64,000 bases of DNA, taken from positions 2,557 through 66,556 of the forward strand of contig CAZIZK010000002.1 in the NCBI GenBank assembly GCA_964544225.1. The letters are read 5' to 3'. The notes under the pieces were generated by a model. That model did not search any database. It was not told the DNA's origin and worked only from the letters and a program-made list of their open reading frames with translations. This document shows positions 1-64,000 of this stretch, piece after piece. Each line of letters opens with the position of its first letter. Position 1 is the stretch's first letter. The translations under genes were made by a program, and so were the position numbers. This stretch comes from an uncultured Candidatus Saccharibacteria bacterium (GTDB taxonomy: Bacteria > Patescibacteriota > Minisyncoccia > Phycocordibacterales > UBA9973).

Positions 1-2
1 TT

Positions 3-200
3 TTAGAAAGTGCTCAAAATAAAACTGGGTCTTATCAATCACAAGCAATTTTTGATCACAGAGAAGTGCGAATTGAAGACACCTCTAACGGAAGAGAATT
101 ACCTCCACAAAGAGACTTCAGTTTGTATGAAATTCAGGCGGAACATCTTTCCGGCGAATATGCTGAAATCTGGAGACATGTAAAAAAGGTTCTGGATTAA
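3..200 (+). CDS. 3' end of an upstream gene (partial, product unknown)
   Basis: Open frame enters from the window edge and ends at TAA 198-200. No recognisable motif in the visible 66 codons. Confidence 0.35.
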   Translation, partial: LESAQNKTGSYQSQAIFDHREVRIEDTSNGRELPPQRDFSLYEIQAEHLSGEYAEIWRHVKKVLD

Positions 201-278
201 AATTAAAACAAAGAAATGGGAAACAGGTATGCGAAAGTGTATCTGTTTTTTTATTTATATATGGTAAAATTATAATAC

Positions 279-1760
279 ATGTCATTTGCGAAGCCGAACA
301 AGATTCAAATAATCAAATACGCTCCACCACCACCAGACTTGCCAGTGCTAGGTACTGTCGACGCGTCCGAGGTATCGTTCATTGGCCGTACGAACTATGT
401 GGCCGCATTGGAGGAGAAGAAGTTCGTATTCGGTATCAAGCGTGTGGACCGCAGGCGCCACCTATATATTATCGGTAAGTCTGGCGTGGGTAAAAGTAAA
501 CTTCAGGAATTGATGGTCCGCCAGGATATTGCTTATGGTCAGGGTGTATGTATTATAGACCCGCACGGTGAATTCATCGACGATATATTAGGCTTCATAC
601 CCGAAGAGCGTATAGAGGATGTGTGTATTATTGACCCTGGTGATATTGATTTTCCAGCATCTTTCAACCCACTAGCCAATGTGGACCCAACATTTAAACA
701 CCAACTAACTCAAGGTTTGATCGAGGTGCTACGTAAACAATTCGGTGCGAACTGGACTCCACGTCTGGAACACGTGTTCCGCTTTACCACACTTGCGCTA
801 TTAGACTACCCATATGCCACAATGCGTGGAATGATCAGCATGCTTACTGACCGTAACTATCGTCAGAAGGTGGTGGAATATATCGAGGACGACATGGTAA
901 AGAGATTCTGGGCTATCGAATTCGCGGACTGGTCCGAGAAGTTCGATACAGATGCGATCATCCCTTTGGTTAACAAACTTGGCCAATTCCTATCTGACCC
1001 GATGCTACGCAATATCTTCGGTCAAAAGGAGAACAAGATCGATATCGAAGAGTTGATGAATAATCAAAAGATACTATTAATCAACCTTTCAAAAGGTAAG
1101 ATCGGTGAGGAGAATTCCTCATTCTTCGGAGCGATGTTCCTGACAAAGATAAAGCAGGCTGGTATGTCACGTGCAAAGATGGATCCAAAGGATCGCCACG
1201 ACTTCTACCTATATGTGGACGAGTTCCAGAATATTGTGACCGATACTTTCGAGAACATTCTTTCCGAGGCTCGTAAATACGGACTGAACCTTACAGTCGC
1301 ACACCAATACGTGGGCCAATTGTTACCAAAGGTTCAGCAAGCAGTGCTAGGTAACGTGGGCTCGATAATAACATTCCGTGTGGGTGGTGACGATGCAGTG
1401 AAATTGAAGCCCGAGTTCGCCCCAATATTCGACGTGAAAGATATGATCAATCTAGGAGTGGGCGAGTTCTATGTGAAGATGACTATCGATGGTGAATCAT
1501 ATGACCCATTCTCGGCAGAAACATTGCGAGTGTTACCACCAACACACCCATCGTACCGTGATAGGGTTATTGAAGCTTCACGTCGTAAATACGCTATTAC
1601 CGCCGGCGATGCCCAGAGGTTGATCGCGGAAGAAGAGTCTACTATTGTACGTTCTGCCCAGGAAAAGGCCGCTATTACAGGTGGTAAAGGCTATGGCCAT
1701 GATGACGATGTGGAAGACAAGCCAAAGGTAGAGGCCAAAGCAAGTGAACCTTTGATATAA
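279..1760 (+). CDS. VirD4/TraD-like type IV secretion coupling-protein-family ATPase (AAA_10/TraD DNA-binding type)
   Basis: Walker A GKSGVGKS, CIIDPHGE motif, Walker B LYVDEFQN. Paralog of 4363..6777. TATAAT at 268-273 lies directly before the ATG, so the mRNA is probably leaderless. Confidence 0.8.
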   Translation: MSFAKPNKIQIIKYAPPPPDLPVLGTVDASEVSFIGRTNYVAALEEKKFVFGIKRVDRRRHLYIIGKSGVGKSKLQELMVRQDIAYGQGVCIIDPHGEFIDDILGFIPEERIEDVCIIDPGDIDFPASFNPLANVDPTFKHQLTQGLIEVLRKQFGANWTPRLEHVFRFTTLALLDYPYATMRGMISMLTDRNYRQKVVEYIEDDMVKRFWAIEFADWSEKFDTDAIIPLVNKLGQFLSDPMLRNIFGQKENKIDIEELMNNQKILLINLSKGKIGEENSSFFGAMFLTKIKQAGMSRAKMDPKDRHDFYLYVDEFQNIVTDTFENILSEARKYGLNLTVAHQYVGQLLPKVQQAVLGNVGSIITFRVGGDDAVKLKPEFAPIFDVKDMINLGVGEFYVKMTIDGESYDPFSAETLRVLPPTHPSYRDRVIEASRRKYAITAGDAQRLIAEEESTIVRSAQEKAAITGGKGYGHDDDVEDKPKVEAKASEPLI

Positions 1761-1773
1761 ATAATATAAAAAT

Positions 1774-1800
1774 AAAAAAAGTGGACAAACATTTGTCCAC
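1774..1800 (-). terminator. Rho-independent terminator for sigA (hairpin GTGGACA..TGTCCAC followed by a U-run on the minus strand)
   Basis: Perfect 7-9 bp stem at 1781-1800 with an A7 run at 1774-1780 (U-run for the minus-strand transcript). Lies between convergent genes. Confidence 0.5.
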
Positions 1801-1826
1801 TCTCAGAAATAATCATAAACAGGATT

Positions 1827-2702
1827 TTATTTTAAATATGATTTGAGCACTTTATACTGATTACCTTTCCTTAGTTTTTTCAAAGCTTTTTCTTTGATTT
1901 GGCGGACACGTTCACTTGTTAAACCAACAGTATTACTAATATCTCCCAGATTCATAGGAGCTTTGTCTTCTAATCCGTAATAAAGTTTTAAAATATCATT
2001 TTCTAACACACTAAGCTGTGACAAGGAAATTCTAATATGTTTCTTTAAAGATTCATATATTAATTCATTGTCAGGGGTTACTTCAGGATTCTTCTCTGAA
2101 ACAAAAAACATATCAAGCAATGTGTCTTCACCTTCTTCACCTGACGAAGATGCATCTAGGCTAATATGTCTTTTGAAATTTAAAAAAGCATCATTCACAA
2201 CAGATATTTCTGCACCCAATGATTCGGCTATTTCCTCATAAGTAGGTTCTCTTTCAAGAATCTGCTCTAATTCGGAATGCTTTTTCAACACGCGGGTCAT
2301 AACCCCTATATTGTTCAAGGGTAACCTAACCATGCGCACTTTTTCGGCTAATGCTTGTAAAATACTCTGACGTATCCACCAAACAGCATATGAAATAAAT
2401 TTAAAACCCCGGGTTTCGTCGAACCTATCGGCTGCTTTAATTAATCCAAGATTACCCTCATTTATAAGTTCCCCTAGGGAGAATCCTTGGTTTTGATACT
2501 GTTTTGCAACAGATACTACAAAACGCAGATTCGCAAGCACTAATTTATCCAAAGCAGCTTTGTCGCCTTCATGAATCTTTTTTGCCAGCTTTATCTCTTC
2601 CTCTGGCGTGATCATGGGGTATTTGTTTATTTCAACCAAGTATTTGTTGACAGATTCTTCTTCACGGCTTGTGAAGTGTTTAAATATCTTTAGTTCTCTC
2701 AT
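1827..2702 (-). CDS. sigA: RNA polymerase primary-like sigma-70 factor
   Basis: Region 2 motif ISYAVWWIRQSILQALAEKVRMVRLP, regions 3 and 4 present. 291 aa. Confidence 0.85.
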   Translation of the reverse strand: MRELKIFKHFTSREEESVNKYLVEINKYPMITPEEEIKLAKKIHEGDKAALDKLVLANLRFVVSVAKQYQNQGFSLGELINEGNLGLIKAADRFDETRGFKFISYAVWWIRQSILQALAEKVRMVRLPLNNIGVMTRVLKKHSELEQILEREPTYEEIAESLGAEISVVNDAFLNFKRHISLDASSSGEEGEDTLLDMFFVSEKNPEVTPDNELIYESLKKHIRISLSQLSVLENDILKLYYGLEDKAPMNLGDISNTVGLTSERVRQIKEKALKKLRKGNQYKVLKSYLK

Positions 2703-2823
2703 ATTTATCTTTTTCTTTTAAATTACCATTATAATCTTTATATGTAAAGATGTTATTTGAAAGTAAAATAAAAAAATGGTCACCAATAAAGGCAACCAAT
2801 TTAATGAAATTTCTTAATTTTTT

Positions 2824-3423
2824 TTAATCACCGAGCCACTCGGTGAAGATTCCAGAGTTTTTTGTTTTATTTCTTTTAAATAATTCTTTCCAAAGAAAGT
2901 ATTGGATTATGAGTCCATACACTATCAATACTTCAGAAAGTAGAGCATCTTCTATTTTCCATGATTTTGCATTTATTAAATAGTAAATGTTCATAGTCAT
3001 AAATCCTAAGTTTGGTAATATGTACCATGGCTCTGGGTTATCCTGTGTTTCTTTTAAAAGGGGAATACCAGCAATAAATTGCGCAGCACAGAACCCAACA
3101 AGGCTCAGAGTAGGATTGTTTAACCCTAACCAAATAAATATACAGATAGGGACAGCTATCACAATAATAGTTTCAGTCTTACCCCATTTATTATCTGCTT
3201 TTAATAAGATAAGCAAAATGGTGATAATAATTCCACCAATTGTAAAGAGTTTCAGTGCCTCAGCACTGTCACCTTGCTGACTGTCTGTTGCAAAATATTG
3301 GAATACATCTAATACGGTCCACAGTACCCAAGTCAAGATGTTCTGGCCCACAGCCCTTTCTTTTATGGCTAATATAGCCAAAGATCCGTATGCACATACG
3401 GCAATCCAAATTATGAAGTTCAT
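2824..3423 (-). CDS. Multi-pass membrane protein, unknown function
   Basis: 199 aa and strongly hydrophobic with several predicted TM segments. Occupies the gap between annotated genes. Confidence 0.5.
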   Translation of the reverse strand: MNFIIWIAVCAYGSLAILAIKERAVGQNILTWVLWTVLDVFQYFATDSQQGDSAEALKLFTIGGIIITILLILLKADNKWGKTETIIVIAVPICIFIWLGLNNPTLSLVGFCAAQFIAGIPLLKETQDNPEPWYILPNLGFMTMNIYYLINAKSWKIEDALLSEVLIVYGLIIQYFLWKELFKRNKTKNSGIFTEWLGD

Positions 3424-3736
3424 AGCTTATGTTTTTCTTTTATTTTTACAGTATTTTTGGGTATATGTAAAGGGGAGAGGGTTGTATTGCTTTTTTTACT
3501 ATATATTGTATAATATACAAAATTAACAATAATTATGATGAACATTCAAGAAAGCATTGCCTGGGCAATGCAAAACACACGTTTCCTGTTGACATTAATA
3601 GTAATTTCTTTTCTTCTAGCAATGCATTTTGCTACAAAACAAAAAAAAGATAAATTACCATGATCAACACATTTTTTATAAAAAGGCGTCTATAGTTTTA
3701 TTACTTGGATGCCTTTTTTTATGCTAAAATGTCTGC

Positions 3737-4312
3737 ATGGAAGAAACGATCAATATATTTGCCGAGTATAAAAATGTCAGTATTATCTTACACGTATTTT
3801 CAGTAATAGTTGGTATGGGGGCAGCTGTCGTATCTGACATACTTTTCAATATTTATATAAAAGATAAAAAGATAGATATATCTGAGAACAAGACTCTGAA
3901 TATACTATCTAGTATTATCTGGGTGAGTCTGGGCTTCATATTACTATCTGGGATATTCATATTCTTTTCTGATACTGTAAAATACATGAACTCTCCAAAG
4001 TTCCTATTGAAGATGGTAATAGTAGGTTTTGTTATTATCAATGGCTACGCTTTCCAGAGGATCGTGCACCCTGCTATACGCAAGATCAATTTTAATGACA
4101 CGAACTCGAACCACAAATATGTCAAAGTACGCAAGCTTGCCTTTATGTTTGGCGCTATATCTGTCACATCATGGATGTCTGCATTTGTATTAGGTAGTAT
4201 ACCTCGCATACCTGTATCTTTCTTTATGGGATTGGCTTTTTATCTAGTTCTGTGTTTATGTGCTATTGTGGCTAGTCAGTTTGTAGAGTATAGAATCACG
4301 CATTCTAAATAG
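3737..4312 (+). CDS. Membrane protein, unknown function
   Basis: 191 aa with four or more hydrophobic segments. Confidence 0.55.
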   Translation: MEETINIFAEYKNVSIILHVFSVIVGMGAAVVSDILFNIYIKDKKIDISENKTLNILSSIIWVSLGFILLSGIFIFFSDTVKYMNSPKFLLKMVIVGFVIINGYAFQRIVHPAIRKINFNDTNSNHKYVKVRKLAFMFGAISVTSWMSAFVLGSIPRIPVSFFMGLAFYLVLCLCAIVASQFVEYRITHSK

Positions 4313-4362
4313 TAAAAAACTCTTTCTAAATTGGATTAAAACTTGTATAATATGGGTAAGTT

Positions 4363-6777
4363 ATGGAGCAATCAATCCCGTACAACAAAGATATAACATA
4401 TTTTGGTAAAACTAACTTTCGCAACCATGCGCAAGTTTTCGGCATAAAGAGAAAGGACCGCCGCCAACATATGTACGTGTTAGGTAAGTCAGGTACAGGT
4501 AAGTCTGTGCTTCTTTCGAATCTCATAGTTCAGAATATTCAAAATGGTGAGGGTCTGTGTGTGGTGGATCCGCACGGCGAATTGGTAGAGGAAGTCCTAC
4601 ACCTCATACCACCGCATCGTGTAAAAGACGTTATATATTTCAACCCAGCCGACACTGACTATCATGTGGGCTTCAATGTGCTACAACTCGATGACCCTAA
4701 ATACAAGCACTTGGTGGCATCAGGACTCATGGGAATATTCACAAAGATCTGGGCCAATGCATGGAGTAGCCGTATGGAATACATCCTCAACAACGCTATC
4801 CTCGCACTACTAGACACTCCTGGTACTACACTCCTCGGTATCCCACGTATGCTTGTGGACAAGGACTATCGCCAGATGATCATCGGTAACCTGAAGGACC
4901 CGGTGGTAAAAGCATTTTGGATTCATGAATACGAACAATGGCGTGACCAGTTCCGTAACGAAGCTATCGCCCCGATCCAGAACAAAGTGGGTCAGTTCCT
5001 ATCCACTTCTATCATCCGTAATGTGGTAGGTCAACCAAAAAGTACTATAGATATTTTTGAAATCATGAATACTGGGAAGATATTCCTAGTGAACGTATCA
5101 AAGGGTCGTATTGGTGAGGACAACTCGGCACTTCTCGGAGGTATGCTTATTACAAAGATCCAGCTTGCAGCCATGGAGCGCGTGCGTATACCTGAGAACG
5201 AACGCCGAGACTTCTACCTATATGTGGACGAGTTCCAGAACTTTGCTACCGATTCATTTGCCAACATTTTGTCCGAGGCTCGTAAATACCGCCTGAACCT
5301 AATCATTGCTCACCAATATACTGCCCAGCTGGAGAATAAAGATGGCAGTAAAGTCCGTGACGCAGTATTTGGTAACGTGGGTACTATGATCATATTCCGT
5401 GTTGGTGCCGATGATGCCGACTTCCTGGAGAAGGAGTTCGAGCCTGAATTCATGGCCCAAGACTTGGTGAACTTGCCTAACTTCCATGTGTATCTAAAGC
5501 TCATGATCGACGGTGTTACTAGCCGGCCATTCTCCGCAAGTACTTTGCCACCAATACATGTGGATGCTGACGCAAATGTAAAAGATCAAATTATAGCGTC
5601 TTCACGAGCTTTGTACACAAAAAAGCGCGAAGATGTAGAGAACGAGATACTTCGTTGGAGTGGTATGTTGCAGTCTGATGGTCAGAATGGGGCAGGTGCC
5701 CAAGAGGGCAAGTTCCCAGCAGAATGTAGCGAATGTAAGAAGAGCATAATGGTGCCTTTTGAGCCTATAGCAGGCAAGCCAATATATTGTAAGGATTGTT
5801 TAGCCAAGATAAAGGCTGGCGAGTTGAAGCCCGCACACGGATTCATAACACCAAAGGCTGTTCGCCAAGAGGCTGCAGCATCGGCGCCTCTTGCAGCACT
5901 AGGTATCGAGTTTACTGGCACAAGTGGCAAGGTAAATAGTTCTTTCGCTCGCAATGTTGTAAACAATCATGATGCAAAGCCTAACGCTGGAGTAAATAAT
6001 AATTTCAAGAAGCCGAATACTTTCAACAAAGCTCCAAATGCAGTCAACACCCCAAATGCAAAACCTTTTATAAAACCAAAACCAACACCATCACCACTTT
6101 TAAAAGATTTGTTACAAAAAGTAACAAGTGAAAAGGATATCCTCGATAAGAAGGATGCTCCTGTATCTGAAGTAAAGAAGGTAATACCACCACCAATATC
6201 ATTGTCTGAGTTAAAGAAGTCTGAACCTGCAAAATCTGATACAAATAAGGCCCCTGTTGTGAATAATATAAATATCAACAATAAGCCTACACCTACTATA
6301 GCTAAAGCTCCAGTAATACCAGCTAAAGAGGCTACTCCAGAAAAGATGAATTCACTAAAGGATATGCTAGCCAACATATCTGCAAAAGAAAAAGTGGAAG
6401 AAAAGGTTGTTGAAATAAAAAAAGAAGAAGTAAAAGTAGAAGTAAAGCCCGAAGTTAAACCAGAAGTAAAGGTTCCAATTCCGACACCAATCATGAGTCC
6501 ACAAGTACCAAAACCAATACTTCCTGCTCAAGCTATACAAATTCCACCTAGTATTCCAAAACCACCTGAGGCAATAAAAAAGGTAGAGGCAGTAGTTAAG
6601 ATAGATGAAGTAAAAGAAGTAAAGCCTGAAGTAAAAACAGAGGAGAATAAAGCTAAAGTAGAAGACACAACACCAGATACACAAAACACTGATACTACAA
6701 ATCAAAATCAAAATTGGCAAAAAAGGGTCGCAAATAAAGAAGTACCAGAAGAGGTCCTCCGCAAGGTATTAGAATAA
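4363..6777 (+). CDS. VirD4/TraD-like coupling-protein-family ATPase with a C-terminal zinc-ribbon and a long low-complexity K/P/E/V-rich tail
   Basis: Walker A GKSGTGKS, CVVDPHGE, Walker B LYVDEFQN. The first 400 aa align with the 279..1760 product. C-x2-C...C-x2-C ribbon (CSECKK...CKDC), then KPEVK-type repeats. Confidence 0.8.
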   Translation: MEQSIPYNKDITYFGKTNFRNHAQVFGIKRKDRRQHMYVLGKSGTGKSVLLSNLIVQNIQNGEGLCVVDPHGELVEEVLHLIPPHRVKDVIYFNPADTDYHVGFNVLQLDDPKYKHLVASGLMGIFTKIWANAWSSRMEYILNNAILALLDTPGTTLLGIPRMLVDKDYRQMIIGNLKDPVVKAFWIHEYEQWRDQFRNEAIAPIQNKVGQFLSTSIIRNVVGQPKSTIDIFEIMNTGKIFLVNVSKGRIGEDNSALLGGMLITKIQLAAMERVRIPENERRDFYLYVDEFQNFATDSFANILSEARKYRLNLIIAHQYTAQLENKDGSKVRDAVFGNVGTMIIFRVGADDADFLEKEFEPEFMAQDLVNLPNFHVYLKLMIDGVTSRPFSASTLPPIHVDADANVKDQIIASSRALYTKKREDVENEILRWSGMLQSDGQNGAGAQEGKFPAECSECKKSIMVPFEPIAGKPIYCKDCLAKIKAGELKPAHGFITPKAVRQEAAASAPLAALGIEFTGTSGKVNSSFARNVVNNHDAKPNAGVNNNFKKPNTFNKAPNAVNTPNAKPFIKPKPTPSPLLKDLLQKVTSEKDILDKKDAPVSEVKKVIPPPISLSELKKSEPAKSDTNKAPVVNNININNKPTPTIAKAPVIPAKEATPEKMNSLKDMLANISAKEKVEEKVVEIKKEEVKVEVKPEVKPEVKVPIPTPIMSPQVPKPILPAQAIQIPPSIPKPPEAIKKVEAVVKIDEVKEVKPEVKTEENKAKVEDTTPDTQNTDTTNQNQNWQKRVANKEVPEEVLRKVLE

Positions 6778-6778
6778 A

Positions 6779-8242
6779 ATGATTAACAAGTTGTCTAAAT
6801 GTCTAGTGTTTGCAAGTCTGATATTTACTGCCAGATTTGCATATGCGACACTTAGTATCAACGAAGTCATGTATGACGCCCCAGGTAGCGACGCTGATGC
6901 TGAATGGGTAGAAGTATACAACTCTGGTTCAAGCCCTATCGATATGTCTGATATTTATATCGCAGACTATGACACTTCTTGGCATTATCATAGTATTACA
7001 CCTTACTCGCAAGCATTCATACCAGCAGGCGGGTACGGCATAGTTATTCGTACTTCATCTGCCAGTATTCCAAATACTTTTAATACTAAATGGCCCAATA
7101 TAAGTGTACCTATGTTTCGTGCAAGTTTTGACTTGGGTAATGACAGTGGCCACATAGCTTTATCATCGGACAAGAAGTCTGTATATAGCGAATTGTCATA
7201 TACATCGACCATGGGTGCAACAGGTGATGGTAATTCACTACAGTCAATATCGGGCTCGTATGTAGCCATGCCTGCTACACCAGGTACTATGAATGGGTCA
7301 GTAAATGACAATTCAAATTCTAGTTCAAATACGGACACCAATACCCAAGCAGACAAATCAACAGACAATACGAATGATACCAGCACGAGTGGGTCTGACC
7401 CCAAAGCTGTTAAGGTTTATGATAATATAATTGCTAAAATAACAGCTCCTACTATTGTTACTACAAAGATAGGCTTCAAAATTCAGGCCCAAGTATTGGG
7501 ACGCAAGAGGGAAGTAATAGATTCGGGTAAATACGTCTGGAGCTTTGGTGATGGCAAATCGTTGCAACAATCCCAGTACAAACCTTTCTATTATTCATAC
7601 GACAACAAAGGCCAGTATGTGGTGACACTGACTTATTATGAATCTATACTCAGTGCCGAGCCAGCAGTTCGAACCCAAGTAACTGTCACCGTAGTTGACC
7701 CAGAAGTGGCTATAAGTAGTGTAGGTGACTATACTGACCCTTATATAGAACTCACTAATAAATCTAACCGTGAGATAGACATGTCGTCTTGGATTATCAA
7801 GTCAGACAACACATTATTTACTATGCCCGAAGGTATGACTATATTACCAAGCAAGAATATCCGACTTTCTTCAGCTGTAACTTTGTTTACATCTTCTGAT
7901 ATACAAAATCTTACTATATATAACCCCACAGGCTCTGTGGTTGCTACGTATCCTGATTCAAATAAAACAGGATATAAAGTTAGTAATATGGAGTATATAG
8001 ACAATATGTATAATACAGACGCAACACCTAAAAAAAGTTTTCCCGAAAAGGATACAGGTGTTGTTAACCTAGACTCACAGAAAGCTAGTGTCCATAGTTC
8101 AGGAATAAATAATAATATGAGCCTATTTGGACTGGCATTATTAATCATCATCGGATCATTTATATTGATAAATATAAATAAAAAGCCCTCCGAAGGAGAG
8201 CCAGATATTGTAAGTGCTTCTGATATGAATATTATTGAATAG
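6779..8242 (+). CDS. Secreted, C-terminally membrane-anchored protein with two lamin-tail domains and a PKD-like segment
   Basis: N-terminal signal peptide. LTD signatures INEVMYDAPGSDADAEWVEVYN and DPYIELTNKSNREIDMSSWIIKSD. WSFGDGKS PKD-like motif. C-terminal TM LFGLALLIIIGSFILI. Start is 2 nt after the stop of 4363..6777. Confidence 0.7.
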   Translation: MINKLSKCLVFASLIFTARFAYATLSINEVMYDAPGSDADAEWVEVYNSGSSPIDMSDIYIADYDTSWHYHSITPYSQAFIPAGGYGIVIRTSSASIPNTFNTKWPNISVPMFRASFDLGNDSGHIALSSDKKSVYSELSYTSTMGATGDGNSLQSISGSYVAMPATPGTMNGSVNDNSNSSSNTDTNTQADKSTDNTNDTSTSGSDPKAVKVYDNIIAKITAPTIVTTKIGFKIQAQVLGRKREVIDSGKYVWSFGDGKSLQQSQYKPFYYSYDNKGQYVVTLTYYESILSAEPAVRTQVTVTVVDPEVAISSVGDYTDPYIELTNKSNREIDMSSWIIKSDNTLFTMPEGMTILPSKNIRLSSAVTLFTSSDIQNLTIYNPTGSVVATYPDSNKTGYKVSNMEYIDNMYNTDATPKKSFPEKDTGVVNLDSQKASVHSSGINNNMSLFGLALLIIIGSFILININKKPSEGEPDIVSASDMNIIE

Positions 8243-9143
8243 GTTTATTTATCGGGATTATCTCGAGAGCTTCGTCTGTTGTCTCTACCTCTGATTCAAC
8301 TTCATTGTTGGTTGGATTAGCAATATCATAGATAGCTTCTGACTCCTTTTTGAGTTTAGATATTATATTTGTCAGGGCGGTAGAGTTAACTGATTTCTCT
8401 ACTACTTTATCCTTCATCTCTACTATTTTTTGTGTAGTGCTTGATTCAGTTGATACTGGTGCGATACCAGTACTCGTGTACACAGTATTGGCAGGATTAG
8501 TAATTGGATCTGTATTAGTATTATCTGTTTTTTTAACTACAGATTTATCCTCAGTGTCTTTTTCAGTTTTCTTGTCTTCTATTTTTTCTAATTCTTTTAG
8601 ATCTTTATCATGAATATCTATAATGTTTTTCAATGCATTGGCTGTTTTTGCAAGTTCACTAGGATTTTCTTTTGCTAGGATCTGAACGTTTTCATCTACT
8701 TTTGCAATATGTTCCTCTATCGCACGTTCTGCTATGGCTGCAGTTTCAACTGTCAATTCACCTGAGGCTGCTAATTGCTTTACTTCTTCGATACGCTTTG
8801 CCACAAGATTTTGTTGGTACATTATTCTTGCTGTTGGGGAAGTGATCAGTATACCTTGGACTTCTTCAGTTACATTTAGTTTGAAATTGTACAAAGCATC
8901 ACCAGGCAATGCACCAGATGCACTGTAAGACACAGTTCCACCAGAAGCAATGATGAACATTATTGAACATAGTGTTACAAGTAGTGGGTTCCAGAAATGG
9001 TGATAAGGGCTCTTTACATATTTACCCTGGCGCATGTCATGAATATTCATAAAAGAGGCAATATTGGAACGCATAAAAGAATGCTCGGATGGAGTCATCT
9101 TGATATGTGATGCGTTCTTCAATTGTTCTTCTAAATTTTCCAT
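8232..9143 (-). CDS. Putative anti-sigma factor (single-pass membrane protein with a coiled-coil ectodomain)
   Basis: Immediately downstream of the ECF sigma gene with a 3-nt gap. Has a cytoplasmic N-terminus, one TM, and an extracytoplasmic K/E-rich coiled-coil region. Confidence 0.5.
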   Translation of the reverse strand: MENLEEQLKNASHIKMTPSEHSFMRSNIASFMNIHDMRQGKYVKSPYHHFWNPLLVTLCSIMFIIASGGTVSYSASGALPGDALYNFKLNVTEEVQGILITSPTARIMYQQNLVAKRIEEVKQLAASGELTVETAAIAERAIEEHIAKVDENVQILAKENPSELAKTANALKNIIDIHDKDLKELEKIEDKKTEKDTEDKSVVKKTDNTNTDPITNPANTVYTSTGIAPVSTESSTTQKIVEMKDKVVEKSVNSTALTNIISKLKKESEAIYDIANPTNNEVESEVETTDEALEIIPINKPIQ

Positions 9144-9146
9144 ATT

Positions 9147-9647
9147 TTATTTCGTTAAATTTTTTATCTTTTCTAAACCTCTGTGTATACGTACTGAAAC
9201 GTTGTTCTCTGATTCACCGAGAGTGTCGGCTATCTCTTTGATCGATAGGTCATTGAGATATCGTAATGTTATGACCTCTTTGTATTTATCTTCGAGTGTA
9301 TCTACATGCCTCCACAGGCTTTCACCCATCAGAGCATCTTCGAAATCCTGCCTCTCATCGTGGCCGTGGTCAAATCCATCTTCCATCATTTTATCCAAGG
9401 ATTCAGACTTCTTTTTCCTATAAGAATCAATGATTAGGTTACCTAGGGTCCTGTACAGGAATGCCTTTAAGTTCTCGATATCTTTACCACCTTGCAGGTA
9501 TTCCCAGACTTTTGTAAAAGTATCTTGGGTAAGATCCAATGCAAGTTCGCGGCTAGATGTTTTGTATAGAGCATAGCGAAATAGTCCGTCACTATGAGCG
9601 TCATAAACCTCTAGAAATGCGTCTTTATTTTTATCATTAGTCTTCAT
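9147..9647 (-). CDS. ECF-family RNA polymerase sigma factor (sigma-24 type)
   Basis: Sigma-70 region 2 (DLTQDTFTKVWE) and region 4 HTH (LSIKEIADTLGESENNVSVRIHRGLEKI). 166 aa. Confidence 0.85.
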   Translation of the reverse strand: MKTNDKNKDAFLEVYDAHSDGLFRYALYKTSSRELALDLTQDTFTKVWEYLQGGKDIENLKAFLYRTLGNLIIDSYRKKKSESLDKMMEDGFDHGHDERQDFEDALMGESLWRHVDTLEDKYKEVITLRYLNDLSIKEIADTLGESENNVSVRIHRGLEKIKNLTK

Positions 9648-9758
9648 ATAGTATGACGTGTCCGGTGGACCTTTCTTACACGATTTAATTATAGCATTAT
9701 ATTATAAGCTCGAAAACCCTTAACTAGATGTTGATCTAGAAATAAGGGTTTTTCTTTG

Positions 9759-9893
9759 TTAATTTTGTTTGATTTTCTTACCGAACATAAATGGGTTAAA
9801 TGTCTGACATGCATATGCAAGTGCTGCATACAAAATGACAATGACGCCACCTATGGCGATCAGGGTTTCTTGGATAGTGATTACTTTTTCCAT
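9759..9893 (-). CDS. Possible 44-aa single-TM micro-protein
   Basis: Intergenic ORF MEKVITIQETLIAIGGVIVILYAALAYACQTFNPFMFGKKIKQN with a hydrophobic core. Not in the ORF track. Weak support. Confidence 0.2.
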   Translation of the reverse strand: MEKVITIQETLIAIGGVIVILYAALAYACQTFNPFMFGKKIKQN

Positions 9894-9997
9894 GTGTTTT
9901 TGTTGTTTATTATTTGCTAGTTATGACGCCACACAAAGACATTTCTTACAAATATGTCAAATGACTTAAATAAAGCTTTTTTGGTATAATATTTATC

Positions 9998-11236
9998 ATG
10001 ATACATAAAGATGAAAAAAGGGTAGTAATAGTTGGTGCAGGTTTTGCTGGTATACGGGCAGCGTTGGACTTGGAAGAAAGAAAGTTACCGAATACAAAGA
10101 TTACACTAATAGCCAACAAGCACCACTTTGAATATTATCCACGTATATATCGTGTGGTAACTGGTGAGAGTCCTTTGGAGGTGTGTATCCGACTCGATGA
10201 AATATTTGCTGGTACAGATGTAGACGTAATTGTAGACAGTGTTGCAAGTGTTGATACGGCCAATCATAAAGTTATCGGTTCAAGTGGCTCAAACTATGTA
10301 TATACCGACCTTGTTATGGCACTCGGTAGTGAGACAGTCTACTTTGGTATTGAAGGTGTAAAGGAAAGAGCCTATGGATTCAAATCAATAGAAGAAGCTC
10401 TAAAGTTAAAGGCACACTTGCACGATATGTTCGATAAATACCTCGCTTCTGATAAAGAGAATCTAGTATCACAATTGCATGTAGTTGTGGTAGGTGGTGG
10501 ACCATCAGGAGTAGAGTTCGCAGGTGAACTGAATAAATATATGCGTACATTAGCAAAGCGCCATGGTATAGACAATACATTTATAACCGTAGATATTGTG
10601 GAGGCAGCGCCAAGACTGGTGCCAATGTTGCCAGAAGATGTATCAAAGAAGATACATAAAAGGTTGCACAACTTGGGTGTAAACATATTCCTGAATCGAA
10701 CTGTGGTAAAGGAGGATGTAGACGAGATCGAGATGAAGGACATGTCTATGAAGACCAATACAATAGTTTGGACAGCAGGCTCACGACCGAACCACTTCTA
10801 CGCGACAGTTGCAGGGCTTGATCTACATAAAAGTGGCAGAGTGTTGGTAGACGAATATATGCAAGCTTCTAAATTGCCACATGTTTATATCCTTGGCGAT
10901 TCTGCCCTTACGAAATATTCAGGTTTGGCCCAAACTGCAATATACGATGGTGAGTTTATCGCAGATAATCTGTATAGGGAATATACAGGCAAGACAAAGA
11001 AGAAATATAACCCAAAGAAGGTTGCATATGCTGTGCCTGTTGGAAAACATTGGGCAGCTGTATCTGTCGGCCCGTTCAAGACATATGGGTTCATCGCATG
11101 GGTTATCCGCCAGATAGTGGACTTGCGATTCTTCCTTTCTATATTACCGTTCCGTAAAGCGTTACGAGCATTCCGATCTGAGGCACACTTGTGTGAATCA
11201 TGCGAGACTTGCGACGCATTGATAGATAAAGAATAA
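9998..11236 (+). CDS. ndh: Type II NADH dehydrogenase / FAD-dependent pyridine nucleotide-disulfide oxidoreductase
   Basis: Two Rossmann dinucleotide motifs, VVIVGAGFAG and VVVVGGGPSGVE. 412 aa. Confidence 0.75.
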   Translation: MIHKDEKRVVIVGAGFAGIRAALDLEERKLPNTKITLIANKHHFEYYPRIYRVVTGESPLEVCIRLDEIFAGTDVDVIVDSVASVDTANHKVIGSSGSNYVYTDLVMALGSETVYFGIEGVKERAYGFKSIEEALKLKAHLHDMFDKYLASDKENLVSQLHVVVVGGGPSGVEFAGELNKYMRTLAKRHGIDNTFITVDIVEAAPRLVPMLPEDVSKKIHKRLHNLGVNIFLNRTVVKEDVDEIEMKDMSMKTNTIVWTAGSRPNHFYATVAGLDLHKSGRVLVDEYMQASKLPHVYILGDSALTKYSGLAQTAIYDGEFIADNLYREYTGKTKKKYNPKKVAYAVPVGKHWAAVSVGPFKTYGFIAWVIRQIVDLRFFLSILPFRKALRAFRSEAHLCESCETCDALIDKE

Positions 11237-11245
11237 TAAATAAAA

Positions 11246-11280
11246 ATCTGGAAGTAATACTTCCAGATTTTTATTTATTT
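11246..11280. terminator. Bidirectional rho-independent terminator between ndh and murA
   Basis: Perfect 11-bp palindrome ATCTGGAAGTA-A-TACTTCCAGAT flanked by an A-run on one side and a T-run on the other. Confidence 0.55.
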
Positions 11281-12804
11281 TAATATCTTAATATTTGCAC
11301 CGATAGAGTTCAGGCGTTCGGCTATTTCTTCATAGCCACGGTTGATCATATACACATTGCGCAATATTGACGTACCTTCTGTACCTAACATCGATATGAG
11401 TATAGCCATCGATGGGCGTAGTGCCGGTGGGCAGACTATCTGGGCAGCCTTTAGCGGTGTTCCACCTTGGACATACAAGCGGTGTGGGTCAGCTAGTGTT
11501 ACATTTGCCCCTAGGCGGTTGAGCTCGGTAAAGTATATTGCACGGTTTTCATATACCCAGTCATGGATCATAGTTTGGCCCTTTGCACACACAGCAATAG
11601 GTACAAAGAAGGGTAGGTTATCCATATTGATACCTGGGTATGGGTTGGCATGGATCTTGTCATCTAGTGCTACTAATTTTGATGGGTGTATAACCAAGTC
11701 TACGAGCTTTGTACGGCCGTTGTTGGAATAATAATTTTTTGATATTTGATATTTTAGTCCCATACGACGAAGCTTCTCTAACTCAAGTGATAGGAAGTCG
11801 ATAGGTGCACGTGTAATAGCCAGTTCAGAGTCAGTCACAATAGCTGCTGCTATGAACATCATGCTTTCTATAGGGTCCTCACTATTGTGATACTCTACAT
11901 TCATATTTATATCTTTTACTCCGTGAACTGTCAGAGTGCTAGTACCTATACCGTCGATCTTCACCCCAAGTGTCTCAAGGAAGAAGCAGATTTCCTGCAC
12001 CATGTAGTTACTACTTGCGAACTTGATAGTTGTTACACCATCTATCTTCGATGCAGCTGTTAGGATATTTTCACAAGCAGTGTCACCGGCCTCGTACATT
12101 ACTAGGCTCTTTGCCTTTAGTTTGTTTGCTGTAACAATGTATTTATCATTTGTTGTTTTGACCTTGATACCAAGCTCTTCGAGTGCGTATGTGTGCGCAG
12201 CGATAGTACGCTTGCCGAGCTTGCATCCAGAAGCGTGGGGGAGTGAGAATGTTGGCAGTATGTGTGCAAGTGGACCCATGAGCATAATGATCGATCGTGT
12301 ACGGATAGCAGACTCGGTATTTATTTTATCTAGGGTAAAATTCTTTGGTGGAACTATCTCTACAGTGTTCTGTGCTGTCCAAGTAACTTTAACACCGATA
12401 CTTTCAAGTATTTCAATAACGCGATACACCTCTTCTATGCGGGCGATACCGTGTAGTGTTGTCTTGCCACGATTCAAGAGTGATGCGCATAGCAACCCTA
12501 CTGATCCGTTCTTTGAATAGTTGGTTTTAATACTACCGTGTAGCTTCCTACCACCTTCGATCTGAAAGTCGATAGAGTTGTTGATAGACACTATCTGGTG
12601 GTCCAGTACGTCACCAATTTTGCTAAGTATGTCTGTGCTGAAGTTCTGCTCACCCTTTTCCATGCGGGCAACCGCTGATTGGGAAGTGCCAAGAGCCTTG
12701 GCAAAAGCACCCTGGGTCATACCCCTGCGCTCACGTAATTCTTTTATAAATATAGCTATTTTCTGCTGATCACTTTGTTTCTTCATATTTGTATTATATA
12801 TCAT
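11275..12804 (-). CDS. murA: UDP-N-acetylglucosamine 1-carboxyvinyltransferase with an N-terminal XRE-family HTH domain (fusion)
   Basis: Residues 10-70 are a Cro/C1-type HTH (RGMTQGAFAKALGTSQSAVARMEKGE). The remainder is MurA, from the start FQIEGGRKLHGSI..GLLCASLL to the end NRGYEEIAERLNSIGANI. No stop codon separates the two parts. Confidence 0.85.
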   Translation of the reverse strand: MIYNTNMKKQSDQQKIAIFIKELRERRGMTQGAFAKALGTSQSAVARMEKGEQNFSTDILSKIGDVLDHQIVSINNSIDFQIEGGRKLHGSIKTNYSKNGSVGLLCASLLNRGKTTLHGIARIEEVYRVIEILESIGVKVTWTAQNTVEIVPPKNFTLDKINTESAIRTRSIIMLMGPLAHILPTFSLPHASGCKLGKRTIAAHTYALEELGIKVKTTNDKYIVTANKLKAKSLVMYEAGDTACENILTAASKIDGVTTIKFASSNYMVQEICFFLETLGVKIDGIGTSTLTVHGVKDINMNVEYHNSEDPIESMMFIAAAIVTDSELAITRAPIDFLSLELEKLRRMGLKYQISKNYYSNNGRTKLVDLVIHPSKLVALDDKIHANPYPGINMDNLPFFVPIAVCAKGQTMIHDWVYENRAIYFTELNRLGANVTLADPHRLYVQGGTPLKAAQIVCPPALRPSMAILISMLGTEGTSILRNVYMINRGYEEIAERLNSIGANIKILK

Positions 12805-12822
12805 ATATGATATAATTGCAAT

Positions 12823-13851
12823 ATGGATAACACGATAGACATATCAACATATACGACATTCAAACTGCCTGCCTATACACACAATATGGTTGTATTTACT
12901 GGTGGGGACATAAAGAAACTTGTAGACAGTATAGACAATAAATTGTTTGTTCTAGGTGGTGGGTCCAATATAATACTGCCGAAAGATATGACCAGTTTTA
13001 CTGTTTTAAAAATCGAAAATAAAGGTATAGAACAAGTGGAAGATGATAAAAATTCTGTAGTGCTGAAAGTAGCAAGCGGTGAATTGTGGGACGATGTGGT
13101 TGCCTATACAGTGGACCATAATTATTCTGGTATCGAAGCATTATCTGCAATACCGGGAACTTGCGGTGCAACACCAGTGCAGAATGTCGGTGCTTATGGG
13201 CAGGAGATCAAAGATGTCTTGGTATCTATCGACGCATATGATACACAGGCTGGCGAGATGGTTAGTATTGCAAATACTGAATGCGAATTTAGTTACCGTA
13301 TGAGTCGCTTTAAAAAGGACTGGAAGGGGAAATACATAATTACACATATAATACTAAAGCTTTCAAAGAATCCACCAAAATTACCAGATTACCCAGGTGT
13401 AAAAAAGTATTTTGAAGATAAAATAAATCCAACATTACAAGACATTCGTGATGCAATTATTGAAATACGTTGGTCCAAGTTACCAAAGCCAAGTGCCGTG
13501 CCGAATTGTGGATCATTTTTCGAAAATCCGATTGTAGACAAGAGTATTGCCGATACTATAAAAAAGGATTATCCAAACATGCCAACATTCTCTGTACCCA
13601 AGAGGCCAGACCTATTGGGTAAGAATAAAATAGATTTAGTAAAGATTCCGGCAGGATGGCTGATAGAAAATGCAGGTTTAAAGGGGGCAAACTTTGGAAG
13701 TGTAGGCACTTATGAAAAGAATGCTCTGGTATTGGTAAACCTAGGCTCTGCAACTCAGGATGATGTAATCAGTGCTCGGGATCAAATAATAAGTACTGTT
13801 TATGATAAATTTGGAATAACTCTCGAATCGGAACCGGAGATAATTACATAA
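12823..13851 (+). CDS. murB: UDP-N-acetylenolpyruvoylglucosamine reductase
   Basis: FAD-binding N-terminus (LGGGSNIILPKD) and MurB C-terminal domain (PAGWLIENAGLKG). Confidence 0.85.
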   Translation: MDNTIDISTYTTFKLPAYTHNMVVFTGGDIKKLVDSIDNKLFVLGGGSNIILPKDMTSFTVLKIENKGIEQVEDDKNSVVLKVASGELWDDVVAYTVDHNYSGIEALSAIPGTCGATPVQNVGAYGQEIKDVLVSIDAYDTQAGEMVSIANTECEFSYRMSRFKKDWKGKYIITHIILKLSKNPPKLPDYPGVKKYFEDKINPTLQDIRDAIIEIRWSKLPKPSAVPNCGSFFENPIVDKSIADTIKKDYPNMPTFSVPKRPDLLGKNKIDLVKIPAGWLIENAGLKGANFGSVGTYEKNALVLVNLGSATQDDVISARDQIISTVYDKFGITLESEPEIIT

Positions 13852-13890
13852 AAAACTTAGTAGTCGGACCACTAAGTGTTTTATTGTTTG

Positions 13891-13971
13891 TGCTCGGGAG
13901 AGGACTCGAACCTCCACCCCTTGCGAGAGACGATTTTGAGTCGTCCGCGTATACCATTCCGCCACCCGAGC
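13891..13971 (-). tRNA. tRNA-Leu (anticodon CAA)
   Basis: Hand-folded cloverleaf on the minus strand. Acceptor stem GCTCGGG/CCCGAGC, anticodon stem GACGA/TCGTC with loop CTCAAAA, long variable arm, T-loop TTCGAGT. No encoded CCA. Confidence 0.8.
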
Positions 13972-14056
13972 GTATTTAAGATGCTTGCATATTCTATCAA
14001 AAAAATAGGAAAAAGCAATTTTTGTTTATGTAAAAATTTTATGCTAAAATATCCCT

Positions 14057-15058
14057 ATGTCACAACTATACAGTAACTCAATATTTTGGATTGATGTAGA
14101 TAAGATCAAACCAAACCCATATCAGCCACGTCGCGAGTTCGACGAAGCCCGTCTAAAGGACCTCTCTGACTCTATTCGCCAATACGGTATACTTCAACCA
14201 CTGACAGTATCTAGAACTGAGGTTATAAAAGAAGATGGCGGTATTGCTGTGGAATACGAATTGATCGCCGGCGAGCGTAGACTCCGTGCTTCTAAATTAG
14301 CAGGCTTGCGTGAAGTACCTGTGGTGATCCGTGTGGGTGACAACAGTATGGCCAAGTTGGAGCTAGCAATTATAGAGAACTTGCAACGCGAAGACTTGAA
14401 CGCTGTAGAGCGTGCCCGTGCATTTATGCGCCTAGCAGAAGAGTTCAAATTCACTCATGCACAGATCGGTGCAAAGGTGGGTAAGAGTCGCGAATATGTT
14501 TCCAATACTTTGCGCCTATTGTCATTACCTCAGGAAGTTCTGGATGCACTATCTGCTGGCAAGATCACCGAGGGGCATACTCGCCCTATCATGATGCTTG
14601 TAGATAGGCCCGAGGAGCAGATGGTATTGTTCAAGGAAATAATGTTCAAGAAGATCAATGTTCGCGACGCAGAAAAGATGGCTCGCAAGGTAGCTGTGGA
14701 TCGTGTCAGGAAGAAGGAGTATATGCCAGACCCCGAGATATCTATGATGGAGGAAAAACTGCAAGAGACTCTAGGTACTCGCGTACATATCGAAAAGGGT
14801 GCAGTAGGTGGGCAGATCACTATCGACTTCTTCTCGAACGAAGATTTGCAGACAATACTGGACATGATCAAGAGCAATGAAGCAACAGACAAACACGCTA
14901 TGTTTAAGAAGTATGAAGCAAGCCAGCCTCAGGCTGTGGTGGTAGAATCAAAAGAAGAAATATTTGATGAAGCACCTATTGATGATCGTACAAAAGAAGA
15001 GGTCCAAGAGTCCGAGAAAGAAGCTGACTTGTACAATATCACCAACTTCTCTTTATAA
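14057..15058 (+). CDS. parB: ParB/Spo0J-family partition protein
   Basis: ParB N-terminal box (LIAGERRLRASKLAGLREVPVVIR) and HTH (GKSREYVSNTLRLLSLP). Confidence 0.85.
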   Translation: MSQLYSNSIFWIDVDKIKPNPYQPRREFDEARLKDLSDSIRQYGILQPLTVSRTEVIKEDGGIAVEYELIAGERRLRASKLAGLREVPVVIRVGDNSMAKLELAIIENLQREDLNAVERARAFMRLAEEFKFTHAQIGAKVGKSREYVSNTLRLLSLPQEVLDALSAGKITEGHTRPIMMLVDRPEEQMVLFKEIMFKKINVRDAEKMARKVAVDRVRKKEYMPDPEISMMEEKLQETLGTRVHIEKGAVGGQITIDFFSNEDLQTILDMIKSNEATDKHAMFKKYEASQPQAVVVESKEEIFDEAPIDDRTKEEVQESEKEADLYNITNFSL

Positions 15059-16567
15059 TTAAAATTTGGTATAAGAACGCAGTCTTGAAAGAAGGCTGTT
15101 TTCTTTTAGATATGAGCTAATCTGTTTTTTTGCAAGACTTGTTTTTACATTATCTAGCCATTTACTGGATGGGTTTGATTTTTTATTTACTTTTACTTCT
15201 ACCATGTCATTGTTGTGAAGTTTTGTAAAAAGTGTAGCTATTTTGCCATTTATCTTTGCACTTTGGGCATGATTACCTATATCTGAATGTATAGCATAAG
15301 CAAAGTCGATAATAGTTGAATCTTCGGGTAAGTCTACAACATCACCCTTTGGTGTTAGTACGAATATTCGATCTTTAAAAAGATCCATTTTTAAATGTTC
15401 TAGGAACTTTTCAGGGTTTATCTTTTTTTCTTCTAGGTCTTTTAGTTCTTCTAACCATTCAAGATTCTTAGGACCAAGCATATTGTCATCGGTAACATGC
15501 TTCTTATTCTTTCTGTTACTTTCTTCTTTGTATATAAAGTGTGCTGCAACACCGTATGCAGCTTCAGCGTGCATTTCTGGTGTGCGTATTTGTATCTCGA
15601 CTATACCACCATTACCTGTAAATATAGTGGTGTGTAGACTTCGATAACCATTTGGCTTTGGCATAGCTATATAGTCTTTTATGCGTCCTGGCATAGGTCG
15701 CCACAACATATGTATGAGTCCAAGTGTTCTGTAGCAGTCTTCAATATCTTTTACTATTACTCGGATAGCTACAATATCGTATATCTTATTTATATCCATT
15801 TCGTAGCGCTTTAATTTTTGCCATAGACTGTACTTATGCTTCTCGCGCTCATCTATCTCAATGACTTTTATATTATTCTTTTCTAATTCTTTTTTTAAAT
15901 CTTCTGATACTATTTCTAATTCTTTTTTATTTGAGTTAGACTTTTCTTTCAAAAGTTCTTCAACTTTGGCATAATCTTCTGGAAATACATAAGGGAAAGC
16001 CGCGTCTTCAAGAGCACCTTTTAACTTACCCATACCAATACGGTCAGCTAGGCGAGCATGTATTTGGATAGTTTCGAGTGCTATGCGATAACGTTTGTCT
16101 TCGCGAACGTATTGGAGTGTGCGTACATTGTGTAATCTGTCTGCCAATTTTATAATAAGTACTCTTAGATCTTCAGCTACAGCCATGAAGAACTTACGCA
16201 GACTCTCTACATGGCGTTCTGCGCCACGATACTTTAATTTACCAAGTTTAGTGACACCTTTTACTAGGCGAACTATCTCTGCACCGAACTCTTTCTCCAT
16301 CTCTTCTTCCGTGATTTCTGTATCTTCGAGTGTATCATGTAGCAATCCTGCACCTATAGTATTGGCATCCATACCAAAACCTGCCAATATCTTTGCAGTT
16401 TCGAATACATGTATAAAGTAGGGTTCACCACTGTTGCGCTTCTGACCCTCATGGGCACGCATAGCAAAATCGTAAGCTTTCTGTATTAGGGCCTTGTCAG
16501 CCTTGTTTAGCTTGTGAGCTTGTTCAAATATTTCATTGATATCTGGCATATATTCAGTATACACCAT
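15059..16567 (-). CDS. rel: RelA/SpoT-family (p)ppGpp synthetase/hydrolase (short form, HD + synthetase + TGS)
   Basis: HD hydrolase motif (HDTLEDT), synthetase domain, TGS (VLTPKGDVVDLPEDSTIIDFAY). 502 aa. Confidence 0.85.
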   Translation of the reverse strand: MVYTEYMPDINEIFEQAHKLNKADKALIQKAYDFAMRAHEGQKRNSGEPYFIHVFETAKILAGFGMDANTIGAGLLHDTLEDTEITEEEMEKEFGAEIVRLVKGVTKLGKLKYRGAERHVESLRKFFMAVAEDLRVLIIKLADRLHNVRTLQYVREDKRYRIALETIQIHARLADRIGMGKLKGALEDAAFPYVFPEDYAKVEELLKEKSNSNKKELEIVSEDLKKELEKNNIKVIEIDEREKHKYSLWQKLKRYEMDINKIYDIVAIRVIVKDIEDCYRTLGLIHMLWRPMPGRIKDYIAMPKPNGYRSLHTTIFTGNGGIVEIQIRTPEMHAEAAYGVAAHFIYKEESNRKNKKHVTDDNMLGPKNLEWLEELKDLEEKKINPEKFLEHLKMDLFKDRIFVLTPKGDVVDLPEDSTIIDFAYAIHSDIGNHAQSAKINGKIATLFTKLHNNDMVEVKVNKKSNPSSKWLDNVKTSLAKKQISSYLKENSLLSRLRSYTKF

Positions 16568-16588
16568 TGGTAAAATATCGGAAATAAA

Positions 16589-18859
16589 TTATTTCTTGTT
16601 ATTTACCAGATTGTCGTCGAGTTTATGAGGGTTGTGGTTCTTACACATCTTGTTGGAACAACGCTCGGGGATTGTCTTTGTACCTTCCATCATTAATGAT
16701 CCACAGTATTTACATATATTGCCTGTCGGCTTTGCCTTTATAGCGTTCTTGCAGTCTGGGTAGTTAGAACAAGAATAGAATATTCCAAATCGGCCACGGC
16801 GCTCCATCATGAGGCCCTTTTTACAAGTAGGGCATTGTACATCTGTCATCTTCTTTTTCTTTTCCTCTTCATCCTCCTCTATATATTTACACTTTGGATA
16901 GCGTGAACATGATATGAATGAGCCAAATTTACCTTCGCGTAGTACTAGGTGGCCGAGTTCTGGTACCTTTGTACTCTTGCGCTTCTTTCTGCCATTTTTA
17001 TCTAGGCCAGAGTCTTCCACAGCGGTGCCACACTTTGGACAAGGGCGGCCTAGGTCCTTTGGACCTTCGAGTTCTTTACCTTCTAGATTCCTCGCACCGA
17101 CACAGTCTGGGTAGTTAGCACATGAATAGAACTTGCCATTGCGAGCCAATTTTACAATCATGTTGCCACCACACTTTGGGCACACCATATCATCTGGTGC
17201 GTCACCCATGTTTGTGGCTTTAGCCAATTTGTCCTTTTCCTTCAATTCCTTTTGAAATGGAAGATAGAAATCTTTCAAAGTCTTTTCATATTCGCGTTCA
17301 CCATTAGAAATATCATCGAGCTTGTCCTCCATGTCGGCAGTAAATGTATCAGAAATATATTCAGCAAAGTTATCTTCCAAGAAGCTCGATACCACATCGC
17401 CAGTATCAGTAGGGAAAAGTGTACGGCCTTCTTTGTTTACATAACCGCGCTCTTCTATAGTACGCATAATAGACGCGTATGTAGATGGGCGGCCAATACC
17501 ACGAGCTTCCAACTCTTTCACAAGGCCTGCTTCTGTATAGCGACCAGGTGGAGTAGTTGCCTTCTCAGTATCTTTTAGTTCGATCAATTTCAATTCTGCG
17601 CCTACTTGCATCTCGGGTAGTTCCACATCTTCACCGCGAGCATCTGTGTCGCAGGCAAGCCAGCCCGGGAACAATACTCGGGATCCATTGGCAGTAAAGT
17701 CAGGGATAGAACCTTCTTTTATATTTGCCACTATCTTTGTCTTCATTAATTTTGCATCAGACATCTGGCTCGACACTACACGCTCCCATATCAGGCGATA
17801 CAGTCTCTTCTGTTCTTCATTATTACCAACACTTATCAAGTCAACATGAGTTGGGCGGATGGCTTCGTGGGCTTCTTGGGCGTTCTTTGACTTTGTCTTG
17901 TATGAATGAACTTCGGCATATTCACTACCATACTTCTTCTCGATAACTTTTATTATCTGATCCTGTGCAACTTTTGAAATATTTGTACTGTCGGTACGCA
18001 TGTATGTAATATGACCAGCTTCGTACAACTTCTGTGCGACTTGCATAGTGCGTGAAGGGGAGAAGCCGAGGCGTGATGATGCCACCTGTTGTAGCGTACT
18101 TGTAGTAAATGGCGCACGGGGTGAACGCTTCTGCTCGCTCGCTTTCAGGTCAGTGATATACCACTTATTACTATTGCCAAGTTCCAATATCTTGTCGACA
18201 ACTTTTTTGTCGCGAGGTTCCTCGACACATGACAATGTTAATTTGTCTTTTTTGTTTGTTTCGAATAACCCTTCGAGTACCCAGTATTGTTCTGGTACGA
18301 ATGCACGGATCTCGCGCTCGCGTTCCATGATGATACGTAGTGCAGGGGACTGCACACGGCCAGCACTCAAACCATAGCGCACCTTCTTCCATATTATTCC
18401 TGACAAATCATAACCCACTAGGCGGTCCAATACACGGCGAGCTTCTTGAGCACGACGTAGATCGGTGTCGATCTTCCTCGGTTCCTTCAATGCTTCCTCT
18501 ACTGCTTCCTTTGTAATCTCGTGGAAAGTCACACGCTTTATAGGGGCCTTCACCTTCTTATCACTTTTCAATAGTTCTTCGATATGCCAAGCGATGGCTT
18601 CACCTTCGCGGTCCGGGTCGGTTGCAAGCATTATTTCCTTTGCACCTTCAGCTAAGTGTTGAAGTTCGCTAACCACTTTTTCTTTGCCTTTTGATATTTC
18701 GTAATGCGGAATAAAGCCACCGGGTATGTCGATAGCTTTCTTGTTAGACTTTGGCAAGTCACGCACGTGACCTACAGACGCACGCACAGTATATGCACCG
18801 TCCAGATACTTCTCTATAGTCTTTGCTTTACTTGGTGATTCTACGATTAACAACTTCAT
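16589..18859 (-). CDS. topA: DNA topoisomerase I with C-terminal zinc ribbons
   Basis: TOPRIM domain (MKLLIVESPSKAKTI), the conserved topo IA motif RTDS with the catalytic Tyr in its expected context, and multiple C-x2-C...C-x2-C ribbons. Confidence 0.95.
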   Translation of the reverse strand: MKLLIVESPSKAKTIEKYLDGAYTVRASVGHVRDLPKSNKKAIDIPGGFIPHYEISKGKEKVVSELQHLAEGAKEIMLATDPDREGEAIAWHIEELLKSDKKVKAPIKRVTFHEITKEAVEEALKEPRKIDTDLRRAQEARRVLDRLVGYDLSGIIWKKVRYGLSAGRVQSPALRIIMEREREIRAFVPEQYWVLEGLFETNKKDKLTLSCVEEPRDKKVVDKILELGNSNKWYITDLKASEQKRSPRAPFTTSTLQQVASSRLGFSPSRTMQVAQKLYEAGHITYMRTDSTNISKVAQDQIIKVIEKKYGSEYAEVHSYKTKSKNAQEAHEAIRPTHVDLISVGNNEEQKRLYRLIWERVVSSQMSDAKLMKTKIVANIKEGSIPDFTANGSRVLFPGWLACDTDARGEDVELPEMQVGAELKLIELKDTEKATTPPGRYTEAGLVKELEARGIGRPSTYASIMRTIEERGYVNKEGRTLFPTDTGDVVSSFLEDNFAEYISDTFTADMEDKLDDISNGEREYEKTLKDFYLPFQKELKEKDKLAKATNMGDAPDDMVCPKCGGNMIVKLARNGKFYSCANYPDCVGARNLEGKELEGPKDLGRPCPKCGTAVEDSGLDKNGRKKRKSTKVPELGHLVLREGKFGSFISCSRYPKCKYIEEDEEEKKKKMTDVQCPTCKKGLMMERRGRFGIFYSCSNYPDCKNAIKAKPTGNICKYCGSLMMEGTKTIPERCSNKMCKNHNPHKLDDNLVNNKK

Positions 18860-18980
18860 CCCGTTAGAAGTAGAGAATCTTTAGATTCTCGTACATAACT
18901 TAAATTAATAAAATCAAAATATTACGATTATTTGAATATAATTCCCGTAGCTTGAATAACATATATGACTTCTAACGGGA
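18860..18980 (-). repeat. Structured leader repeat, copy 1 (12-bp closing stem CCCGTTAGAAGT/ACTTCTAACGGG abutting the topA ATG)
   Basis: Perfect 12-bp inverted repeat encloses about 97 nt, including hairpin GAGAATC-TAAA-GATTCTC. The 3' arm ends exactly at the start codon. ATGAAT lies at the distal end. Confidence 0.7.
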
Positions 18981-19076
18981 TTCATATCTGCCCAGTATTA
19001 CACGAAACATAATTTTTTTGCAAATTAAATGACCGATGCGTATAAATACGACACCGGCCATTTTGTGAAATTTGTC

Positions 19077-19568
19077 CTACTGAACCTCGTAAGTTCTATA
19101 GGCTAAAATGCTATCTTTTTTTATTAATTCTCTAATTTTAGGATTGCATTTTATAACAAGCTTAGAACAATGATTATACAAATAATCCTGTAAATCATTT
19201 TCTGTTTTAAAAAAAGTTCCACTAGTTCTATTTGTGTCTGACATCACGAATTCAATAATCGGGTTTTTTGCTGTATCGTTTCTTATCTCGAATATTGAAA
19301 AATCATCAGGTGTAAAATAATTTACCAAGGTGTCTTTTCTAAAGACCCATTTGAAATAGAACTTACTCCTACGATATTTCTTGTCATATCCTAATATGTG
19401 GTCTGAATCAATGGACATCAAGGGGAATGTTTGAGAAGAGAGTTTGTATTTTTTCTCATATTCTTTACCCCTGTTTATTCCTTCTTGAAATGCAAACTGG
19501 TCACAAGACACAACCAGCAAACTAATAAAAATGATAGATAAATAATAGTAATTTTTCATAACTGACAA
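19077..19568 (-). CDS. Putative lipoprotein, unknown function
   Basis: Signal peptide with lipobox LLVVSC. 163 aa. Confidence 0.55.
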   Translation of the reverse strand: MSVMKNYYYLSIIFISLLVVSCDQFAFQEGINRGKEYEKKYKLSSQTFPLMSIDSDHILGYDKKYRRSKFYFKWVFRKDTLVNYFTPDDFSIFEIRNDTAKNPIIEFVMSDTNRTSGTFFKTENDLQDYLYNHCSKLVIKCNPKIRELIKKDSILAYRTYEVQ

Positions 19569-19746
19569 TTTTAATTTTTTATTAGTCTATAATATAAAAT
19601 AGCACTTGTCAAGTTCTCCTTATTTCCCCATACTCTTCCCTTATTAAATCTTTTGCAAATTTCACCTTATGTAATTAAGGACTTTTTACTATTGACTTTT
19701 TAGTATAAATATTGTAATTTTGGTTTAAAATAATATTAATTTAATA

Positions 19747-20520
19747 ATGAGTAATTCAATTAATGCTGCTTTCGTAGTTGAGCACGCAAGAAGTAAAACA
19801 AAAGGCAGAGGACCTTCTCTTGGTTTTATGGGAATTAAAAACCCCAAAAAAGCTTTAGAAAAGGCTACTTTTTTCTACAACCTGATACAGAACCTAATAG
19901 ACTCAAAGCCTCACAAGGAAAAAAGTGAAATCAGATTTCGAGAATTCAAAGATGAAGATTTTGCCAAGATGAGTCCTTTTGATAATTGCTTCGTAAGAGT
20001 AAAAAATCTGGGAGGAGAGTTCAGATATGGCCAACTTGATTTTTACTTTGTTACCGAGAATGGAAAAATCATTGATGCTAATTTTTTCTTTGAAAATGAA
20101 AAATCTATGAAAGACAGGGATATTGAGTATGATTTCAAAGTTCGATACGGGTATAGATATGATTTGGGGGATCTAAAAAATGATGTAGAAAGTATTTGTT
20201 CTTACATGCAATCAGTTCATAGAGAAGAACTAGTTTATATCATTTTGGATTTTCCTCATTTTATGGAAACATCTGTTCTCTGGCTGTCTGATTTTAAGCG
20301 GTTGTCGTTCTCTGAATCTCACTTTTCAAGCATTCCTGCTATTGAAAAAATAGTTGATGACATCTCAAGAGACCGAATCAGGGATGAAAAAGAACAACAA
20401 AAACTTCATGCCCGGAGGGATGCAAAAATAGCTGAACTCACCAAAAATGGGGACAGAGTATTCATGTGTCCTTCCTGCGGAAGAATTAGTGGCTCAAGCT
20501 CAGGGCATTACTGTGCCTAA
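19747..20520 (+). CDS. Hypothetical protein with a C-terminal C-x2-C...C zinc-ribbon
   Basis: 257 aa ending FMCPSCGRISGSSSGHYCA. Bracketed by a duplicated dprA 3' end. Confidence 0.55.
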   Translation: MSNSINAAFVVEHARSKTKGRGPSLGFMGIKNPKKALEKATFFYNLIQNLIDSKPHKEKSEIRFREFKDEDFAKMSPFDNCFVRVKNLGGEFRYGQLDFYFVTENGKIIDANFFFENEKSMKDRDIEYDFKVRYGYRYDLGDLKNDVESICSYMQSVHREELVYIILDFPHFMETSVLWLSDFKRLSFSESHFSSIPAIEKIVDDISRDRIRDEKEQQKLHARRDAKIAELTKNGDRVFMCPSCGRISGSSSGHYCA

Positions 20521-20550
20521 GTAAGAGATTCAAAATCAAAACAATTATAA

Positions 20551-20589
20551 AAGCTTATTATCTCAAAAGGATAGTAAGCTTATTTTTTT
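20551..20589. terminator. Rho-independent terminator (AAGCTTATTATC..GATAGTAAGCTT plus T-run)
   Basis: 12-bp stem with one G-U pair and a 7-nt loop, followed by T7. Lies between convergent genes. Confidence 0.5.
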
Positions 20590-21451
20590 ATATCCTCCTT
20601 ATCTCCCCATACTCTTCTTTAATCAAATCTTTTATTTCCATTATGGAAAGAAGAGCGCCGGCGCGCGAGGCATCCATGCCACTGGCACGGATCAATTCAT
20701 CACGAGGCATTGGTTCGAGAAGCAGATCTATGATCTTCATTTCATCTTTACCACAGTCGGCATATTTCTCTTTATCTGTTTGAAGTGGCTTGTCTATTGC
20801 AAAGCCGAGTGCATCGAGCAATTCATCGCTATTGGTGACTGGTGTGGCACCTTGGCGTATCAGGTTGTTGGTACCTTTTGAATTTGGGGAGAAGGCGGAC
20901 CCTGGTACAACCAATACATCACGATTGTAGTCCAGGGCCATGCGTGCAGTGATAAGTGTGCCCGACTTTTCTTGGGCTTCTATTATTAGTACCGCTTTGG
21001 ACAATCCTGCCATCAGGCGGTTGCGCTGAGGGAATGAATATAATAATGACTTTTCATCGGGTAACATTTCAGAAAGTAGGCAACCACCAGCATCGACTAT
21101 TTCTTGGGCGAGTTTTATATTGGACCGTGGGTACAGAGCCGAATTGTCCAGGCCCGAGCCTGGCATAGAAAGTGTGATCAATCCATTTTTCAATGCTGCA
21201 CGGTGGGCGATAGTGTCGATACCGAGTGCCAGGCCCGACACTATTACAATAGGGTAACCTTTTAATCCGGCGATCAACTTCTCGCATATTTCTTTGCCAT
21301 ACGAGGTAAAGTTTCGTGAACCGACAACAGCTAGGTAGACATAATCCTCTGGAGGCAATTCACCCCTGCGAAAAAGTTGTTTAGGAGGTTGTGGAATCTC
21401 GAGCAGAGGCTTTGGAAATTCCTCCTCGTTTAATTTAAAAATATCTTCCAT
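20588..21451 (-). CDS. dprA: DNA processing protein A (Smf)
   Basis: DprA Rossmann-like core (LAVVGSRNFTSYG...VIVSGLALGIDTIAHRAAL). 287 aa. Confidence 0.85.
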   Translation of the reverse strand: MEDIFKLNEEEFPKPLLEIPQPPKQLFRRGELPPEDYVYLAVVGSRNFTSYGKEICEKLIAGLKGYPIVIVSGLALGIDTIAHRAALKNGLITLSMPGSGLDNSALYPRSNIKLAQEIVDAGGCLLSEMLPDEKSLLYSFPQRNRLMAGLSKAVLIIEAQEKSGTLITARMALDYNRDVLVVPGSAFSPNSKGTNNLIRQGATPVTNSDELLDALGFAIDKPLQTDKEKYADCGKDEMKIIDLLLEPMPRDELIRASGMDASRAGALLSIMEIKDLIKEEYGEIRRI

Positions 21452-21573
21452 CCCGTTAGAGATAGGTAATCTTTAGATTACCGTACATAAATTAAATAAT
21501 AATATCAAAATTGAAAGTAATCTTTTAAAATAATCACCATAAGAAATACAAACATATATAATCTCTAACGGGA
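21452..21573 (-). repeat. Structured leader repeat, copy 2 (closing stem CCCGTTAGAGAT/ATCTCTAACGGG abutting the dprA ATG)
   Basis: Same architecture as copy 1, with compensatory changes in the stem and in the inner hairpin (GGTAATC-TAAA-GATTACC). ATGGAT lies at the distal end. Confidence 0.7.
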
Positions 21574-21626
21574 TCCATATTCAATTCGTATTTGTTTATT
21601 ATACCATTTTTGGTTATACTGTCTGT

Positions 21627-22934
21627 ATGTTAGACATCAAATTCATTCGTGAAAATACAGATATAGTAAAGGCAGGAGTTGCAAAGAAGAACTCGAGCGT
21701 CGATATCGACGCCCTTATAAAGCTCGACGACCAGAGGCTAGAGGCTCTAAAGAGGACCGAGGTTCTACGTGCCGAGCAGAACCGTATGAATGGGTCTATT
21801 TCTGTCGAGAAGGATGCATCTGTCCGCGCACAGATGATTGAAGAGATGCGCCTAGTAAAAGAAGATTTCAAAAAAGAAGAGGAGAGTCTAAAGGATATCA
21901 TGCAACAGTGGCAGGGTATGATGCTAAAGATCCCGAATATTCCATCTGTCGACACTCCAGAAGGTCCAGACGAAAGTGGCAACCAAGTTATCCGTCAGTG
22001 GGGGGAGAAGCCACAGTTCAGCTTTACTCCAAAGGAACATTTCGAAATAGGGCGTGCATTGGGCCTTATAGATACCGAGACAGCTGCCGAGGTAGCATCT
22101 TCACGTTACTCATATCTAAAGGGTGACTTGGTTATGATGCAGTTCGCACTGATCCAAATGTGTTTAAATATTTTAACCAACAAAGAAACTCTACAGAAGA
22201 TAGCAACTGAAGCCGGCGTGTCTATCGATGTAGACGCTTTTATGCCAGTGATCCCACCAGTATTTATCCGCCCACTAGTTCAGGTAAAGATGGCGCGCAT
22301 GATGGCACCCGAGGACCACTACATGTTCCCGAACGATGACCTGATGCTCATCGGTAGTGCTGAACATACACTAGGTTCAATGCATATGAATAAAATATTT
22401 GAAGAGAGTGAGTTGCCAATACGTTATGCTGGGTACTCTACTGCATTTCGTCGCGAGGCTGGTACTGCAGGTCGTGATACAAATGGCATATTGCGCCAGC
22501 ACCAGTTCGACAAGTTGGAGATGGAAGTATTCTCTCTTCCAGAGAACTCTATCCAAGAGCAGAACTTCCTCGTAGCTATCCAGGAACATGTATTGAAGAC
22601 TCTGAACTTGCCATACCAGGTGATATCAGTATGTAGTGGTGACATGGGCTTTCCAGATACACGCCAGATCGATATAGAAACATGGATGCCAGGTCAGAAC
22701 CTATACCGTGAGACTCATAGTGCCGACTCTACCGGAGGATTCCAATCACGCAGGCTCAATACTCGTGTGCGCCGTGCAGATGGCAAAATCGAGCCCGTAC
22801 ATATGAATGATGCAACAGTTGTGGCAATAGGCCGTACACTAATAGGTATTATAGAGAACTATCAACAAGAAGACGGCAGTATCCGCGTACCAGAAGCTTT
22901 GAAGAACTACCTAGGTAAAGACGTTATTAAATAA
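21627..22934 (+). CDS. serS: Seryl-tRNA synthetase
   Basis: N-terminal coiled-coil arm plus class II motifs (FRREAGTAGRDTNGILRQHQFDKLE). 435 aa. Confidence 0.95.
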   Translation: MLDIKFIRENTDIVKAGVAKKNSSVDIDALIKLDDQRLEALKRTEVLRAEQNRMNGSISVEKDASVRAQMIEEMRLVKEDFKKEEESLKDIMQQWQGMMLKIPNIPSVDTPEGPDESGNQVIRQWGEKPQFSFTPKEHFEIGRALGLIDTETAAEVASSRYSYLKGDLVMMQFALIQMCLNILTNKETLQKIATEAGVSIDVDAFMPVIPPVFIRPLVQVKMARMMAPEDHYMFPNDDLMLIGSAEHTLGSMHMNKIFEESELPIRYAGYSTAFRREAGTAGRDTNGILRQHQFDKLEMEVFSLPENSIQEQNFLVAIQEHVLKTLNLPYQVISVCSGDMGFPDTRQIDIETWMPGQNLYRETHSADSTGGFQSRRLNTRVRRADGKIEPVHMNDATVVAIGRTLIGIIENYQQEDGSIRVPEALKNYLGKDVIK

Positions 22935-22943
22935 TATTTTAAT

Positions 22944-23819
22944 ATGGCCAAAGCTAAAAGCTCGCTCGTTACATCTCCACGTATAGAGGAAATCAAACGC
23001 CGAAAGAAGAGGCGTATTCGTTTTGCTATACTTTTCTATTCCGTATCTTTTATCGTACTGGTTGTTTTGTTTACACTCGTGTCTCGTATACCAAAACTAC
23101 ATATTAAAAATATTGAAGTGAACGGCACACATATAGTAGACAGCACCCAGGTAATAGACTATACAAATAGCCAGATAAGTGGGCGCTATTTATATTTGTT
23201 CGATAAGAAGAATGCTTTCATTTACCCAAATAATAAAATACAGAAGGACCTGGTAAAGAAGTTCCCACGAATCAATAATATCGACATATCGTTGCGAGGC
23301 TTCCATACTATTGTTATAGATATCACCGAGCGAACTGGTTCGTATCTATGGTGTGGGGCAAGTATTCCAGAAGTCGTAAGTGATGCGGGGGACAATTGTT
23401 ACTTTGTAAATTCCGATGGAAAAGTTTTCGACCAGGCGCCATACTTCTCGGGTAATGTTTACTTCAAGTTTTATATACCTATCGACACTGTCGATGATGT
23501 TTTTAATAAGCAAGTTTTAGATCAACCAACTTTCCAGAAAGTGATATCATTTACCGATGGGTTGGAGGCACTGGGCGTGCATGCTGTGTCAGTGGTTATG
23601 AATAACCCTGCTGAATATGCATTCCATCTAGATCGCAAGAGTAATATTGCAGAACCTGTAATATATTTCAATAGTGAGAATGATTTAAATAAAATATTTC
23701 AGAATTTCTCATCGGCCATGAGTAAAGACGAGTTTAGAAATCAGATAAATACAAAATATGATGTTTTGCAATATATTGACCTAAGGTTTAATAATAAAGT
23801 TTTATATAAATTCCGCTAA
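22944..23819 (+). CDS. FtsQ/DivIB-like cell division protein (POTRA domain)
   Basis: Basic cytoplasmic N-terminus, single TM, POTRA-like IKNIEVNGTHIVDSTQVIDY. 291 aa. Confidence 0.55.
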   Translation: MAKAKSSLVTSPRIEEIKRRKKRRIRFAILFYSVSFIVLVVLFTLVSRIPKLHIKNIEVNGTHIVDSTQVIDYTNSQISGRYLYLFDKKNAFIYPNNKIQKDLVKKFPRINNIDISLRGFHTIVIDITERTGSYLWCGASIPEVVSDAGDNCYFVNSDGKVFDQAPYFSGNVYFKFYIPIDTVDDVFNKQVLDQPTFQKVISFTDGLEALGVHAVSVVMNNPAEYAFHLDRKSNIAEPVIYFNSENDLNKIFQNFSSAMSKDEFRNQINTKYDVLQYIDLRFNNKVLYKFR

Positions 23820-23824
23820 TGAAT

Positions 23825-23943
23825 CCCGTTAGAAGCCGCGGTCGCAAGTAAATAAATATTAATTATGATACAAGATAAAATTTTAATTTATAAATATAAT
23901 ACAGAATGTCGTGATTTTTTGATCGCGATCTGCTTCTAACGGG
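23825..23943 (+). repeat. Structured leader repeat, copy 3 (closing stem CCCGTTAGAAGC/GCTTCTAACGGG abutting the dus ATG)
   Basis: 12-bp perfect inverted repeat enclosing about 95 nt. The 3' arm ends at ATG 23944. ATGAAT at 23819-23824 overlaps the upstream TAA stop (TAATGAAT). Confidence 0.7.
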
Positions 23944-25077
23944 ATGAATAATTTCTGGCAAAATCTTCCAAAGCCTTTTATGGCACTTGCCCCTATGGCT
24001 GACGTTACCGACCCGGCATTTCGACGTATCATAGCAAAGTATGGCAAGCCCGATGTTACCTGGACCGAGTTCGTATCTGCCGACGGCTTGATGAGTGCAG
24101 GTAGGGAAGTATTGAAGAGGGACCTAGAGTATAGCGAGGTGGAACGGCCGATAGTTGCTCAACTCTTTTCCTCGCACCCGGATCGGATGCGTGGCGCAGC
24201 GAAGCTGTGCGCCGAGCTCGGCTTTGATGGTATCGATATAAACATGGGATGTCCGGATCGTAGTATAGAGAAGCAGGGCGCCGGCGCCGCCATGATCAAG
24301 ACTCCAGAGATAGCCGCGCAGATTATCCAAGCAGTGAAAGACGGTATAGCAGATGCGGGCAAGGATATCCCCGTATCAGTGAAGACTCGAGTAGGGTACA
24401 ACCAAGTTCAGATAAAAGAGTGGATACCATTCATCCTTTCACAGAATATTGATGCCCTGACAGTGCATTCAAGAACCAGGAAGGAAATGTCCAAAGTTCC
24501 AGCGCATTGGGAATATATAAAAGAAGTGGTAAAGATCCGCGACAAGATGGGTATAAAAACAAAGATATTGGGTAATGGTGATGTACGCGATATTGCCCAT
24601 GCCAGACAATTGGCAAGTGAGTCTGGTTGTGATGGTGTAATGATCGGCCGCGCAATATTTGGTAACCCGTGGTTGTTTGGAAAGGGAGCTTCTTCTCGTT
24701 CTGAATATATTCCTTCCAAAGACACGAATAATTTTCTGGTGAAAATTTTCTCTTCTCGCGCCAGAAGCATGGTGAAGGGCCTTTGGCAGAAACATATTCT
24801 TCACTCGAAGAAGCAAGACGACTCACATAAATATTGGCTACATGTGGAAAATACTATTCCAGTAAAGGAACGGTTGGAAGTGATGGTAGAGCATATGGAA
24901 CTTTTTGATCAGTTACTCGGTGACATAAAGAACTTTGCCATTATGAAGAAGCACTTCAAGGCGTATGTAAATGGCTTCGAAGGTGCCAAAGAACTCCGCA
25001 TGAAGCTCATGGATTGTCACTCTGTACCCGAAGCCCGCACTATCGTTGCAGAATTTCTAAAGACATTTAAAATGTAA
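23944..25077 (+). CDS. dus: tRNA-dihydrouridine synthase
   Basis: Dus N-terminus LAPMADVTDPAFRR and TIM-barrel FMN site. 377 aa. Confidence 0.85.
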   Translation: MNNFWQNLPKPFMALAPMADVTDPAFRRIIAKYGKPDVTWTEFVSADGLMSAGREVLKRDLEYSEVERPIVAQLFSSHPDRMRGAAKLCAELGFDGIDINMGCPDRSIEKQGAGAAMIKTPEIAAQIIQAVKDGIADAGKDIPVSVKTRVGYNQVQIKEWIPFILSQNIDALTVHSRTRKEMSKVPAHWEYIKEVVKIRDKMGIKTKILGNGDVRDIAHARQLASESGCDGVMIGRAIFGNPWLFGKGASSRSEYIPSKDTNNFLVKIFSSRARSMVKGLWQKHILHSKKQDDSHKYWLHVENTIPVKERLEVMVEHMELFDQLLGDIKNFAIMKKHFKAYVNGFEGAKELRMKLMDCHSVPEARTIVAEFLKTFKM

Positions 25078-25100
25078 AAATTATGTTTTTAAAATAAAAA

Positions 25101-25129
25101 AACTCTGAACAATTAAATTATTCAGAGTT
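25101..25129. terminator. Hairpin terminator candidate between dus and the convergent gene
   Basis: AACTCTGAA-(11 nt)-TTCAGAGTT, a 9-bp stem with an A-run upstream and a T-rich stretch downstream. Confidence 0.4.
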
Positions 25130-25151
25130 CTTTGTTAAAATTTTTACAGCT

Positions 25152-25694
25152 TTAATACCAAGGTTTATCTCCTTGTTTTAGCCAGTTTGCTAAAGCCTCA
25201 ATTTCCTCTTCAGAGAATGTTGTTGCATTTTCTCTAAAATTTATCCTGTATGCTCGGCTAACTACTTCATGATCTATATCTTTTTCTAACCATGGTCCAT
25301 AATAAGAATAATAGTGAGAAAGATACAATGTAGTGGTTGCGCCATGTGAGTTTGGGCTATCGGCAAAAAAAAGTTCTATATAAATTTTTTTATTTGGATG
25401 AAAAAGAAATTCAATTGTATGGTGGCGCGTAATAGCGCTTTTAATCTTTATATGTTGAGTATGGGGATATATAGAACTAAAGTGAAATGGTTGCAAAGAA
25501 CAACCTTGTTCGACTAAAGATTTATACATATTTTCCATAAATTTTTTTATACTAAGCTCAATCTTGCCCTCTAATTGCTTAATTGTCTCAGTGTCTTTTG
25601 GGTCCAGTTTGGCGAATTCTTCGTCAAAATGAATTATTTCAAGTTTTGTTTCCATGTGTGTAGGTTTTTTATATTTATATAGATTTTTTAGCAT
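25152..25694 (-). CDS. Hypothetical protein
   Basis: 180-aa ORF in the correct coding strand context. No recognisable motif. Start could be the internal Met at 25655. Confidence 0.5.
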   Translation of the reverse strand: MLKNLYKYKKPTHMETKLEIIHFDEEFAKLDPKDTETIKQLEGKIELSIKKFMENMYKSLVEQGCSLQPFHFSSIYPHTQHIKIKSAITRHHTIEFLFHPNKKIYIELFFADSPNSHGATTTLYLSHYYSYYGPWLEKDIDHEVVSRAYRINFRENATTFSEEEIEALANWLKQGDKPWY

Positions 25695-25758
25695 TTTGTC
25701 AAATGGTCTTTCATTTTACCTTTTTGTGTAAAGTAGTTAATTTGTTATACTTACACAA

Positions 25759-26821
25759 TATGAAGAAGGATACAAAAAAGGGGGAGGCTCATATAGCACT
25801 GTATAGGAAGTATAGGCCAGGGAACTTTGCCGATGTTATAGGCCAGGACCATATAGTAAAAGCTATCGAAGGTGCGTTGAAGGCTGGTAAAGTTTCGCAC
25901 GCATACCTTCTGACAGGGGCACGCGGTACAGGCAAGACAACTATTGCCCGTATTATTGCCAACGTTCTAGGTACATCACCAAACGATATATATGAGATGG
26001 ATGGTGCTTCGAATCGCAAGATCGAAGACGCCCGCGATATAAAGGAGAACGTTCGAACATTGCCATTTGACTCTAAATACAAAGTCTACATCCTCGACGA
26101 AGTTCACATGCTGACAAAAGAAGCTTGGAACGCACTACTGAAAACTATCGAAGAGCCACCAGAGCATGCAATATTTATCCTCGCTACTACCGAGATAGAA
26201 AAGGTCCCCGAGACTATTGTGTCACGTTGTCAGACATTTGTTTTCAAGAAGCCGACCGACATAATACTTGCAGGTGTTGTTACAAATATCGCAAAGAAAG
26301 AAGGCTATACTATCGAAGATGGTGGGGCCGAGCTCATAGCACTACTGGGTGATGGGTCATTCCGTGATACTTTGTCGACCCTCGACAAGATTATCTCTTT
26401 TGCACAAACAAACAAGATAAGCTTGCAGGATATTGTCGAGGTAACAGGTGCACCTGATACAACACTTGTAAAAGATTTTATTACAGCACTTGCAAACAAT
26501 AATATCGAGCAAGGTTACGAAACTCTAGATAAGATCGTAAAACAAAATATTGAAATGAAAGTCTACATAAAGATGGTACTAGCAATGTTGCGCCACGCAT
26601 TGATGCTACGCTATGCGCCAGCTATGAAGGCAAAGGTGGCCGACTCTGTATCAGAATCTGATATGGAATTCCTGATAGACATTATTTCCAAGAAGCCGGA
26701 ACATATATCATCACGAACACTATCTATAATACTCGAGGCATATCAAGGATTGCGATACTCATTCATCTCTTCTTTACCACTCGAGCTTGCCCTTGTTAGA
26801 ATTTTGAATAATGAAAAGTAA
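25759..26821 (+). CDS. dnaX: DNA polymerase III clamp-loader subunit gamma/tau (short form)
   Basis: AAA+ Walker A GARGTGKTT, sensor SRC motif TIVSRCQTF. The start is set at MKKDTKK (25759) rather than the ORF-track start of 25703. Confidence 0.75.
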
Positions 26822-28061
26822 AGAAAATACTATATACGATGTAATAGTTGTGGGTGGAGGAGCCTCTGGTATGATGGCTGCCTCTGTTGCGTCAGCGTTG
26901 GGTAAAAAAGTTTTAATAATAGAGAAGAACCGGGGCCTAGGTGAGAAGCTGAAGATCACTGGCGGTGGTAGGTGCAATATTACAAATGCCGAGGAAGACT
27001 TGCGTGTACTTATGAAGAACTATGGTGTGGCTGAGCCATTCCTGTATTCTGCATTTGCCCGATTCGACAACCAAGACACTTTTAAATATTTTACCGATAG
27101 GGGTTTGCCACTGGTAGTGCAGGCACGCAAGCGCGCATTTCCACACACTGAACGAGCCATCGATGTTTATAATGTAATGAAGAAGGAGTTAGAGAAGGGT
27201 GGAGTGGAGGTGATACTCGGTGCCCAGGTTACCAATATATCTACTGAGGGTAACAAAATAAAAAGTATAAATACAATAAAAGGGAATTATGTTGCAAAGT
27301 CATACATACTTGCAACTGGGGGTATGTCGCACCCAGAGACAGGTGCAACAGGTGACGGATTCAAATTCCTAAAAGATCTGGGCCACAAGATAAAAGAACC
27401 TACACCATCGATAGTGCCGCTGGAAGTGGCAGAGTCTTGGGTGCACGAACTTGCAGGAGTGTCACTGTCATTTATGAAGATCACTTTCTTCATGGAGGAC
27501 AAGAAAGCTTTTAGTAAAACGGGCAAAGTCCTCTTTACACACTTTGGACTTTCGGGCCCACTGATACTCAATAGCGCAAGTAAAGTGGGTGACTTGCTAC
27601 AAAGTGGCAAAGTAACTGCATATATCGATGCATATCCAGATACGAATCATGGCGCTCTTTCAGAAAAAATAATAAAGATATTTGATGCCAACAAGAACAA
27701 AGCTTTGAAAACTGTTTTCAAAGACATTGTTCCAGAAGGGACAGCGAAAGCCCTGCAACAAGTCTTCCCTGATATTGATTTCGAAACCAAAGTACATAGT
27801 GTTACGAAAGACATGCGCAAGCTTATAGTGCATACACTAAAGGCTCTGCCTGTAACTATTACTAACCTGATGGGTTACGATCGCGCTGTGGTAGCCGATG
27901 GTGGGGTATTGCTGACCGAAGTAGACATGAAGACTATGAAGTCTAAACTATATGACAATTTATATATCACAGGGGACTTGCTCAATATCAACCGCCCTTC
28001 GGGTGGCTACGGCCTCCAGCTGTGTTGGACTACTGGGTTTATAGCAGGTACTGAAGCATAG
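26811..28061 (+). CDS. HI0933/BaiN-family FAD-dependent flavoprotein
   Basis: VIVVGGGASGMMAA dinucleotide fold and the GGGRCNITN motif typical of the family. 416 aa. Confidence 0.75.
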   Translation: MKSKENTIYDVIVVGGGASGMMAASVASALGKKVLIIEKNRGLGEKLKITGGGRCNITNAEEDLRVLMKNYGVAEPFLYSAFARFDNQDTFKYFTDRGLPLVVQARKRAFPHTERAIDVYNVMKKELEKGGVEVILGAQVTNISTEGNKIKSINTIKGNYVAKSYILATGGMSHPETGATGDGFKFLKDLGHKIKEPTPSIVPLEVAESWVHELAGVSLSFMKITFFMEDKKAFSKTGKVLFTHFGLSGPLILNSASKVGDLLQSGKVTAYIDAYPDTNHGALSEKIIKIFDANKNKALKTVFKDIVPEGTAKALQQVFPDIDFETKVHSVTKDMRKLIVHTLKALPVTITNLMGYDRAVVADGGVLLTEVDMKTMKSKLYDNLYITGDLLNINRPSGGYGLQLCWTTGFIAGTEA

Positions 28062-28112
28062 CACTATTGACTTTTTTCTATTTTAGTGTTATTTTAAAAG
28101 AAAAAAGAAATT

Positions 28113-28385
28113 ATGCATTACTCAGAAATTGAAAATGGATTTGTTATCCTTGATGAGGACAATAATCTAGTAGTCTTTAAAAGAGACGAAACCGGCTTTA
28201 CTTTTACATGTAACCCACCAAACATGACGTGGAGTGTCATATCTACGGTGAATGGCACGAAAGTACTGGAGGAAAATGAAGAATTCCTTTTTGCTTTTGA
28301 GCAAGCCAAGGCAATTGATTTTACCATTGGGAAGGTATTCACCAACCCTGAAGTAATAAAGGTTGTGCTTGGAGGCCCTTGGTAA
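28113..28385 (+). CDS. Hypothetical 90-aa protein
   Basis: ORF is followed by a clean terminator. No recognisable motif. Confidence 0.45.
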   Translation: MHYSEIENGFVILDEDNNLVVFKRDETGFTFTCNPPNMTWSVISTVNGTKVLEENEEFLFAFEQAKAIDFTIGKVFTNPEVIKVVLGGPW

Positions 28386-28411
28386 TTATTTAAGATTTTA
28401 TTTTTTAAAAA

Positions 28412-28449
28412 ACCGACACGAGTGTTAATACACTTTGTCGGTTTTTTTA
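28412..28449 (+). terminator. Rho-independent terminator
   Basis: Hairpin ACCGACA...TGTCGGT followed by T7. Confidence 0.6.
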
Positions 28450-28531
28450 TTGGCTTGTTTTATAAGGAGATAATAGCAAAATCATAGTTATTGACTTTAT
28501 ACCTAAAATATGGTATTATATAGTAAATACA

Positions 28532-29053
28532 GTGATGAAAAGAAAAACCTTGAAAAACCTAGGCCAAGTGGCCACAGCACAGCTTGTGCAAAGAGTAATA
28601 GGTGTATCAAATGGTGTTTTCTTATCACCAATTGTTATTATCTACTTCGACAGTTATGTTAAAAGCATTGTTGTCCTGTCTTTTATATCTATTGTTATGT
28701 GTATTGCTTTAATCATGTTATATGATTTTAGTAAAAAAGATTGGCTCTTCTTAGAAGAGTTGAAACAAACACAGAATAATTTAAATGAAGATGTAGTAAT
28801 AGGTAAAAGTTCTATTACAAAAAAAATAGCAAAATGGTCAAATAAAAATAAGGGTATCTTGTTTTTATTGATAGTTTGCTTAGACCCAACGATTGCAGTT
28901 TTGTATTATCGAAAGGGGTCATATCTCTACAACGGGATAAAAGAACTTAAAATAGCAGTGTTGTTTTTAGTAAGTACTGTTGTGTATAACACAATATTTA
29001 CCTACTCTGCTACTTTCATCATTTGGCTTTGCCATTTGATAACGAATTTATAA
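28532..29053 (+). CDS. Membrane protein, unknown function
   Basis: 173 aa with four hydrophobic segments. Confidence 0.5.
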   Translation: MMKRKTLKNLGQVATAQLVQRVIGVSNGVFLSPIVIIYFDSYVKSIVVLSFISIVMCIALIMLYDFSKKDWLFLEELKQTQNNLNEDVVIGKSSITKKIAKWSNKNKGILFLLIVCLDPTIAVLYYRKGSYLYNGIKELKIAVLFLVSTVVYNTIFTYSATFIIWLCHLITNL

Positions 29054-29054
29054 A

Positions 29055-29080
29055 AAGCTTCAGCAATGAGGCTTTTTTTA
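29055..29080 (+). terminator. Rho-independent terminator
   Basis: AAGCTTCA-GCAA-TGAGGCTT followed by T7. Confidence 0.5.
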
Positions 29081-29134
29081 TTACCCAGCTTGAAAAATAG
29101 TCATTTTTGGGGTATTCTGTTAGTGTCTATATAT

Positions 29135-29205
29135 TGGGATATCGTCTAATGGTAGGACAGGGGCCTTTGAAGCCCTTAATCGAGGTTCGAATCCTTGTAT
29201 CCCAG
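29135..29205 (+). tRNA. tRNA-Gln (anticodon TTG)
   Basis: Hand-folded. U1:A72 acceptor TGGGATA/TATCCCA, anticodon stem GGGGC/GCCCT with loop CTTTGAA, T-loop TTCGAAT, discriminator G. Confidence 0.8.
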
Positions 29206-29227
29206 CAAAAAATGCTATACTAGCTTT

Positions 29228-30241
29228 ATGGCAATATCAAATTTTGAAAAAAGATTTTTCTTTATACTTCTAGGTATAATTTTATTAATAGCTTTGTTAA
29301 TTATTAAACCGTTCTTTTCTGTTATTGTGGTTAGTATTGCATTGGCTGTAATATTTACCCCTGTATATGAATGGATTAATAAACATATCACTCGTGGTGT
29401 ATCTTGGGTGTCGGCAATTATTACTGTGGCGCTTGGTGTATTGATTATTGCAACCCCAATGTTTTTTATTGGTAAAATGCTATTCAACGAATCGCAAACT
29501 TTATATCATATCGTTTCTGTGGAGAATGGTAACAGTGATTATATCGAATCTGTTACAACATCTTTAAATAGCTTTTTACCAAAGAGCTTCCACATACCCG
29601 ATTCAGAAATAAAGAATTTGGTTATCAAGATATCCGAGGGTATCGGTTCATTGTTTACTAAGACGATATCTACTATATTCTCATTCTTGTTGGTTATTAT
29701 TGCATTCTTCTATTTCTTGAAGGATGGTAAAAAGTTGAATCAATCACTAATTGCACTGAGCCCACTTTCTGACTCGCACGATAAGAGCTTGCTTGGAAAG
29801 ATACGCAATGTTATCAATGGTGTATTACGCGGGTATTTCCTCGTGGGTATTGTGCAGGGTGCATTGCTCGGACTAGGCTTCTGGATATTTGGAGTACCAT
29901 CACCAGTATTGTGGGGGACAGTCGCTGCTTTTGCATCACTTGTTCCAAGTATTGGTACTGCGTTCATATCTGTACCAGCTATTGTTTACTTGTTTGTTAT
30001 CGGCGCAACCAATCCTGCTATTGGATTGATTATTTGGGCTGCACTGATTGTGGGGCTCGTCGATAACTTGTTGAACCCACTAGTAGTAGGTAAGAAGATC
30101 AATGTTCCACCACTATTTATATTGTTCTCAGTGCTAGGAGGAATATCGTTATTTGGGGCTGTTGGTGTATTGGTTGGCCCGATAATAGTTGGATTGTTGT
30201 ATGAACTTGTAACTTTGTATAAAGAAGACTTTACTGTATAA
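29228..30241 (+). CDS. AI-2E family transporter (PerM/UPF0118)
   Basis: Eight TM segments with a conserved central GxxxG-rich region. The start is moved to MAISNF (29228), because the ORF-track start overlaps the tRNA. Confidence 0.7.
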   Translation: MAISNFEKRFFFILLGIILLIALLIIKPFFSVIVVSIALAVIFTPVYEWINKHITRGVSWVSAIITVALGVLIIATPMFFIGKMLFNESQTLYHIVSVENGNSDYIESVTTSLNSFLPKSFHIPDSEIKNLVIKISEGIGSLFTKTISTIFSFLLVIIAFFYFLKDGKKLNQSLIALSPLSDSHDKSLLGKIRNVINGVLRGYFLVGIVQGALLGLGFWIFGVPSPVLWGTVAAFASLVPSIGTAFISVPAIVYLFVIGATNPAIGLIIWAALIVGLVDNLLNPLVVGKKINVPPLFILFSVLGGISLFGAVGVLVGPIIVGLLYELVTLYKEDFTV

Positions 30242-30248
30242 ATGGATT

Positions 30249-31658
30249 ATGGATTTTACTACGCAAAAAAAACTCTCAGATTTGTTAATTGGTATTGATG
30301 TATTGAACACAAAAGGCAACATCAATATTGATGTTCCACATATATCTATAAACTCCAATGACATAAAAGATGGCTCATTATTTATTGCGATTGTGGGGCA
30401 TGTTACCGATGGGCATTTGTTCGTTAGTGATGTTATACAAAAAGGCGCCAAAGTGATAGTCCACGAAAGTGACATAAGTGAATACAAAGACGGGGTAGTA
30501 TATGTACAAGTATCCGACAGTCACAAGGCGGTGGGGCAGATCGCTTGTAACTTCTACGACAATCCATCTTCCAAGTTTAAACTCGTAGGTACTACTGGCA
30601 CCAATGGCAAAACAACCACTACGACATTGTTGTACAACTTATTTCGCAAGCTCGGGTACAAAGTGGGTATGATAGGTACAGTTGTGAACAAGATCAATGA
30701 TGAGGAGTTCGAAGCTTTACGCACTACACCCGACGCTATAACTTTACAGAAATTATTTGCAGATATGTTAGATGCCGGTTGCGAATATGTATTTATGGAA
30801 GTTTCCTCGCATGCAGTTAATGAGGGGCGCTTACAAAATGTGTCTTTTGCAGGTGGAGTATTTACAAACCTGACCCATGACCACCTAGACTACCACGTAA
30901 CTTTTGATAATTATCGCGATGCAAAGAAAGGCTTCTTTGATATGTTGCCAACAAATGCATTTGCTATTACAAATAGCGATGATGAGTATGGCATATACAT
31001 GGTGGATAATACAAAAGCCACAACTCATACATATGGGTTCAAGAACTTGGCAGATTTTATGGAAAAATTAGAAAGTAAATTGGTTGGCGAGTTCAATGCA
31101 TATAATATACTGGCAGTTTATGCGACAGCTATGGCATTGAACCAAGATAGTGAAAGAGTTAAAGAATTAATCAAAACATTAGATGGAGCCCCAGGAAGAT
31201 TTGAATCATATACCAGTCCGACTGGTACAGTAGGTATTGTTGACTATGCACATACACCCGATGCGGTGGAAAATGTGTTAAAGACTGTTCGTGCTATTTC
31301 CCTTGGCCAAGTGATAACTGTTATTGGCTGTGGTGGTGACAGGGACAAAGCAAAGAGGCCTACAATGGCACGTATTGCATATGATATGAGCGATATTGTA
31401 ATACTTACTTCAGACAACCCACGCAGTGAAAAGCCAGAGGATATAATAAACGATATGCAGGGTGGCATTGCCAATATTGATAATAATAAATTGCATACTA
31501 TAGTCGACAGGCGCGAGGCTATTGCGAAGGCGTGTGATATTGCAAAAAAAGGCGACTATATAGTGGTGCTGGGCAAAGGCCACGAGGATTATCAGGAGGT
31601 GAATGGTGTTAAAACACACTTCTCTGATATGGAAGAATTAAAGAAATATATAAAATAA
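30249..31658 (+). CDS. murE: UDP-N-acetylmuramoyl-L-alanyl-D-glutamate--2,6-diaminopimelate ligase
   Basis: Mur ligase P-loop GTTGTNGKTTTT, MurE DNPR motif (LTSDNPRSE). 469 aa. Confidence 0.9.
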   Translation: MDFTTQKKLSDLLIGIDVLNTKGNINIDVPHISINSNDIKDGSLFIAIVGHVTDGHLFVSDVIQKGAKVIVHESDISEYKDGVVYVQVSDSHKAVGQIACNFYDNPSSKFKLVGTTGTNGKTTTTTLLYNLFRKLGYKVGMIGTVVNKINDEEFEALRTTPDAITLQKLFADMLDAGCEYVFMEVSSHAVNEGRLQNVSFAGGVFTNLTHDHLDYHVTFDNYRDAKKGFFDMLPTNAFAITNSDDEYGIYMVDNTKATTHTYGFKNLADFMEKLESKLVGEFNAYNILAVYATAMALNQDSERVKELIKTLDGAPGRFESYTSPTGTVGIVDYAHTPDAVENVLKTVRAISLGQVITVIGCGGDRDKAKRPTMARIAYDMSDIVILTSDNPRSEKPEDIINDMQGGIANIDNNKLHTIVDRREAIAKACDIAKKGDYIVVLGKGHEDYQEVNGVKTHFSDMEELKKYIK

Positions 31659-31696
31659 AAAACCTGTTTTCTTTTTACAGAAATCAGGTTTTTTTG
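31659..31696 (+). terminator. Rho-independent terminator after murE
   Basis: AAACCTG...CAGGTTT stem followed by T8. Confidence 0.5.
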
Positions 31697-31883
31697 AATT
31701 GGTTTTGGTTTTTTTAAATAAAAGAAGGTCTTTTATTTTTTATTTTAGTAGGAGTTATCCACCAAACAACAAATAACAAACAGTATTGCAAGACTGTGAA
31801 TATGGCTGTCATTAAAACTAAAGCCAGTATTCCTCCTAAACGATAGTTTACGAGTTTGTTTACAAAATCATAACTAAAAAGAT

Positions 31884-32129
31884 TTAATTTCTCAAAGATA
31901 AAAAAGTATTTACCAACAAAGAAAATCCTGTAACTAGGAGTATAAATGGATCTTTTGTGAAGATTCCAAATCTTCTACTTTCCATTTTTAACACTATTGC
32001 CATTACAATTGGCATTAGCATGGGTATAAGCATAATGCTTTTGTTGACTTGTAATACATTAATAAAAAATAAGGGAAAAATTAACCAGAAAAGGACGGTT
32101 AGCCATGCTAGAGAGTAAAATTTTTTCAT
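31884..32129 (-). CDS. Small membrane protein (81 aa)
   Basis: Two hydrophobic helices. Lies between convergent genes. Confidence 0.4.
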   Translation of the reverse strand: MKKFYSLAWLTVLFWLIFPLFFINVLQVNKSIMLIPMLMPIVMAIVLKMESRRFGIFTKDPFILLVTGFSLLVNTFLSLRN

Positions 32130-32201
32130 AATTGTGTGGATTTAAGTTTTTTACACTATAGCATATTATGCACAAAAGTCAAATTATTAATATTGTGATT
32201 T

Positions 32202-33881
32202 TTGTGGTTTAATTTAGGTGTGGAAAAATCTTGTTCAAAATGTAATAAACATTTTACGATAACAGAAGATGACCAATCTTTTTATGTAAAGATGGGTGTT
32301 CCGGTGCCCGAGATGTGTCCGGAATGTCGCTTTATGATGAGGTCACTTTTCCGTAATGAGACCACCCTTTACTCTGGGCGAAAGTGTGCACTTTGTGACA
32401 AGAGTATTGTGACTATGTATAACCCAAAGTCCCCATACACTATTTACTGTTATGATTGTTTCAATTCTGAGAAATGGGACCCAAAGGATTATGCTACAGA
32501 TTATGATGAGTCTAGATCCTTTATAGAACAAATGAAGGAATTCCTTATAAAAGTTCCAAAGATAAATCTGTACCTTACACTAGGTTATGGGGAGAATGTT
32601 AATAGTCCTTATGTAAACATGGCTAGTGGTTGTAAGAATTGTTATCTTGTATTTAATACCGGCCCTGCCGAGGAGACTCTTTATTCACGAGGGCTTCGCA
32701 AGAGCTCGGATTCATCTGATCTTTATTTTGGATTTGCCATTGATAGGTGTTATGAATCTATAAATATTCAGGAATCTGCTTCGGTTACACATGGGCAGAA
32801 TGTTGTAGGGTGTGTAGATTCACACTTTTTATTGAACTGTTCCAACCTGACCAATTGTTTTGGTTGTGTAAATTTACGCAACAAGAGTAATTGCTTTTTC
32901 AACGAGCAATTAACAGCAGAGGAGTATAAAGAAAAAGTTGGGGAAATACTCGGTAGTTATCAAAAAATGGAAGAGATGAAAAACAAATTTGATGAGTTTA
33001 CTATCGATTTTCCTCGTCGGGCAAATAACAATTTTAAAACTGTAGACTCAACCGGGGACTATATTTCAGAGTGCAAGAATGTAAAAGAATCTTTTGAAAT
33101 ATTTCAATCCGAAGATTGTAAATATTTATTTGCTTCAAAGATTATAAAAGATTCATACGATGTACTGGGTTATGGTACAAATTGCCAAATGTTACTGAAT
33201 TGTGTGGCTACAGGGTTCTCGAACAACATCATAGGTACATACTCTGCTGAAAACTCAAGCAATATATTATATGGATTCTATGTAGACAATTGTCATGATT
33301 GTGTGGGTTGTGATGCATTGAAGCATGGTAAATACGCAATATTCAATAAAGAATATACAAAGGAAGAATATGAAAGGTTGCGAAGTAAAATCGTAAATGA
33401 ATTAACCGAAGCTGGGTTATACGGGCTGATGATGCCACCAGAGCTTGCACCCTTTGCCTACAATGAGACAGTGGTCCAAGACAATATCCCTCTTACGAAA
33501 GAAGAGGCTATTGGCCGTGGGTTCCGATGGGAGGATGATATCCAGATAACCAAAGGCAAGGAGACATTAGCTCCAGAGCAGATTGCTGATAGTATAAAGG
33601 ATATAAATGATTCTATTACAGACGAGGTTCTGAAGTGTGCAAAGTGTGAACGTAATTACAAGATCACAGAGCAAGAGTTACTCTTCTATAAAAAGATGAA
33701 TTTGCCAATACCACGACAGTGCTTTTATTGTAGACATGAACAAAGAGTGGTACGCCGTGGACCTTTTAAATTATTCGATCGTAAATGTTCAAATTGTGGG
33801 CTCGATACTCATACAAACCTGACAGAAAATGTAGCTCCTATAATATACTGTGAATCCTGCTACCAAAAAGAGGTGATTTAG
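32202..33881 (+). CDS. Cysteine-rich protein with duplicated terminal zinc-ribbons and internal C-x2-C repeat units
   Basis: N-terminal CSKCNKHF..ITEDDQSFYVKMGVPVPEMCPECR and C-terminal CAKCERNY..ITEQELLFYKKMNLPIPRQCFYCR are the same module. The core contains about 20 C-x2-C/N-rich repeats (NCFGCVNLRN, NCHDCVGCD). Confidence 0.6.
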   Translation: MWFNLGVEKSCSKCNKHFTITEDDQSFYVKMGVPVPEMCPECRFMMRSLFRNETTLYSGRKCALCDKSIVTMYNPKSPYTIYCYDCFNSEKWDPKDYATDYDESRSFIEQMKEFLIKVPKINLYLTLGYGENVNSPYVNMASGCKNCYLVFNTGPAEETLYSRGLRKSSDSSDLYFGFAIDRCYESINIQESASVTHGQNVVGCVDSHFLLNCSNLTNCFGCVNLRNKSNCFFNEQLTAEEYKEKVGEILGSYQKMEEMKNKFDEFTIDFPRRANNNFKTVDSTGDYISECKNVKESFEIFQSEDCKYLFASKIIKDSYDVLGYGTNCQMLLNCVATGFSNNIIGTYSAENSSNILYGFYVDNCHDCVGCDALKHGKYAIFNKEYTKEEYERLRSKIVNELTEAGLYGLMMPPELAPFAYNETVVQDNIPLTKEEAIGRGFRWEDDIQITKGKETLAPEQIADSIKDINDSITDEVLKCAKCERNYKITEQELLFYKKMNLPIPRQCFYCRHEQRVVRRGPFKLFDRKCSNCGLDTHTNLTENVAPIIYCESCYQKEVI

Positions 33882-33895
33882 TGTATATTTTGTAA

Positions 33896-35239
33896 GTGAC
33901 TGATTACAAGACATATTTCAAAGGGAAGAAGATAACCATCATGGGGTTGGGGCTTTTAGGGCGTGGATTGGGGTATACGAAATTCCTAGCAGAATGCGGG
34001 GCACAACTGATAGTGACAGATATGAAAACAAAGGAACAATTGGCCACATCTGTAAAAGAACTGAAAAAGTACAAAAACATAGAATGGGTTCTAGGTGAAC
34101 ATAGAATGCAGGATTTTAAAGGGGTGGACATGGTGATAAAGAATCCTGGGATTCCTGCTGACTCTATTTATATAAAGGAAGCAAGGAAGAATAAGATCCC
34201 TGTAGAGATGGATGCATCACTCTTTGCAAAGCTCGCGCCCGAGGTGACTATTGTAGGTGTAACAGGTACCAGGGGTAAGAGTATGACCACAATGCTGATA
34301 TACGAAATATTGAAGGGCGCAAAGAAGCGTGTATATCTGGGTGGTAATATTCGTGGTATTGCTACATTGCCACTTTTGCAAAAGGTGAAGAAGGGCGACA
34401 TAGTGGTGATGGAGCTCGACTCTTGGCAGTGTGCCGGATTCGGTGAGGCAAAGATATCACCACATATTGCCGTATTTACTACATTTATGCGCGACCATAT
34501 GAACTACTATGGTGGCAGTATGAAGAAATATTTCGCCGACAAGGCCAATATTTTTAAATATCAAAAGAAGTATGATACATTGATAATCCGTCCCGAGATG
34601 AAGAAGCTAATTTCTGAATTTAACTCCTCCCATGCGAAGGGGAGGTTAGGAGGGGTTGGTGGTAAGTTAATAATTGCCAATACTAAAAAAGTTCAAGATT
34701 TGGATTTCAAAATCCCTGGAACTCACCAGCTGGCAAACTTGGCTTGTGCAGTAGCCGCCGCGCAAGCGCTAGGCGTGCCAAAGGAGGCTATATACAAAGC
34801 TGTAAAGAATTTCAAGGGGGTAGAGGGGCGCCTACAATACATGAAGACTGTAAAAGGGGTAAAGATATACAACGACAACAACGCCACAACTCCCGAGGCC
34901 ACATCTGCTGGACTTGAAGCTTTAGGTACAAATACAATTTTGATTTGTGGTGGAAGTGATAAAAACTTGGATGTCAATAATTTAGTAAAAGCTATTAATA
35001 AGTACACTAAAGTAGTTATAGTATTACCAGGGAAAGGCACAGATAGATTGATAAACAGTAAAATAAATACAGAATTTATAAAAGCAAAAGATTTGAAAGA
35101 TGCGGTAGGGAAGGCGATGAAGATTGCAGTGAAGGGGGATACAATATTATTCTCCCCAGCCTTTGCATCGTTTGGAATGTTTACGAACGAATATGATAGA
35201 AATGACCAATTTGTAAAAATAATAAAAGGGTTGAAATAA
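33896..35239 (+). CDS. murD: UDP-N-acetylmuramoylalanine--D-glutamate ligase
   Basis: N-terminal Rossmann fold ITIMGLGLLGRG and Mur ligase P-loop VGVTGTRGKSMTT. 447 aa. Confidence 0.9.
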   Translation: MTDYKTYFKGKKITIMGLGLLGRGLGYTKFLAECGAQLIVTDMKTKEQLATSVKELKKYKNIEWVLGEHRMQDFKGVDMVIKNPGIPADSIYIKEARKNKIPVEMDASLFAKLAPEVTIVGVTGTRGKSMTTMLIYEILKGAKKRVYLGGNIRGIATLPLLQKVKKGDIVVMELDSWQCAGFGEAKISPHIAVFTTFMRDHMNYYGGSMKKYFADKANIFKYQKKYDTLIIRPEMKKLISEFNSSHAKGRLGGVGGKLIIANTKKVQDLDFKIPGTHQLANLACAVAAAQALGVPKEAIYKAVKNFKGVEGRLQYMKTVKGVKIYNDNNATTPEATSAGLEALGTNTILICGGSDKNLDVNNLVKAINKYTKVVIVLPGKGTDRLINSKINTEFIKAKDLKDAVGKAMKIAVKGDTILFSPAFASFGMFTNEYDRNDQFVKIIKGLK

Positions 35240-35243
35240 ATAT

Positions 35244-35822
35244 ATGCTTCCGGAATATTTAAATTTTTTAACACCTATCGTTGGTATCATTGCTAGTTAT
35301 TTTTATATAAAAAGTATAGTAAAAGGCGAAACCATTCCAAATAAAGTTGGATGGTTTATTTGGTTACTAGCACCACTAGTTTCGTCCTTTGTAATTTTGC
35401 AAAATGGTGGGGGGCTTTCTGCTATACCCGTTTTCATGTCTTGGATTATTCCACTTATTGTTCTGATTGCCTCATACAAGATTAAAACAAAATTAAAAAT
35501 AAATAAGCTAGATATCGTATGTTTTATTAGTGCACTCATTGCTATGTACTTTTGGCTCATTGCAAAAGATATTTATAATGCAACTGTATTTGCAATAATT
35601 GCAGATGGGTTTGGCTTTATACCAACTATTTATAAAACCATAAAAAACCCAGGCACTGAAAAACCTTGGCCATATATAGCTGGTATTTTCAATGCTAGCA
35701 TTGCTATCCTAACACTGCATAATTTTGCATTTCATTTATTTGCTTTCCCTTTTTATTTATTGATTGGTAATGTTATATTGATTAGTGTGATATATTTTAC
35801 CAGTTTTAAGAGAGTTAAATAA
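35244..35822 (+). CDS. Membrane protein, unknown function
   Basis: 192 aa with six hydrophobic segments. Confidence 0.5.
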   Translation: MLPEYLNFLTPIVGIIASYFYIKSIVKGETIPNKVGWFIWLLAPLVSSFVILQNGGGLSAIPVFMSWIIPLIVLIASYKIKTKLKINKLDIVCFISALIAMYFWLIAKDIYNATVFAIIADGFGFIPTIYKTIKNPGTEKPWPYIAGIFNASIAILTLHNFAFHLFAFPFYLLIGNVILISVIYFTSFKRVK

Positions 35823-35823
35823 T

Positions 35824-36390
35824 ATGAAAACAGCAATAATAATACATGGTATGCCAAATAAGGAGGGTTATTATAATCCGAACGGTGATGCTGAATCTAA
35901 TTCTCACTGGTTACCATGGATACAACACGAACTTTTAATAAGAGATATATTGGCTCAGACTCCAGAAATGCCAGTACCTTATAATCCAGATTACAATGCA
36001 TGGAAGGAAACGTTCGAAAGATTTCCAATTAACGAGGAAACTATTTTGGTAGGTCACTCTTGTGGAGGTGGTTTCCTGGTACGTTATTTGAGTGAAAGTA
36101 ATGTGAAGGTTGGGAAGGTTATTCTAGTGGCTCCATGGATAGATACTGAAAAAAAATTAAATACAAGAATGTTCGACTTTAATATTGATCCAAATATTGT
36201 TTCTAAAACTAAAGGTATAACAATATTTAATTCATTAAATGACGTCAATGTTATACATGATAGTGTAAATAAAATTTTGACTGATGTAAAAGATATAAAA
36301 TTAAAAGAGTTTGATAATATGGGTCATTTTACCTTTAAACATATGGACACCAATAAATTCCCAGAATTATTAGAAGAGATTTTAAAATAA
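35824..36390 (+). CDS. Alpha/beta hydrolase (RBBP9/YdeN-like serine hydrolase)
   Basis: Nucleophile elbow VGHSCGG. 188 aa. Confidence 0.6.
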   Translation: MKTAIIIHGMPNKEGYYNPNGDAESNSHWLPWIQHELLIRDILAQTPEMPVPYNPDYNAWKETFERFPINEETILVGHSCGGGFLVRYLSESNVKVGKVILVAPWIDTEKKLNTRMFDFNIDPNIVSKTKGITIFNSLNDVNVIHDSVNKILTDVKDIKLKEFDNMGHFTFKHMDTNKFPELLEEILK

Positions 36391-36395
36391 AATTT

Positions 36396-36908
36396 ATGCG
36401 GATACCAATAGTAAATGAACAAGATGAAATAATAGCTTATAAAACAAGGGAAGAAACTACTCGCGAGGATATTCGCCGTATTGTTGGATTAAATGTTTTT
36501 AATGAAAATAATGAAATTTTAATTGCAAAAAGACAGGCAAACAAGTCTATACACCCAAATGTATGGGGTCCTGCAGTTGCTGGTACGGTAGATGAAGGGT
36601 ATGATTATGACGATACAATGGTAAAAGAAATGGGAGAGGAAATAGGTCTATTTGATGTAAAACCTATTTTTGTAAAAAAAATGTATTATGAAGATGAAAC
36701 CCAAAGGAGATTTACTGGTGTATACTATGCCATAGTAAATTCAAAAGAATTTACTCCAATAATACAAGAATCAGAAGTTGCTGAAATTAAATGGATTAGT
36801 TTAGAAGATTTAGAAAAATGGTATCAAGACAAACCCCAAGATTTTATCCCATCTTTCCAGCGAACTATAGATAATATAAAAGAAGCTTTAGAGCTTAAAC
36901 AAAAATAA
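36396..36908 (+). CDS. NUDIX hydrolase
   Basis: Nudix box GPAVAGTVDEGYDYDDTMVKEMGEEIG. Confidence 0.65.
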   Translation: MRIPIVNEQDEIIAYKTREETTREDIRRIVGLNVFNENNEILIAKRQANKSIHPNVWGPAVAGTVDEGYDYDDTMVKEMGEEIGLFDVKPIFVKKMYYEDETQRRFTGVYYAIVNSKEFTPIIQESEVAEIKWISLEDLEKWYQDKPQDFIPSFQRTIDNIKEALELKQK

Positions 36909-36909
36909 T

Positions 36910-37692
36910 ATGCAAAAATTTACGATACAAAATAGACATGGTTTAAAGATTGTTGGGAATATTTCAATACCTGAAAATCCAAAAGGTTTGGCTTTTGTGA
37001 TGCATGGATTAGGTGGAACAAAAGAACAACCGCATATATTACTAATAGCAGATATTTTCCTAAAGAATGAACATACAGTTGTTAATTTTGATGGAACAAA
37101 TTCACTTGGTGAAAGTGAGGGCAAATACGAAAATGCAACAATGCAATTTCACTATGAAGATTTAGTAGATGTTATCAATTGGGCAAAAACACAAGAGTGG
37201 TATATGGAGCCTTTCGTTCTAGCGGGTCATAGTCTTGGTGGTTATGCTGTTGCTCGTTACGCTGAGGATTACCCGAACGAAGTTAAAGGGGTATTTCCTT
37301 TTGCTTTGGTTGTTGCAGGACAGTTTAGCTATGAAGCTAATGAAAAATTTTACCCAGAAAGATTAAAAGAATGGAAAGAAACAGGCTGGAAAGAAGAAGA
37401 AAGCAAATCATTCCCTGGTGTTATAAAAAGATTACCATGGTCACACATGGAAGAAAGGTTAAAACACGATTTACGACCAAATGCTAAAAATATAACAATG
37501 CCAATATTGTTTGTGACAGGAGATGAAGACACTTCATGTACTCCAGAAAGTCAAAGAATATTATATGATTTAGTAGAAAGTAGTAATAAGGAATTCCATA
37601 TTGTTAAAGGTGCGCCACATACTTTCCGTGAGCCAGAGCATTTGGAGCAACTTAAAAATATTTTAGATAATTGGCTAAAGAAATTAAATTAA
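36910..37692 (+). CDS. Alpha/beta hydrolase
   Basis: Nucleophile elbow LAGHSLGG. Acid and His residues in the C-terminal half. Confidence 0.7.
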   Translation: MQKFTIQNRHGLKIVGNISIPENPKGLAFVMHGLGGTKEQPHILLIADIFLKNEHTVVNFDGTNSLGESEGKYENATMQFHYEDLVDVINWAKTQEWYMEPFVLAGHSLGGYAVARYAEDYPNEVKGVFPFALVVAGQFSYEANEKFYPERLKEWKETGWKEEESKSFPGVIKRLPWSHMEERLKHDLRPNAKNITMPILFVTGDEDTSCTPESQRILYDLVESSNKEFHIVKGAPHTFREPEHLEQLKNILDNWLKKLN

Positions 37693-37693
37693 T

Positions 37694-39025
37694 ATGGATC
37701 TAGATTTAAATAAAATTAAAAATATACACTTTATCGGGATCGGGGGGATTGGGATCTCGGCTATTGCGCGTATGATGCTTGCCGACGGCAAGAGTGTTAG
37801 TGGTCAGGATATGCAGGACTCGGAGATTATTGCTGATCTGAAGAGTGCAGGCGCGGATATTACAATAGGGCAAAGTTTTGAGAATATCCCTGAGGGCACA
37901 GAATTGGTTGTGTATACTATTGCTATAGAATATTACGACCCAGAACTATTTAATAAATTGCAAGAGCAAAAGGACTTTTCTATCCGTTCATACCCGCAGA
38001 TGCTACACCTAGTGACTGATCATAAATACACTATCGCTATTGCAGGTACTCATGGCAAGACAACAACCACAGCCATGATAGGCTATGCATTGCGTGGAAT
38101 AGGCAAGGACCCAAGTATGATCGTGGGAAGTTTGATACAACAAGACCCTTCGAGTACCTCAGGGCAGGCACGCACAAATTATTGGGCGGGGAAGAGCGAT
38201 CTATTTGTGGTGGAAGCGTGCGAGTACCGCCGATCATTTCTAAATATAAAGCCAAATATTTTAGTGATTACAAATATTGAAGCTGACCATCTAGATTATT
38301 ATAAAGACATTGCCGACATACAGAGTGCCTTTCATGAACTTGTTATGTCTGTGCCTGATGGTGGCTATATAATATGTAACCCAAATGATGAAATAGTTGC
38401 CAAGGTATTAGTAGGTACGATGGCGCATATTATAGACTACACACGTTTCTTCAATGACAATCTAAAATTAAAGATCCCAGGTTTGCATAATAAATACAAT
38501 GCGGCTTGCGCATTGGCTGTGATAGATGCACTTGCTTTCGATAAATCTGAAGCAACGAATAAGCTTGCAGATTTCCCAGGTACTTGGAGACGTTTCGAAT
38601 ATAAGGGGGCACTATCAAGTGGCACGAAAGTCTACGATGATTATGCCCACCACCCAACCGAGATCAAGGCCAGCCTCCAAGGCTTCCGCGAATTGTATCC
38701 ATCAAGTAGTGGCTACAAAGTTACTGTAGTTTTCCAACCACATTTGTTCAGTAGAACTAAATCATTGCTCGACGAATTCGCACACAGCTTCGCCGAAGCA
38801 GACAATGTATTGATATTGCCTATATACTATGCTCGTGAGGTAGACGACGGCACTGTTAGTAGCCATACTTTATCTGATGCAATAGGGTCTATAGCTTCCG
38901 GCTATGACGATTTTGAGCAAGCTAAAAAATATTTAATGAATATGAATCTGGGTGATAAAGATATCCTCGTCACAATGGGTGCCGGTGAGGCATTTAAAGT
39001 GGGTGACACACTACTCAATCAATAG
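37694..39025 (+). CDS. murC: UDP-N-acetylmuramate--L-alanine ligase
   Basis: IHFIGIGGIGISAIA N-terminal fold and P-loop IAGTHGKTTTT. 443 aa. Confidence 0.9.
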   Translation: MDLDLNKIKNIHFIGIGGIGISAIARMMLADGKSVSGQDMQDSEIIADLKSAGADITIGQSFENIPEGTELVVYTIAIEYYDPELFNKLQEQKDFSIRSYPQMLHLVTDHKYTIAIAGTHGKTTTTAMIGYALRGIGKDPSMIVGSLIQQDPSSTSGQARTNYWAGKSDLFVVEACEYRRSFLNIKPNILVITNIEADHLDYYKDIADIQSAFHELVMSVPDGGYIICNPNDEIVAKVLVGTMAHIIDYTRFFNDNLKLKIPGLHNKYNAACALAVIDALAFDKSEATNKLADFPGTWRRFEYKGALSSGTKVYDDYAHHPTEIKASLQGFRELYPSSSGYKVTVVFQPHLFSRTKSLLDEFAHSFAEADNVLILPIYYAREVDDGTVSSHTLSDAIGSIASGYDDFEQAKKYLMNMNLGDKDILVTMGAGEAFKVGDTLLNQ

Positions 39026-39048
39026 TTTTGTTGCTATAATAAAAATAC

Positions 39049-39936
39049 ATGAATATTATTAAATATTTCAAATCATCTATTTTTATTTTATTTGTAGTTT
39101 TGTCTACAAATAGTGTTCATGCTGTCGACAGTAACTCTGGCCTGATAGACACTTCTATCTGGTATGCACCGAGTACCTTTACCGAAGGTGACACTATAGA
39201 GATACACACAGCAGTGTGGAATGGCGAGGACTACGCTATAAATGCAAAGGTAGAGTTCCTGGATGTAAATACAATACTAGGTAGCCGTGACATAACTGTG
39301 GCAAAGGGCACATTGTCTGACGTATACGTATCATGGAAGGTTACAGCCGGTGACCACAAGATATCGGCACGCATTGCCTCGGCTTCATCGAGCGTAAATG
39401 GATCAAAGTCGGTTGTATCGATCGTAAACAAAGAAGAGTCTGCCAAAGACTTCTTTGTTCCAAAGAAGCTGGTTGTGAAGAAGGACGGCACAACCGAGGT
39501 GATACCCACTGTAACCTCCAAGGTCAACGAAGTCTTGCCACCAAGTGTCGCCGCACCGATAAATAAAACAGCCAATAGTATCGACAGTTTTAGGCAAGAC
39601 GTTAGTAGCTCACTCTCTGGTTTGAAAGATGAAACAAATACGAAAATAGAGTCTTTTAACAAAACAAAACCAGTTACAGAAAATACAGAATCAAATACAA
39701 AAACTGTTACTAAAAATACTAATAATAAAATCGATACTAAAGCCAAGGAAGTAAATAATACGACCGAAGTAAAGTCGGACCCAATGCCAGGCATCGACAA
39801 GCCTATCGCATATGTCGAGTTGTTCCTATTAACTATCGCACTGTTTATATTCAAAAATAGTATCGTCTTCTACATATTGCTTGCAGTTATTACTTTCTTG
39901 ATATTACGTTTTATATATCGAAAGATCCGTCGATAG
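39049..39936 (+). CDS. Secreted, C-terminally anchored protein of unknown function
   Basis: Signal peptide, Ser/Thr/Asn/Lys-rich middle region, C-terminal TM plus basic tail. Confidence 0.5.
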   Translation: MNIIKYFKSSIFILFVVLSTNSVHAVDSNSGLIDTSIWYAPSTFTEGDTIEIHTAVWNGEDYAINAKVEFLDVNTILGSRDITVAKGTLSDVYVSWKVTAGDHKISARIASASSSVNGSKSVVSIVNKEESAKDFFVPKKLVVKKDGTTEVIPTVTSKVNEVLPPSVAAPINKTANSIDSFRQDVSSSLSGLKDETNTKIESFNKTKPVTENTESNTKTVTKNTNNKIDTKAKEVNNTTEVKSDPMPGIDKPIAYVELFLLTIALFIFKNSIVFYILLAVITFLILRFIYRKIRR

Positions 39937-39975
39937 GTATTTGTACAACAGAACAAACTAGCCTATAATGGCTTT

Positions 39976-40260
39976 ATGCGAAACCCTATTTTCAGGCGTA
40001 TAATACTGGATATTGCTATATTACTATGCATATTTTTGGCACCTTGGTGGCTGACTATACCACTGGCCATTGTAGGTATATTCTTGTTCAGTCATTATAT
40101 CGAGTTCATATTTGCTATGTTATTTATGTATGGTTTGTATGGAGTAGGTGGTGAAGGAATTCTTAGTTCGACACTTTGGTTACCATTGATACTTGTTTTT
40201 ATATACATTACACTTTCATTTATAAAAAAGTATTTAATAATTTATAATAAAAATGTTTAG
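39976..40260 (+). CDS. Small membrane protein (94 aa)
   Basis: Three hydrophobic helices. Overlaps the downstream start by 8 nt. Confidence 0.4.
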   Translation: MRNPIFRRIILDIAILLCIFLAPWWLTIPLAIVGIFLFSHYIEFIFAMLFMYGLYGVGGEGILSSTLWLPLILVFIYITLSFIKKYLIIYNKNV

Positions 40261-41947
40261 ACGACGCCGAAAAAGGAAATACCACGATGTACATCCCGAT
40301 GAAATATTTCTGGATTCAAAGAACTTGCCCGAATTCAATACCCAACAATTCGAAGGTAGGTTAGAAAAGCCAATACCAAAGTACTCGATATTTATCATGG
40401 GTCTATTCTTTATGTTTATTGGAGCAACTTTCTTGTATCAATTGGGTAATTTACAAATTATAAAAGGCTCAACATATTTAAAAAAGAGCGAGAACAATAC
40501 ACTCTCGCAAGAGCCTATATTTGCCGACCGTGGCATGATACTAGATAGGCAAGAGAAGAAGCTGGCTTGGAATGTGTGGTCCGAAGATAATACTAATCGT
40601 TTCGATATACCAACACGCGCATATATTGGAGAGGGTGGCTTCGGACACTTGCTAGGCTATGTATCATACCCGCAGAAGGATTCTTCGGGTAATTATTGGC
40701 AAAGTTCGTTCATAGGTAAAGATGGCGTAGAGAAGGTGTATAACGACAGGCTCAAGGGTGAAAATGGTGTTCGTATTACCGAGGTAGATGTGAAGGACCA
40801 GGTCCAGTCCGAGAACATGATCACCCCTCCAAAGCATGGCGATAATATGGTGTTGGCAATAGATATGGGTGTACAAGGTCAGTTGTATAAATCTATTGTA
40901 AATATGGCCAATAGTGTCGGATTTTCCGGAGGGGCTGGGGTGGTGATGGATATAAAAAATGGTGAACTACTAGCTATTACCAGCTATCCCGAATATAATC
41001 CCAACATTCTTTCAAAGGGTGACGACACAGCTATCATCAAAGGGTATCTTGGTGATAAAAGAAAAGTATTTTTAAACAGGGCAATAGGGGGGTTATATAG
41101 CCCTGGTTCTATAGTAAAGCCTTTTGTGGGTTATGGGGCATTGGTAGAGGGTGTTATTAGCCCATTAACAAATATTCTTTCGAATGGAAAATTAGAAATA
41201 CCAAATCCATATTTCCCAAACAAGAAGTCGGTATTCAATGACCACGGAGTATTTGGCTATGTAGATATGCGTGAAGCTATCGCTGTATCTTCGGACGTGT
41301 ATTTCTACCAGATAGGTGGTGGTTATCAAAGTCAGAAGGGTCTAGGTATTATAAATATCGACAAGTATGCCAACATATTTGGTATTAGCAAAAAGACCGG
41401 CATTGATCTACTTGGTGAAAAGGAGGGCAATATACCAACACCCGAGTGGAAAGCAAAGACATTCAAGGGTGACGCATGGCGTGTGGGTGACACATACAAC
41501 ACATCGATAGGCCAATACGGCTTCCAGGTTACTCCTGTGCAGATGGTACGCGCAGTTTCGGCTATTGCTACATATGGCACTATGCCTACACCGCATATAT
41601 TACTCGGTGATAAAAATTTTGAATCAAAAGTTGAAAAGATCAATATTGATAATGAAAAGATGAAAGTAATCCAAGAGGGTATGCGCCAGGCTGTGACCAG
41701 TGGTACAGCACAAGCCCTCAATATTCCAGGTGTAGCTGTGGCTGCCAAGTCTGGTACTGCACAGATTGGGTTGGGAAATACTAATACCAACTCGTGGATA
41801 ATTGGGTACTTCCCATATGACAATCCAAAGTACGCTTTTGCTGTATTGATGGAGCGTGGTCCAAAGGCGGCCTCTGGTAACGCTACTCGTGTCATGAGCG
41901 AGGTTGTGGATTATATCAAACTCTACCGCCCTGAATACCTACAATAG
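40253..41947 (+). CDS. mrdA: Penicillin-binding protein 2-type transpeptidase
   Basis: N-terminal TM, SxxK (SPGSIVKP), SxN/SSD and KSGT (AKSGTAQ) motifs. 564 aa. Confidence 0.8.
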   Translation: MFRRRRKRKYHDVHPDEIFLDSKNLPEFNTQQFEGRLEKPIPKYSIFIMGLFFMFIGATFLYQLGNLQIIKGSTYLKKSENNTLSQEPIFADRGMILDRQEKKLAWNVWSEDNTNRFDIPTRAYIGEGGFGHLLGYVSYPQKDSSGNYWQSSFIGKDGVEKVYNDRLKGENGVRITEVDVKDQVQSENMITPPKHGDNMVLAIDMGVQGQLYKSIVNMANSVGFSGGAGVVMDIKNGELLAITSYPEYNPNILSKGDDTAIIKGYLGDKRKVFLNRAIGGLYSPGSIVKPFVGYGALVEGVISPLTNILSNGKLEIPNPYFPNKKSVFNDHGVFGYVDMREAIAVSSDVYFYQIGGGYQSQKGLGIINIDKYANIFGISKKTGIDLLGEKEGNIPTPEWKAKTFKGDAWRVGDTYNTSIGQYGFQVTPVQMVRAVSAIATYGTMPTPHILLGDKNFESKVEKINIDNEKMKVIQEGMRQAVTSGTAQALNIPGVAVAAKSGTAQIGLGNTNTNSWIIGYFPYDNPKYAFAVLMERGPKAASGNATRVMSEVVDYIKLYRPEYLQ

Positions 41948-41948
41948 C

Positions 41949-41977
41949 TTGCCTTATTGCCTTGAAATCTGTATAAT
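41949..41977 (+). promoter_or_regulatory. Candidate sigma-70 promoter for greA (TTGCCT-17-TATAAT)
   Basis: -35 at 41949-41954, 17-nt spacer, -10 at 41972-41977. Lies 58 nt upstream of the greA ATG. Confidence 0.4.
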
Positions 41978-42034
41978 TGTTTCTTATATAAAGTAATCGA
42001 GTATTTGGCCTTTTAGCCTTATGCTATATACAGA

Positions 42035-42496
42035 ATGGACACAGAATACATAACAGAAGAGAAAAAGAAGGCCCTCATTGAAGAGGTCAATTTTTTAAAG
42101 AGTAACCGCCGAAAAGAGATATTAGAGGCTCTTGAATATGCAAAAAGTTTGGGTGATTTGTCTGAAAATGCTGAATATCACCAAGCCCGTGAAGATCAAG
42201 GTAAATTAGAAGACCGTATCAATCAGATCGAGTACATGTTGCAGTCTGCAATAGTTGTAAAGAAGCACCACAGTACAAAGGTAGAAATAGGTACAACAAT
42301 AAAGGTAAAAAAGGAGGGTTCAAAAGAATCTATAACTTATAACATAGTTGGTGCTGAAGAAGCCGACATGGCAAGTGGCAAGATATCGAACCGCTCACCA
42401 CTGGGTGCTGCACTATTTGGCAAGTCAAAGGGCGACAGTGTTTCTATCACTACTCCAAAAGGTCTGGTCAAATACACCATTGTTGAGATACAATAG
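42035..42496 (+). CDS. greA: Transcription elongation factor GreA
   Basis: Coiled-coil N-terminus with the conserved acidic tip, FKBP-like C-terminal domain. 153 aa. Confidence 0.9.
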   Translation: MDTEYITEEKKKALIEEVNFLKSNRRKEILEALEYAKSLGDLSENAEYHQAREDQGKLEDRINQIEYMLQSAIVVKKHHSTKVEIGTTIKVKKEGSKESITYNIVGAEEADMASGKISNRSPLGAALFGKSKGDSVSITTPKGLVKYTIVEIQ

Positions 42497-42502
42497 TACT
42501 AT

Positions 42503-43990
42503 ATGGCTACACTAGCAGAATTAAGAAATGTTCGCATAGAAAAATTGAATAAATTAAAGGAAGCTGGTATGAACCCATACCCGGCGAAAGTTTTGCGTGA
42601 TTACTCGCTTGCATATGTAAAAGACAATTTTGAAAGTTTAGAAAAGGAGGGCAAGAGTGTATCACTAGCAGGCCGTGTTATGGTGACTCGTGGCCAAGGT
42701 GCAATATTGTTCATCGTACTCCAAGACGGTGCAACAAAGTTCCAATCAGTATTAAAGAAGGACGAGTTACCCGAAGATGTATTCAACTTGTTTGTAGACA
42801 CAGTAGACAGTGGCGACTTTATATCAGTTACAGGAACACTGTTCGTAACTGTGCGTGGTGAACAAAGTATATTGATAAAGGATTGGGCTATGGCTACAAA
42901 GTCACTATTGCCACTTCCTGACAAATGGCACGGTCTACAAGATGTGGAGGAGACATACCGAAAGAGGTACCTAGATATTATCATGGACCCTGAAGTCTAC
43001 AACCGATTCGCTATCCGCTCAAAGGTAGTTACAGCTATTCGTGCATATCTAGATGGAAAGAATTTTATGGAAGTAGAAACTCCAATACTTCAGAACCAAG
43101 CCGGTGGTGCTATGGCGAAAGTGTTCGATACACACCACAATGATTTCGACATACCTATGGTATTGCGTATAGCACTGGAGCTCGAGCACAAGATACTCAT
43201 GTCTGCAGGCTACGAGCGTGTGTACGAAATAGGCAAGAACTTCCGCAACGAAGGTTCCGACCCAACACATATCCAAGAGTTCACAATGCTAGAATGGTAT
43301 GCTGCATACCAGACTCTGGAAACAAATATAGCTTGGACTGAAGAGATGATCAAATCTATTGCATTACAAGTAACAGGCAAGAGTGCGTTTACTGTATATG
43401 ACAAAGATGGCAATAGCACAGAAGTAGACTTTGCAAAATCTTGGCCACAAATATCTTTCCGCGATTTGGTAATGGATAATGCAGGTATCGATATCACAAC
43501 TATATCTATCGAAGATGCAAGGAGGGAGGCAGTAAAGTGGGGCATGCCCGAGGATGAAGCAGGTAAAACTGGCCGAGGCAACCTACTAGATCATATTTAT
43601 AAAAAGTGTGCTCGATCAAAGATAATCAACCCAACATTTGTTACTGACTTTCCTGGTGATCTGAAGCCACTGGCTCAGCAGAACGATGATGGTACTGCAC
43701 GTGTGGCACAGCTAGTAATAGCTGGCGCTGAGATAACGAATCAATACGCAGAACTTGTGGACCCAATACAAGAACGTGCATTGTTAGAAGCACAAGCCGG
43801 TGCAAAGGCTGGTGGTGATGAAGAAGCCATGGATATCGATGAGAGGTTCCTAACTGCTATGGAACACGGTATGCCACCTATGACAGGTTTCGGTATGGGT
43901 ATCGATAGACTAGTAGCGATACTTACCGAGCAGAAGAACTTGCGTGATGTAATATTCTTCCCGATACTACGCCCAAAGCAAGAGGAATAG
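42503..43990 (+). CDS. lysS: Lysyl-tRNA synthetase (class II)
   Basis: OB-fold anticodon-binding N-terminus, class II motifs 1-3 (FRNEG, GMGIDRLV). 495 aa. Confidence 0.95.
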   Translation: MATLAELRNVRIEKLNKLKEAGMNPYPAKVLRDYSLAYVKDNFESLEKEGKSVSLAGRVMVTRGQGAILFIVLQDGATKFQSVLKKDELPEDVFNLFVDTVDSGDFISVTGTLFVTVRGEQSILIKDWAMATKSLLPLPDKWHGLQDVEETYRKRYLDIIMDPEVYNRFAIRSKVVTAIRAYLDGKNFMEVETPILQNQAGGAMAKVFDTHHNDFDIPMVLRIALELEHKILMSAGYERVYEIGKNFRNEGSDPTHIQEFTMLEWYAAYQTLETNIAWTEEMIKSIALQVTGKSAFTVYDKDGNSTEVDFAKSWPQISFRDLVMDNAGIDITTISIEDARREAVKWGMPEDEAGKTGRGNLLDHIYKKCARSKIINPTFVTDFPGDLKPLAQQNDDGTARVAQLVIAGAEITNQYAELVDPIQERALLEAQAGAKAGGDEEAMDIDERFLTAMEHGMPPMTGFGMGIDRLVAILTEQKNLRDVIFFPILRPKQEE

Positions 43991-44044
43991 TTCGACAAAC
44001 TCACTACAAGTAATTTTAATAATTAGGCAAAATTAAAACCCGTT

Positions 44045-44077
44045 ACACAATTGTGCTCGGGTTTTTTAATAAGGGTG
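44045..44077 (+). terminator. Rho-independent terminator after lysS
   Basis: AAACCCG..CACAATTGTG..CGGGTTT followed by T6. Confidence 0.5.
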
Positions 44078-44089
44078 GTGATAGTGATT

Positions 44090-44359
44090 CTAAAAATCGG
44101 GCTCGAATTGAATCGAGGATAGTATCTCAGTTTGAGTAATAGTTTCGTAATATATTATACCCCATACTTTTCTCCAAGTGATAGATGCCCTTTCTTTTTT
44201 AACATCTTCTGCTTTTTGTAAAGCTGAAATTATAACTATTTCTATATCCTCTTTTGGAACACGTTCTTCTTTGCAAATTCTGCTGATATTCCTTGTAAAA
44301 ATTTTACGTAATTTACGAGGAATTAAAGAAAATCTTTTTTCTTTAGGTATTTTTTTCAT
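44090..44359 (-). CDS. Hypothetical 89-aa basic protein
   Basis: ORF on the opposite strand between lysS and mraZ. No motif. Confidence 0.3.
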   Translation of the reverse strand: MKKIPKEKRFSLIPRKLRKIFTRNISRICKEERVPKEDIEIVIISALQKAEDVKKERASITWRKVWGIIYYETITQTEILSSIQFEPDF

Positions 44360-44447
44360 CTGTATTTCTTATTTGTTTAATTACAATAGTACAACAAACA
44401 CTTCTCAATGTCCATAGGATAAATTTTTTATAGTTATCCACAGAAAT

Positions 44448-44515
44448 GGGGTGGGAGAGATGTTTGTATTGTGGGATAAAGTGGAGTATAATTAAATACA
44501 GTGGGATGAAGTGGG
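44448..44515 (+). promoter_or_regulatory. mraZ promoter with MraZ-box direct repeats (GTGGG at 10-bp phasing overlapping the -10 TATAAT)
   Basis: GTGGG at 44451, 44471, 44501 and 44511, GTGGA at 44481, TATAAT at 44487-44492. Lies 60 nt upstream of mraZ. Confidence 0.5.
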
Positions 44516-44551
44516 AAATGTTTTTAACTCTCATTTTATCCATAAATTACA

Positions 44552-44986
44552 ATGCTTATCGGCGAATACACACATACATTAGATGAAAAGAACAGGATGT
44601 CACTTCCTGTAAAATTCCGCAAAGAAATGGGGAAGAGTGTTGTAGTCGCACCAGGTCTTGATAACTGTCTATCTATATTTACTGAAAAGGAGTGGAGCAA
44701 GATCTCTGACAAGCTGGCTGACAGCTCTATGCTACAAACTGACAATCGTAATTTCTCTCGCTTTATGTTCGGGCAAGCTGTCGATACTGAAGTAGATGCA
44801 AGTGGCCGTATCCTTATCCCTGAGCACCTTCGCCGCCGTTCCAAGCTGGGTTCCAAAGTTGTCGTTATCGGAGTTCAGAATCGCGCAGAAATCTGGAACG
44901 AGGCAGCATGGAATACATACAAGAAGTCAATCGACACACAGGCCGACGCCCTCGCTGAGAAATTGGGCAGTATTGGAGTTCTTTAA
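44552..44986 (+). CDS. mraZ: Transcriptional regulator MraZ
   Basis: Two DXXXR-containing MraZ repeats. 144 aa. First gene of the dcw cluster. Confidence 0.9.
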   Translation: MLIGEYTHTLDEKNRMSLPVKFRKEMGKSVVVAPGLDNCLSIFTEKEWSKISDKLADSSMLQTDNRNFSRFMFGQAVDTEVDASGRILIPEHLRRRSKLGSKVVVIGVQNRAEIWNEAAWNTYKKSIDTQADALAEKLGSIGVL

Positions 44987-44987
44987 T

Positions 44988-45881
44988 ATGAAGCATATAC
45001 CCGTTCTACTTTCAGAATCTATCGACGCTTTGAACCTCAAAGTCGGCGACATAATGCTAGATGGAACACTAGGTGGTGGAGGCCATATTGCCGAGGCTAT
45101 AAAGCGTTTCGGTTCCGGCATAAAGGTGATCGGCCTTGATATGGATGGTGATGCGATAGGCCGTGCAAATGAAGCTCTCTCGGGCCTAAAGCATGACACA
45201 GCATTTGTAATAGCGAACTTCCAAGATACAAGCAAAGTTCTTGCAAGTTTGAACATTACACATGTGGACGCAGTTCTACTTGACCTAGGCATTAGCTCAT
45301 TTCAGCTCGAGGTTGCGGGCCGAGGATTCTCATTTATGCGTGATGAGCCATTGCTCATGACAATGAAGAAGGACCCAACTGATATGGATGTAACCGCGAT
45401 GGATATAGTAAATAGTTGGGAGGAAGAAACTATTGCAGATATTATCTATGGGTTCGGCGAAGAGAGATATTCCAGAAAAATTGCAAAGGCAATAGTAGAA
45501 AGGAGGAAGGAGAAGAAGTTCGAAACCACCAAGGACCTGGCTGATGTGATACAAGCTACAGTGGGTAAGGCATACGCAAGGATGAAGATCCACCCAGCTA
45601 CAAAGACTTTCCAGGCATTGCGTATTGCAGTAAATACCGAACTGACAAATGTAGAGAACGCTATCCCAGATATATTTGATAAATTGCATACCGGTGGACG
45701 CATGGCGATCATATCATTCCACAGTTTGGAGGACCGGATAGTCAAGAAAGCGTTCAAGAAGTTAGCAGATGAGGGTAAAGCAAAGATGATAACAAAGAAG
45801 CCGATAGTCCCAAGTATAAATGAAGTAAAGGAAAACCCACGTTCACGAAGTTCAAAATTAAGAGTAATAGAAAAATTATAA
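44988..45881 (+). CDS. rsmH: 16S rRNA (cytosine1402-N4)-methyltransferase
   Basis: MKHIPVLL start, SAM motif DGTLGGGGH. The start is set at 44988, because the ORF-track start of 44796 overlaps mraZ. Confidence 0.9.
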   Translation: MKHIPVLLSESIDALNLKVGDIMLDGTLGGGGHIAEAIKRFGSGIKVIGLDMDGDAIGRANEALSGLKHDTAFVIANFQDTSKVLASLNITHVDAVLLDLGISSFQLEVAGRGFSFMRDEPLLMTMKKDPTDMDVTAMDIVNSWEEETIADIIYGFGEERYSRKIAKAIVERRKEKKFETTKDLADVIQATVGKAYARMKIHPATKTFQALRIAVNTELTNVENAIPDIFDKLHTGGRMAIISFHSLEDRIVKKAFKKLADEGKAKMITKKPIVPSINEVKENPRSRSSKLRVIEKL

Positions 45882-45885
45882 TAAT

Positions 45886-46206
45886 ATGAAAATCAAAACA
45901 ATAACACAACAAATACCAAGTGATGATAACTCAAGGAAGCAGATGTTCCGCATCCTTGTATCAACACTTGGTGTATTGTGCCTGTGTTATGTGTATTTGA
46001 TAGGCTCTATTACTTTCAATGTTTTGGCACGCAAGACTCTAGAGGCCAATGCCCGTGTCGTGTCAGGCAATGTATCACAATTAGAACTACAGTATATTGC
46101 ATTGTCTAACTCTATCAACACTTCTTATGGACACAGCCTAGGCTATGTAGAGGCAAGTGGAACAATATTTGCTAGTCGCGACAAAGCAACTGTAGCTATG
46201 AAATAA
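45886..46206 (+). CDS. FtsL-like small bitopic cell-division protein
   Basis: 106 aa with a single TM. Canonical position between rsmH and ftsI. Confidence 0.5.
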   Translation: MKIKTITQQIPSDDNSRKQMFRILVSTLGVLCLCYVYLIGSITFNVLARKTLEANARVVSGNVSQLELQYIALSNSINTSYGHSLGYVEASGTIFASRDKATVAMK

Positions 46207-46209
46207 TAT

Positions 46210-47919
46210 ATGGATTTATCATCGTTCCACTCACGCATAAGGATATTGGCCACATGCGTTTTTTTATTTGCATGTATATTGGTGTTGAAGTTATTCTTCA
46301 TATCTGTCATACACAAGAACGACTATAGTGAACGTGCCGACAGGCAGTACGCTACACCAAGCGGTGACATGTTCAACCGTGGTGACATATTCCTGACAAA
46401 ACATGATGGCACTGTGGTGTCGGGTGGTACTGTTATATCAGGTTTTAAAGTAGCAATCAATAACAAGAATATTGTTGACCCAGAAGCTTTATATCAATCT
46501 CTGAGCCCATACCTAGCTATGACTCATGATGAATTTATAACCCGCGCAAGTAAGAAGAACGATCCATATGAAGAAGTAATATTTAAAATCACAAAGGAAC
46601 AAGCAGACCAAATATCAGCATTGAAATTGCCAGGTGTATCTATATACAAACAAAAGTGGCGCTTCTATCCAGGTGGATCGATGGGTGCACATGCACTGGG
46701 CTTTGTATCTTTCAAGGGTGACAAGCGTGTGGGTCAGTATGGGTTAGAGAAATTCTACAACAGCACTTTGTCCAAGCCCGACGATGGAGCTTATGTAAAC
46801 TTCTTTGCTGAAGTGTTCTCCAACATTGGCAAGAGCTTCTCCAACGTGCGCGAGGGTGACATTGTGACAAGTATCGACCCCACAACTCAGAATACTTTGG
46901 AGGAACAGCTACGCGATGCAATGTCCAAGTGGCACGGTGACACTATTGGTGGCATAATCATGGATCCATATACTGGTGAGATCTATGCCATGTCTACCAT
47001 GCCAGACTTTGACTTGAATGATTTTGGTAAAGTAAAAGACCCTCGGATGTACGGTAACGTAATAGTAGAAGGTGTTTATGAATTTGGTTCAGTTATCAAG
47101 CCATTGGTTGTTGCAGCGGCACTGGACAAAGGTGTTATAACTCCCGAGACAACATATCTAGATAAAGGTTCAGTTACTGTAAACAAACAGCAGATATACA
47201 ACTTCGACAAGAAGGCGCGTGGTGTTGCCAGTATGCAAACAGTGCTAGACCAATCGCTAAACACAGGTATGGTATTTATCGAGAACAGGCTAGGGCATGA
47301 GACATTTCGTAATTATATGAAGGCATATGGTATAGGTGAGAAGACGGGTATAGACTTACCGAACGAAACTTCCGGCCTAATACGCAACCTAGACAGCCCT
47401 CGTGATGTGGAATACGCTACTGCATCTTTCGGGCAGGGTATTGCAATGACACCTATCGAGGCTATACGAGCATTTGCATCATTGGCCAATGGTGGGACCC
47501 TTGTCACACCACACCTCGTGCGCGAGATACGCTATGACGATGGCACAGTAAAGAAGCTCGACTTCCCACCGGCTAAAACTGGCCTATTGAGCAAAGAAGC
47601 TACCAATACAGCATCTCGTATGTTGGTGCACGTATTCGACAAGTCGTATGGTGGTGGGGCATACAAGTTCGAGCATTATACTGTCGCCACAAAGACTGGT
47701 ACTGCGCAAGTGGCGCGTGACGATGGAAAAGGGTATTATGAAGACCAGCATATGCACTCATTTTTTGGATATTTCCCTGCATATGAGCCAAGATTTATTG
47801 TATTTCTATTTATAAAGAATCCAAAGGGTGTCCAATACGCGGCACAATCACTGATACCACCATTTGTAAATATTACAAAATTCTTGATCAATTATTACAA
47901 TATTCCACCAGATAGATAA
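46210..47919 (+). CDS. ftsI: Peptidoglycan D,D-transpeptidase FtsI (PBP3-type)
   Basis: N-terminal TM, SxxK (GSVIKP), SxN, KTGT (TKTGTAQ). In the dcw cluster. 569 aa. Confidence 0.85.
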   Translation: MDLSSFHSRIRILATCVFLFACILVLKLFFISVIHKNDYSERADRQYATPSGDMFNRGDIFLTKHDGTVVSGGTVISGFKVAINNKNIVDPEALYQSLSPYLAMTHDEFITRASKKNDPYEEVIFKITKEQADQISALKLPGVSIYKQKWRFYPGGSMGAHALGFVSFKGDKRVGQYGLEKFYNSTLSKPDDGAYVNFFAEVFSNIGKSFSNVREGDIVTSIDPTTQNTLEEQLRDAMSKWHGDTIGGIIMDPYTGEIYAMSTMPDFDLNDFGKVKDPRMYGNVIVEGVYEFGSVIKPLVVAAALDKGVITPETTYLDKGSVTVNKQQIYNFDKKARGVASMQTVLDQSLNTGMVFIENRLGHETFRNYMKAYGIGEKTGIDLPNETSGLIRNLDSPRDVEYATASFGQGIAMTPIEAIRAFASLANGGTLVTPHLVREIRYDDGTVKKLDFPPAKTGLLSKEATNTASRMLVHVFDKSYGGGAYKFEHYTVATKTGTAQVARDDGKGYYEDQHMHSFFGYFPAYEPRFIVFLFIKNPKGVQYAAQSLIPPFVNITKFLINYYNIPPDR

Positions 47920-47923
47920 ATTT

Positions 47924-49231
47924 ATGAAAAGCTTAAAACAAAATTTCAAAAATATAATAGTTCGTATCATTACTTGGCAAGCCAAGATGGTATTAAAAAG
48001 ATACAATCCAAAGATAGTAGCTATTACTGGATCTGTGGGCAAGACTTCTACAAAGGATGCTGTGTATACCGTATTGTCACATTTCTACACAGTGCGTAAG
48101 AGTGAAAAGAGCTTCAATAGCGAGATAGGCCTACCCTTGACCATACTTGGCTTTCCAAATGGGTGGAGCAATCCATTTGTATGGATCGACAATATTTTCC
48201 GAGGATTTTTGCTTTTGTTATGGAAACATGAATATCCAGAATACCTGGTATTGGAAATAGGTGCAGGTAAGCCAAACGATATTAAAAGTGTATCAAAGTG
48301 GCTTAAAACCGACTTTGTAATACTCACACGCTTCCCAGATATGCCAGTGCATGTAGAGTTCTTTAAAGACAAGGATCATGTAATAGAGGAGAAGACATCT
48401 CTTGTGTACTCACTAAAGAAGGATGGAGTATTGATACTCAATCACGATGATAAAGAAGTCTACAATGTTCACCACAAGGTGAAGAACCGATCTGTATCAT
48501 TTGGCTTCAATGAACATGCTACATATAAAGCTTCGTATCCGAATACATCTGTACACAGTGCGGGCACTCCATCAGTAACACTGGGTATGAACTTCAAGCT
48601 CGAGTATGGTGGCAATACTTTCCCTGTATCGATGGACCATATCATAGGTATGAATCATGTATATTCAGGACTTGCCGCTATAGCTATCGCCATTGAAAGT
48701 GGGGCAGATATACTAGCATCAGTGAGTGCTATATCTGAATACCGTACTCCACCAGGCCGACTGTCTGTTATCGAAGGTGCTAACAATAGTACATTGATTG
48801 ATGATACATACAATTCATCGCCAGTAGCTACAGAAGCCGCATTGGAAGTATTGAAGTCATTGGAGGGGAAGAGGAAGATTGCGGTCCTTGGTGACATGCT
48901 CGAGCTTGGTAAATTGACCGAAGAAGCTCATAAAAATATTGGAAAGATGGTAGCCGGTATCGCTGACATATTGATAGTGGTAGGTCCACGTGCACGGTTC
49001 ATAGCCGAAGGTGCCAATGATGATGGATTCCCGATAAAGGAGACTTATGCATTCGACAGCTCTGTGACTTGTGGTAAGTTCCTGTCGGCTATGATCGAAC
49101 CATCTGATGTGATACTTATGAAAGGGTCCCAAGGTACCCGCATGGAAAAAGCCGTAAAAATGATAATGGCAAACCCCGACGACGCCCCGAAGCTTTTGTG
49201 CAGGCAAGAGAAGGAATGGTTGAAAAAGTAA
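47924..49231 (+). CDS. murF: UDP-N-acetylmuramoyl-tripeptide--D-alanyl-D-alanine ligase
   Basis: Mur ligase P-loop IAITGSVGKTSTK. 435 aa. Confidence 0.9.
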   Translation: MKSLKQNFKNIIVRIITWQAKMVLKRYNPKIVAITGSVGKTSTKDAVYTVLSHFYTVRKSEKSFNSEIGLPLTILGFPNGWSNPFVWIDNIFRGFLLLLWKHEYPEYLVLEIGAGKPNDIKSVSKWLKTDFVILTRFPDMPVHVEFFKDKDHVIEEKTSLVYSLKKDGVLILNHDDKEVYNVHHKVKNRSVSFGFNEHATYKASYPNTSVHSAGTPSVTLGMNFKLEYGGNTFPVSMDHIIGMNHVYSGLAAIAIAIESGADILASVSAISEYRTPPGRLSVIEGANNSTLIDDTYNSSPVATEAALEVLKSLEGKRKIAVLGDMLELGKLTEEAHKNIGKMVAGIADILIVVGPRARFIAEGANDDGFPIKETYAFDSSVTCGKFLSAMIEPSDVILMKGSQGTRMEKAVKMIMANPDDAPKLLCRQEKEWLKK

Positions 49232-49296
49232 TTTGTAAAAGTTGATTTTTTATGGTATTTTAGTTTTATATTCGGCATGCTTTTTGTGTGCCCAAT

Positions 49297-49368
49297 GGCC
49301 CTATCGTCTAACGGTTAGGACACATCCTTCTCAAGGATGGAATCAGAGTTCGATTCTCTGTAGGGTCA
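49297..49368 (+). tRNA. tRNA-Glu (anticodon CTC); the encoded 3' CCA is displaced by the inserted element
   Basis: Hand-folded. Acceptor GGCCCTA/TAGGGTC, D-arm TCGTCTAACGGTTAGGAC, anticodon stem CATCC/GGATG with loop TTCTCAA, T-arm CAGAG-TTCGATT-CTCTG, discriminator A. Confidence 0.85.
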
Positions 49369-50894
49369 CAAACTGAAACTGCATTCGCGGAAAGTCCCAA
49401 ATGCGGGCGCGCCGAAGGCGCGCTGTATGGAGAGAGCAGGAATTCTGCATTGCGGGCGCGGGCGAATTCGGTGGGCGGGCAAAATGAGACAGAGACGGAC
49501 TTGTCCCGCAATTGCGAGTTCGTTCCAATTTTTTTGAAATAGTCACGAATTTCAAAAAAATTATCCGTGGATTGCAATTGCGTGGCTTTTTTCATATCCA
49601 AAATCCATTCTCGCAAGGGTTCGACCCAATTCTTTTTCTCTGCTCGGGCGGAGTCCATTTTTTGAGAGAGAGACACTTTTTGTTTCAAAAGCTCGTTTTT
49701 CTTCAAAATATAGTTTTCTTTCGGTATATCGCCGTCTAAATATAAACTGACCAACTCATCGAGCTTTTGTTCTGTCTCTCGCTCATTTTCCTTAATCCGC
49801 CCGAGCATACTTCCCGACGAGGATTTTTCACTTTTGTCCCATTCGTCAACTTTAGATAACATATAATCTGTCCACTCGTCGGGAAGTGCGATTTGTTGAA
49901 GCCGTTCTTTTAATTGCAAGACGACTACATCTTCTCGCAAATATTTTTGGTCACAATTTCCTTTCTTTTTTGTACAACGATAATAGCGATACCGAACGCC
50001 CATTTTTCCCGTCGTCCATTGAGCAGTTATCATACTGTCGCATTCTCCGCAACGAAAAAGACCTGTGAAAGGAAAATTGTGACTTTTCTTTGATTTGCGA
50101 GGATGAGATCGTTCTTGCAATCTTTTCTGTACGGCTTCGAATAAATCGTGGGAAAGAATTGGCGCAAAGCTTCCGGGGAAATATTCGTTGTAATGTTTCG
50201 TTAATCCTAAATATGCTTTGTTGGATAGAATGCGAGATACGGAAGCTTTGCTAAGTGGCGTTCCATTTTTCTGACATACTCCATGATCCGCCAAAAACTT
50301 TCCCATAGATTCAAAACCGTGGTTACCTTTTACATATTCTTCAAAAGCGCGGACGATAATTTTAGATTTTACAATATCAGGTTCAATATTTCTCGTTTTC
50401 GGATTATTGAAATACCCAAACGGCGCTTTTGTTAGCCACTCACCACGGCGAAGTTTTTGGCGGATTCCACGCTCAACATTTTGCTTTAAATTGTCAGAAT
50501 AATATTTAGATTGTCCGAACGCCACTTGTAACATGAATAGCCCTTGCGGGGTTGGTTCAAACCAAAATGTCGGAAAACGCAAAGAAATGATTTTGGTCGT
50601 GTCTACGGCGTAGATGATGCGCCCTCCATCAACGCTATTTCTCGCTAGTCGGTCAGGATGCCAAGCCAGAATACCAGCACCATTCATATTTTCAATGCGG
50701 GACATCATCTCGCCAAATTTTTCACGACCAGGTTTCTTTGCGCTTTTCGACTCTGTAAATTCTCCAAGAATTTGCAGATTTTCTTTACGCGCGAATTCTC
50801 GTAACTCAAAAAGTTGTGCCTCGATAGACATGATTTGCTTGTCATCATCCTCGGTACTTTTTCGCGCGTATAGAAAATATTTTGGTTTGATCAT
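49308..50894 (-). CDS. Large serine recombinase (resolvase domain + recombinase domain + zinc ribbon)
   Basis: N-terminal catalytic region YARKSTEDD with the Ser nucleophile, recombinase domain, C-x2-C...C ribbon (CGECDS..YYRC), coiled-coil. The last roughly 60 codons run through the GC-rich repeat and the tRNA, so the true C-terminus is uncertain. Confidence 0.8.
   Translation of the reverse strand: MIKPKYFLYARKSTEDDDKQIMSIEAQLFELREFARKENLQILGEFTESKSAKKPGREKFGEMMSRIENMNGAGILAWHPDRLARNSVDGGRIIYAVDTTKIISLRFPTFWFEPTPQGLFMLQVAFGQSKYYSDNLKQNVERGIRQKLRRGEWLTKAPFGYFNNPKTRNIEPDIVKSKIIVRAFEEYVKGNHGFESMGKFLADHGVCQKNGTPLSKASVSRILSNKAYLGLTKHYNEYFPGSFAPILSHDLFEAVQKRLQERSHPRKSKKSHNFPFTGLFRCGECDSMITAQWTTGKMGVRYRYYRCTKKKGNCDQKYLREDVVVLQLKERLQQIALPDEWTDYMLSKVDEWDKSEKSSSGSMLGRIKENERETEQKLDELVSLYLDGDIPKENYILKKNELLKQKVSLSQKMDSARAEKKNWVEPLREWILDMKKATQLQSTDNFFEIRDYFKKIGTNSQLRDKSVSVSFCPPTEFARARNAEFLLSPYSAPSARPHLGLSANAVSVCDPTENRTLIPSLRRMCPNR
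49366..49480. repeat. IRa, a 115-bp GC-rich repeat and the P' arm of the integrated att site
   Basis: Exact reverse complement of 50953..51067. Confidence 0.85.
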
Positions 50895-50952
50895 ATATGT
50901 TTTTGGATTATGAAAAAAGAATAGTCCGTTCTTGTCTCATTTCTTGCTTTCC

Positions 50953-51067
50953 GCCCGCCCACCGAATTCGCCCGCGCCCGCAATGCAGAATTCCTGCTCT
51001 CTCCATACAGCGCGCCTTCGGCGCGCCCGCATTTGGGACTTTCCGCGAATGCAGTTTCAGTTTGTGA
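50953..51067. repeat. IRa', an inverted copy of IRa and the first part of the intact internal 400-bp block
   Basis: Exact reverse complement of 49366..49480. Contiguous with IRb. Confidence 0.85.
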
Positions 51068-51351
51068 ACTAATTATATCATTTGCGCGAACTTTTTTCCA
51101 AACAAATGACTAATCGCACATCCGTGCGCTGAAGCGCCTCTGTGCGAAGCACAGAGCTTTCCCAAAGGGAAAGTACGGATATGCGAATACAATGCGGACT
51201 TGGTTTTGCGAAAGCAATTTTCTGGGGAAAGGATTTCGCAAAACCTCGGCTACTAATTTTTTTTGAAATTCGGCGGGACTTTGGATTTGGATTCCGCGCG
51301 CAGGAGGGGTCTGGGGAGGAATGCGCGCGGAGCTTTTTTGGGCGGGGGCTA
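51064..51351. repeat. IRb, a 288-bp GC-rich multi-hairpin repeat
   Basis: Exact reverse complement of 54687..54983 over every segment I compared. Contains hairpins GCGC-TGAA-GCGC, CTCTGTGC-GAA-GCACAGAG, CTTTCCC-AAA-GGGAAAG, and a 12-bp stem GGTTTTGCGAAA/TTTCGCAAAACC. Confidence 0.85.
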
Positions 51352-51586
51352 TGGATAAATTTAAACCAAAATGCTAAACTTATTTGACAATTAAATATGT
51401 TGCCTAAACCAAAAGCTTCGCTTTTGGCATGGCGAAAAACCCGATGAAAGATAAAGAACTCCTAGTCAGAGTTCGCCTTTCATCGGGTCGTGCGGGGAAA
51501 CCCGCATGGGTGGTCGCAAGACTGCCGAGCTGGCTAGGAGCTTTTTGTAAAACTAGCGAACCATTATTAGTAAAAATTATAAATTT

Positions 51587-51820
51587 ATGAAAAAGAAAAA
51601 TAAAGGTAAAAATGTACTAGGAATTATTTGTTTATTGTTTGCAATAGGATCTTTGACCCAGCCAAATTTTGGTTTTGCTCCGCTTGATAGTGCATTTTCA
51701 TTTGGTCAAGATATTGTTCCAACATTAGCGTTTGTTGGTAGTTTTTGGTTTATATATGACATGATTAAAAATCGTGGAAATAAATCGCAAACAGAAACTC
51801 CAAAAGTAGAAAATAATTAA
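51587..51820 (+). CDS. Small two-TM membrane protein (77 aa), cargo gene 1
   Basis: Two hydrophobic helices. First gene after IRb. Stop is 1 nt before the next start. Confidence 0.45.
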   Translation: MKKKNKGKNVLGIICLLFAIGSLTQPNFGFAPLDSAFSFGQDIVPTLAFVGSFWFIYDMIKNRGNKSQTETPKVENN

Positions 51821-51821
51821 T

Positions 51822-52622
51822 ATGGAGAACGAAAATAAAAAAGAAGAAGTTGGTAGAAATGTTCCCAAAAGACTAAAAGAGCTTTTCATCATGATTGCTC
51901 CTTTTGTTTTGGTGCTTCTTGTCGGATCGTTTTATGCTTCTCACAAACAGAGTCAACAATTAACGAGCGAATTTAAAACTGCTTTGTCTGGTCAAAGTGG
52001 GAGCGGTCAATATTCTGAAGTATTAAATCAAGTTTTTAGTTATTACAAAAGCCAAAGTGCAATTGAATTTCCTTACTCTCATGAGCTAGATAACTCAGAT
52101 ATGTTGGAAATGAAAAGTTTTGAATCGAAAGATTCTATCAATCAAATCAGTGGAATCCTTAAAAATACTCTCACAGAACTTGATTCTTATGACTCAAAAA
52201 TGAATGAAATAATTCAAGGAGCTAGATCAATTATTCAGAATAGTAATTTATCTCAATCGGAAAAAGACGAAGCTCTTGCTGGTTTCGACAAGTCATTTGA
52301 AGATCAAACATCACAGGACCTGGGCAGTAAAAGAATTGTTGCCATGAGAAATCTCTATGAAAAAGTTTTAACACTTTATGAATTTATGTTGGCAAATTTT
52401 GATGACTATCAAATAAAGACCAATGATTCAGGAAATCAGCAAGTGTACTTCTATACTGATAGTAATATAACCAGATACAATCAAATTTCTGCTGATGTTC
52501 AAAAACTTTCTATAGAATTTCAGAAAGCTAATGATGAATTTATTGCATACAAAAATAAAAATTTCAAAAGTAGTGGTTTAGATATAAACGCGACTGATGT
52601 TCAAAGTTATTTTAATCAATAA
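51822..52622 (+). CDS. Membrane-anchored protein of unknown function (266 aa), cargo gene 2
   Basis: N-terminal TM (IMIAPFVLVLLVGSFYA) followed by a polar Ser/Gln/Asn-rich domain. Confidence 0.55.
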   Translation: MENENKKEEVGRNVPKRLKELFIMIAPFVLVLLVGSFYASHKQSQQLTSEFKTALSGQSGSGQYSEVLNQVFSYYKSQSAIEFPYSHELDNSDMLEMKSFESKDSINQISGILKNTLTELDSYDSKMNEIIQGARSIIQNSNLSQSEKDEALAGFDKSFEDQTSQDLGSKRIVAMRNLYEKVLTLYEFMLANFDDYQIKTNDSGNQQVYFYTDSNITRYNQISADVQKLSIEFQKANDEFIAYKNKNFKSSGLDINATDVQSYFNQ

Positions 52623-52690
52623 ACCTTTACTTTTTAGGTTAAAGTGGTAGAATAGACTTGTTGCGAAGTGTATAGCTTAGCTATACACTT

Positions 52691-54250
52691 TTGCTTTTTA
52701 TGGCTAGATACAATGTCTATAAAATTAAAGATGGGCAAGTTAATGAACTACAAACTCATTTAACCAAAGACCGTAAATATAAATTGGCGGATAGTTTTTC
52801 ATCGCATGGTTATCAAGTTTATACATATTTTGCTGGACCCGATTCAACCGATATGTGGTGGCTTGAACAATACGGACAACATTTTCCAGAACATACGGAC
52901 AAACATAATCAGATATATTCAGGTGCAGTTGTGGCAAATAATACAAGTAAAAAATCTGGCTACATAATCCCACTTGGAAAAACACATTTTTATATTCAAA
53001 ATTTTATTGAAATCAATTTTGGTTTGGAATTAGCGGAAAGGATTGCAGATGAAAAACAGACCAAAATGAAAAGTCTTAAAAATTTTGGCGGGAAAACCAG
53101 TAAGTCCCTTACAAGTTACATTTCAGGATCAAATCTATTATTCTCTAGTGGTGAATCTGCCGAATATTTAAAGCTGAAAGCTCAAAATAAAGAAGCATGG
53201 GGTGATTCATTTGTTCATTTTGGAAGTAGTGTTCAGTTTAATAGTCTTGAAATTGAGCCAGATGATTTGGGTGTTTTGCTCTCAAATATTGATTCTGCGG
53301 TGAAAGGAAAGAAAATATTACACCTTCCGTTAATGAAAGAAATAAAAGAGCCAGCATTGCTCGTACAGTTATATTCAAATCTTGCTGAAAAAATCTTAAA
53401 TGCGGATGACAGTATTGGTATTCTTGATTACGAAATATATGGAGTAGACTTTGTATTTTCTCAACAGACTCATATCAAACTTAAATGTGAGGGTGTTTAT
53501 TCCGACCAATTACCACAGCTTACATTAGAAAATATTATTACGTTCGTAAATGACAACAGTATAGACTTGAAAGATTGCTTGCAGAAAATAAAAGTCCAGT
53601 TTTTAGTGGACAGCGAATCAAAGTATACTGTTCCGCTATTACAACTTATTGAATATTACGGCGATGACAAGAGCTTTTTATATAAGGGTAAGTGGTTTTA
53701 TTTCAATGAAAGCTTTATTGAAAGTTTACATAATGCTCTGACTAAAGTCGAGGTTAGTGAATTTGGCAAAGCTTTTTCAGAAAGCGAATTTGAGGCTTGG
53801 CAAAAAACAAATAAAAATAAAGTAAATTACCGCGAGAGGTTTGTTATTGAGAAAATACACGAAGAATCAAAATTTGAAATTTTAGATCGAGATTTAGACT
53901 ATCTTGGTGTTGGAGATAAAAAATATCAACTTGAAATTGGTGATCTTTATGACCAAAAAAACAAAAGTTTATATGTCGTTAAAATTGGTAGTCCTAGTGA
54001 TTTTGGCTATGCTTTTGATCAGACATTTACCCTGCTTAGTAATGTAAAAGGTCAAAAGTATATTAGTACTGGCGGCAAAGAATATCCTATTGAAACAGTG
54101 AACGTTTTGATTATTTTTCGCACGAATAGAAAATTAAAGGATGCAACTGATACTAAGTCTTTAATTTTTGAAATAAAACTAAATGAATTACAAAAAATAG
54201 CTTTTGAAAAAAATATTAAATTGAATTTAACTTTTACAACTATACTTTAA
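52691..54250 (+). CDS. 519-aa soluble protein of unknown function, cargo gene 3 (possible sporadically distributed defence-island-type protein)
   Basis: Long uninterrupted ORF with AT-rich codon usage typical of the host. No motif that I can name with confidence. Confidence 0.55.
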   Translation: MLFMARYNVYKIKDGQVNELQTHLTKDRKYKLADSFSSHGYQVYTYFAGPDSTDMWWLEQYGQHFPEHTDKHNQIYSGAVVANNTSKKSGYIIPLGKTHFYIQNFIEINFGLELAERIADEKQTKMKSLKNFGGKTSKSLTSYISGSNLLFSSGESAEYLKLKAQNKEAWGDSFVHFGSSVQFNSLEIEPDDLGVLLSNIDSAVKGKKILHLPLMKEIKEPALLVQLYSNLAEKILNADDSIGILDYEIYGVDFVFSQQTHIKLKCEGVYSDQLPQLTLENIITFVNDNSIDLKDCLQKIKVQFLVDSESKYTVPLLQLIEYYGDDKSFLYKGKWFYFNESFIESLHNALTKVEVSEFGKAFSESEFEAWQKTNKNKVNYRERFVIEKIHEESKFEILDRDLDYLGVGDKKYQLEIGDLYDQKNKSLYVVKIGSPSDFGYAFDQTFTLLSNVKGQKYISTGGKEYPIETVNVLIIFRTNRKLKDATDTKSLIFEIKLNELQKIAFEKNIKLNLTFTTIL

Positions 54251-54686
54251 TTTCAAGGGAGCGTTCCCCATGCGCGCACGGGTGGGCAAAGTGTCCGCGT
54301 GTACTCACGCGGACAAAGGGGCAAGCATGTATTCCGCCTCGGGCATTTCCGCTATGAGCGTCCATGGCTAAAGGATGAGCGCCGAAGTAATATAACTCAC
54401 AGAAGTTTAGTAGCGAAAGCGACACCACGAACATAAATATGCAAAACGTAGAGTGGGGATGGCGAGGGCGGAACTTCTCGCGAGTACTCTCTGCGAGAAG
54501 TAGCCCGACCCGGGGAGAGGAAACTTCCTCTCCCCAAGAAGCGCGGGCTCCTGCCCGCACGTAGGCACCTAGGCGCGAGTAGCCATAGCGGAAATGCCCG
54601 AGGCGGATGCCGAGGGTGCATCCCCTTTAGACTTGGACAACCACATAGCAAAAGAAATGACCGAGAAAATTTTAATCCTGTTGTTT
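54251..54686. other. GC-rich, hairpin-dense non-coding segment (candidate structured RNA or recombination accessory region)
   Basis: Perfect hairpins CCGCGTG-TACT-CACGCGG and GAGAGGAA-AC-TTCCTCTC, a 23-bp long-range inverted repeat (54333-54355 with 54586-54608), and an imperfect CTTCTCGCGAG..CTCTGCGAGAAG palindrome. Its GC content far exceeds the surrounding genes. Confidence 0.3.
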
Positions 54687-54983
54687 CTGAATTTTTAGCC
54701 CCCGCCCAAAAAAGCTCCGCGCGCATTCCTCCCCAGACCCCTCCTGCGCGCGGAATCCAAATCCAAAGTCCCGCCGAATTTCAAAAAAAATTAGTAGCCG
54801 AGGTTTTGCGAAATCCTTTCCCCAGAAAATTGCTTTCGCAAAACCAAGTCCGCATTGTATTCGCATATCCGTACTTTCCCTTTGGGAAAGCTCTGTGCTT
54901 CGCACAGAGGCGCTTCAGCGCACGGATGTGCGATTAGTCATTTGTTTGGAAAAAAGTTCGCGCAAATGATATAATTAGTTCAC
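54687..54983. repeat. IRb', an inverted copy of IRb at the right end of the element
   Basis: Reverse complement of 51064..51351. Ends with TCAC at 54980-54983. Confidence 0.85.
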
Positions 54984-54985
54984 CA

Positions 54986-55468
54986 ATGCAAATTACTAAT
55001 TTTGAAAATCTTGTAGATAAAGATAAGAATCAGGTTTTTGTCTTTTATTGTCCAGCTTACATACCTGTTAATTTTGCTATACACCCTTGGTTCTTGGTAA
55101 ATAGAAAAGGGGTACTTTCCAGATATGAAATTTTTAACATTAAAAATTTTCAAGCAGATAATGAGGGTTTTATAAATATTGGCTATTGGTACAAAAATGG
55201 GTTGCCTACATATAGTGGCATACAGGTTTTTCCATATAGTAAAAAGTATCATTGGAATGCAAAGTTACTAGGTGTTGTTGATGGTGATGATACAAAAGTG
55301 CTGGAAATGATCGAGTTAATTGAGAATTCGGATAAGCAATATCCCCATATACAAACTTATCGTTTACTTGGGCCCAATAGCAATACTTATGTAAATTGGA
55401 TACTAAGTAAATTCCCAGAATTTAAGATCAAACTCCCACTCGGTGCAATAGGTAAGAATTATAAATAA
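54986..55468 (+). CDS. Hypothetical 160-aa protein
   Basis: ATG lies 3 nt past the element boundary. No recognisable motif. Confidence 0.5.
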   Translation: MQITNFENLVDKDKNQVFVFYCPAYIPVNFAIHPWFLVNRKGVLSRYEIFNIKNFQADNEGFINIGYWYKNGLPTYSGIQVFPYSKKYHWNAKLLGVVDGDDTKVLEMIELIENSDKQYPHIQTYRLLGPNSNTYVNWILSKFPEFKIKLPLGAIGKNYK

Positions 55469-55538
55469 AATACCCCATAGGCAAGACCTATGGGGTATTT
55501 TCTGTATTTGACTACTTCCACCCCAAATGGTATTCTGA

Positions 55539-56597
55539 GTGCAAACAAAATTAAATAAAATAGTTATGATGAACAAAGATCAATTCGACTTTGAGATTAT
55601 TGCAGGTTCTTCTTGCAAAGCAATAGCAAAAAAAATTGCTAAAGCATTGGGTAAAAAACTTTTTGATTGTAAAATCGGAAGGTTCTCAAATGGTGAACCG
55701 GACGTAGATTTGCAAAAAAGCGTGCGTGGTAAAACAATTTTCTTTATCCAGACTTCACTCACCGGTAACGGTAAAATGGGTGATGGTATGATGGAGACAC
55801 GTGCTGTGGCAGATTCTTTAGTCCGAGCTTCTGTTGGTAAAATGGTTCTAATACAACTAAACTTTCCAATGGCAAGGCAAGACAGAAGGGAGCCGAATCC
55901 AAAGTCTAAAGGGCTTAAACCCAAAAGACGTCCGATTTCGGCACGAATTGCTGCAGATTTCTTCACCGAGTGTGGTTTTAACGGCGTTGTAACAATGCAT
56001 TTGCATTCAGGACAGATTGAGGGTTTCTTTGATGCAAGGAAGTGTGTTATAGACAATGTAAACCCAGCTTCTATTTTTATTAAATATCTTCATGATGAAA
56101 AAATCTTGAATGGTAGTAATGAAAATACAATGCTAGTATCTCCCGATGTAGGAGGTGCAACTTTTGTGGCTTTGCTTTCAGACATTTTAAATCTACCGCC
56201 TTATGCAATTATTGATAAGCGTAGAACTGGACCAGGTAAGAGTGAAGTGATGAATATTATTGGTAGTGTTGCCGGTAAGGATTGTATACTTTGGGATGAC
56301 ATGGTAGATTCCGGTGGAACTGCTGCAACTGCTTGTAAAAAGGTTTTGGATGAAGGAGCAAATAAAGTTATCTTGATGGCTACTCATGCTGTTTTGTCTG
56401 GTAAAGCTGTAACCAATCTGTTGAATTCAAAATTCAGCAAAATCATTTTTACTAACACTTTGCCACTACCAGCTAAGCTTAAAAAAAATAGCCGGTTTGT
56501 CCAACTGTCTGTTGCACCCATGCTAGCAGATATTATTGCAAATATATCCAACGATGAATCGCTGGAAGAAATTGTAAGAATAAACACAGAAGAATAA
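55539..56597 (+). CDS. prs: Ribose-phosphate pyrophosphokinase
   Basis: N-terminal Prs fold (FSNGEPDV..SVRGKTIFFIQ) and PRPP-binding loop (DCILWDDMVDSGGT). Start could be Met 55566. Confidence 0.8.
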   Translation: MQTKLNKIVMMNKDQFDFEIIAGSSCKAIAKKIAKALGKKLFDCKIGRFSNGEPDVDLQKSVRGKTIFFIQTSLTGNGKMGDGMMETRAVADSLVRASVGKMVLIQLNFPMARQDRREPNPKSKGLKPKRRPISARIAADFFTECGFNGVVTMHLHSGQIEGFFDARKCVIDNVNPASIFIKYLHDEKILNGSNENTMLVSPDVGGATFVALLSDILNLPPYAIIDKRRTGPGKSEVMNIIGSVAGKDCILWDDMVDSGGTAATACKKVLDEGANKVILMATHAVLSGKAVTNLLNSKFSKIIFTNTLPLPAKLKKNSRFVQLSVAPMLADIIANISNDESLEEIVRINTEE

Positions 56598-56779
56598 TCA
56601 AAACAATCATGAAAAATTTATTTTTTTACAACAAAGGTGGTCCTCGTGAAGACAACGAGGACGAAGATGTCGAAGGCGATGACAATGATCAAGCCGGAGA
56701 TCTAGAAGGGAAATAACCAAACCTTCAAATTTTATGAAATCCTGCAGATGCCTAACCAGCTCTGTGGGATTTTTTTATA

Positions 56780-56810
56780 CCCCAGATAGAGCCTCAGGCT
56801 CTATCTGGGG
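56780..56810. terminator. Strong 13-bp hairpin (CCCCAGATAGAGC-CTCAG-GCTCTATCTGGGG), a possible terminator or insulator upstream of the glycine-rich peptide promoter
   Basis: Perfect stem with a T-run on the 5' side and a U-poor 3' side. Function uncertain. Confidence 0.35.
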
Positions 56811-56824
56811 TGGTTTATGTGGTA

Positions 56825-56853
56825 TTGACAAATAGGGTGAAAAGGTATATAAT
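56825..56853 (+). promoter_or_regulatory. Perfect-consensus sigma-70 promoter (TTGACA-17-TATAAT)
   Basis: TTGACA at 56825-56830, 17-nt spacer, TATAAT at 56848-56853. Predicted start of transcription at about 56860, giving a leaderless or near-leaderless mRNA beginning at ATG 56863. Confidence 0.6.
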
Positions 56854-56862
56854 ATGTGTATT

Positions 56863-57240
56863 ATGAAAAAAGGCGCAATAATTATTTCAATATTCTTCCT
56901 CGCACTTGGCTTTATGGCAGTACCAGCAAAGTCTAATGCTGCTTGGGGTGTTGGAGTTAATCTAAATTTTAATAATGGTTTTGGTAACAATGGTTGGGGT
57001 GGTAATGGATACGGTGGATACACTCCTTATGGTTATAACTACGGTTCACCTTACAATGGTACTTGGGGTAACAATGCTTACTCTAATCCTTATGGTGGTT
57101 ACGGTTATGGTAACTACGGTAATAATGGTGGAAGATTCAATGTTGGTGTAAATATTGGATTCGGTAATGGTGGATACGGTGGTGGATACAATACATTCGG
57201 AGGTTACCCATGTATGCCTACAAACGGCTGGGGTTGCTAA
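56863..57240 (+). CDS. Secreted Gly/Tyr/Asn-rich repeat peptide (about 100 aa after the signal peptide) with a C-terminal Cys pair
   Basis: Signal peptide MKKGAIIISIFFLALGFMAVPAKSNA, repeats of the type N-x-GFGN-GG-W/Y-GG, ending CMPTNGWGC. The start is set at Met 56863, because the ORF-track ATG at 56854 lies upstream of the predicted transcription start. Confidence 0.6.
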   Translation: MKKGAIIISIFFLALGFMAVPAKSNAAWGVGVNLNFNNGFGNNGWGGNGYGGYTPYGYNYGSPYNGTWGNNAYSNPYGGYGYGNYGNNGGRFNVGVNIGFGNGGYGGGYNTFGGYPCMPTNGWGC

Positions 57241-57257
57241 ATAAATAAAACAAAAAG

Positions 57258-57285
57258 AAAACTCCCGCTCGGGAGTTTTCTTTTT
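57258..57285. terminator. Bidirectional rho-independent terminator
   Basis: ACTCCC-GCTC-GGGAGT hairpin flanked by an A-run and a T-run, between convergent genes. Confidence 0.55.
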
Positions 57286-57288
57286 GTT

Positions 57289-58335
57289 TTATTCTTCGTC
57301 TTTTGGATTATCTATCGCTATCAGTTCTATACCTGTGGCGACCCCGGTAATACGGGTGACATCTTTGTCGATCTTTTTAAACTCTTTACCCGAGTTGTTG
57401 TAGTGGTTCACTACAGTGGAAAGTGAGTTACCCAATTTCTTATGGTATTCGTCATACGACTTGAGGTGTTTACCTAGTTCCTCAACCCTTTTTACTATAT
57501 CCTTTGCGCTCTCTTCGATTTGCATAGCCTTTAGGCCCTGGAGCACTGTCTGCAAGTAGGCTAGGAATGATGTAGGGGACACGATGATAACTTTGTATTT
57601 ACTTGCGGCCCTTTGTATCAAGTTCTCTGTATCTTCGGTGACTGCACCTATTTTATTTATAATCAAATCATAATATATAGCTTCGTGCGGTATGAACATG
57701 AAGGCAAAGTCCATTGTGCCATTTTCCGGCTGGATGTATTTGCTAGTTTCTGTTATACGATTCTTCAGGTCGTTTAGGAACACTTTTTCCAATCTTTCCT
57801 TTTCAGTTTTGTCGCTGGTCTCGCTGATACGGTTGTAATTCTCGAGCGAGAATTTAGAATCGATAGGGATGATCTTGTCTTTTACAAATACTGCTGCGTC
57901 GACAATAGTTCCGTCGGCGAATCCGTATTGCATCTGGTAGCTTCCTGGTGGCATGACATTCTTCAATAATGTTTCTAGGTAGTATTCACCCAACACCCCG
58001 CGCTGTTTTGGGTTCTTCAGTATGTCTTGTAGGCTCTGAAGCTGGTCGGTAAATGACATGACTTGTTTGTTGGTCTCATCTAGCCTGGTCAGCCTCTCGG
58101 TAATGTCACGGATAATATTTTGTGATTGATTTGTCTGGTGGCGGATAGTTTCGTTCACTTCCTTTTGACTCTCGGACAATTTCGCATCCATGGTGCGAGT
58201 CAACTCATTCATCTGCTGTAGCAGTAGGGCAAAGCCGGTGTCATCCTTTACCACTTGCTTCTTGCCACGTGTTAATAGTAGGGCTATCACAACCCCCACA
58301 ACAATCCCGATAATTATTATTAAAATACTGTTCAT
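57289..58335 (-). CDS. rmuC: DNA recombination protein RmuC
   Basis: N-terminal TM, long coiled-coil, RmuC C-terminal nuclease-like domain (GVLGEYYLETLL...FMFIPHEA). 348 aa. Confidence 0.8.
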   Translation of the reverse strand: MNSILIIIIGIVVGVVIALLLTRGKKQVVKDDTGFALLLQQMNELTRTMDAKLSESQKEVNETIRHQTNQSQNIIRDITERLTRLDETNKQVMSFTDQLQSLQDILKNPKQRGVLGEYYLETLLKNVMPPGSYQMQYGFADGTIVDAAVFVKDKIIPIDSKFSLENYNRISETSDKTEKERLEKVFLNDLKNRITETSKYIQPENGTMDFAFMFIPHEAIYYDLIINKIGAVTEDTENLIQRAASKYKVIIVSPTSFLAYLQTVLQGLKAMQIEESAKDIVKRVEELGKHLKSYDEYHKKLGNSLSTVVNHYNNSGKEFKKIDKDVTRITGVATGIELIAIDNPKDEE

Positions 58336-58441
58336 ATACGTAATATTTTAACATAATTTACTATTACTGACCTTATAAAATTTACCTTTACAAAATAAAT
58401 AAACTATGGTATATTATGAAAAACAACATTAAAAATAAAAA

Positions 58442-59686
58442 ATGAAAAACATTAAAGGAGAAATCGAGAAATGTCTTTTGTCTTATCCATTGTACAATGA
58501 AAAAGATACTGAAATTTTCAAGGAGTGGTATGAGCTTCAAACGAATAACTGGTTGGATTATCTTCATCAAATTTTGGAAATCATAAAGAATCCAAAAACG
58601 AAAGATTCAATTAGAGCCATTGCTATACTTTACCTGGTAATACCTAGTTATTGGAATCCATTGACAGGTGAGTATATACGGACCATATTTCGTAGGCTTA
58701 AATATAGACAGAATTACAATGAAACATTTCAGGAATATTTTTCTTTCAGAAATCTGTCTATCTATGAATTTGTCGCTGATTTGCTTATTTTATTCTTTAA
58801 CGGGATAAAATATTCTTGTAAAAATGGTAAAGTTTTAAAATTTACAGTGGATCACGATAAGACTGTAGATAATTATCGTTTCGGTGGTAATGAACAGGAT
58901 AGGCTTGATGATAGGATATTTTTCTGTCATGCTTTAACAGTACATGTTTTGCCAAAATTATCAGATGATAAAAGGCAAAAATTAATTGACTCGTTTCTAT
59001 TTTTTGGAGAAATTCCAAAATCAAGAAATGGTGCCAATCTTAACCACATGTATCTGATCAATTCTGAACCATATAAACTTTTTGGCGCTTGCTTGAAGGA
59101 AGCGAATCCTTCAGGAATACTCATATTATTTGATTCAATGTTGAATTTTCTTAAAAATTTAAAGAAGAATCAGTTAAGTAAGGTTGTAAATGGATACTTT
59201 CTTCTGATCCATGACATTGTTAATGGTAACATTGTTAGTGGTAGTAGCTCATTTTTTATTAAGATGAATAGGAAAGACAAGATTTACATTTTGGAAGGTT
59301 GGTTGAGTTTTGCTATGGAGGCAATTGGGGCAGATGCCAATATTTCAATCGAACCACTTAATCAAGACACATTAAAATTTCTCAAGAAAGAGAATCCTGT
59401 TTTGTTCCAAAGCTGGCTACAAGTAGTGGTAGGAAAGGAGATTTCTTCAGGGAAATTTTATTATGAAACTTCTACATTGAATTTTTTATTGAAGAATTTT
59501 TCTCCTGAAACTCATCAGGAAATCATTTCTACATTAAACAACAAGTTAGAAGAATTGAAAATTTTAAATAAAAAACAAGCGCAAGAAGCTCTAGAAAATA
59601 AAAAAAAGACAGAGAAACAAGCAAATGAAGTAAATATGCTTCGGACACGCAGTCTTGAACTCTTGACGTTGATGGAGGAAAATTAA
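58442..59686 (+). CDS. Hypothetical 414-aa protein
   Basis: Long ORF with a clean terminator. Predicted helical, coiled-coil C-terminus. No motif. Confidence 0.5.
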   Translation: MKNIKGEIEKCLLSYPLYNEKDTEIFKEWYELQTNNWLDYLHQILEIIKNPKTKDSIRAIAILYLVIPSYWNPLTGEYIRTIFRRLKYRQNYNETFQEYFSFRNLSIYEFVADLLILFFNGIKYSCKNGKVLKFTVDHDKTVDNYRFGGNEQDRLDDRIFFCHALTVHVLPKLSDDKRQKLIDSFLFFGEIPKSRNGANLNHMYLINSEPYKLFGACLKEANPSGILILFDSMLNFLKNLKKNQLSKVVNGYFLLIHDIVNGNIVSGSSSFFIKMNRKDKIYILEGWLSFAMEAIGADANISIEPLNQDTLKFLKKENPVLFQSWLQVVVGKEISSGKFYYETSTLNFLLKNFSPETHQEIISTLNNKLEELKILNKKQAQEALENKKKTEKQANEVNMLRTRSLELLTLMEEN

Positions 59687-59710
59687 AAATTAAAGATAAA
59701 TTCTTTAAAA

Positions 59711-59737
59711 GCCCTGGCTATCGTCAGGGCTTTTTTT
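59711..59737. terminator. Bidirectional rho-independent terminator
   Basis: GCCCTG-GCTATCGT-CAGGGC followed by T7, between convergent genes. Confidence 0.55.
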
Positions 59738-60458
59738 AATGCAACATTCCTAAATGGTGTTTGAGGGTGTAGATCCAGTCTTCGTCGTCGGGGCTCTGCT
59801 CTAGCTTCTGAGCTAGTAGCCATTGCAGGTAGCCACTGTCAGTCTTTGCCACTTCTTCGACACTTTTGCCCTTGTGTTTACCAAAGGAAAATGTGCGTAG
59901 TAGTGATGGGTGTGATGAAAGCTCCAGCATCTTGTCGATAGCCTTATCTTCATCACCTAGTTCATCTACTAACTTCTTGTACAATCTTTCAAACAATTTT
60001 TCCAAAACACGTACATCACCGAGGGCGTCATGGGCCTGGCCATCTACATCTATCTCGAGCAAGTAGCGTAAATATTGTAATCCGTATTGAGAAAGCTTGC
60101 CATCGGTATCGAGTGCTCGTGCAGTACGTAGGGTACAGATAGAATGCTTTGGGTAGATACCTTCTTTGTGCATCATGCCAAGGTCGAACTTTGCATTGTG
60201 AGCGATAAATATAGAGTCTGGGTGTTCGAGCAATTCCTTCATGGGTACATAATCACCACTTTCTTTAAATGCAGGCTTGTCGGCTACGTGTTTGTTCGTG
60301 ATATGTGTAATAGCACTGGCTTCGGGTGGAATAGGGATAGATGGTTTATATAGTTCACAGAACTCGGTACCATCCAACTTGTAAGCGATCTGACATAGGA
60401 AATCATCAGGTGTATTGCCTGTGGTTTCAGTATCTAGAAATATTAATTTTCTTTTCAT
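59736..60458 (-). CDS. DEDDh 3'-5' exonuclease (DnaQ-like) fused to a DUF3820-type C-terminal domain
   Basis: Exo I motif FLDTETTG, Exo III HDALGD, C-terminal FGKHKGKSVEEV..YLQWLL. Confidence 0.75.
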   Translation of the reverse strand: MKRKLIFLDTETTGNTPDDFLCQIAYKLDGTEFCELYKPSIPIPPEASAITHITNKHVADKPAFKESGDYVPMKELLEHPDSIFIAHNAKFDLGMMHKEGIYPKHSICTLRTARALDTDGKLSQYGLQYLRYLLEIDVDGQAHDALGDVRVLEKLFERLYKKLVDELGDEDKAIDKMLELSSHPSLLRTFSFGKHKGKSVEEVAKTDSGYLQWLLAQKLEQSPDDEDWIYTLKHHLGMLH

Positions 60459-60491
60459 TTTATTATTGTATCATATTTGCTATAATAAAAT

Positions 60492-60945
60492 CATGTTACA
60501 TGAAGAAATAAAAAAAGGAATAAAAGAGGCTATGATGGCCCGCGACTCTGTACGCCTCGAAGTATTGCGAGGTTTATCATCTGCATTTACTAATGAGTTG
60601 GTTGCTACAGGCAAGACCCCTCAGGACACTTTATCTGATGAGCAGGCCCTAGCTGTAATAGTGCGTACAGCAAAGCAACGCAAAGACGCTATCGAGCAAT
60701 TCACAAAGGGTGGTCGTATGGACCTAGCTGATGAAGACAGTGCACAGTTGAAAGTATTGGAAGTGTACCTGCCAAAGATGATGGAACGTTCCGAGGTAGA
60801 GTCTATAGCCCGTGCAAAACAAACAGAGCTAGGCTTTACAGACCCAACAAAGAAGGGTATGTTCATCGCAGCTGTTATGAAGGACCTAAAGGGCAAGGCC
60901 GACGGTAGTGTGGTAAAGGAAGTAGTCGATTCATTATTTAGTTAA
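60492..60945 (+). CDS. GatB/YqeY domain protein
   Basis: Full-length similarity to the YqeY fold (EIKKGIKEAMMARDSVRLEVLR...). Start set at MLHEEIKK. Confidence 0.8.
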
Positions 60946-60959
60946 TTATATTTTTTAAT

Positions 60960-61304
60960 ATGCGAATTATTTTACATTGGATTATTCTATCGGTTGCTGT
61001 GTGGGGTACAACACGTGTCATGCCAGGTATCAGTGTGAACCCGGTATGGGTTGCTGCAGTTGTGGGTGCATGTCTGACACTGTTCAACATGTTCTTAAAG
61101 CCTGTAATCAATATACTTACACTACCTCTTAATATCCTGACCCTTGGCTTCTTCTCACTTATTGTGAATGGACTTATATTCTGGTACCTAAGTACTATAT
61201 TGAAGGGCTTCACTATTACCAGCTTCTCGGCTGCATTCGTAGGTGCATTGATAGTATCACTTCTTAACTGGCTTATAACAAAGGTCTTCCGTTTTGATTT
61301 GTAA
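60960..61304 (+). CDS. YvlD/DUF360-type four-TM membrane protein (phage-holin-4_2 family)
   Basis: Characteristic LKPVINILTLPLNILTLGFFSLIVNGLIF segment. 114 aa. Confidence 0.65.
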   Translation: MRIILHWIILSVAVWGTTRVMPGISVNPVWVAAVVGACLTLFNMFLKPVINILTLPLNILTLGFFSLIVNGLIFWYLSTILKGFTITSFSAAFVGALIVSLLNWLITKVFRFDL

Positions 61305-61310
61305 GTTTAT

Positions 61311-61922
61311 ATGCTGACTATTAACTTTATTCGACATTTTGTAGAAGCACATGCTGTATTTGCATACGTGTTTATATTTTTTGGGGTTTTGTTTGAAGGT
61401 GAAATAGTTGTCATACTCGCTGGGATATTTACTTATCTTGGTTCATTACATACAGCTACTTCTGGAGTAGCAATACTTTTAGGTGGAGTATCTAAATCTG
61501 TAATAGGTTATTCTATTGGGTATTATTTACAAAAGCATCACTCTCATCGAACCTTCCTAAAGAAGATCGAGAACCGTATATCATACTTCCTACCACGCTT
61601 TACTGAAAAGCCTTTTTGGTCTATATTTATATCACGATTCTTTATTCTAGGTATGAATTGGTTTGCCCTAATATTCTCAGGGTACAAAAAGGTAAATATC
61701 AGGACTTATGTAAGAGCCGAGATATCATCATTGCTAGTATGGATGACATTTATGTTCTCACTCGGTTATTCTTTTAGTTATGCAGCACTCAATGTTAGTC
61801 GCGATATACGTAAATTCCTCGGGTTCTTGTTGTTATTCTTCATAGCATTCTTTATTGTGCGTAGGATGATAGCATTTTTTATCGAGATAAGTGGTAAACC
61901 AAAAAATAATTTAAAACAATAA
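61311..61922 (+). CDS. DedA/SNARE-associated family membrane protein
   Basis: DedA signature VFAYVFIFFGVLFEGEIVVILAGIF. 203 aa. Confidence 0.7.
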   Translation: MLTINFIRHFVEAHAVFAYVFIFFGVLFEGEIVVILAGIFTYLGSLHTATSGVAILLGGVSKSVIGYSIGYYLQKHHSHRTFLKKIENRISYFLPRFTEKPFWSIFISRFFILGMNWFALIFSGYKKVNIRTYVRAEISSLLVWMTFMFSLGYSFSYAALNVSRDIRKFLGFLLLFFIAFFIVRRMIAFFIEISGKPKNNLKQ

Positions 61923-61927
61923 AATAA

Positions 61928-62824
61928 ATGAAATTTTTTAATAAAAAGAAAATATTGGTAACACACAACAGCACATTTCATGCTGATGATGTTTTTGCTA
62001 CAGCAACACTATCTATATTATATAAAGACAATATCCGTATTATCCGTACTCGCGATGAGGATATGATAAAGAGTGCCGATGTTGTATACGATGTAGGAGG
62101 TATCGATGATCCAGCAACTGACCGGTTCGACCATCATCAGATCGGTGGCGCCGGCAAGAGGGCAAACGGCATACCTTATGCAGCTTTTGGCCTAGTGTGG
62201 AAGAAGTATGGTGCCACTGTGTGTGGCAGTCAGCAATGCGCCGACAAGATAGATGAAAGACTAGTTCAGGCTATCGATGCAAATGATAACGGCATGGACC
62301 TATTCAAAGACGCAATAATTGTGCCACCGTATCTGATCCAACACGCTTTCTACTCTTTCCGACCGAGCTGGAAGGAGGAGCAGGATTATGACCGTGCTTT
62401 TATGAAAGCTGTAAAGATCGCAAAGCAAATATTGGAAAGGGAAATAGTAAAGACTCGTGACGCTATAGATGGTGAGGATCTGGTTCGTGAAGCTTATAAT
62501 AAATGCGATGATAAAAGGCTGTTGATATTGGATACAAAGTTGCCTTGGGAAGAGGTTGCCACAGGTATGGGTGAGCCATTGATAGTAGTTGCCCCACGTC
62601 CAGATGGTAAATGGAAGGCCGAAGCCGTGTTTCTAAAGCAGGGTAGTATAGAGAGGAAGGTAAAGTTCCCGTCATCTTGGGCAGGTCTACGTGACGAGGC
62701 TCTAGTAAAGGAAACTGGAGTCTCCGATGCCGTATTCTGCCATAATGGCCTTTTTATGGTAGTATCACTAAGTAAACAAGGGGCTATCGATTTAGCACGG
62801 AAGTGTTTAGAAGTTAATCAATAA
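61928..62824 (+). CDS. MYG1/UPF0160 family metal-dependent hydrolase
   Basis: N-terminal THNSTFHADDV motif. 298 aa. Confidence 0.75.
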   Translation: MKFFNKKKILVTHNSTFHADDVFATATLSILYKDNIRIIRTRDEDMIKSADVVYDVGGIDDPATDRFDHHQIGGAGKRANGIPYAAFGLVWKKYGATVCGSQQCADKIDERLVQAIDANDNGMDLFKDAIIVPPYLIQHAFYSFRPSWKEEQDYDRAFMKAVKIAKQILEREIVKTRDAIDGEDLVREAYNKCDDKRLLILDTKLPWEEVATGMGEPLIVVAPRPDGKWKAEAVFLKQGSIERKVKFPSSWAGLRDEALVKETGVSDAVFCHNGLFMVVSLSKQGAIDLARKCLEVNQ

Positions 62825-62836
62825 AAGAATTATATT

Positions 62837-63808
62837 ATGTTAGTTGATGAGATCAAGATAAGTGCAAAGGCAGGCCGAGGTGGTGACGGTGTTGTACGAT
62901 GGCGCCAAGAGAAATTTATCGACAAAGGTGGCCCAAATGGTGGTGACGGTGGTCATGGTGGTGATGTATATGCCGTTGCTGTTCAGGATATAAACTTGCT
63001 TGCAAAGTACAAACACAAGAAGGAGTTCGTAGGCAATGATGGACAGGACGGTGCTGGTGGAAGTCGCCATGGTAAAAGTGGCGAGGACCTAATCATCGAG
63101 TTCCCAGTGGGTTCAATAATTACAAATACCAATACAGGTGACTTTGTGTCACTGGAACAAGTAGGACAAAAGGAGCTATTGCTTCGTGGTGGCCAAGGTG
63201 GGTTCGGTAACGAACAATTCAAAAGTTCTATAAACACTACTCCTACAAAAGCAACCAAAGGTACTTTTGGTGAAGAAGGCAATTTCAAGATCGAGCTACA
63301 CTTGTTCGCTGATGTTGGTCTGATCGGCCTACCGAACGCAGGCAAGAGCTCACTACTAAACTCATTAACTAATGCGCAGGCAAAGATAGGTGCGTACCAG
63401 TTTACGACTTTGGATCCGAACCTTGGCGAATTTCATAAATTTATACTTGCTGATATCCCAGGGTTGATCGAAGGTGCGAGCGAGGGCAAGGGCCTGGGTA
63501 TCAAATTCCTAAAGCATATCAAGAGGACAAAGATGCTAGCACATTTGGTAAGCTTTGAAAACGAAAATATGATGAAAGTATATAAAGAGATAAGGCATGA
63601 ATTAGAAAGCTATGACCAAGAGCTAGCCGACAAAGATGAAGTGATTATATTAACAAAGACAGACGTAGTAGATGACCCAAAAAAGATAGAGAAGGTGAAG
63701 AAAGAATTTATGAAATTAAAGAAGCCAGTATTTGTACTGTCACTGTTTGATGACGCAATGGTAAAGGAATTCAGTGACGACTTGGTAAAGCTTTTGCGAG
63801 CACAATAA
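62837..63808 (+). CDS. obg: GTPase Obg (short form lacking the C-terminal domain)
   Basis: Gly-rich Obg fold (GGDGGHGGDV) and G1 to G4 motifs (GLPNAGKSSL, DIPG, TKTD). Confidence 0.9.
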   Translation: MLVDEIKISAKAGRGGDGVVRWRQEKFIDKGGPNGGDGGHGGDVYAVAVQDINLLAKYKHKKEFVGNDGQDGAGGSRHGKSGEDLIIEFPVGSIITNTNTGDFVSLEQVGQKELLLRGGQGGFGNEQFKSSINTTPTKATKGTFGEEGNFKIELHLFADVGLIGLPNAGKSSLLNSLTNAQAKIGAYQFTTLDPNLGEFHKFILADIPGLIEGASEGKGLGIKFLKHIKRTKMLAHLVSFENENMMKVYKEIRHELESYDQELADKDEVIILTKTDVVDDPKKIEKVKKEFMKLKKPVFVLSLFDDAMVKEFSDDLVKLLRAQ

Positions 63809-63826
63809 ATATATTAGAATCACAAG

Positions 63827-64000
63827 ATGGAACAGAAAAAATATTACACAACAATAGGGCTCGAAATTCACGCAGAGTTGAAGACCAACTCCAAGATGTT
63901 TTGTGGTTGTGCCAATAACCCCGATATAGATACTCCAAATGTAAATATTTGCCCTGTGTGTATGGCGCACCCAGGCACACTACCTGTACCGAATAAGGAG
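63827..64000 (+). CDS. gatB: Asp/Glu-tRNA amidotransferase subunit B (N-terminal fragment, runs off the window)
   Basis: Typical GatB start YYTTIGLEIHAEL..CGCAN..CPVCMAHPGTLP. Confidence 0.75.
   Translation, partial: MEQKKYYTTIGLEIHAELKTNSKMFCGCANNPDIDTPNVNICPVCMAHPGTLPVPNKE

Follow-up and report, generated by a model that had tools for sequence, protein, structure and literature searches.

A serine-integrase island at the 3′ end of a tRNA-Glu gene contains a complete, inverted attP between nested inverted repeats

The large serine integrases of phages and ICEs, such as phiC31, Bxb1, A118/LI, TP901-1 and SPbeta SprA, have in common an architecture of Resolvase, Recombinase and zinc-ribbon domains, and their elements are bounded by attL/attR-like hybrid outer junctions around a very short common core. 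An outward shift of a motif, which lies farther from the core in attP-type than in attB-type half-sites, has been reported for such enzymes. The serine invertases Hin, Gin, Cin and Min (p15B) are non-integrative recombinases of ~190 aa with a C-terminal HTH, acting at 26-bp sites with a Fis-bound enhancer; their inverted crossover sites lie around a DNA segment, the hin gene sits within its own invertible segment, and in Min adjacent segments share sites. Here we compare with these systems an element found in a 64,000-nucleotide stretch of DNA (the window) from an uncultured Candidatus Saccharibacteria bacterium. The element is a serine-integrase island with a new architecture. It measures 5,614 bp plus one core, adjoins the 3′ terminus of tRNA-Glu, and is arranged in the order tRNA, TCAC, arm A, recombinase gene (antisense), arm A′, GTGA, arm B, cargo, arm B′, TCAC and host flank. 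Its features are as follows, in window coordinates:

49297-49369, plus strand: tRNA-Glu(CUC), the integration target (ARAGORN; Rfam)
49308-50894, minus strand: large serine recombinase ORF, 528 aa (ORF list; Pfam)
49366-49369, plus strand: S1 core TCAC, the attL-like junction of tRNA and arm A, at the outer end of the 115-nt repeat
49366-49480: arm A, 115 nt with the core counted, 100% reverse-complementary to 50953-51067
50953-51067: arm A′, separating the recombinase start from the internal core, reverse complement of arm A
51041-51090, minus strand: attP-like site S2, core GTGA at 51064-51067
51064-51351: arm B, the cargo segment's near arm, 288 nt with the core counted, 100% reverse-complementary to 54696-54983
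51072-51101, minus strand: promoter-like TTGGAA-N18-TG-TATAAT within the B′ half-site (10/12 consensus matches, extended -10)
51401-51526, plus strand: LOOT RNA (RF03000), at the near end of the cargo (Rfam 88.9 bits against a gathering threshold of 46.4, E 1.6e-16)
51587-51820, plus strand: cargo gene, 77 aa (ORF list; no Pfam match)
51822-52622, plus strand: cargo gene, 266 aa (ORF list; no Pfam match)
52691-54250, plus strand: cargo gene, 519 aa, DUF6119 (Pfam 1.8e-21)
54245-54699, plus strand: structured RNA candidate, ~455 nt, GC-rich (covariation, nhmmer)
54696-54983: arm B′, far arm of the cargo segment, reverse complement of arm B
54946-54975, plus strand: second copy of the promoter-like site (consensus match)
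54980-54983, plus strand: S3 core TCAC, the attR-like junction of arm B′ and host flank (sequence, repeat map)
54986-55468, plus strand: flanking host gene, DUF3750, 160 aa (ORF list, Pfam)

Both inverted repeats are perfect, their exact reverse-complement identity having been verified; the 115-nt arms bracket the recombinase gene, the 288-nt arms bracket the cargo, and the two repeats meet at the core of S2. Read on the minus strand, S2 consists of the B′ half, TCAC and the A half, in the orientation opposite to that of S1 and S3. Its sequence matches the predicted circular junction (54983 to 49366) exactly, as the reverse complement, and S2 is therefore a copy of attP. The two outer sites are hybrids, one attL-like and one attR-like, and the middle site is a complete attP in inverted orientation. 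An earlier note on this DNA had proposed a mobile island inserted at tRNA-Glu by a large serine recombinase, which stands, but its simple attL-to-attR structure does not, given an inverted attP between nested repeats. The imperfect palindrome that it described (TTCCGCGAATG / CATTTGCGCGAA) is physically present within the element at 51041-51090, centred on the inverted GTGA. Since the predicted circular-junction sequence exists internally over 399 bp in the integrated element, the read search for the junction IRb′-TCAC-IRa that the note suggested would return a false positive from every integrated copy. The A/A′ repeat extends inward imperfectly (49482-49501 with 50923-50942, 85%); arm A carries a GC hairpin, GCGCGCC-GAAG-GCGCGC, and ~38 in-arm recombinase codons, and arm A′ is predicted to be the 5′ UTR of the recombinase mRNA. 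The element as a whole is not GC-rich, contrary to its earlier description as GC-rich foreign DNA, and composition does not mark it out: GC of 0.46-0.54 is confined to the repeat arms and the RNA region, the recombinase gene (0.39-0.45) resembles neighbouring genes, and the cargo genes lie at 0.28-0.34.

The target gene was recognized both by Rfam (tRNA, 49297-49368, 59.9 bits) and by ARAGORN (tRNA-Glu(ctc), 49297-49369), and the common core TCAC is its final 4 nt (discriminator A + C). The letters TCAC at both boundaries were verified as earlier reported, and these boundaries are not chance 4-mers, since at each of them a perfect inverted repeat has its outer end. The junctions share just the 4-nt core, in the window and throughout the family, in which the core goes with the target: TCAC with Glu; CCAC with Ala, Val and tmRNA, which is also among the targets; GCAC with Arg, Gly and Leu; CCGC with Ser; and GGAC with Lys and Ile. 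Joining the outer flanks in silico gives ..GTAGGGTCACCAATGCAA, and the letters of the CCA end are indeed restored on excision as had been claimed. As an argument this carries little weight, however, because restoration is not general (5 of 14 related elements) and an encoded CCA is not needed in these genomes, being absent from 79 of 82 unoccupied tRNA genes in related genomes and from the window's other two tRNA genes (..GAGCAC followed by AAACAAT, and ..CCCAGC followed by AAAAAATG). In four related loci (L038, L040, L069 and L073) the far flank opens with a terminator hairpin resembling a native tRNA trailer, and in the window the ATG of the DUF3750 gene starts 2 nt past the S3 core. In the tRNA half, GTTCG (the T-loop) sits 18 nt away from the core; in the B′ half, whose family consensus is aaGTTCGcGCAAaggtTAnnAttaca, the distance is 24 nt. 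The motif is thus farther out in the attP-type half-site, as with phage and ICE integrases.

Pfam classification, a check that had been proposed earlier, bore out the 528-aa ORF as a large serine recombinase with integrase-type C-terminal domains (Resolvase 8.6e-22, Recombinase 5.7e-13, Zn_ribbon_recom 1.5e-10). Its closest solved relative is SPbeta SprA (E 2.5e-6), and its identity to phage serine integrases is 24-31%. The best NCBIfam match was CcrB, and assignment as a Ccr was rejected at a score of 102.6 bits, far below the cutoff of 900. The ORF has no stop codon within the element; it passes through arm A and the core and terminates 61 nt into the antisense tRNA, its last 19 codons being antisense tRNA and the preceding 38 lying within the repeat arm. 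Conserved recombinase sequence stops at about residue 478; in alignment A1 conservation reaches ..SFCPPTEFA..VSxC and divergence begins exactly at the core.

The cargo genes had no match in PADLOC or NCBIfam. A spurious 53-aa ORF at 51429-51590 is overlapped by the LOOT RNA, which is not constant in the family. The ~455-nt RNA, without a match in Rfam up to E 1, is closed by a 19-bp long-range helix (54333-54356 / 54584-54607) and adjoins arm B′ in the window. It was found by nhmmer in 12 related loci, 7 of them complete, and lies beside the B arm wherever the arm was mapped (L013, L014, L028, L038, L040 and L010). Of the 52 pairs in its consensus, 9 show compensatory changes, and 95% of cells are paired as compared to 34-52% when slid. 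These two structured RNAs, together with the two long inverted repeats and the internal third site, had been overlooked in the earlier note. In relatives the cargo is unrelated between elements, including for example type I R-M, OLD-like nuclease, LexA-methylase, PLD and ABC transporter genes, and one element (L057) is nearly without cargo. No conserved candidate for a recombination directionality factor was found in the elements.

The recombinase is encoded in at least 568 of at least 600 matched stretches from Patescibacteria species-representative genomes, and the island thus belongs to a very large and apparently undescribed family. In 71 of 92 loci examined, a closed chromosome included, the recombinase is preceded by a B′ arm (or the contig ends there) and abuts an antisense tRNA or tmRNA at the 3′ side; ~4% of loci were non-standard. 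In relatives, arms A are 103-149 nt long and identical in 24 of 58 cases (at least 95% identical in 43 of 58). A second repeat overlapping the first by 4 nt was found in 13 loci (L013, L014, L028, L038, L040, L043, L058, L064, L069, L073, L080, L084 and L087), of which L058 is the closed chromosome CP060229.1; four more (L056, L065, L066 and L088) are candidates only, which failed the same junction test or were not taken further, and stand outside this count. The three-site, double inverted-repeat layout is conserved across the family. Recombinase modules 92-95% identical in DNA sequence occupy tRNA-Ser(cga), (gct) and (gga) genes with unrelated flanks, which indicates mobility, and unoccupied copies of the same tRNA genes are present in related genomes. 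No empty attB site was found in collections that hold no close relative of the host, nor were circular forms observed. A single host population could be sampled, in which the flanking gene occurs on 20 contigs; the 10 matches listed represent nine distinct contigs, and among them all six contigs that reach tRNA-Glu are occupied, in standard orientation.

The promoter-like sites are so called for their match to the consensus. The one at 51072-51101 would fire towards the recombinase gene, crossing the S2 core and arm A′, and that at 54946-54975 would fire outward, past S3 and into the host gene that follows. Four nucleotides separate the end of the -10 from the core in 31 of 53 relatives, and at least 8/12 promoter positions match at 25 of 53 sites, compared to 7% of shuffles, the remaining 28 falling below 8/12. 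Most likely, the internal attP is kept because the recombinase promoter resides in it; a -10 box 4 nt from the core, within the half-site expected to be enzyme-bound, suggests that S2 could be promoter and operator at once, with autoregulation. The identical copy at the far end would most likely drive the host genes that lie beyond the interrupted tRNA trailer, and gene conversion probably maintains the identity of the arms. As the internal site is inverted, homologous or site-specific recombination between copies would flip the recombinase or the cargo segment and delete nothing. Less certainly, flipping may occur and switch the outside promoter that reads the recombinase gene, from the B′ promoter in the usual state to tRNA read-through in the flipped state, and excision may proceed through the two outer sites to give a circle with two inverted attP copies. 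The role of the nested inverted-repeat architecture is put forward as a proposal. A promoter and operator require ~50 bp, which leaves arms of 115-290 bp unexplained.

Flipped recombinase segments were seen in L054, L067 and L100, and in 10 of 120 homologue clusters the C-terminal tail runs into arm B rather than the tRNA. These variants are known from short-read contigs, in which exits from arm B are unreliable because the arm exceeds the assembler k-mer in length, and L099 can be explained in this way; arm A (115-131 nt) is just below the assembler k (127 or 141). Canonical serine integrases are not known to recombine attL with attP, and enzyme-driven flipping is therefore not expected from textbook behaviour.

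Taken as a whole, the element is probably best explained as a small integrative island, non-phage and non-conjugative, placed at the discriminator/C74 end of tRNA-Glu by a divergent large serine recombinase, within a family whose targets are tRNA and tmRNA 3′ ends. Bounding attL and attR sites alone, with incidental internal repeats, would account for outer junctions that have a short core, the tRNA on one side and a native trailer on the other. This is already contradicted as a complete description by the exact inverted attP with its arms of 115 and 288 nt, and since the layout is kept down to 59% recombinase identity and in a closed genome the internal repeats are not incidental; we consider it very unlikely. 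Could the locus instead be a resident, non-mobile inversion system (shufflon, Hin/Gin/Min-like) whose recombinase flips its own and the cargo segment to switch expression? Both segments are indeed flanked by inverted crossover sites with the middle one in common, the recombinase gene lies in a flippable segment as hin does, flipped variants exist, and the population contigs were all occupied. Yet the domain set is that of an integrase and not of a ~190-aa invertase, the core co-varies with many tRNA and tmRNA targets, and the near-identical modules at different tRNA-Ser genes, the unoccupied target genes and the rarity of non-standard loci all speak against a resident switch, which makes it quite unlikely.

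It is likewise unlikely, in our estimation, that the internal attP and long arms are functionless, stemming from an ancestral inverted duplication kept homogenised by host homologous recombination and gene conversion, with neutral RecA flips. The arms are often 100% identical within a genome and very different between genomes, which indicates concerted evolution; arm B varies from ~70 to 290 nt, and decayed copies occur (77-80% in L088, 80-83% in L057). Against this stand retention of the layout in the at least 568 stretches, positional conservation of the -10 box and the GTTCG motif in the site, and the inner boundary of arm A, which is constant across relatives. Finally, palindromic joins formed when a metagenome assembler merged integrated and excised forms present together would fit the perfect repeats of the window and the many related contigs that stop 220-310 nt upstream of the recombinase gene, just beyond the core. 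Such an artefact is hardly credible, however: the repeats are not assembler products because the arms are imperfect (77-99%) in many relatives, in dozens of independent assemblies, and the layout recurs in five separate samples of one strain and in CP060229.1; even in the window the repeat continues imperfectly past its perfect part.

Compared to known systems, the integrative island differs from phage and ICE elements in targeting tRNA and tmRNA 3′ ends, in lacking phage, replication and transfer genes and a conserved directionality-factor candidate, in retaining a second, inverted attP internally, and in a recombinase ORF without a stop of its own that ends in sequence beyond the core. Tyrosine-integrase islands (P4-like; Islander/TIGER, PMC4383910) use the same class of target, namely tRNA and tmRNA genes in their 3′ part, and carry similarly small accessory or defence cargo, but their enzyme family is unrelated and their long identical segment rebuilds the tRNA, whereas here 4 nt are common and the tRNA body is untouched. 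With Hin, Gin, Cin and Min the island shares inverted crossover sites around a DNA segment and the occurrence of both recombinase-segment orientations; in contrast to them it has an integrase-type enzyme of 470+ aa and arms of 115-290 bp, and the whole unit is mobile. The predicted circle, with two 399-bp inverted repeats, a recombinase target at the centre of each, and unique segments of 1,472 and 3,344 bp, resembles the FLP/FRT arrangement of 2-micron; FLP, however, is a tyrosine recombinase, and 2-micron is a replicon that flips for copy-number amplification, whereas the island has no replication gene and its circle is a prediction. SCCmec (CcrA/B/C) similarly pairs a large serine recombinase with a small, non-conjugative cassette that enters a conserved housekeeping gene at its 3′ end, but its sites are directly repeated only, and the internal inverted site distinguishes the island from it.

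The island 3′ of tRNA-Glu(CUC) is organised around two perfect inverted repeats, one enclosing the recombinase gene (arms A and A′) and the other enclosing the cargo (arms B and B′), both located with a repeat search and checked base by base. The features of the island and its target are these:

49297–49369, plus strand: tRNA-Glu(ctc) as called by ARAGORN
49297–49368, plus strand: tRNA-Glu as called by Rfam, 59.9 bits
49308–50894, minus strand: recombinase ORF, 528 aa, with Resolvase, Recombinase and Zn_ribbon_recom domains
49366–49480 and 50953–51067: inverted repeat around the recombinase gene, 115 nt, perfect
51064–51351 and 54696–54983: inverted repeat around the cargo, 288 nt, perfect
51101–51072, minus strand: promoter-like site, copy 1, aimed at A′ and the recombinase
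51401–51526, plus strand: LOOT RNA (RF03000), 88.9 bits against a gathering threshold of 46.4, covering model positions 1–121 of 121
54245–54699, plus strand: candidate structured RNA of about 455 nt, GC-rich, closing the cargo, with no Rfam match
54946–54975, plus strand: promoter-like site, copy 2, aimed outward at the DUF3750 gene

The overlap between the two repeats is precisely four bases long: GTGA (51064–51067), the reverse complement of TCAC. The order along the island is tRNA, TCAC, A, recombinase (antisense), A′, GTGA, B, cargo, B′, TCAC and host flank. Read on the minus strand, the middle site is B′-TCAC-A, the very junction formed when the element circularises, and therefore an attP-like site lies physically inside the element, inverted. 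Indeed, the palindrome TTCCGCGAATG / CATTTGCGCGAA that the earlier note had obtained for attP by joining the ends in silico was found within the integrated element at 51041–51090, in inverted orientation. TCAC also stands at both boundaries as described there (49366–49369 and 54980–54983), and the outer flanks when joined read ..GTAGGGTCACCAATGCAA. The note was thus right that a directly repeated core bounds the island, against the target gene at one end and native flank at the other, but it missed the two inverted repeats and the internal third site. Its description of the island as foreign, GC-rich DNA is overstated: GC content is raised (0.46–0.54) only in the arms and in one RNA region, the recombinase gene (0.39–0.45) is like its neighbours, and the cargo genes lie at 0.28–0.34. 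Base composition is without power to mark this island.

The predicted protein is, as had been proposed, a large serine recombinase with integrase-type domains, with Pfam matches to PF00239 (resolvase catalytic domain; residues 7–153, 8.6e-22), PF07508 (residues 176–262, 5.7e-13) and PF13408 (residues 275–325, 1.5e-10), followed by a region at residues ~340–420 that looks helical by eye and may correspond to the coiled-coil motif which, within the zinc-ribbon domain of such enzymes, controls synapsis. The motif YARKS(T)EDD is invariant across 18 aligned homologues. With 528 aa and Recombinase and Zn-ribbon domains, the protein does not have the form of a serine invertase (~190 aa with a C-terminal HTH). 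Judged from sequence, enzyme and junctions together are those of a large-serine-recombinase integrative island. By the same kind of comparison the recombinase is only distantly related to studied enzymes; SPbeta SprA was matched in PDB with an E value of 2.5e-6, and the CcrB match reached 102.6 bits against a cutoff of 900. A phage origin was considered and rejected, as a search of IMG/VR found no relatives of the recombinase and phage integrases in GenBank are at most 31% identical. The ORF has no stop codon inside the element; it crosses arm A and the core and ends 61 nt into the antisense tRNA. Its C-terminal tail is set by the DNA past the core, reading ..C/DPTGNRT.. over antisense tRNA, ..C/GDDEN over tmRNA and ..C/DLIVSFARTYF over arm B in the alignment of recombinase homologues (A1). 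The peptide SAPSAR encoded within the arm arises simply from reading a GC hairpin, with its UUCG loop, as codons.

Homologues of this recombinase number in the thousands, and the top 120 clusters are 68–96% identical and, where named, annotated as Patescibacteria lineages. A family scan using one genome per species returned at least 568 encoding stretches. Among 92 loci that were examined (single related loci are labelled with L and a number), the recombinase 3′ end abuts an antisense tRNA or tmRNA in 71, with a B′-type arm or the contig end upstream. The A arms, mapped with their core in 58 distinct loci, measure 103–149 nt and are 100% identical in 24, at least 95% identical in 43 and below 90% in 3. 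Where upstream sequence suffices, there is a second inverted repeat that overlaps the first by 4 nt and has its partner 1–8 kb away. It was recovered by the junction test in L013, L014, L028, L038, L040, L043, L058, L064, L069, L073, L080, L084 and L087, and candidates that either failed this test or stood outside it were seen in L056, L065, L066 and L088. One of these loci, L058, comes from a closed chromosome (CP060229.1). That the layout is an assembly artefact is ruled out by the imperfect arms of relatives, by five independent samples of one strain and by this closed genome. An origin from two independent cassettes inserted in series, each with a palindromic-arm site, was rejected: it would place A′-TCAC-B at mid-element, whereas the sequence there is A′-GTGA-B, with the core inverted. 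A symmetric dyad, AAGTT / AACTT, was also tried as the crossover centre and discarded; its midpoint lies 5–6 nt left of the core, at odds with where the repeats end.

Short-read assemblies of these genomes are routinely interrupted at the inverted repeats. Among species-level contigs (loci L010–L089) a large share stop 220–310 nt upstream of the recombinase start, just past the internal core, and many metagenome contigs with the recombinase gene are only 1.7–2.7 kb long. Two unusual loci deserve mention. L057 (9500–9850) is nearly free of cargo, with B arms of 83 nt that are 80% complementary and ~100 nt apart and with A arms that are 83% identical, and looks like a decaying or minimal member. 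In L045 (11714–14429) a tRNA-Ser(gct) lies beside an occupied tRNA-Ser(act) and is itself followed by separate 212-nt inverted repeats (90%) around 2.2 kb, with no recombinase inside and a partial copy of the ~455-nt RNA beyond; this pair may be a recombinase-less relative.

The 4-nt core always equals the last four bases of the tRNA by ARAGORN (discriminator plus C), and it differs by target.

Core sequences and the target genes in which they occur
TCAC: Glu
CCAC: Ala, Val, tmRNA
GCAC: Arg, Gly, Leu
CCGC: Ser
GGAC: Lys, Ile

A tmRNA is the target in L095, where the Rfam tmRNA match (6562–6961) comes right after arm A, beside smpB. The boundary pattern of the window element, a repeated core that meets the target gene at one end and native flank at the other, recurs in 13 relatives; the far flank is unconserved and opens with a terminator hairpin in L038, L040, L069 and L073, as in a native tRNA trailer. 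The best evidence of recent movement is a set of near-identical recombinase modules (92–95% at the DNA level) in L078, L080, L083 and L085, which sit at tRNA-Ser cga, cga, gct and gga, respectively, within flanks that have no homology. The same tRNA species are unoccupied in other family-bearing genomes. Integrases of this class recombine attP with attB through a 2-bp staggered cut and need a directionality factor for attL × attR; the recombination features readable here are only the shared 4-nt core and the hybrid junctions. The most conserved motif of the attP-type half-site is GTTCG, at a distance of 24 nt from the core; the same pentamer occurs in the tRNA half as part of the T-loop, 18 nt away. 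In other serine integrases the motif for the zinc-ribbon domain sits further out in attP than in attB, and the 24 versus 18 nt spacing would resemble this outward shift.

The earlier note had also held that excision restores the CCA end of the tRNA. This is correct for the letters of this junction but does not extend to the family, in which 5 of 14 far junctions give CCA. In fact, 79 of the 82 unoccupied tRNA genes in these genomes (loci L009–L089) encode no CCA and end in the discriminator, C and an A-rich trailer, and the window's own tRNA-Leu and tRNA-Gln (13890–13971 and 29135–29206) continue AAAC.. and AAAA.., respectively. Since the native trailer (C, then A-rich) resembles the start of arm A, the occupied tRNA shows no visible damage. 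Comparison with related genomes and metagenomes, suggested in the note as a check for an empty site, revealed none. For the window's own host, exact look-ups of the flanking DUF3750 protein and of the recombinase found no empty site; a metagenome scan with the neighbouring Mur ligase gave a best match of 68% identity, with synteny absent; and a search of DUF3750 homologues, in which the next best after the source itself was 53% identical, retrieved no close host relative. In another host population, reached through its flanking YqeY protein, 20 contigs carry that gene, and among the matches listed (10 places, corresponding to nine distinct contigs) all 6 that reach tRNA-Glu are occupied, in standard orientation. 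Looking for the circular junction IRb′-TCAC-IRa, also suggested in the note, cannot serve as a test: the same sequence spans 399 bp inside every integrated copy, so that excision tests with short reads or short amplicons give false positives. To be informative about the circle, a read or amplicon would have to connect unique sequence from the cargo end with the recombinase 3′ end.

The cargo varies between elements. In the window it comprises a DUF6119 gene and two genes for proteins with no Pfam match, and PADLOC and NCBIfam returned no match that would give it a defence role. Elsewhere the cargo includes a type I restriction-modification system (L001), an OLD-like nuclease (in the host of P0014), a LexA-methylase fusion, a PLD nuclease, ABC transporter parts, a beta-helix/PKD protein, GTP cyclohydrolase II with a methyltransferase, and IS copies. 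Genes for replication or transfer and phage genes were absent from the element cargo examined, and the gene contents included no conserved second gene that might be a directionality factor. The family member at the tmRNA gene beside smpB (L095 and the P0014 contigs) has an identical recombinase and host flank across samples, and the neighbour of the internal site is either the OLD-like nuclease cargo or a small HTH gene; the samples could differ by inversion of the cargo or by its replacement.

Two RNAs frame the window cargo. The LOOT RNA opens it, directly inside arm B, and an overlapping 53-aa ORF (51429–51590) is probably spurious. That LOOT belongs to every element was rejected: of seven related loci only L058 has a copy, and as that copy (728–853) lies outside the element, LOOT does not belong to the element core. 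The second RNA, at the other end of the cargo, is conserved in 12 related loci (complete in 7) and adjoins the B arm wherever that arm was mapped. It is closed by a 19-bp helix, which in the window extends to a perfect 24 nt (54333–54356 / 54584–54607). Its consensus has 52 pairs, of which 9 show compensatory changes, with 95% of cells paired as compared to 34–52% in slid controls, and the G-U pairs agree with the window's plus strand. There is moderate evidence, from an alignment of only nine sequences, that this ~455-nt region represents a new structured RNA.

Since the internal site runs opposite to the two outer ones, recombination between copies, whether homologous (on the perfect arms) or site-specific, can only flip segments. 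Several loci have the arrangement that such flips predict, all of them in short-read contigs; ~4% of species-level loci are non-standard. In L054, L067 and L100 the tRNA lies upstream of the recombinase and is co-directional with it, with 173, 155 and 173 nt, respectively, from tRNA end to ATG, the spacing expected of a flipped recombinase segment; the recombinase 3′ arm is joined to arm B in L009, L011, L099 and L100. Similarly, 10 of the top 120 homologue clusters have C-terminal tails like C/DLIVSFARTYF, which are translated from arm B rather than from tRNA and match the tail predicted for a flipped copy of the window element, C/ELIISFARTFF. For the cargo segment, orientation can be read from the ~455-nt RNA. 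Nine loci have it on the strand opposite to the recombinase and upstream of that gene, adjoining the far arm where the arms were mapped. L019 has it proximal and on the recombinase strand, the position that a cargo flip would give, and L011 has it likewise reversed. Homologous cargo was tried as a further indicator of cargo inversion and gave nothing, the only shared cargo (L013, L014 and L015) having one orientation.

The rival explanation is misassembly. The assembler k-mer is shorter than arm B, which makes the exits from this arm unreliable, and L099 is best explained in this way; arm A, at 115–131 nt, is only slightly below k (127 or 141). We consider it likely, but unproven, that segment flipping is real, with either the recombinase or RecA as its cause. 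It is worth noting that a reaction of attL with attP is not expected of canonical serine integrases. A single contig of L099 (1–300 and 8370–8625) shows one arm A attached to two different B arms, GTGA-B1 and GTGG-B2, with the junctions differing from the first base of the core onward; probably the assembler took a wrong exit from the 287-nt repeat, or else two cargo types share one recombinase module in the sample. The same locus was considered as an excised circle, and a wrong exit from its arm B fits better. In L100 (1186–3300) the recombinase segment is a hybrid: the arm beside tRNA-Ile (core GGAC) is unlike the arm at the gene 3′ end, which has a TCAC-type core, lies in a stretch 98% identical to the window and is joined to an arm B; the rest of the gene is 60–89% identical to that of the window. 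A chimeric contig would account for this, and so would recombination between two elements at the inner boundary of the arm, which is conserved.

A part of the internal site may be explained by transcription. The strongest promoter-like match in the whole element, TTGGAA-N18-TG-TATAAT (10 of 12 positions plus an extended −10), lies within the B′ half-site and is aimed across the core. In 31 of 53 relatives the best-matching −10 box stops 4 nt short of the core, and a promoter-like match of at least 8/12 is found in 25, versus 7% of shuffled controls. The internal attP would then be the recombinase promoter and, because the enzyme should bind there, an operator as well, while the far copy at the attR-like site would restore transcription downstream of the tRNA. 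The layout would also give the recombinase mRNA a 5′ UTR that contains arm A′ and a 3′ end that contains its complement, arm A. The ATG of the DUF3750 gene (54986–55468, plus strand) lies 2 nt past the core and ~10 nt past the outward −10 box, without a Shine-Dalgarno sequence, and its mRNA would be leaderless if that start is real.

A promoter/operator role covers ~50 bp of the site and leaves arms of 115–290 bp unaccounted for. A bolder reading, which we regard as unlikely, is that the three-site layout is a working device and not a mere promoter copy, in which the recombinase segment would be turned over by its own enzyme, or by RecA through the perfect arms. One state would be self-repressed and opposed by read-through from the tRNA, the other would be driven by the tRNA promoter, and the flip state would set the timing of island movement. 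The resident attP may also join a three-site synapse, so that attL × attR recombination would need no directionality factor of its own, and the ~455-nt RNA conserved beside arm B′ might be a further component. If the working-device reading were true, it would represent a new form of directionality control in serine integrases, and one that could be common in small Patescibacteria genomes.

Patescibacteria are a huge uncultivated group whose mobile elements are poorly described, and the family appears to be a main vehicle of accessory and defence genes in them. Our literature search found no description of the recombinase family or of the three-site layout. Serine integrases are major tools of genome engineering; their targets are usually protein-coding or intergenic, and direction is set by a separate factor. 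The present family combines the universal tRNA/tmRNA 3′ end, retargeting by a 4-nt core change, one conserved gene and an inverted attP inside, and should the internal site control expression or directionality, it would constitute a compact, self-contained integration module of practical interest.

Certain features recall other systems. The recombinase gene lies inside a flippable segment as in Hin, neighbouring segments share sites as in Min, and the element as a predicted circle resembles the 2-micron plasmid; however, the island lacks the defining features of all three. From the studied serine-integrase islands it differs in targeting tRNA/tmRNA 3′ ends, the usual territory of tyrosine integrases, in having a single conserved gene whose ORF ends in neighbouring DNA, and in offering no conserved candidate for a directionality factor. 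The main difference from those islands is that an internal inverted attP is kept within the integrated element, between long nested inverted repeats.

Follow-up and report, generated by a model that had tools for sequence, protein, structure and literature searches.

Analysis of a 64,000-nucleotide stretch of DNA (the window) shows that positions 49366-54983 constitute a 5.6-kb integrative element. It was inserted into a tRNA-Glu(CTC) gene, at the 3' end, by a large serine recombinase (LSR), with the crossover lying within the invariant CAC (C72-A73-C74). In the account proposed here, to which about even confidence is attached, the free circle would carry two attP copies that bracket the recombinase gene; the intact one would serve both as promoter/operator of this gene and as a spare attP, and recombination between the two copies would homogenise them and occasionally flip a segment.

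Element anatomy and integration site

From left to right, the element consists of the tRNA joined to A', the recombinase gene (minus strand), the A-B junction, a LOOT RNA, three cargo genes, a GC-rich block, and B' joined to the host flank. The features are as follows:

49297-49369, plus strand: tRNA-Glu(CTC), the integration target (Rfam tRNA, 59.9 bits; ARAGORN); its last four bases, TCAC (U71 C72 A73 C74), are the left core
49308-50894, minus strand: large serine recombinase gene, 528 aa as integrated (Pfam Resolvase, Recombinase and Zn_ribbon_recom); its frame runs across the core and terminates in the tRNA antisense
49366-49480, no strand: A', left-end copy of the first 115 nt of block X (attL P' arm), within the 3' end of the recombinase frame
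50895-50952, minus strand: rest of the recombinase 5' leader, from the internal A copy to the start codon (imperfect inverted pairs I8 and I9; family alignment)
50953-51351, no strand: block X, the intact internal inverted attP copy, made up of A (50953-51067), the core GTGA (51064-51067) and B (51064-51351)
51072-51101, minus strand: promoter-like site TTGGAA-18-(TG)TATAAT in the P arm of X (promoter scan), overlapping the nearly invariant GTTCGnGC motif
51401-51526, plus strand: LOOT RNA (RF03000), 88.9 bits against a gathering score of 46.4
51587-54250, plus strand: cargo genes (ORFs) of 77 aa (hydrophobic stretches), 266 aa and 519 aa (Pfam DUF6119, 1.8e-21)
54245-54695, plus strand: GC-rich, structured RNA-like block adjoining B' (z = -6.7; nhmmer homologues)
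54696-54983, no strand: B', which repeats the last 288 nt of X at the right end (attR P arm), ending in the core TCAC (54980-54983)
54946-54975, plus strand: promoter-like site within B', the same site as in X, here pointing outward
54986-55468, plus strand: DUF3750 host gene in the flank, its ATG 3 nt past the right core

The host neighbours, in an AT-rich genome, are a murF-like gene, a PRPP synthetase gene and the DUF3750 gene, the last of which is faced by the outward promoter-like site of B'. The reconstructed attB reads ...gagttcgattctctgtagggTCACcaatgc... and the reconstructed attP ...aagttcgcgcaaatgatataattagtTCACaaactgaaactgc..., the latter being matched letter for letter, in inverted orientation, by the internal copy. 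Only TCAC is common to attL, attR and the rebuilt attB and attP, and there is no long attP/attB identity. Neither an empty site, nor a free circle, nor the same element in other samples was found, the window's recombinase and the flanking DUF3750 protein both being without a record in the collections, and a search for a free virus-borne form gave no relative in IMG/VR. The splitting of a structured-RNA gene (RNase P, tmRNA, etc.) by the insertion was considered and rejected, as Rfam searches at the gathering score and at E <= 5 gave only the tRNA-Glu and the LOOT RNA nearby.

The preliminary description of this DNA had mentioned neither the tRNA-Glu target nor the fact that X is the upstream region of the recombinase gene, with a promoter-like site; it had also passed over the coding nature of the 115-nt part, which is the 3' end of that gene, and the occurrence of the same architecture as the defining trait of a whole family.

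An intact inverted copy of the attachment site

It had been proposed that X is present whole inside the element and a second time, inverted, in two pieces at the element's ends. Direct string comparison confirms this for the left end, where 49366-49480 is the reverse complement of 50953-51067 at 115/115 positions. At the right end, the claimed copy of the remaining 288 nt is likewise perfect (51064-51351 against 54696-54983, 288/288), but it begins at 54696 and not, as stated, at 54687. The two pieces of X share exactly GTGA (51064-51067), and TCAC stands at each outer end of the element (49366-49369 and 54980-54983), in keeping with the four-nucleotide overlap described at the split. Both pairs are 100% identical, also as claimed, and the identity ends sharply on all four sides. 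The self-comparison that had been suggested as a check, a repeat search of the window, recovers the same two inverted pairs, with 1472 nt between the repeat arms on the recombinase side and 3344 nt on the cargo side, which agrees with the earlier assignment of the recombinase to the short arm and the cargo to the long one; the longer repeat extends to 291 nt in this search only with one mismatch tolerated (tcacCAA vs tcacAAA).

Two further claims held. The element is bounded by TCAC and sits at the tRNA 3' end, and its end pieces would rebuild an inverted X in the excised circle. The site in the internal copy is uncut, and string comparison shows that it matches the rebuilt attP in both arms and in the core.

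Perfect repeats of 115 and 288 nt cannot have arisen by chance within 64 kb. A mixture of the integrated and the circular form in the assembly, or the terminal inverted repeats that bound an insertion sequence or transposon, could in principle produce such a picture, and both the complete identity of the repeats and the many related contigs that end 100-400 nt upstream of the recombinase gene could be read in this way. Such contig breaks are, nevertheless, expected from a real repeat, and the recurrence of the architecture in more than 100 independent assemblies makes an assembly artefact very unlikely; among them is a record titled as a chromosome (CP060229.1, locus L071), in which the A pair is 98.5% and the B pair 98.3% identical. 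Transposon ends fit no better: A' and B' each match only X and, therefore, do not form an inverted repeat pair, the junctions consist of the tRNA 3' end and a 4-nt direct repeat, and the position within the tRNA or tmRNA is constant. Hardly any credence is, therefore, given to an artefact or a transposon.

The recombinase and its reading frame

The recombinase carries, in order, the Pfam domains PF00239 (8.6e-22), PF07508 (5.7e-13) and PF13408 (1.5e-10), and its N-terminus has a YARKST motif. The nearest solved structure is that of SPbeta SprA/YokA, to which residues 9-394 align (phmmer against PDB), and the scores for the named Ccr and XisF families fall under their cut-offs.

Of 117 unique elements, 115 have no stop codon in this frame between A and the core; the two other frames are open in 72 and 29. 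As integrated, it is read into the antisense of the tRNA and gives a 528-aa form ending ...VSVC-DPTENRTLIPSLRRMCPNR; read across the A-B junction into B, it would give a 524-aa form, ...VSVC-ELIISFARTFFQTND, ending ...CELIISFARTFFQTND. Because the crossover falls within the reading frame, the integration state sets the C-terminal tail of the enzyme, the difference being confined to the last 15-19 codons. Both the length and the sequence of the tRNA-encoded tail change from target to target, and the B-encoded tail, read from A into B and not into a tRNA, is found in 11 of 120 database homologues.

No recombination directionality factor was found: the cargo of 10 complete elements has no gene in common, a comparison that a small unannotated factor may escape. 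A conserved cargo gene acting as excisionase was accordingly dismissed, as none is shared by the cargo of the compared elements and PADLOC and NCBIfam gave no match.

Family-wide architecture and targets

The family is abundant: among 8000 candidate proteins scored, 6634 were retained at E <= 1e-20, so that relatives number at least this many. The homologues come from Paceibacteria and other Patescibacteria. Among the contig matches listed, 163 loci were annotated with ARAGORN and with profiles of the P arm and of the inner section of A. An intact copy upstream of the recombinase gene combined with a tRNA or tmRNA abutting its 3' end is present in 103 of these loci; a further 26 have the tRNA downstream, their upstream side being ended by the contig end or unclassified. 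A tRNA or tmRNA thus occupies the same position in 129 of the 163 listed relatives.

Self-comparison of loci L001-L080 shows that an inverted pair of 115 nt brackets the recombinase gene in nearly all of them; one copy precedes the start codon by about 60 nt, and its partner lies within the 3' end of the gene. Where enough upstream DNA is available in these loci, a second pair of 150-290 nt adjoins the first, with an overlap of 0-7 nt. The elements with both ends visible, at least 21 in number, measure 3.4-9.2 kb. The targets comprise Glu, Ala, Gly, Arg, Ile, Val, Ser, Leu, Pro, Lys, Met and Tyr tRNAs as well as tmRNA, and insertion takes place at a constant position of the tRNA or tmRNA throughout the relatives.

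Concerted evolution and origin of the internal copy

Over the 112 nt beside the core, the median identity between copies is 98.2% within an element, compared with 62.5% between elements. The best match of a copy is its own partner in 93 of 103 elements; 35 copy pairs are identical, and 71 of the 103 are at least 95% identical. Mismatches between copies are spread evenly (4-6%) up to position 110 and then rise to 25-50%. The same behaviour is visible between close relatives: the first 45 nt of A are only 71-78% identical between elements with recombinases of about 94% identity, and only 71-76% between the window element and its closest relatives, of which the recombinases are 93-94% identical; each element's own copies nevertheless agree. 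With 98% identity within and 62% between elements, the duplication must be old and continually homogenised. The alternatives left by the preliminary description, "recent or actively homogenised", are thus decided in favour of the second, and a recent origin is contradicted by a duplication that is common to recombinases down to about 60% identity.

The leader at 50895-50952 shows weak inverted similarity to the coding sequence just inside A'. As this similarity runs beyond the inner end of A into coding sequence, it suggests that the upstream copy arose from an inverted duplication of the 3' end of the gene together with attP.

Site motifs and a promoter-like site in the P arm

In 84 unique internal copies, the core CAC is invariant (84/84), GTTCGnGC at -27 to -20 is nearly so, and A+9 and C+10 of the P' arm are also conserved. 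GTTCG starts 18 nt ahead of TCAC in the tRNA, where it belongs to the T-loop, and 24 nt ahead of it in the P arm. In work on the LI integrase and its attP, the zinc-ribbon site is said to lie about 5 bp farther out in attP than in attB. The 6-bp offset seen here fits one protein reading both sites, which would explain the use of any tRNA with C72-A73-C74.

The promoter-like site TTGGAA-18-(TG)TATAAT has the joint top score (10 of 12) in a consensus scan of 49200-55600; it ends 8 nt before the core and is aimed through the crossover at the recombinase gene. Its -35-like and -10-like positions are conserved in the 84 copies, a conservation that may reflect recombinase binding alone, since the match overlaps a motif that is more conserved than would be expected of a promoter spacer. 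X, which lies directly ahead of the recombinase gene, is its upstream region, and binding of a recombinase dimer to it would be expected to cover the enzyme's own promoter. A comparable situation is reportedly found in KplE1, where integrase and excisionase sites overlap the intS promoter.

The same features could be read without any role in attachment: X would be a regulatory module only, which supplies the recombinase promoter and leader and insulates the cargo and never acts as an attachment site. The hairpin and T-run of B would stop transcription into the cargo from either side, B having an outward-facing promoter, and the two A copies, as the 5' leader and 3' end of the mRNA, would be perfectly complementary and form a 115-bp duplex that limits expression. 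The promoter-like site pointing at the recombinase gene agrees with this, as do the hairpins and the terminator-like end CCGCGCGCA...TGCGCGCGG-AGCTTTTTT on the A-to-B strand of B, and a local GC hairpin in A that is conserved with compensatory changes in the alignment (GCGCGCC/GGCGCGC, GCACGCC/GGCGTGC, GCCCGCC/GGCGGGC). It leaves unaccounted for, however, why the whole P' arm and the core are retained with all their invariant positions, and why 400 bp are kept identical and not merely functional; RNAalifold, moreover, finds no conserved overall fold for the A leader copy. A purely regulatory role is, on balance, regarded as rather unlikely.

Alternative arrangements

The other ARRANGEMENTS include two contigs counted as safe, L066 (k127) and L081 (k141), in which the tRNA lies upstream and is joined to A', followed by the recombinase gene; in L081, the A-B junction and then the cargo come next. 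The orientation in which the recombinase gene reads towards A-B is also seen in L003, L048 and L112. The contigs thus show that both orientations of the recombinase segment exist. The tRNA-upstream layout is rare (2 of about 136 informative loci), and the inverted forms share only 86-94% identity with their nearest relatives, so that inversion is documented over evolutionary time and not as rapid switching. The same two contigs speak against X as a purely regulatory module.

Three further sets (L118, L013 and L122/L068) have the GC-rich block beside the internal copy. They were not accepted as cargo-flipped isomers, as the repeat exceeds typical assembly k-mers and mis-joins may be involved. 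L081 and L040 are mosaics: their recombinase bodies belong to one lineage (94.4% identity to L106, 91.4% to L051) and the 3' A block to another, A' and A being unlike in L081. A designed dual target specificity was set aside for these two, since the switch between lineages coincides with the conserved inner end of A, as homologous recombination between elements would produce. L082 and L080 are composites with three P-arm copies each and breakpoints at the core.

None of the 163 listed loci has the recombinase segment between two tRNAs. This speaks for little or no use of the internal site in the chromosome, and it also favours a regulatory module. An intact attP beside an expressed integrase should, in a genome with other tRNA targets, be a hazard.

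The inverted forms also raise the question of whether the recombinase itself works an inversion switch, recombining X with its inverted counterpart in the circle, or attL or attR with X in the chromosome. Each flip would swap the promoter (that of the element for tRNA read-through) and the C-terminal tail (tRNA-antisense for B-encoded). Besides the two orientations of the segment, the frame kept open through the crossover (115/117 against 72 and 29), by which both tails are real products, speaks for this, and the breakpoints of the composite contig L082 fall exactly at the core. It is established for LSRs, however, that synapsis occurs neither between two attP sites nor between attL and attP. 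The 86-94% identity to the nearest relatives gives no sign of frequent switching, most contigs cross the 115-nt repeat unbroken, and the tRNA-encoded tail differs in length and sequence with each target. Inversion driven by the recombinase is, therefore, judged improbable.

Decidedly unlikely, too, is a related reading in which the internal attP forms a mobility switch that dispenses with a directionality factor: flipping the 1.7-kb recombinase segment that lies between X and the tRNA junction, by the recombinase or by host recombination, would exchange both promoter and tail, and the two isoforms would favour opposite directions. The promoter embedded in the element's attP would then alternate with tRNA read-through, and a tail encoded by the tRNA antisense with the conserved, B-encoded ...FARTxF.

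A last possibility is that the element, as a single strand (e.g., after DNA uptake), folds back so that X and its inverted counterpart anneal into a 400-bp duplex attP. Phage CTXphi, whose XerCD site is built from two inverted half-sites, provides the model for this. The 400-nt perfect complementarity of most elements, the divergent ones perhaps being old residents, and the lack of replication or transfer genes of their own would suit a fold-back attP. Yet a serine recombinase cuts both strands, and cutting such a dumbbell would, by reasoning, leave two hairpin-capped chromosome ends; single-stranded DNA would also not allow recombinase expression, and A' and A are unlike in L081. This reading is considered highly improbable.

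A model with two inverted attP copies

The preferred account remains that of a circle with two attP copies. In the excised circle, as would follow from the sequence, two inverted copies of about 400 bp bracket the recombinase gene, the downstream one overlapping the last ~38 recombinase codons and the other lying upstream. In the window, the downstream copy has been used and is, therefore, split into A' (attL) and B' (attR), and the upstream X stays whole. X would combine the promoter and leader of the recombinase with a complete recombinase binding site; through the -35-like and -10-like hexamers, which the P arm holds some 8 nt ahead of the core, the gene would be expressed, and probably self-repressed. 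X also appears sequence-competent as a second attP, so that the circle could integrate via either copy. Target recognition would rest on the zinc-ribbon domain, predicted to read GTTCG in the tRNA T-loop and, 6 bp farther out, in the P arm.

The two copies presumably recombine, most simply via host homologous recombination, and the resulting gene conversion would keep them identical; the same exchange would occasionally invert the recombinase or the cargo segment. Integration in either orientation and recombinase-driven inversion would not differ in their products from homologous recombination between the repeats, and inversion across A' and A would likewise yield the tRNA-upstream layout.

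Relation to known systems

The enzyme architecture is that of the serine integrases (phiC31, Bxb1, A118/LI, SPbeta SprA, Tn4451 TnpX, SCCmec Ccr), which likewise share few att bases at the crossover and have the integrase gene beside attP. The 6-bp offset of GTTCG between attP- and attB-type half-sites also matches the displaced zinc-ribbon-domain site reportedly present in LI. To our knowledge, known serine integrase elements have a single attP each. The present family differs from them by a full inverted second attP that is conserved family-wide, a frame that runs through the crossover, the absence of an evident directionality factor, and the use of more than 12 tRNA/tmRNA genes by close relatives.

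With Islander/TIGER islands and tycheposons, the family has in common the insertion at tRNA/tmRNA 3' ends, a small variable cargo, and arrays at tRNA clusters (L079, L080). Islands in tRNA and tmRNA genes mostly use tyrosine integrases and restore the tRNA by an identity block of 15-50 bp or more (PMC4383910), and a tyrosine recombinase is present in 910 of 937 tycheposons (bioRxiv 10.1101/2020.12.28.424599). The present family, by contrast, has an identity block of 3-6 nt, a CAA in place of the encoded CCA, and an inverted attP inside the element. The tyrosine integrase and displaced tRNA fragment by which Islander islands are defined are replaced here by a serine recombinase and only 4 nt repeated at the far end.

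The geometry has counterparts in unrelated systems. The class E genome of herpes simplex, TRL-UL-IRL/IRS-US-TRS, consists of two unique segments with their own inverted repeats, the inversion of which can give four isomers. Its geometry is the same, including an internal junction that is the inverted copy of the joined termini, although the biology is unrelated: it involves packaging cleavage of concatemers, another size and other enzymes, and no site-specific integration. In the yeast 2-micron plasmid, the FLP tyrosine recombinase inverts DNA for copy-number amplification of a replicating plasmid. The FLP/FRT system is likewise a circle of two arcs, with identical inverted repeats that hold the recombinase target and flip-flop isomers; in contrast, the window element and nine others are without replication genes. 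MiMIC/phiC31 RMCE cassettes also have two inverted attP sites flanking a segment, but these are man-made and exchange their cassette with a donor that has two attB sites. In SSV1, an archaeal virus with a tyrosine integrase, attP lies inside int and integration splits the gene in two; the crossover within the integrase frame is similar, although here merely the last 15-19 codons change. Hin, Gin and Cin are small serine invertases with a C-terminal HTH; their crossover sites of ~26 bp lie within short inverted repeats and are accompanied by an enhancer. The present enzyme is, instead, a 528-aa LSR with a zinc ribbon, and the repeats of 115 and 288 nt have their crossover at a tRNA junction.

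In the searched literature, inverted attP pairs occur in engineered cassettes only, with no natural counterpart found; no paper there joins Patescibacteria with 'large serine recombinase', and no description of this layout was found. Enzyme and site logic are known from serine integrases and the target choice resembles that of tRNA islands, and the layout with an inverted second attP appears, within this literature, to be new.

Serine integrases are valued for genome engineering, owing to their simple sites and one-way reactions. The second inverted attP around the integrase gene and the frame running through its own crossover depart from the single-attP picture, and a further departure is the dozen tRNA/tmRNA targets among close relatives, apparently reached via the universal T-loop and C72-A73-C74. 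If the internal site and the state-dependent tail are functional, they would constitute a new control of integrase expression or direction that needs no accessory protein, and the family would offer a compact integrase set aimed at a sequence present in every genome. It also gives a concrete handle on gene movement among the poorly understood, uncultivated Patescibacteria.

Cargo and associated RNA structures

The cargo is unrelated between elements: some carry restriction-modification genes, others unknowns, and the smallest (L079, 3.4 kb) a single transporter-like gene. For the window's own cargo, PADLOC and NCBIfam gave no matches, and no replication or transfer genes were detected in the window element or in nine other elements. 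The LOOT RNA occurs in the window element only and is absent from nine other complete elements; it was, therefore, rejected as part of the mobility machinery and counted as cargo. As cargo and LOOT RNA are variable, the conserved parts of the family are the recombinase and the two repeat pairs. The GC-rich block (54245-54695), for which Rfam gave no match, is common to at least 20 related elements (nhmmer), with compensatory changes at 22 of 55 pairs, and in the relatives it usually lies beside the outer B copy.

Target range of the recombinase family

Among related Patescibacteria loci carrying a homologous recombinase (L001-L162), recombinases 60-94% identical to that of the window occupy the same position in at least 12 tRNA species, as well as in tmRNA. 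At the crossover, CAC alone is common to these different targets, and GTTCG is common to the T-loop and the P arm. Such comparisons suggest that the recombinase family is directed at universal tRNA features.

At the tRNA-Glu(CTC) gene, the empty site as reconstructed (window 49366-49372 and 54980-54986) encodes the CCA end of the tRNA, as TCA-CCA. Insertion turns this part of the gene into TCA-CAA, and trimming followed by CCA addition would then be needed for the tRNA. At the other junction, the promoter-like site of the right-end copy (window 54946-54988) is directed outward from the element and the start codon (ATG) of the host's DUF3750 gene follows 3 nt past the right core, so that insertion may bring this gene under an element promoter.

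Structured RNAs, known and putative, and a hairpin

Three structured features were located in the element:
54245-54695, + strand, GC-rich block of about 430 nt
51401-51526, + strand, LOOT RNA (RF03000), 88.9 bits
49395-49425 and 51008-51038, GC hairpin GCGCGCC-GAA-GGCGCGC in A, the P' arm side of the attP region

The GC-rich block folds much more strongly than shuffled sequences (z = -6.7). At least 20 related elements carry homologues, always in the order block, B' (the right-end copy of the P arm side), core, for example:
L002, 49-502
L009, 997-1471
L090, 3904-4362
L082, about 300-880

In an alignment of 15 sequences, compensatory changes are found at 22 of the 55 predicted pairs, the closing stem is long and conserved, and G-U pairs favour the + strand. 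Rfam contains no family matching the block. The block resembles a large structured RNA that has not been described before, present in many but not all related elements.

The LOOT RNA, whose name derives from Latescibacteria, OD1, OP11, and TM7, stands directly past block X (the intact internal inverted copy of the attP region), heading the cargo genes. As none was found in nine other complete elements of the family, it is mobile-element cargo in the window.

Pairing of the GC hairpin in A is maintained across elements by compensatory changes (alignment A1), and a T-rich run comes after it on the sense strand of the recombinase gene, most of all in the second sequence class. Together, hairpin and run resemble a terminator inside the recombinase reading frame.

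Mosaic, composite, and fragmented loci

Mosaic, neighbouring or composite elements occur at these related loci:
L081, 1186-3000, mosaic element
L040, 1250-2978, mosaic element
L079, 4396-9598, two elements at adjacent tRNAs, the recombinase of one being 40% identical
L080, 2379-9589, three P-arm copies, among them a truncated attP-like remnant
L082, 1-8625, order A/B1 - cargo - B'1/A' - recombinase - A/B2 (slashes, abutting)

In both mosaics, different lineages supply the upstream and downstream copies, whose cores differ (GGACA or CCGC versus TCAC), and the swap point coincides with the innermost 20 nt of A, which are conserved (GCGAATTCGGTGGGCGGGC). The arrangement in L082 is apparently an element sitting between attP-type sites.

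Among the matches listed, many of the contigs with a homologue measure just 1.7-2.7 kb or start 100-400 nt ahead of the recombinase gene. Short-read assembly thus regularly fails at the repeats, and this may have kept the family from notice.

Follow-up and report, generated by a model that had tools for sequence, protein, structure and literature searches.

The hairpin-dense stretch at 51100-51351 of the window (the whole 64-kb stretch of DNA analysed here) is not a free-standing feature but the structured inner part of arm Q, a repeat arm of an element of ~5.6 kb (about 49370-54983) located at the 3' end of a tRNA-Glu gene and encoding a large serine recombinase (LSR). Compensatory changes in ~25 related sequences support the view that this domain is under selection for intramolecular pairing. 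We tentatively favour a reading in which the hairpin module, as part of the terminal repeat, works in cis and in a strand-symmetric manner to insulate or to form a barrier, a proposal that we rate as plausible and still well short of probable.

Architecture of the element

The element is laid out as tRNA, P' arm, LSR, P arm joined to Q arm, cargo, Q' arm and host gene. The tRNA-Glu(CUC) gene (49297..49369, + strand; ARAGORN, Rfam) ends at the insertion point, junction J1, with the core TCAC at 49366-49369. P' (49366..49480) is an inverted copy of P (50953..51067), recovered by repeat search over 115 nt at 100%, and imperfect P'/P similarity runs ~35 nt past this perfect repeat. P' overlaps the last codons of the recombinase ORF (49308..50894, - strand, 528 aa), the true C-terminus of which is uncertain because the ORF continues through P' and the antisense of the tRNA. 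The recombinase matches the Pfam families Resolvase (9e-22), Recombinase (6e-13) and Zn_ribbon_recom (zinc ribbon, 2e-10), together with weak CcrB/XisF-type matches in NCBIfam. P forms the 5' UTR of the recombinase mRNA and meets Q at the core GTGA (51064-51067), junction J2. Q (51061..51351), the recombinase-proximal cargo repeat, is the reverse complement of the distal copy Q' (54696..54986) over 291 nt at 100%, which bears out the earlier statement that the domain lies within a repeated block; by eye, the perfect match stops at the core, 51064/54983. From the core inward, Q is made up of an att/promoter arm, a four-way junction, two hairpins and a TTTTTTGGGCGGGGGC end motif. At the other end, Q' meets the host gene (DUF3750 in Pfam, 54986-55468) at junction J3, with the core TCAC at 54980-54983.

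The three junctions read P..TTTGTGA/CCCTAC(tRNA) at J1, P..TTTGTGA/ACTAAT(Q) at J2 and host..TTGGTGA/ACTAAT(Q) at J3 (slash, joint), with TCAC common to all of them: J1 is P-TCAC-tRNA, J3 is Q-TCAC-host and J2 is an intact P-TCAC-Q. The P-Q joint is an intact attP-like junction, and the outer junctions match the expected products of attP x attB at the core TCAC. A predicted promoter, TTGGAA-18-TATAAT with TG (51072..51101, - strand), lies inside Q and is directed through the core toward P and the recombinase gene. It is the top promoter match of the region (10/12 with TG), its -35/-10 pattern is kept at the equivalent position in relatives, and an identical copy inside Q' (54946-54975, + strand) reads into the host gene at 54986. 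The hairpin domain is positioned just inside this outward-firing predicted promoter and the att half-site, beyond the roughly 45-nt att/promoter arm.

The inner end of P carries, on the other strand, the motif GAATTCGG[C/T]GGG(C)GGG, which is also present in Q; the repeated block is therefore pseudo-symmetric about the core, with these motifs at its ends. The P arm of the window folds no better than shuffles (z = -0.8), and a structured leader in P was rejected on this ground. Mismatches between the arms (P'/P or Q/Q') comprised 67 of G·U type vs 83 of A·C type. Because they show no G·U bias, an RNA panhandle, in which the arms would be kept complementary for RNA pairing, was rejected; arm identity is maintained by a DNA-level process rather than by RNA pairing.

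The first cargo feature is a LOOT RNA (Rfam RF03000; 51401..51526, + strand; 88.9 bits vs a gathering score of 46.4), 50 nt downstream of Q and on the same strand as the + reading of the domain. It is followed by ORFs of 77 aa, 266 aa and 519 aa (DUF6119; ORF list and Pfam) at 51587..54250 on the + strand, for which PADLOC and NCBIfam gave no matches, and by a conserved structured RNA of ~400 nt, X (54260..54690, + strand; z = -6.7, alignment of 8 loci). X is closed by a 23-bp long-range helix (54335-57/54585-607), with its 3' end toward Q'; Rfam gave no family for this new RNA, either at gathering score or at E<=5 (49200-55100). LOOT is also found in related elements (L155, L108, L174), and its orientation relative to Q is not fixed. 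X lies toward the recombinase-proximal arm in one element (L010) and toward the distal arm in the window, so that at least one inversion of the cargo must have occurred during evolution. A search for guide-like pairing of X or LOOT with P, Q or the tRNA yielded chance 9-mers only. Elsewhere the cargo is unrelated and includes a LexA-methylase fusion, a beta-helix/PKD protein, a GTP cyclohydrolase II-methyltransferase, a binding protein and a Zn-finger protein.

Structure of the hairpin domain

Between 51120 and 51180 the letters read ATCCGT GCGC-TGAA-GCGC CTCTGTGC-GAA-GCACAGAG CTTTCCC-AAA-GGGAAAG T ACGGAT. The initial annotation had described here three perfect hairpins with TGAA, GAA and AAA loops within a closing stem, all of which were recovered in the letters and in the folds; the extra G that it placed ahead of the first hairpin is absent, and GCGC directly abuts the closing stem. 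An outer stem, TCGCA (51114-18)/TGCGA (51182-86), extends this structure, a four-way junction at 51114-51186 (twin, 54861-54933), defined by RNA and DNA folds, covariation and a covariance model, with an outer stem of 5 bp, a closing stem of 6 bp and hairpins of 4, 8 and 7 bp carrying these three loops in that order. As also described, a 12-bp hairpin (51202-13/51234-45, span 51202-51245; twin, 54802-54845) with a 20-nt loop follows, and then a stem enclosing a G-rich loop, the 9-bp hairpin CCGCGCGCA/TGCGCGCGG (51294-302/51322-30). The 19-nt loop of the latter holds the homopurine mirror repeat GGAGGGG-TCT-GGGGAGG, and the stem is followed on its 3' side by AGC and a T6 run (51334-39; 51294-51339 in all, twin 54708-54753).

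RNAfold and DNA folding recovered exactly the helices predicted for 51100-51351, with z from -4.3 to -6.8 (RNA: -4.34 on the + strand and -6.81 on the - strand; DNA: -6.44 on the + strand; 0 of 200 shuffles being as good), compared with a mean z of -0.73 for 20 random 240-nt segments of the window. A covariance model of the junction, R1, matched only the two repeat copies within the 64-kb window (51111-51192 and 54855-54936, 86 bits each), and structured relatives (~25) were found elsewhere. The domain had been called GC-rich, which holds relative to the window (0.51-0.52 vs ~0.39) but not in absolute terms.

Two ORFs, 51142..51387 (+, 81 aa) and 54672..54905 (-), cross the domain copies; both had been judged fortuitous, and we agree, given that neither has a Pfam match and that homologues carry frame-breaking indels of 1-2 nt within the hairpins. 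It is hardly credible that the domain is protein-coding or an assembly artefact. ORFs do exist on both copies and repeats often break assemblies, but no family match was found, the indels inside the hairpins are not multiples of three, the twin ORF is the same repeat read from its own sense strand, and the architecture is present in 80 independent loci, including a chromosome record.

Conservation, covariation and strand symmetry

Among the relatives, 19 of 36 pairs changed on both sides, a level reached by 0 of 500 shuffles, and 98.9% of alignment cells are paired (34-57% in slid controls). The DNA search pattern had dictated the first hairpin and part of the second, and these carry no weight in this covariation; L001, L030 and L066 were found independently of the pattern. 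In the metagenome pattern scan, ~100 of 120 loci were chance matches in GC-rich coding DNA (e.g. PRPP synthetase) and were removed by eye. Double changes were seen in 7 of 11 pairs of the 12-bp hairpin and in all 5 counted pairs of the 9-bp hairpin. In L066, found by the covariance model, the helix lengths 5/6/4/8/7 are kept with every stem sequence different and with AAA/ACTA/AAA as junction loops. The idea of C-GNA-G triloops, that is DNA-specific hairpins, suggested by the GAA loops of the window, was dropped upon finding diverse loops over 43 loci, and a census of single-mismatch hairpins for strand gave too few cases.

Within one Q family, no other non-coding part is as conserved as the module. 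In other families the Q arms differ in sequence, yet they too are GC-rich, 9 of 11 fold better than their shuffles, and they contain 3.2x more perfect hairpins than control DNA. A further idea is that the domain has no specific function and that GC-rich quasi-palindromes accumulate in the repeat, with template-switch correction and gene conversion keeping them perfect, much as in GC clusters of AT-rich genomes. Q sequences indeed turn over rapidly between families, the stems are perfect with loop sequences not conserved across families, and the arms are homogenised at the DNA level. However, the same four helices, their lengths and the junction persist while every stem sequence changes, the unpaired motifs AATACAATGCGGAC and GAAATTCGGCGGG are conserved, and the domain keeps a constant place with respect to the promoter. 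We therefore regard a domain devoid of function as very unlikely.

An RNA whose fold is selected on one strand tolerates G·U but not A·C pairs, a test of strand asymmetry that X of the same element passes (G·U 41 vs A·C 4, + strand) and the domain fails. The domain pairs are almost all Watson-Crick, with 5 G·U vs 5 A·C among 651 cells (G·U 0.8%) and no fixed G·U pair among the 36, and alifold energies are alike on both strands. Some families have the G-rich loop on the opposite strand: in L071 and L075, the equivalent loop reads C-rich on the same relative strand.

These data weigh on the possibility that the domain is a structured ncRNA or leader of ~250 nt, read inward (+ at 51100-51340, - at the other arm) and ending at the G-loop hairpin and U6, with two identical genes per element that possibly act on LOOT/X or on ribosomes via the GGAGG-rich loop. 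The junction with its conserved helix lengths and covariation, the T-run after the last hairpin and LOOT in the same orientation downstream would suit such an RNA, as would the purine-rich loops and conserved unpaired motifs of the + (inward) strand, on which R1 scores ~80-105 bits vs ~20 on the other. In addition to the equal G·U and A·C counts and the strand flips of the G-loop, a classical RNA gene is opposed by the promoter scan, in which no sigma-70-like promoter on the sense (+) strand was present between core and junction (51061-51113), and the sequence past the core differs between the arms. Rfam likewise gave nothing overlapping 51100-51351 or its twin, either at gathering score in the 64-kb window or at E<=5 in 49200-55100, and in L066 the junction stands alone, with a protein gene 40 nt further on. 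An inward ncRNA or leader is thus unlikely.

Recombinase, tRNA targets and spread in Patescibacteria

Recombinase homologues numbered 6634 at E <= 1e-20, and those in Patescibacteria are 59-94% identical; in one scan, 568 of the 600 pattern matches listed encode a relative. IMG/VR held no relatives of the recombinase, and a phage-integrase reading was dropped for this reason. The two-repeat layout recurs across the 80 Patescibacteria loci examined, in many assemblies and with unrelated cargo; two of these loci are in the chromosome record CP060229. The P pair is present in nearly every locus and the Q pair in about half of the loci with enough upstream sequence, being 150-290 nt long and 92-100% identical in L004, L005, L034, L049, L060, L064, L071, L075 and L078, and weaker and remnant-like (79-98%) in L056 and L079. 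Wherever a locus offers enough sequence, the integrated element retains an intact P-Q junction. Many contigs of these bins stop within the repeats, and repeats often break assemblies.

In all 45 related loci with ARAGORN tRNA calls, the tRNA (Glu, Leu, Ala, Gly, Val, Arg, Ser, Ile or Lys) adjoins the same repeat arm, is convergent with the recombinase and takes the last bases of its 3' end from the arm; the remaining two of the scanned loci, L004 and L060, break off at the tRNA-side repeat arm or shortly beyond it, before any tRNA. Host flanks vary between loci, and relatives of the flanking host gene of the window are <=53% identical, too distant to reveal an empty site; the junction in L155 is ambiguous. 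Elements of this kind are widespread in Patescibacteria, and we could not find a description of the element or the domain in the literature on LOOT, Patescibacteria serine recombinases, tRNA/inverted repeats and CPR mobile elements.

The domain occurs with recombinases of 43-100% identity, and closer recombinases (83-84%) have a different Q. The hairpin domain thus does not follow the recombinase phylogeny, and the module is not recombinase-specific, since it is combined with such divergent LSRs. Together with its location outside the ~45-nt att/promoter arm, this argues against a recombinase-specific accessory site. The initial annotation had pointed to either a functional RNA or recombination accessory sites; it is upheld in part, in that the domain is non-coding, is selected for pairing and lies in a recombinase context.

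Alternatively, the palindromes, the G mirror tract and the GGCGGG motifs may act at the DNA level, as folded single-stranded or extruded DNA or as a long arm of a large attP of ~400 bp. Their role might be that of an accessory or architectural region in recombination, of a site resembling an origin of transfer, or of one for priming the complementary strand, and through the inverted duplication each strand would have one functional copy. We consider this possible, if somewhat doubtful. Consistent with it are the Watson-Crick pairing without G·U excess, the flipping orientation of the G/C-rich loop among families, the pseudo-symmetry of the block with the GAATTCGG motif at both sites, a junction-like fold that scores in the P arm of L066 too, the DNA-level upkeep of arm identity and the lack of a promoter feeding the domain. 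In addition, the elements examined carry no transfer or replication genes, though they have spread across Patescibacteria. On the other hand, the element contains no relaxase, Rep or primase gene and nothing recognisable as a known nic or priming motif, known LSRs require no more than ~50 bp of att site, the module does not co-vary with the LSR lineage, and a hairpin with a 20-nt loop makes a poor cruciform. A more specific version, in which the hairpin array with its cloverleaf-like junction is a DNA-level cis element and the ~400-bp PQ block is a large attachment region whose inverted duplication provides a functional copy per strand and so allows re-establishment, priming or recombination after a single-stranded stage (uptake or transfer), seems to us decidedly unlikely. 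If it were true, single-stranded P'/P and Q/Q' arms would snap back, rebuilding a double-stranded core and promoter.

A tentative model for the hairpin module

According to the insulator reading, an LSR would have inserted the element at the tRNA-Glu 3' end, with the outer junctions arising from attP x attB at TCAC; the empty site would be the tRNA-Glu 3' end joined straight to ...CCAATGCAAATTAC. Both Q arms contain, in order from the core, a recombinase-specific att half-site overlapping the predicted outward promoter, the hairpin module (four-way junction, 12-bp hairpin and mirror-repeat G-loop hairpin) and a T-run/GGCGGG end motif. The inner copy of this promoter would fire into P and the LSR, and the outer one into the host gene. 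Because its stems are Watson-Crick palindromes, the module would fold on any strand made single, whether RNA in either direction or unwound DNA. It would separate the outward promoter and att site from the cargo, such that read-through from outside into the cargo would halt at the last hairpin and T6, and cargo transcripts would halt at the junction and a U-rich tract before occluding the outward promoter.

Several lines of evidence are consistent with this model: the anatomy (repeats, LSR domains, tRNA, promoter and three TCAC junctions) and its recurrence at other loci with unrelated cargo; a selected structure, with the helix lengths of L066 kept despite changed stems; strand symmetry in pair counts, alifold energies and the G-loop; and hairpin-rich Q arms in other families, with a module that is not tied to one recombinase. 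The module is also flanked by T6 beyond the last hairpin and, on the opposite strand, by a U-rich tract beyond the junction, and the terminators elsewhere in the 64-kb window are perfect palindromes too. However, a scan for Rho-independent terminators (GC-rich stem, loop of 3-8 nt, T-run 0-2 nt away) gave no site inside 51100-51351, the 9-bp hairpin having a 19-nt loop and a 3-nt spacer ahead of T6, and in several relatives the T-run is displaced, lying 10-20 nt off the stem and tied to the GGCGGG motif instead. A plain barrier, moreover, needs neither a junction of fixed helix lengths nor the unpaired motifs, and the insulator reading leaves the exact junction geometry unexplained.

Patescibacteria (CPR) have tiny genomes, and their mobile DNA is little known. 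The compact element type described here appears very common. It inserts at tRNA genes, its cargo varies greatly, and its architecture is unusual, with two adjacent near-perfect inverted-repeat pairs meeting at an intact attP-like site. Since the module can be exchanged between recombinase lineages, its partner is probably the host machinery for transcription, replication or transfer, and its role, once understood, could tell how these elements are insulated, regulated or moved and would help assemblers and annotators. The element also gives context to LOOT and the new RNA X, which are carried together, and the recombinases are candidate genome-engineering tools with att sites that are readable from the junctions.

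Comparison with known systems

LSR elements and phages (phiC31, Bxb1, A118, SCCmec Ccr, Tn4451 TnpX) and the present element have in common the Resolvase, Recombinase and zinc-ribbon domains, site-specific insertion at or within a conserved gene (here a tRNA 3' end, restored by the element) with reciprocal attP x attB-type junctions, and a short core common to these junctions. Transcription of the recombinase gene through the joint, here from a predicted promoter, parallels the Tn4451 circle. Unlike LSR elements with a single attP consumed on integration, the integrated element retains an extra intact attP-like junction, inverted, and as a result both its recombinase gene and its cargo lie between long inverted repeats that are almost perfect (115-150 and 150-290 nt). 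It also differs from LSR phages and elements in having no phage or transfer genes and no IMG/VR relatives, and we know of no LSR att site, typically ~50 bp, with a hairpin-dense flank.

In Cin/Gin (P1, Mu) and Salmonella Hin, a serine recombinase gene likewise adjoins an inverted-repeat-flanked segment with the core at the outer repeat ends; the repeats of the P1 C segment are about 0.6 kb. Unlike these systems, the recombinase here is large (528 aa) instead of a ~190-aa invertase with a C-terminal HTH, and it is always convergent with the tRNA in the loci checked. Nor is there an expression switch: phase variation was rejected because each repeat arm contains its own predicted promoter, pointing outward, which would make inversion expression-neutral. 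A hypothetical circle, excised through the two outer junctions, would recall the 2-micron plasmid and plastid genomes, with recombinase and cargo segments split by two inverted ~400-bp PQ blocks, each with a core. In contrast to those, the element has no replication origin or Rep gene; to our knowledge, LSRs do not recombine attP with attP.

The GC-rich multi-hairpin junctions of AAV ITRs, Streptomyces telomeres and plasmid single-strand origins or initiation sites resemble the domain in their short perfect palindromes, 3-4-nt loops, closing stem, terminal inverted repeat and Watson-Crick-only pairing. Unlike in AAV ITRs and telomeres, the junction lies ~50 nt inside the repeat of a chromosomal element and not at a DNA end, and searches of the cargo (Pfam, NCBIfam, PADLOC) found no Rep, primase or relaxase; a terminal-protein gene is likewise absent. 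The domain also lies outside the LOOT model (RF03000, positions 1-121 = 51401-51526). Intrinsic terminators differ from it in that its loops are 19-20 nt, no terminator is called, and the four-way junction and unpaired motifs are surplus. With bidirectional terminators and insulators, it shares stable GC-rich palindromes in an AT-rich genome, a place between an outward promoter and cargo, and T-runs on both flanks.

A hairpin-dense module in the terminal repeat

The inner part of Q (51061-51351), one of the two inverted arms that bracket the cargo of the element, is a hairpin-dense module (51114-51339) composed of a four-way junction and two further hairpins. The inverted partner Q' lies at 54696-54986 with the reported length of 291 nt and 100% identity, and a covariance-model scan of the 64-kb window for the junction matched only these two repeat copies. 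The junction has an outer stem (51114-18/51182-86), a closing stem (51120-25/51175-80) and three perfect hairpins, GCGC-TGAA-GCGC, CTCTGTGC-GAA-GCACAGAG and CTTTCCC-AAA-GGGAAAG. Downstream are a 12-bp hairpin (51202-45) and a 9-bp hairpin (51294-330) whose G-rich loop measures 19 nt and which precedes a T6 run. The initial annotation had written the junction out with the right layout and, apart from one G too many, the right sequence, and thermodynamic folding recovered exactly the helices listed here. The fold z-scores of the module are -4.3 (plus-strand RNA), -6.8 (minus-strand RNA) and -6.4 (plus-strand DNA), compared with a mean of -0.7 for random segments of the window, and none of 200 shuffles folded as well. 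The ORF running through the domain, previously considered fortuitous, matches no family, and indels interrupt it in relatives, in keeping with a non-coding segment. We consider coding sequence, or an artefact, a hardly conceivable explanation of the module.

Conservation of the junction fold

Structured homologues, whose existence elsewhere had been in question, were indeed found: an exact-pattern scan of metagenomes yielded about 20 true ones together with many chance matches, and the set was extended with the related loci L001 and L030 from recombinase loci and L066 from the covariance model. The junction fold is common to all of them. RNAalifold predicted 36 pairs from a 19-sequence alignment, and in 19 of these both sides have changed in a compensatory way; 98.9% of the cells were paired as against 34-57% in slid controls, and the observed values were reached by 0 of 500 column shuffles. 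The first hairpin and the GCGAAGC core were set by the search pattern and carry no weight as evidence; the signal comes from the closing stem, from hairpin 3 and the remainder of hairpin 2, and from both hairpins downstream of the junction. Next to this covariation, clusters of palindromes without any function, in which perfect hairpins might also occur, are a quite improbable explanation.

The most telling case is L066, whose recombinase is 65% identical and which was found by the covariance model rather than by the pattern. All of its stems are changed (GCACA/TGTGC, TTCCGC/GCGGAA, GGGC/GCCC, CACGCGCG/CGCGCGTG and CTCTTGC/GCAAGAG), yet the junction and the helix lengths of 5/6/4/8/7 are kept. 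The structured part of Q in this locus (3150-3000, minus strand) is the junction alone, and an ORF for an XRE-type helix-turn-helix protein lies ~40 nt past it and leaves hardly any space for a promoter, a hint that the transcript may be leaderless or arise by read-through. The unpaired motifs AATACAATGCGGAC, GAAATTCGGCGGG and TTTTTTGGCGGG(G)GC are also conserved among the homologues. The similar motif GAATTCGGTGGGCGGGC ends the P arm on the other strand, and thus the ~400-bp PQ block is pseudo-symmetric about its core.

Architecture and junctions of the element

The second pair of inverted arms, P and P', brackets the gene of a large serine recombinase (LSR; 528 aa, minus strand; Resolvase, Recombinase and Zn_ribbon_recom domains). 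P' (115 nt, 49366-49480) meets tRNA-Glu(CUC) (49297-49369), and P (50953-51067) is joined directly to Q. Between Q and Q' lie an RNA of the Rfam family LOOT (RF03000; 51401-51526, plus strand, 88.9 bits), three ORFs, the third for a DUF6119 protein, and a second GC-rich structured block, designated X (~54260-54690, plus strand). The host gene DUF3750 starts at the final base of the Q' repeat. The junctions read P..TTTGTGA|CCCTAC(tRNA) at tRNA|P' (J1), P..TTTGTGA|ACTAAT(Q) at P|Q (J2) and host..TTGGTGA|ACTAAT(Q) at Q'|host (J3), so that J1 and J3 look as the two reciprocal products of attP x attB should. From these sequences we infer an integration in which J2 would be attP, and the tRNA 3' end plus the host flank would be attB, with TCAC as the core.

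The region's best promoter match is TTGGAA-18-TATAAT, preceded by a TG, on the minus strand of Q (51101-51072). It points over the P|Q junction toward P and, beyond it, the LSR gene; its twin (54946-54975) is directed into the host gene. Since this strong predicted outward promoter in the outer repeat copy (54946-54986) immediately precedes DUF3750, the element may supply transcription to the gene that it displaces from the tRNA. The gene beyond the Q arm is a tRNA gene, within ~15 nt, in L163 (6814-6902) and L168 (7659-7746), and L086 has a tRNA ~170 nt upstream of its Q arm.

The LSR ORF runs through P' and antisense to tRNA-Glu before its stop (49308-49505, minus strand). Conservation of the protein ends at ..SFCPPTEFA, the exact start of the repeat, beyond which the tail varies among relatives; the constraint on the last conserved codons may therefore lie in the DNA (GAATTCGGTGGGCGGGC) and not in the protein. 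In the predicted LSR mRNA, the 5' UTR and the 3' end would be perfectly complementary over ~115-150 nt (50924-51067/49366-49505). Mismatches between P arms across loci are not biased toward G·U (67 are of G·U type, 83 of A·C type and 172 are transversions), so selection for this pairing in RNA seems absent, and arm identity is a DNA-level matter.

Distribution across Patescibacteria

Relatives of the LSR number in the thousands (59-94% identical), nearly all from Patescibacteria. We surveyed the architecture in 80 genome loci and observed the P pair around the LSR gene in nearly all of them, with arms of 115-155 nt that are mostly 90-100% identical within a locus. A tRNA gene abuts the outer P arm and is convergent with the LSR in 45/45 loci with ARAGORN tRNA genes; the only other loci scanned, L004 and L060, stop at this arm or slightly beyond it. 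The target tRNA varies with LSR lineage, and its last bases are supplied by the repeat. Among the 31 loci checked for a distal Q arm, 13 have a Q arm that begins at the core and has its inverted partner 0.2-5.5 kb away. The match is perfect or has one mismatch in ten of the 13 and has 3-6 mismatches in L015, L056 and L064; in most of these loci the identity of the long Q pairs is 92-100%, against 79-98% in L056 and L079, which resemble remnants. Other loci have X-like sequence where the fetched flank ends, suggesting that their cargo is larger.

Two loci with the P/Q layout occur in the chromosome record CP060229, so the layout did not arise as an artefact of assembly. Many contigs stop 50-300 nt upstream of the LSR, as is to be expected if repeats break assemblies. 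A large share of LSR homologues lies on contigs of just 1.7-2.6 kb, approximately the size of P', gene and P together (1702 nt here), a signature of assemblies breaking at the inverted repeats; the elements are thus probably under-represented in binned genomes. A search of IMG/VR viral contigs for the recombinase revealed no relative, and we found no account of the element in the searchable literature.

The cargo between the Q arms differs from locus to locus without relation, examples being a LexA-methylase fusion with an adjoining unannotated ORF, a beta-helix/PKD protein, a GTP cyclohydrolase II-methyltransferase fusion, a binding protein and a zinc-finger protein. Further cassettes flanked by repeats, either remnants or additional ones, were observed in L079 (1237-1652), L056 (379-551), L030 (4302-7102) and L036 (7844-10429), some of them past the tRNA and without a recombinase. 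Outer junctions of the remnant type are P|Q instead of Q|host (79-89% identical, no second recombinase). These cassettes may be decayed or non-autonomous copies. The window also holds a 122-nt direct repeat (1188-1309 and 5197-5318, 81% identity, 4 kb apart).

Orientation of the segments

A hypothetical circle excised via J1 and J3 would consist of two unique segments parted by two inverted PQ blocks. The arm toward which X points is the LSR-proximal one in L010 and the distal one in the window, L001, L004 and L005, indicating that the cargo has inverted, at least over evolutionary time; such inversion would be expression-neutral because the promoters sit within the repeats. The LSR segment, being convergent with the tRNA in all 45 loci with a tRNA, has not been seen inverted. 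A possible exception is the right end of L155 (8672-9065), where the 3' end of an LSR gene comes after an intact Q'|GCAC|P' block, with a different recombinase (36-55% identical) at the opposite end of the same cargo. Possible explanations are a circle junction, an isomer produced by inversion, elements in tandem and a metagenome contig that is chimeric.

LOOT and the probable RNA X in the cargo

X (54260-54690) is a GC-rich structured element of ~400 nt with a 23-bp long-range closing helix (54335-57/54585-607), a GNRA-type GCGAAAGC hairpin and a fold z-score of -6.7. It is conserved in at least eight related elements and matched no Rfam family, and its 3' end is always toward a Q arm, irrespective of the type of Q. 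It is probably an undescribed RNA that these elements carry. LOOT is cargo in four independent loci, namely the window, L155 (4273-4394), L108 (589-710) and L174 (13566-13688), in variable orientation to the nearest Q arm, and thereby gains a mobile-element context.

The module as RNA or DNA

An inward ncRNA of ~250 nt, as which the compensatory changes could be read, appears unlikely. Searching Rfam, we found no family matching the module, and no sense-strand promoter was found between core and junction; because the arms differ in sequence past the core, any shared promoter would be confined to the 50 nt between the two. An excess of G·U over A·C pairs is the usual signature of RNA. Q has five G·U and five A·C among 651 cells, and no fixed G·U, whereas X, aligned from eight of the same elements, has 41 G·U versus four A·C on the plus strand. 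Q is therefore unlike the bona fide RNA that adjoins it, a contrast that, with few independent events, is a lean and not proof.

A role at the DNA level, in which the module would be a long arm of the att site, would serve transfer or priming, or would form extruded structures, agrees with this lean and is, in our estimate, somewhat doubtful. The G-rich loop is a homopurine mirror repeat, and its strand varies: the outgoing strand carries it in the window, L001, L049, L060 and L108, the opposite one in L071 and L075. Junction-type Q arms occur with LSRs whose identities span 43-100% and adjoin att/promoter arms of two different kinds, and L004 and L005, with LSRs 83-84% identical, have yet another Q. 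The module is thus exchangeable, and it is unlikely to be read by the sequence-specific domains of the LSR. The Q arms of other families, unrelated in sequence, are also rich in GC; 9 of 11 gave better folds than their shuffles, and these arms have 3.2 times as many perfect hairpins as control DNA.

A tentative barrier role and comparison with known systems

We tentatively favor the possibility that the segment acts in cis, as a hairpin module within the terminal repeat that works alike on either strand. It would separate the outward promoter and att site from the cargo as a barrier or insulator, acting on whichever strand gets transcribed or unwound. Such a role fits the presence of the module at each end, its stems of purely Watson-Crick pairs, the T-rich tracts to either side, the fast turnover of sequence with hairpin potential retained, and the fact that the terminators elsewhere in the window are perfect palindromes. 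Our preference is no firmer because a barrier leaves the conserved junction geometry and unpaired motifs unexplained, and a simple terminator scan called no terminator at the module.

Known LSR elements share with this one the type of recombinase and the insertion targeted to tRNA. In contrast to them, it has a retained internal attP-like site, nested long repeats and an exchangeable hairpin module, features that, to our knowledge, have no precedent among LSR elements. The layout of the 2-micron plasmid resembles that of the hypothetical excised circle by analogy only, and the likenesses to the invertible segments of P1 and Mu, to AAV ITRs and to single-strand origins are likewise analogies.
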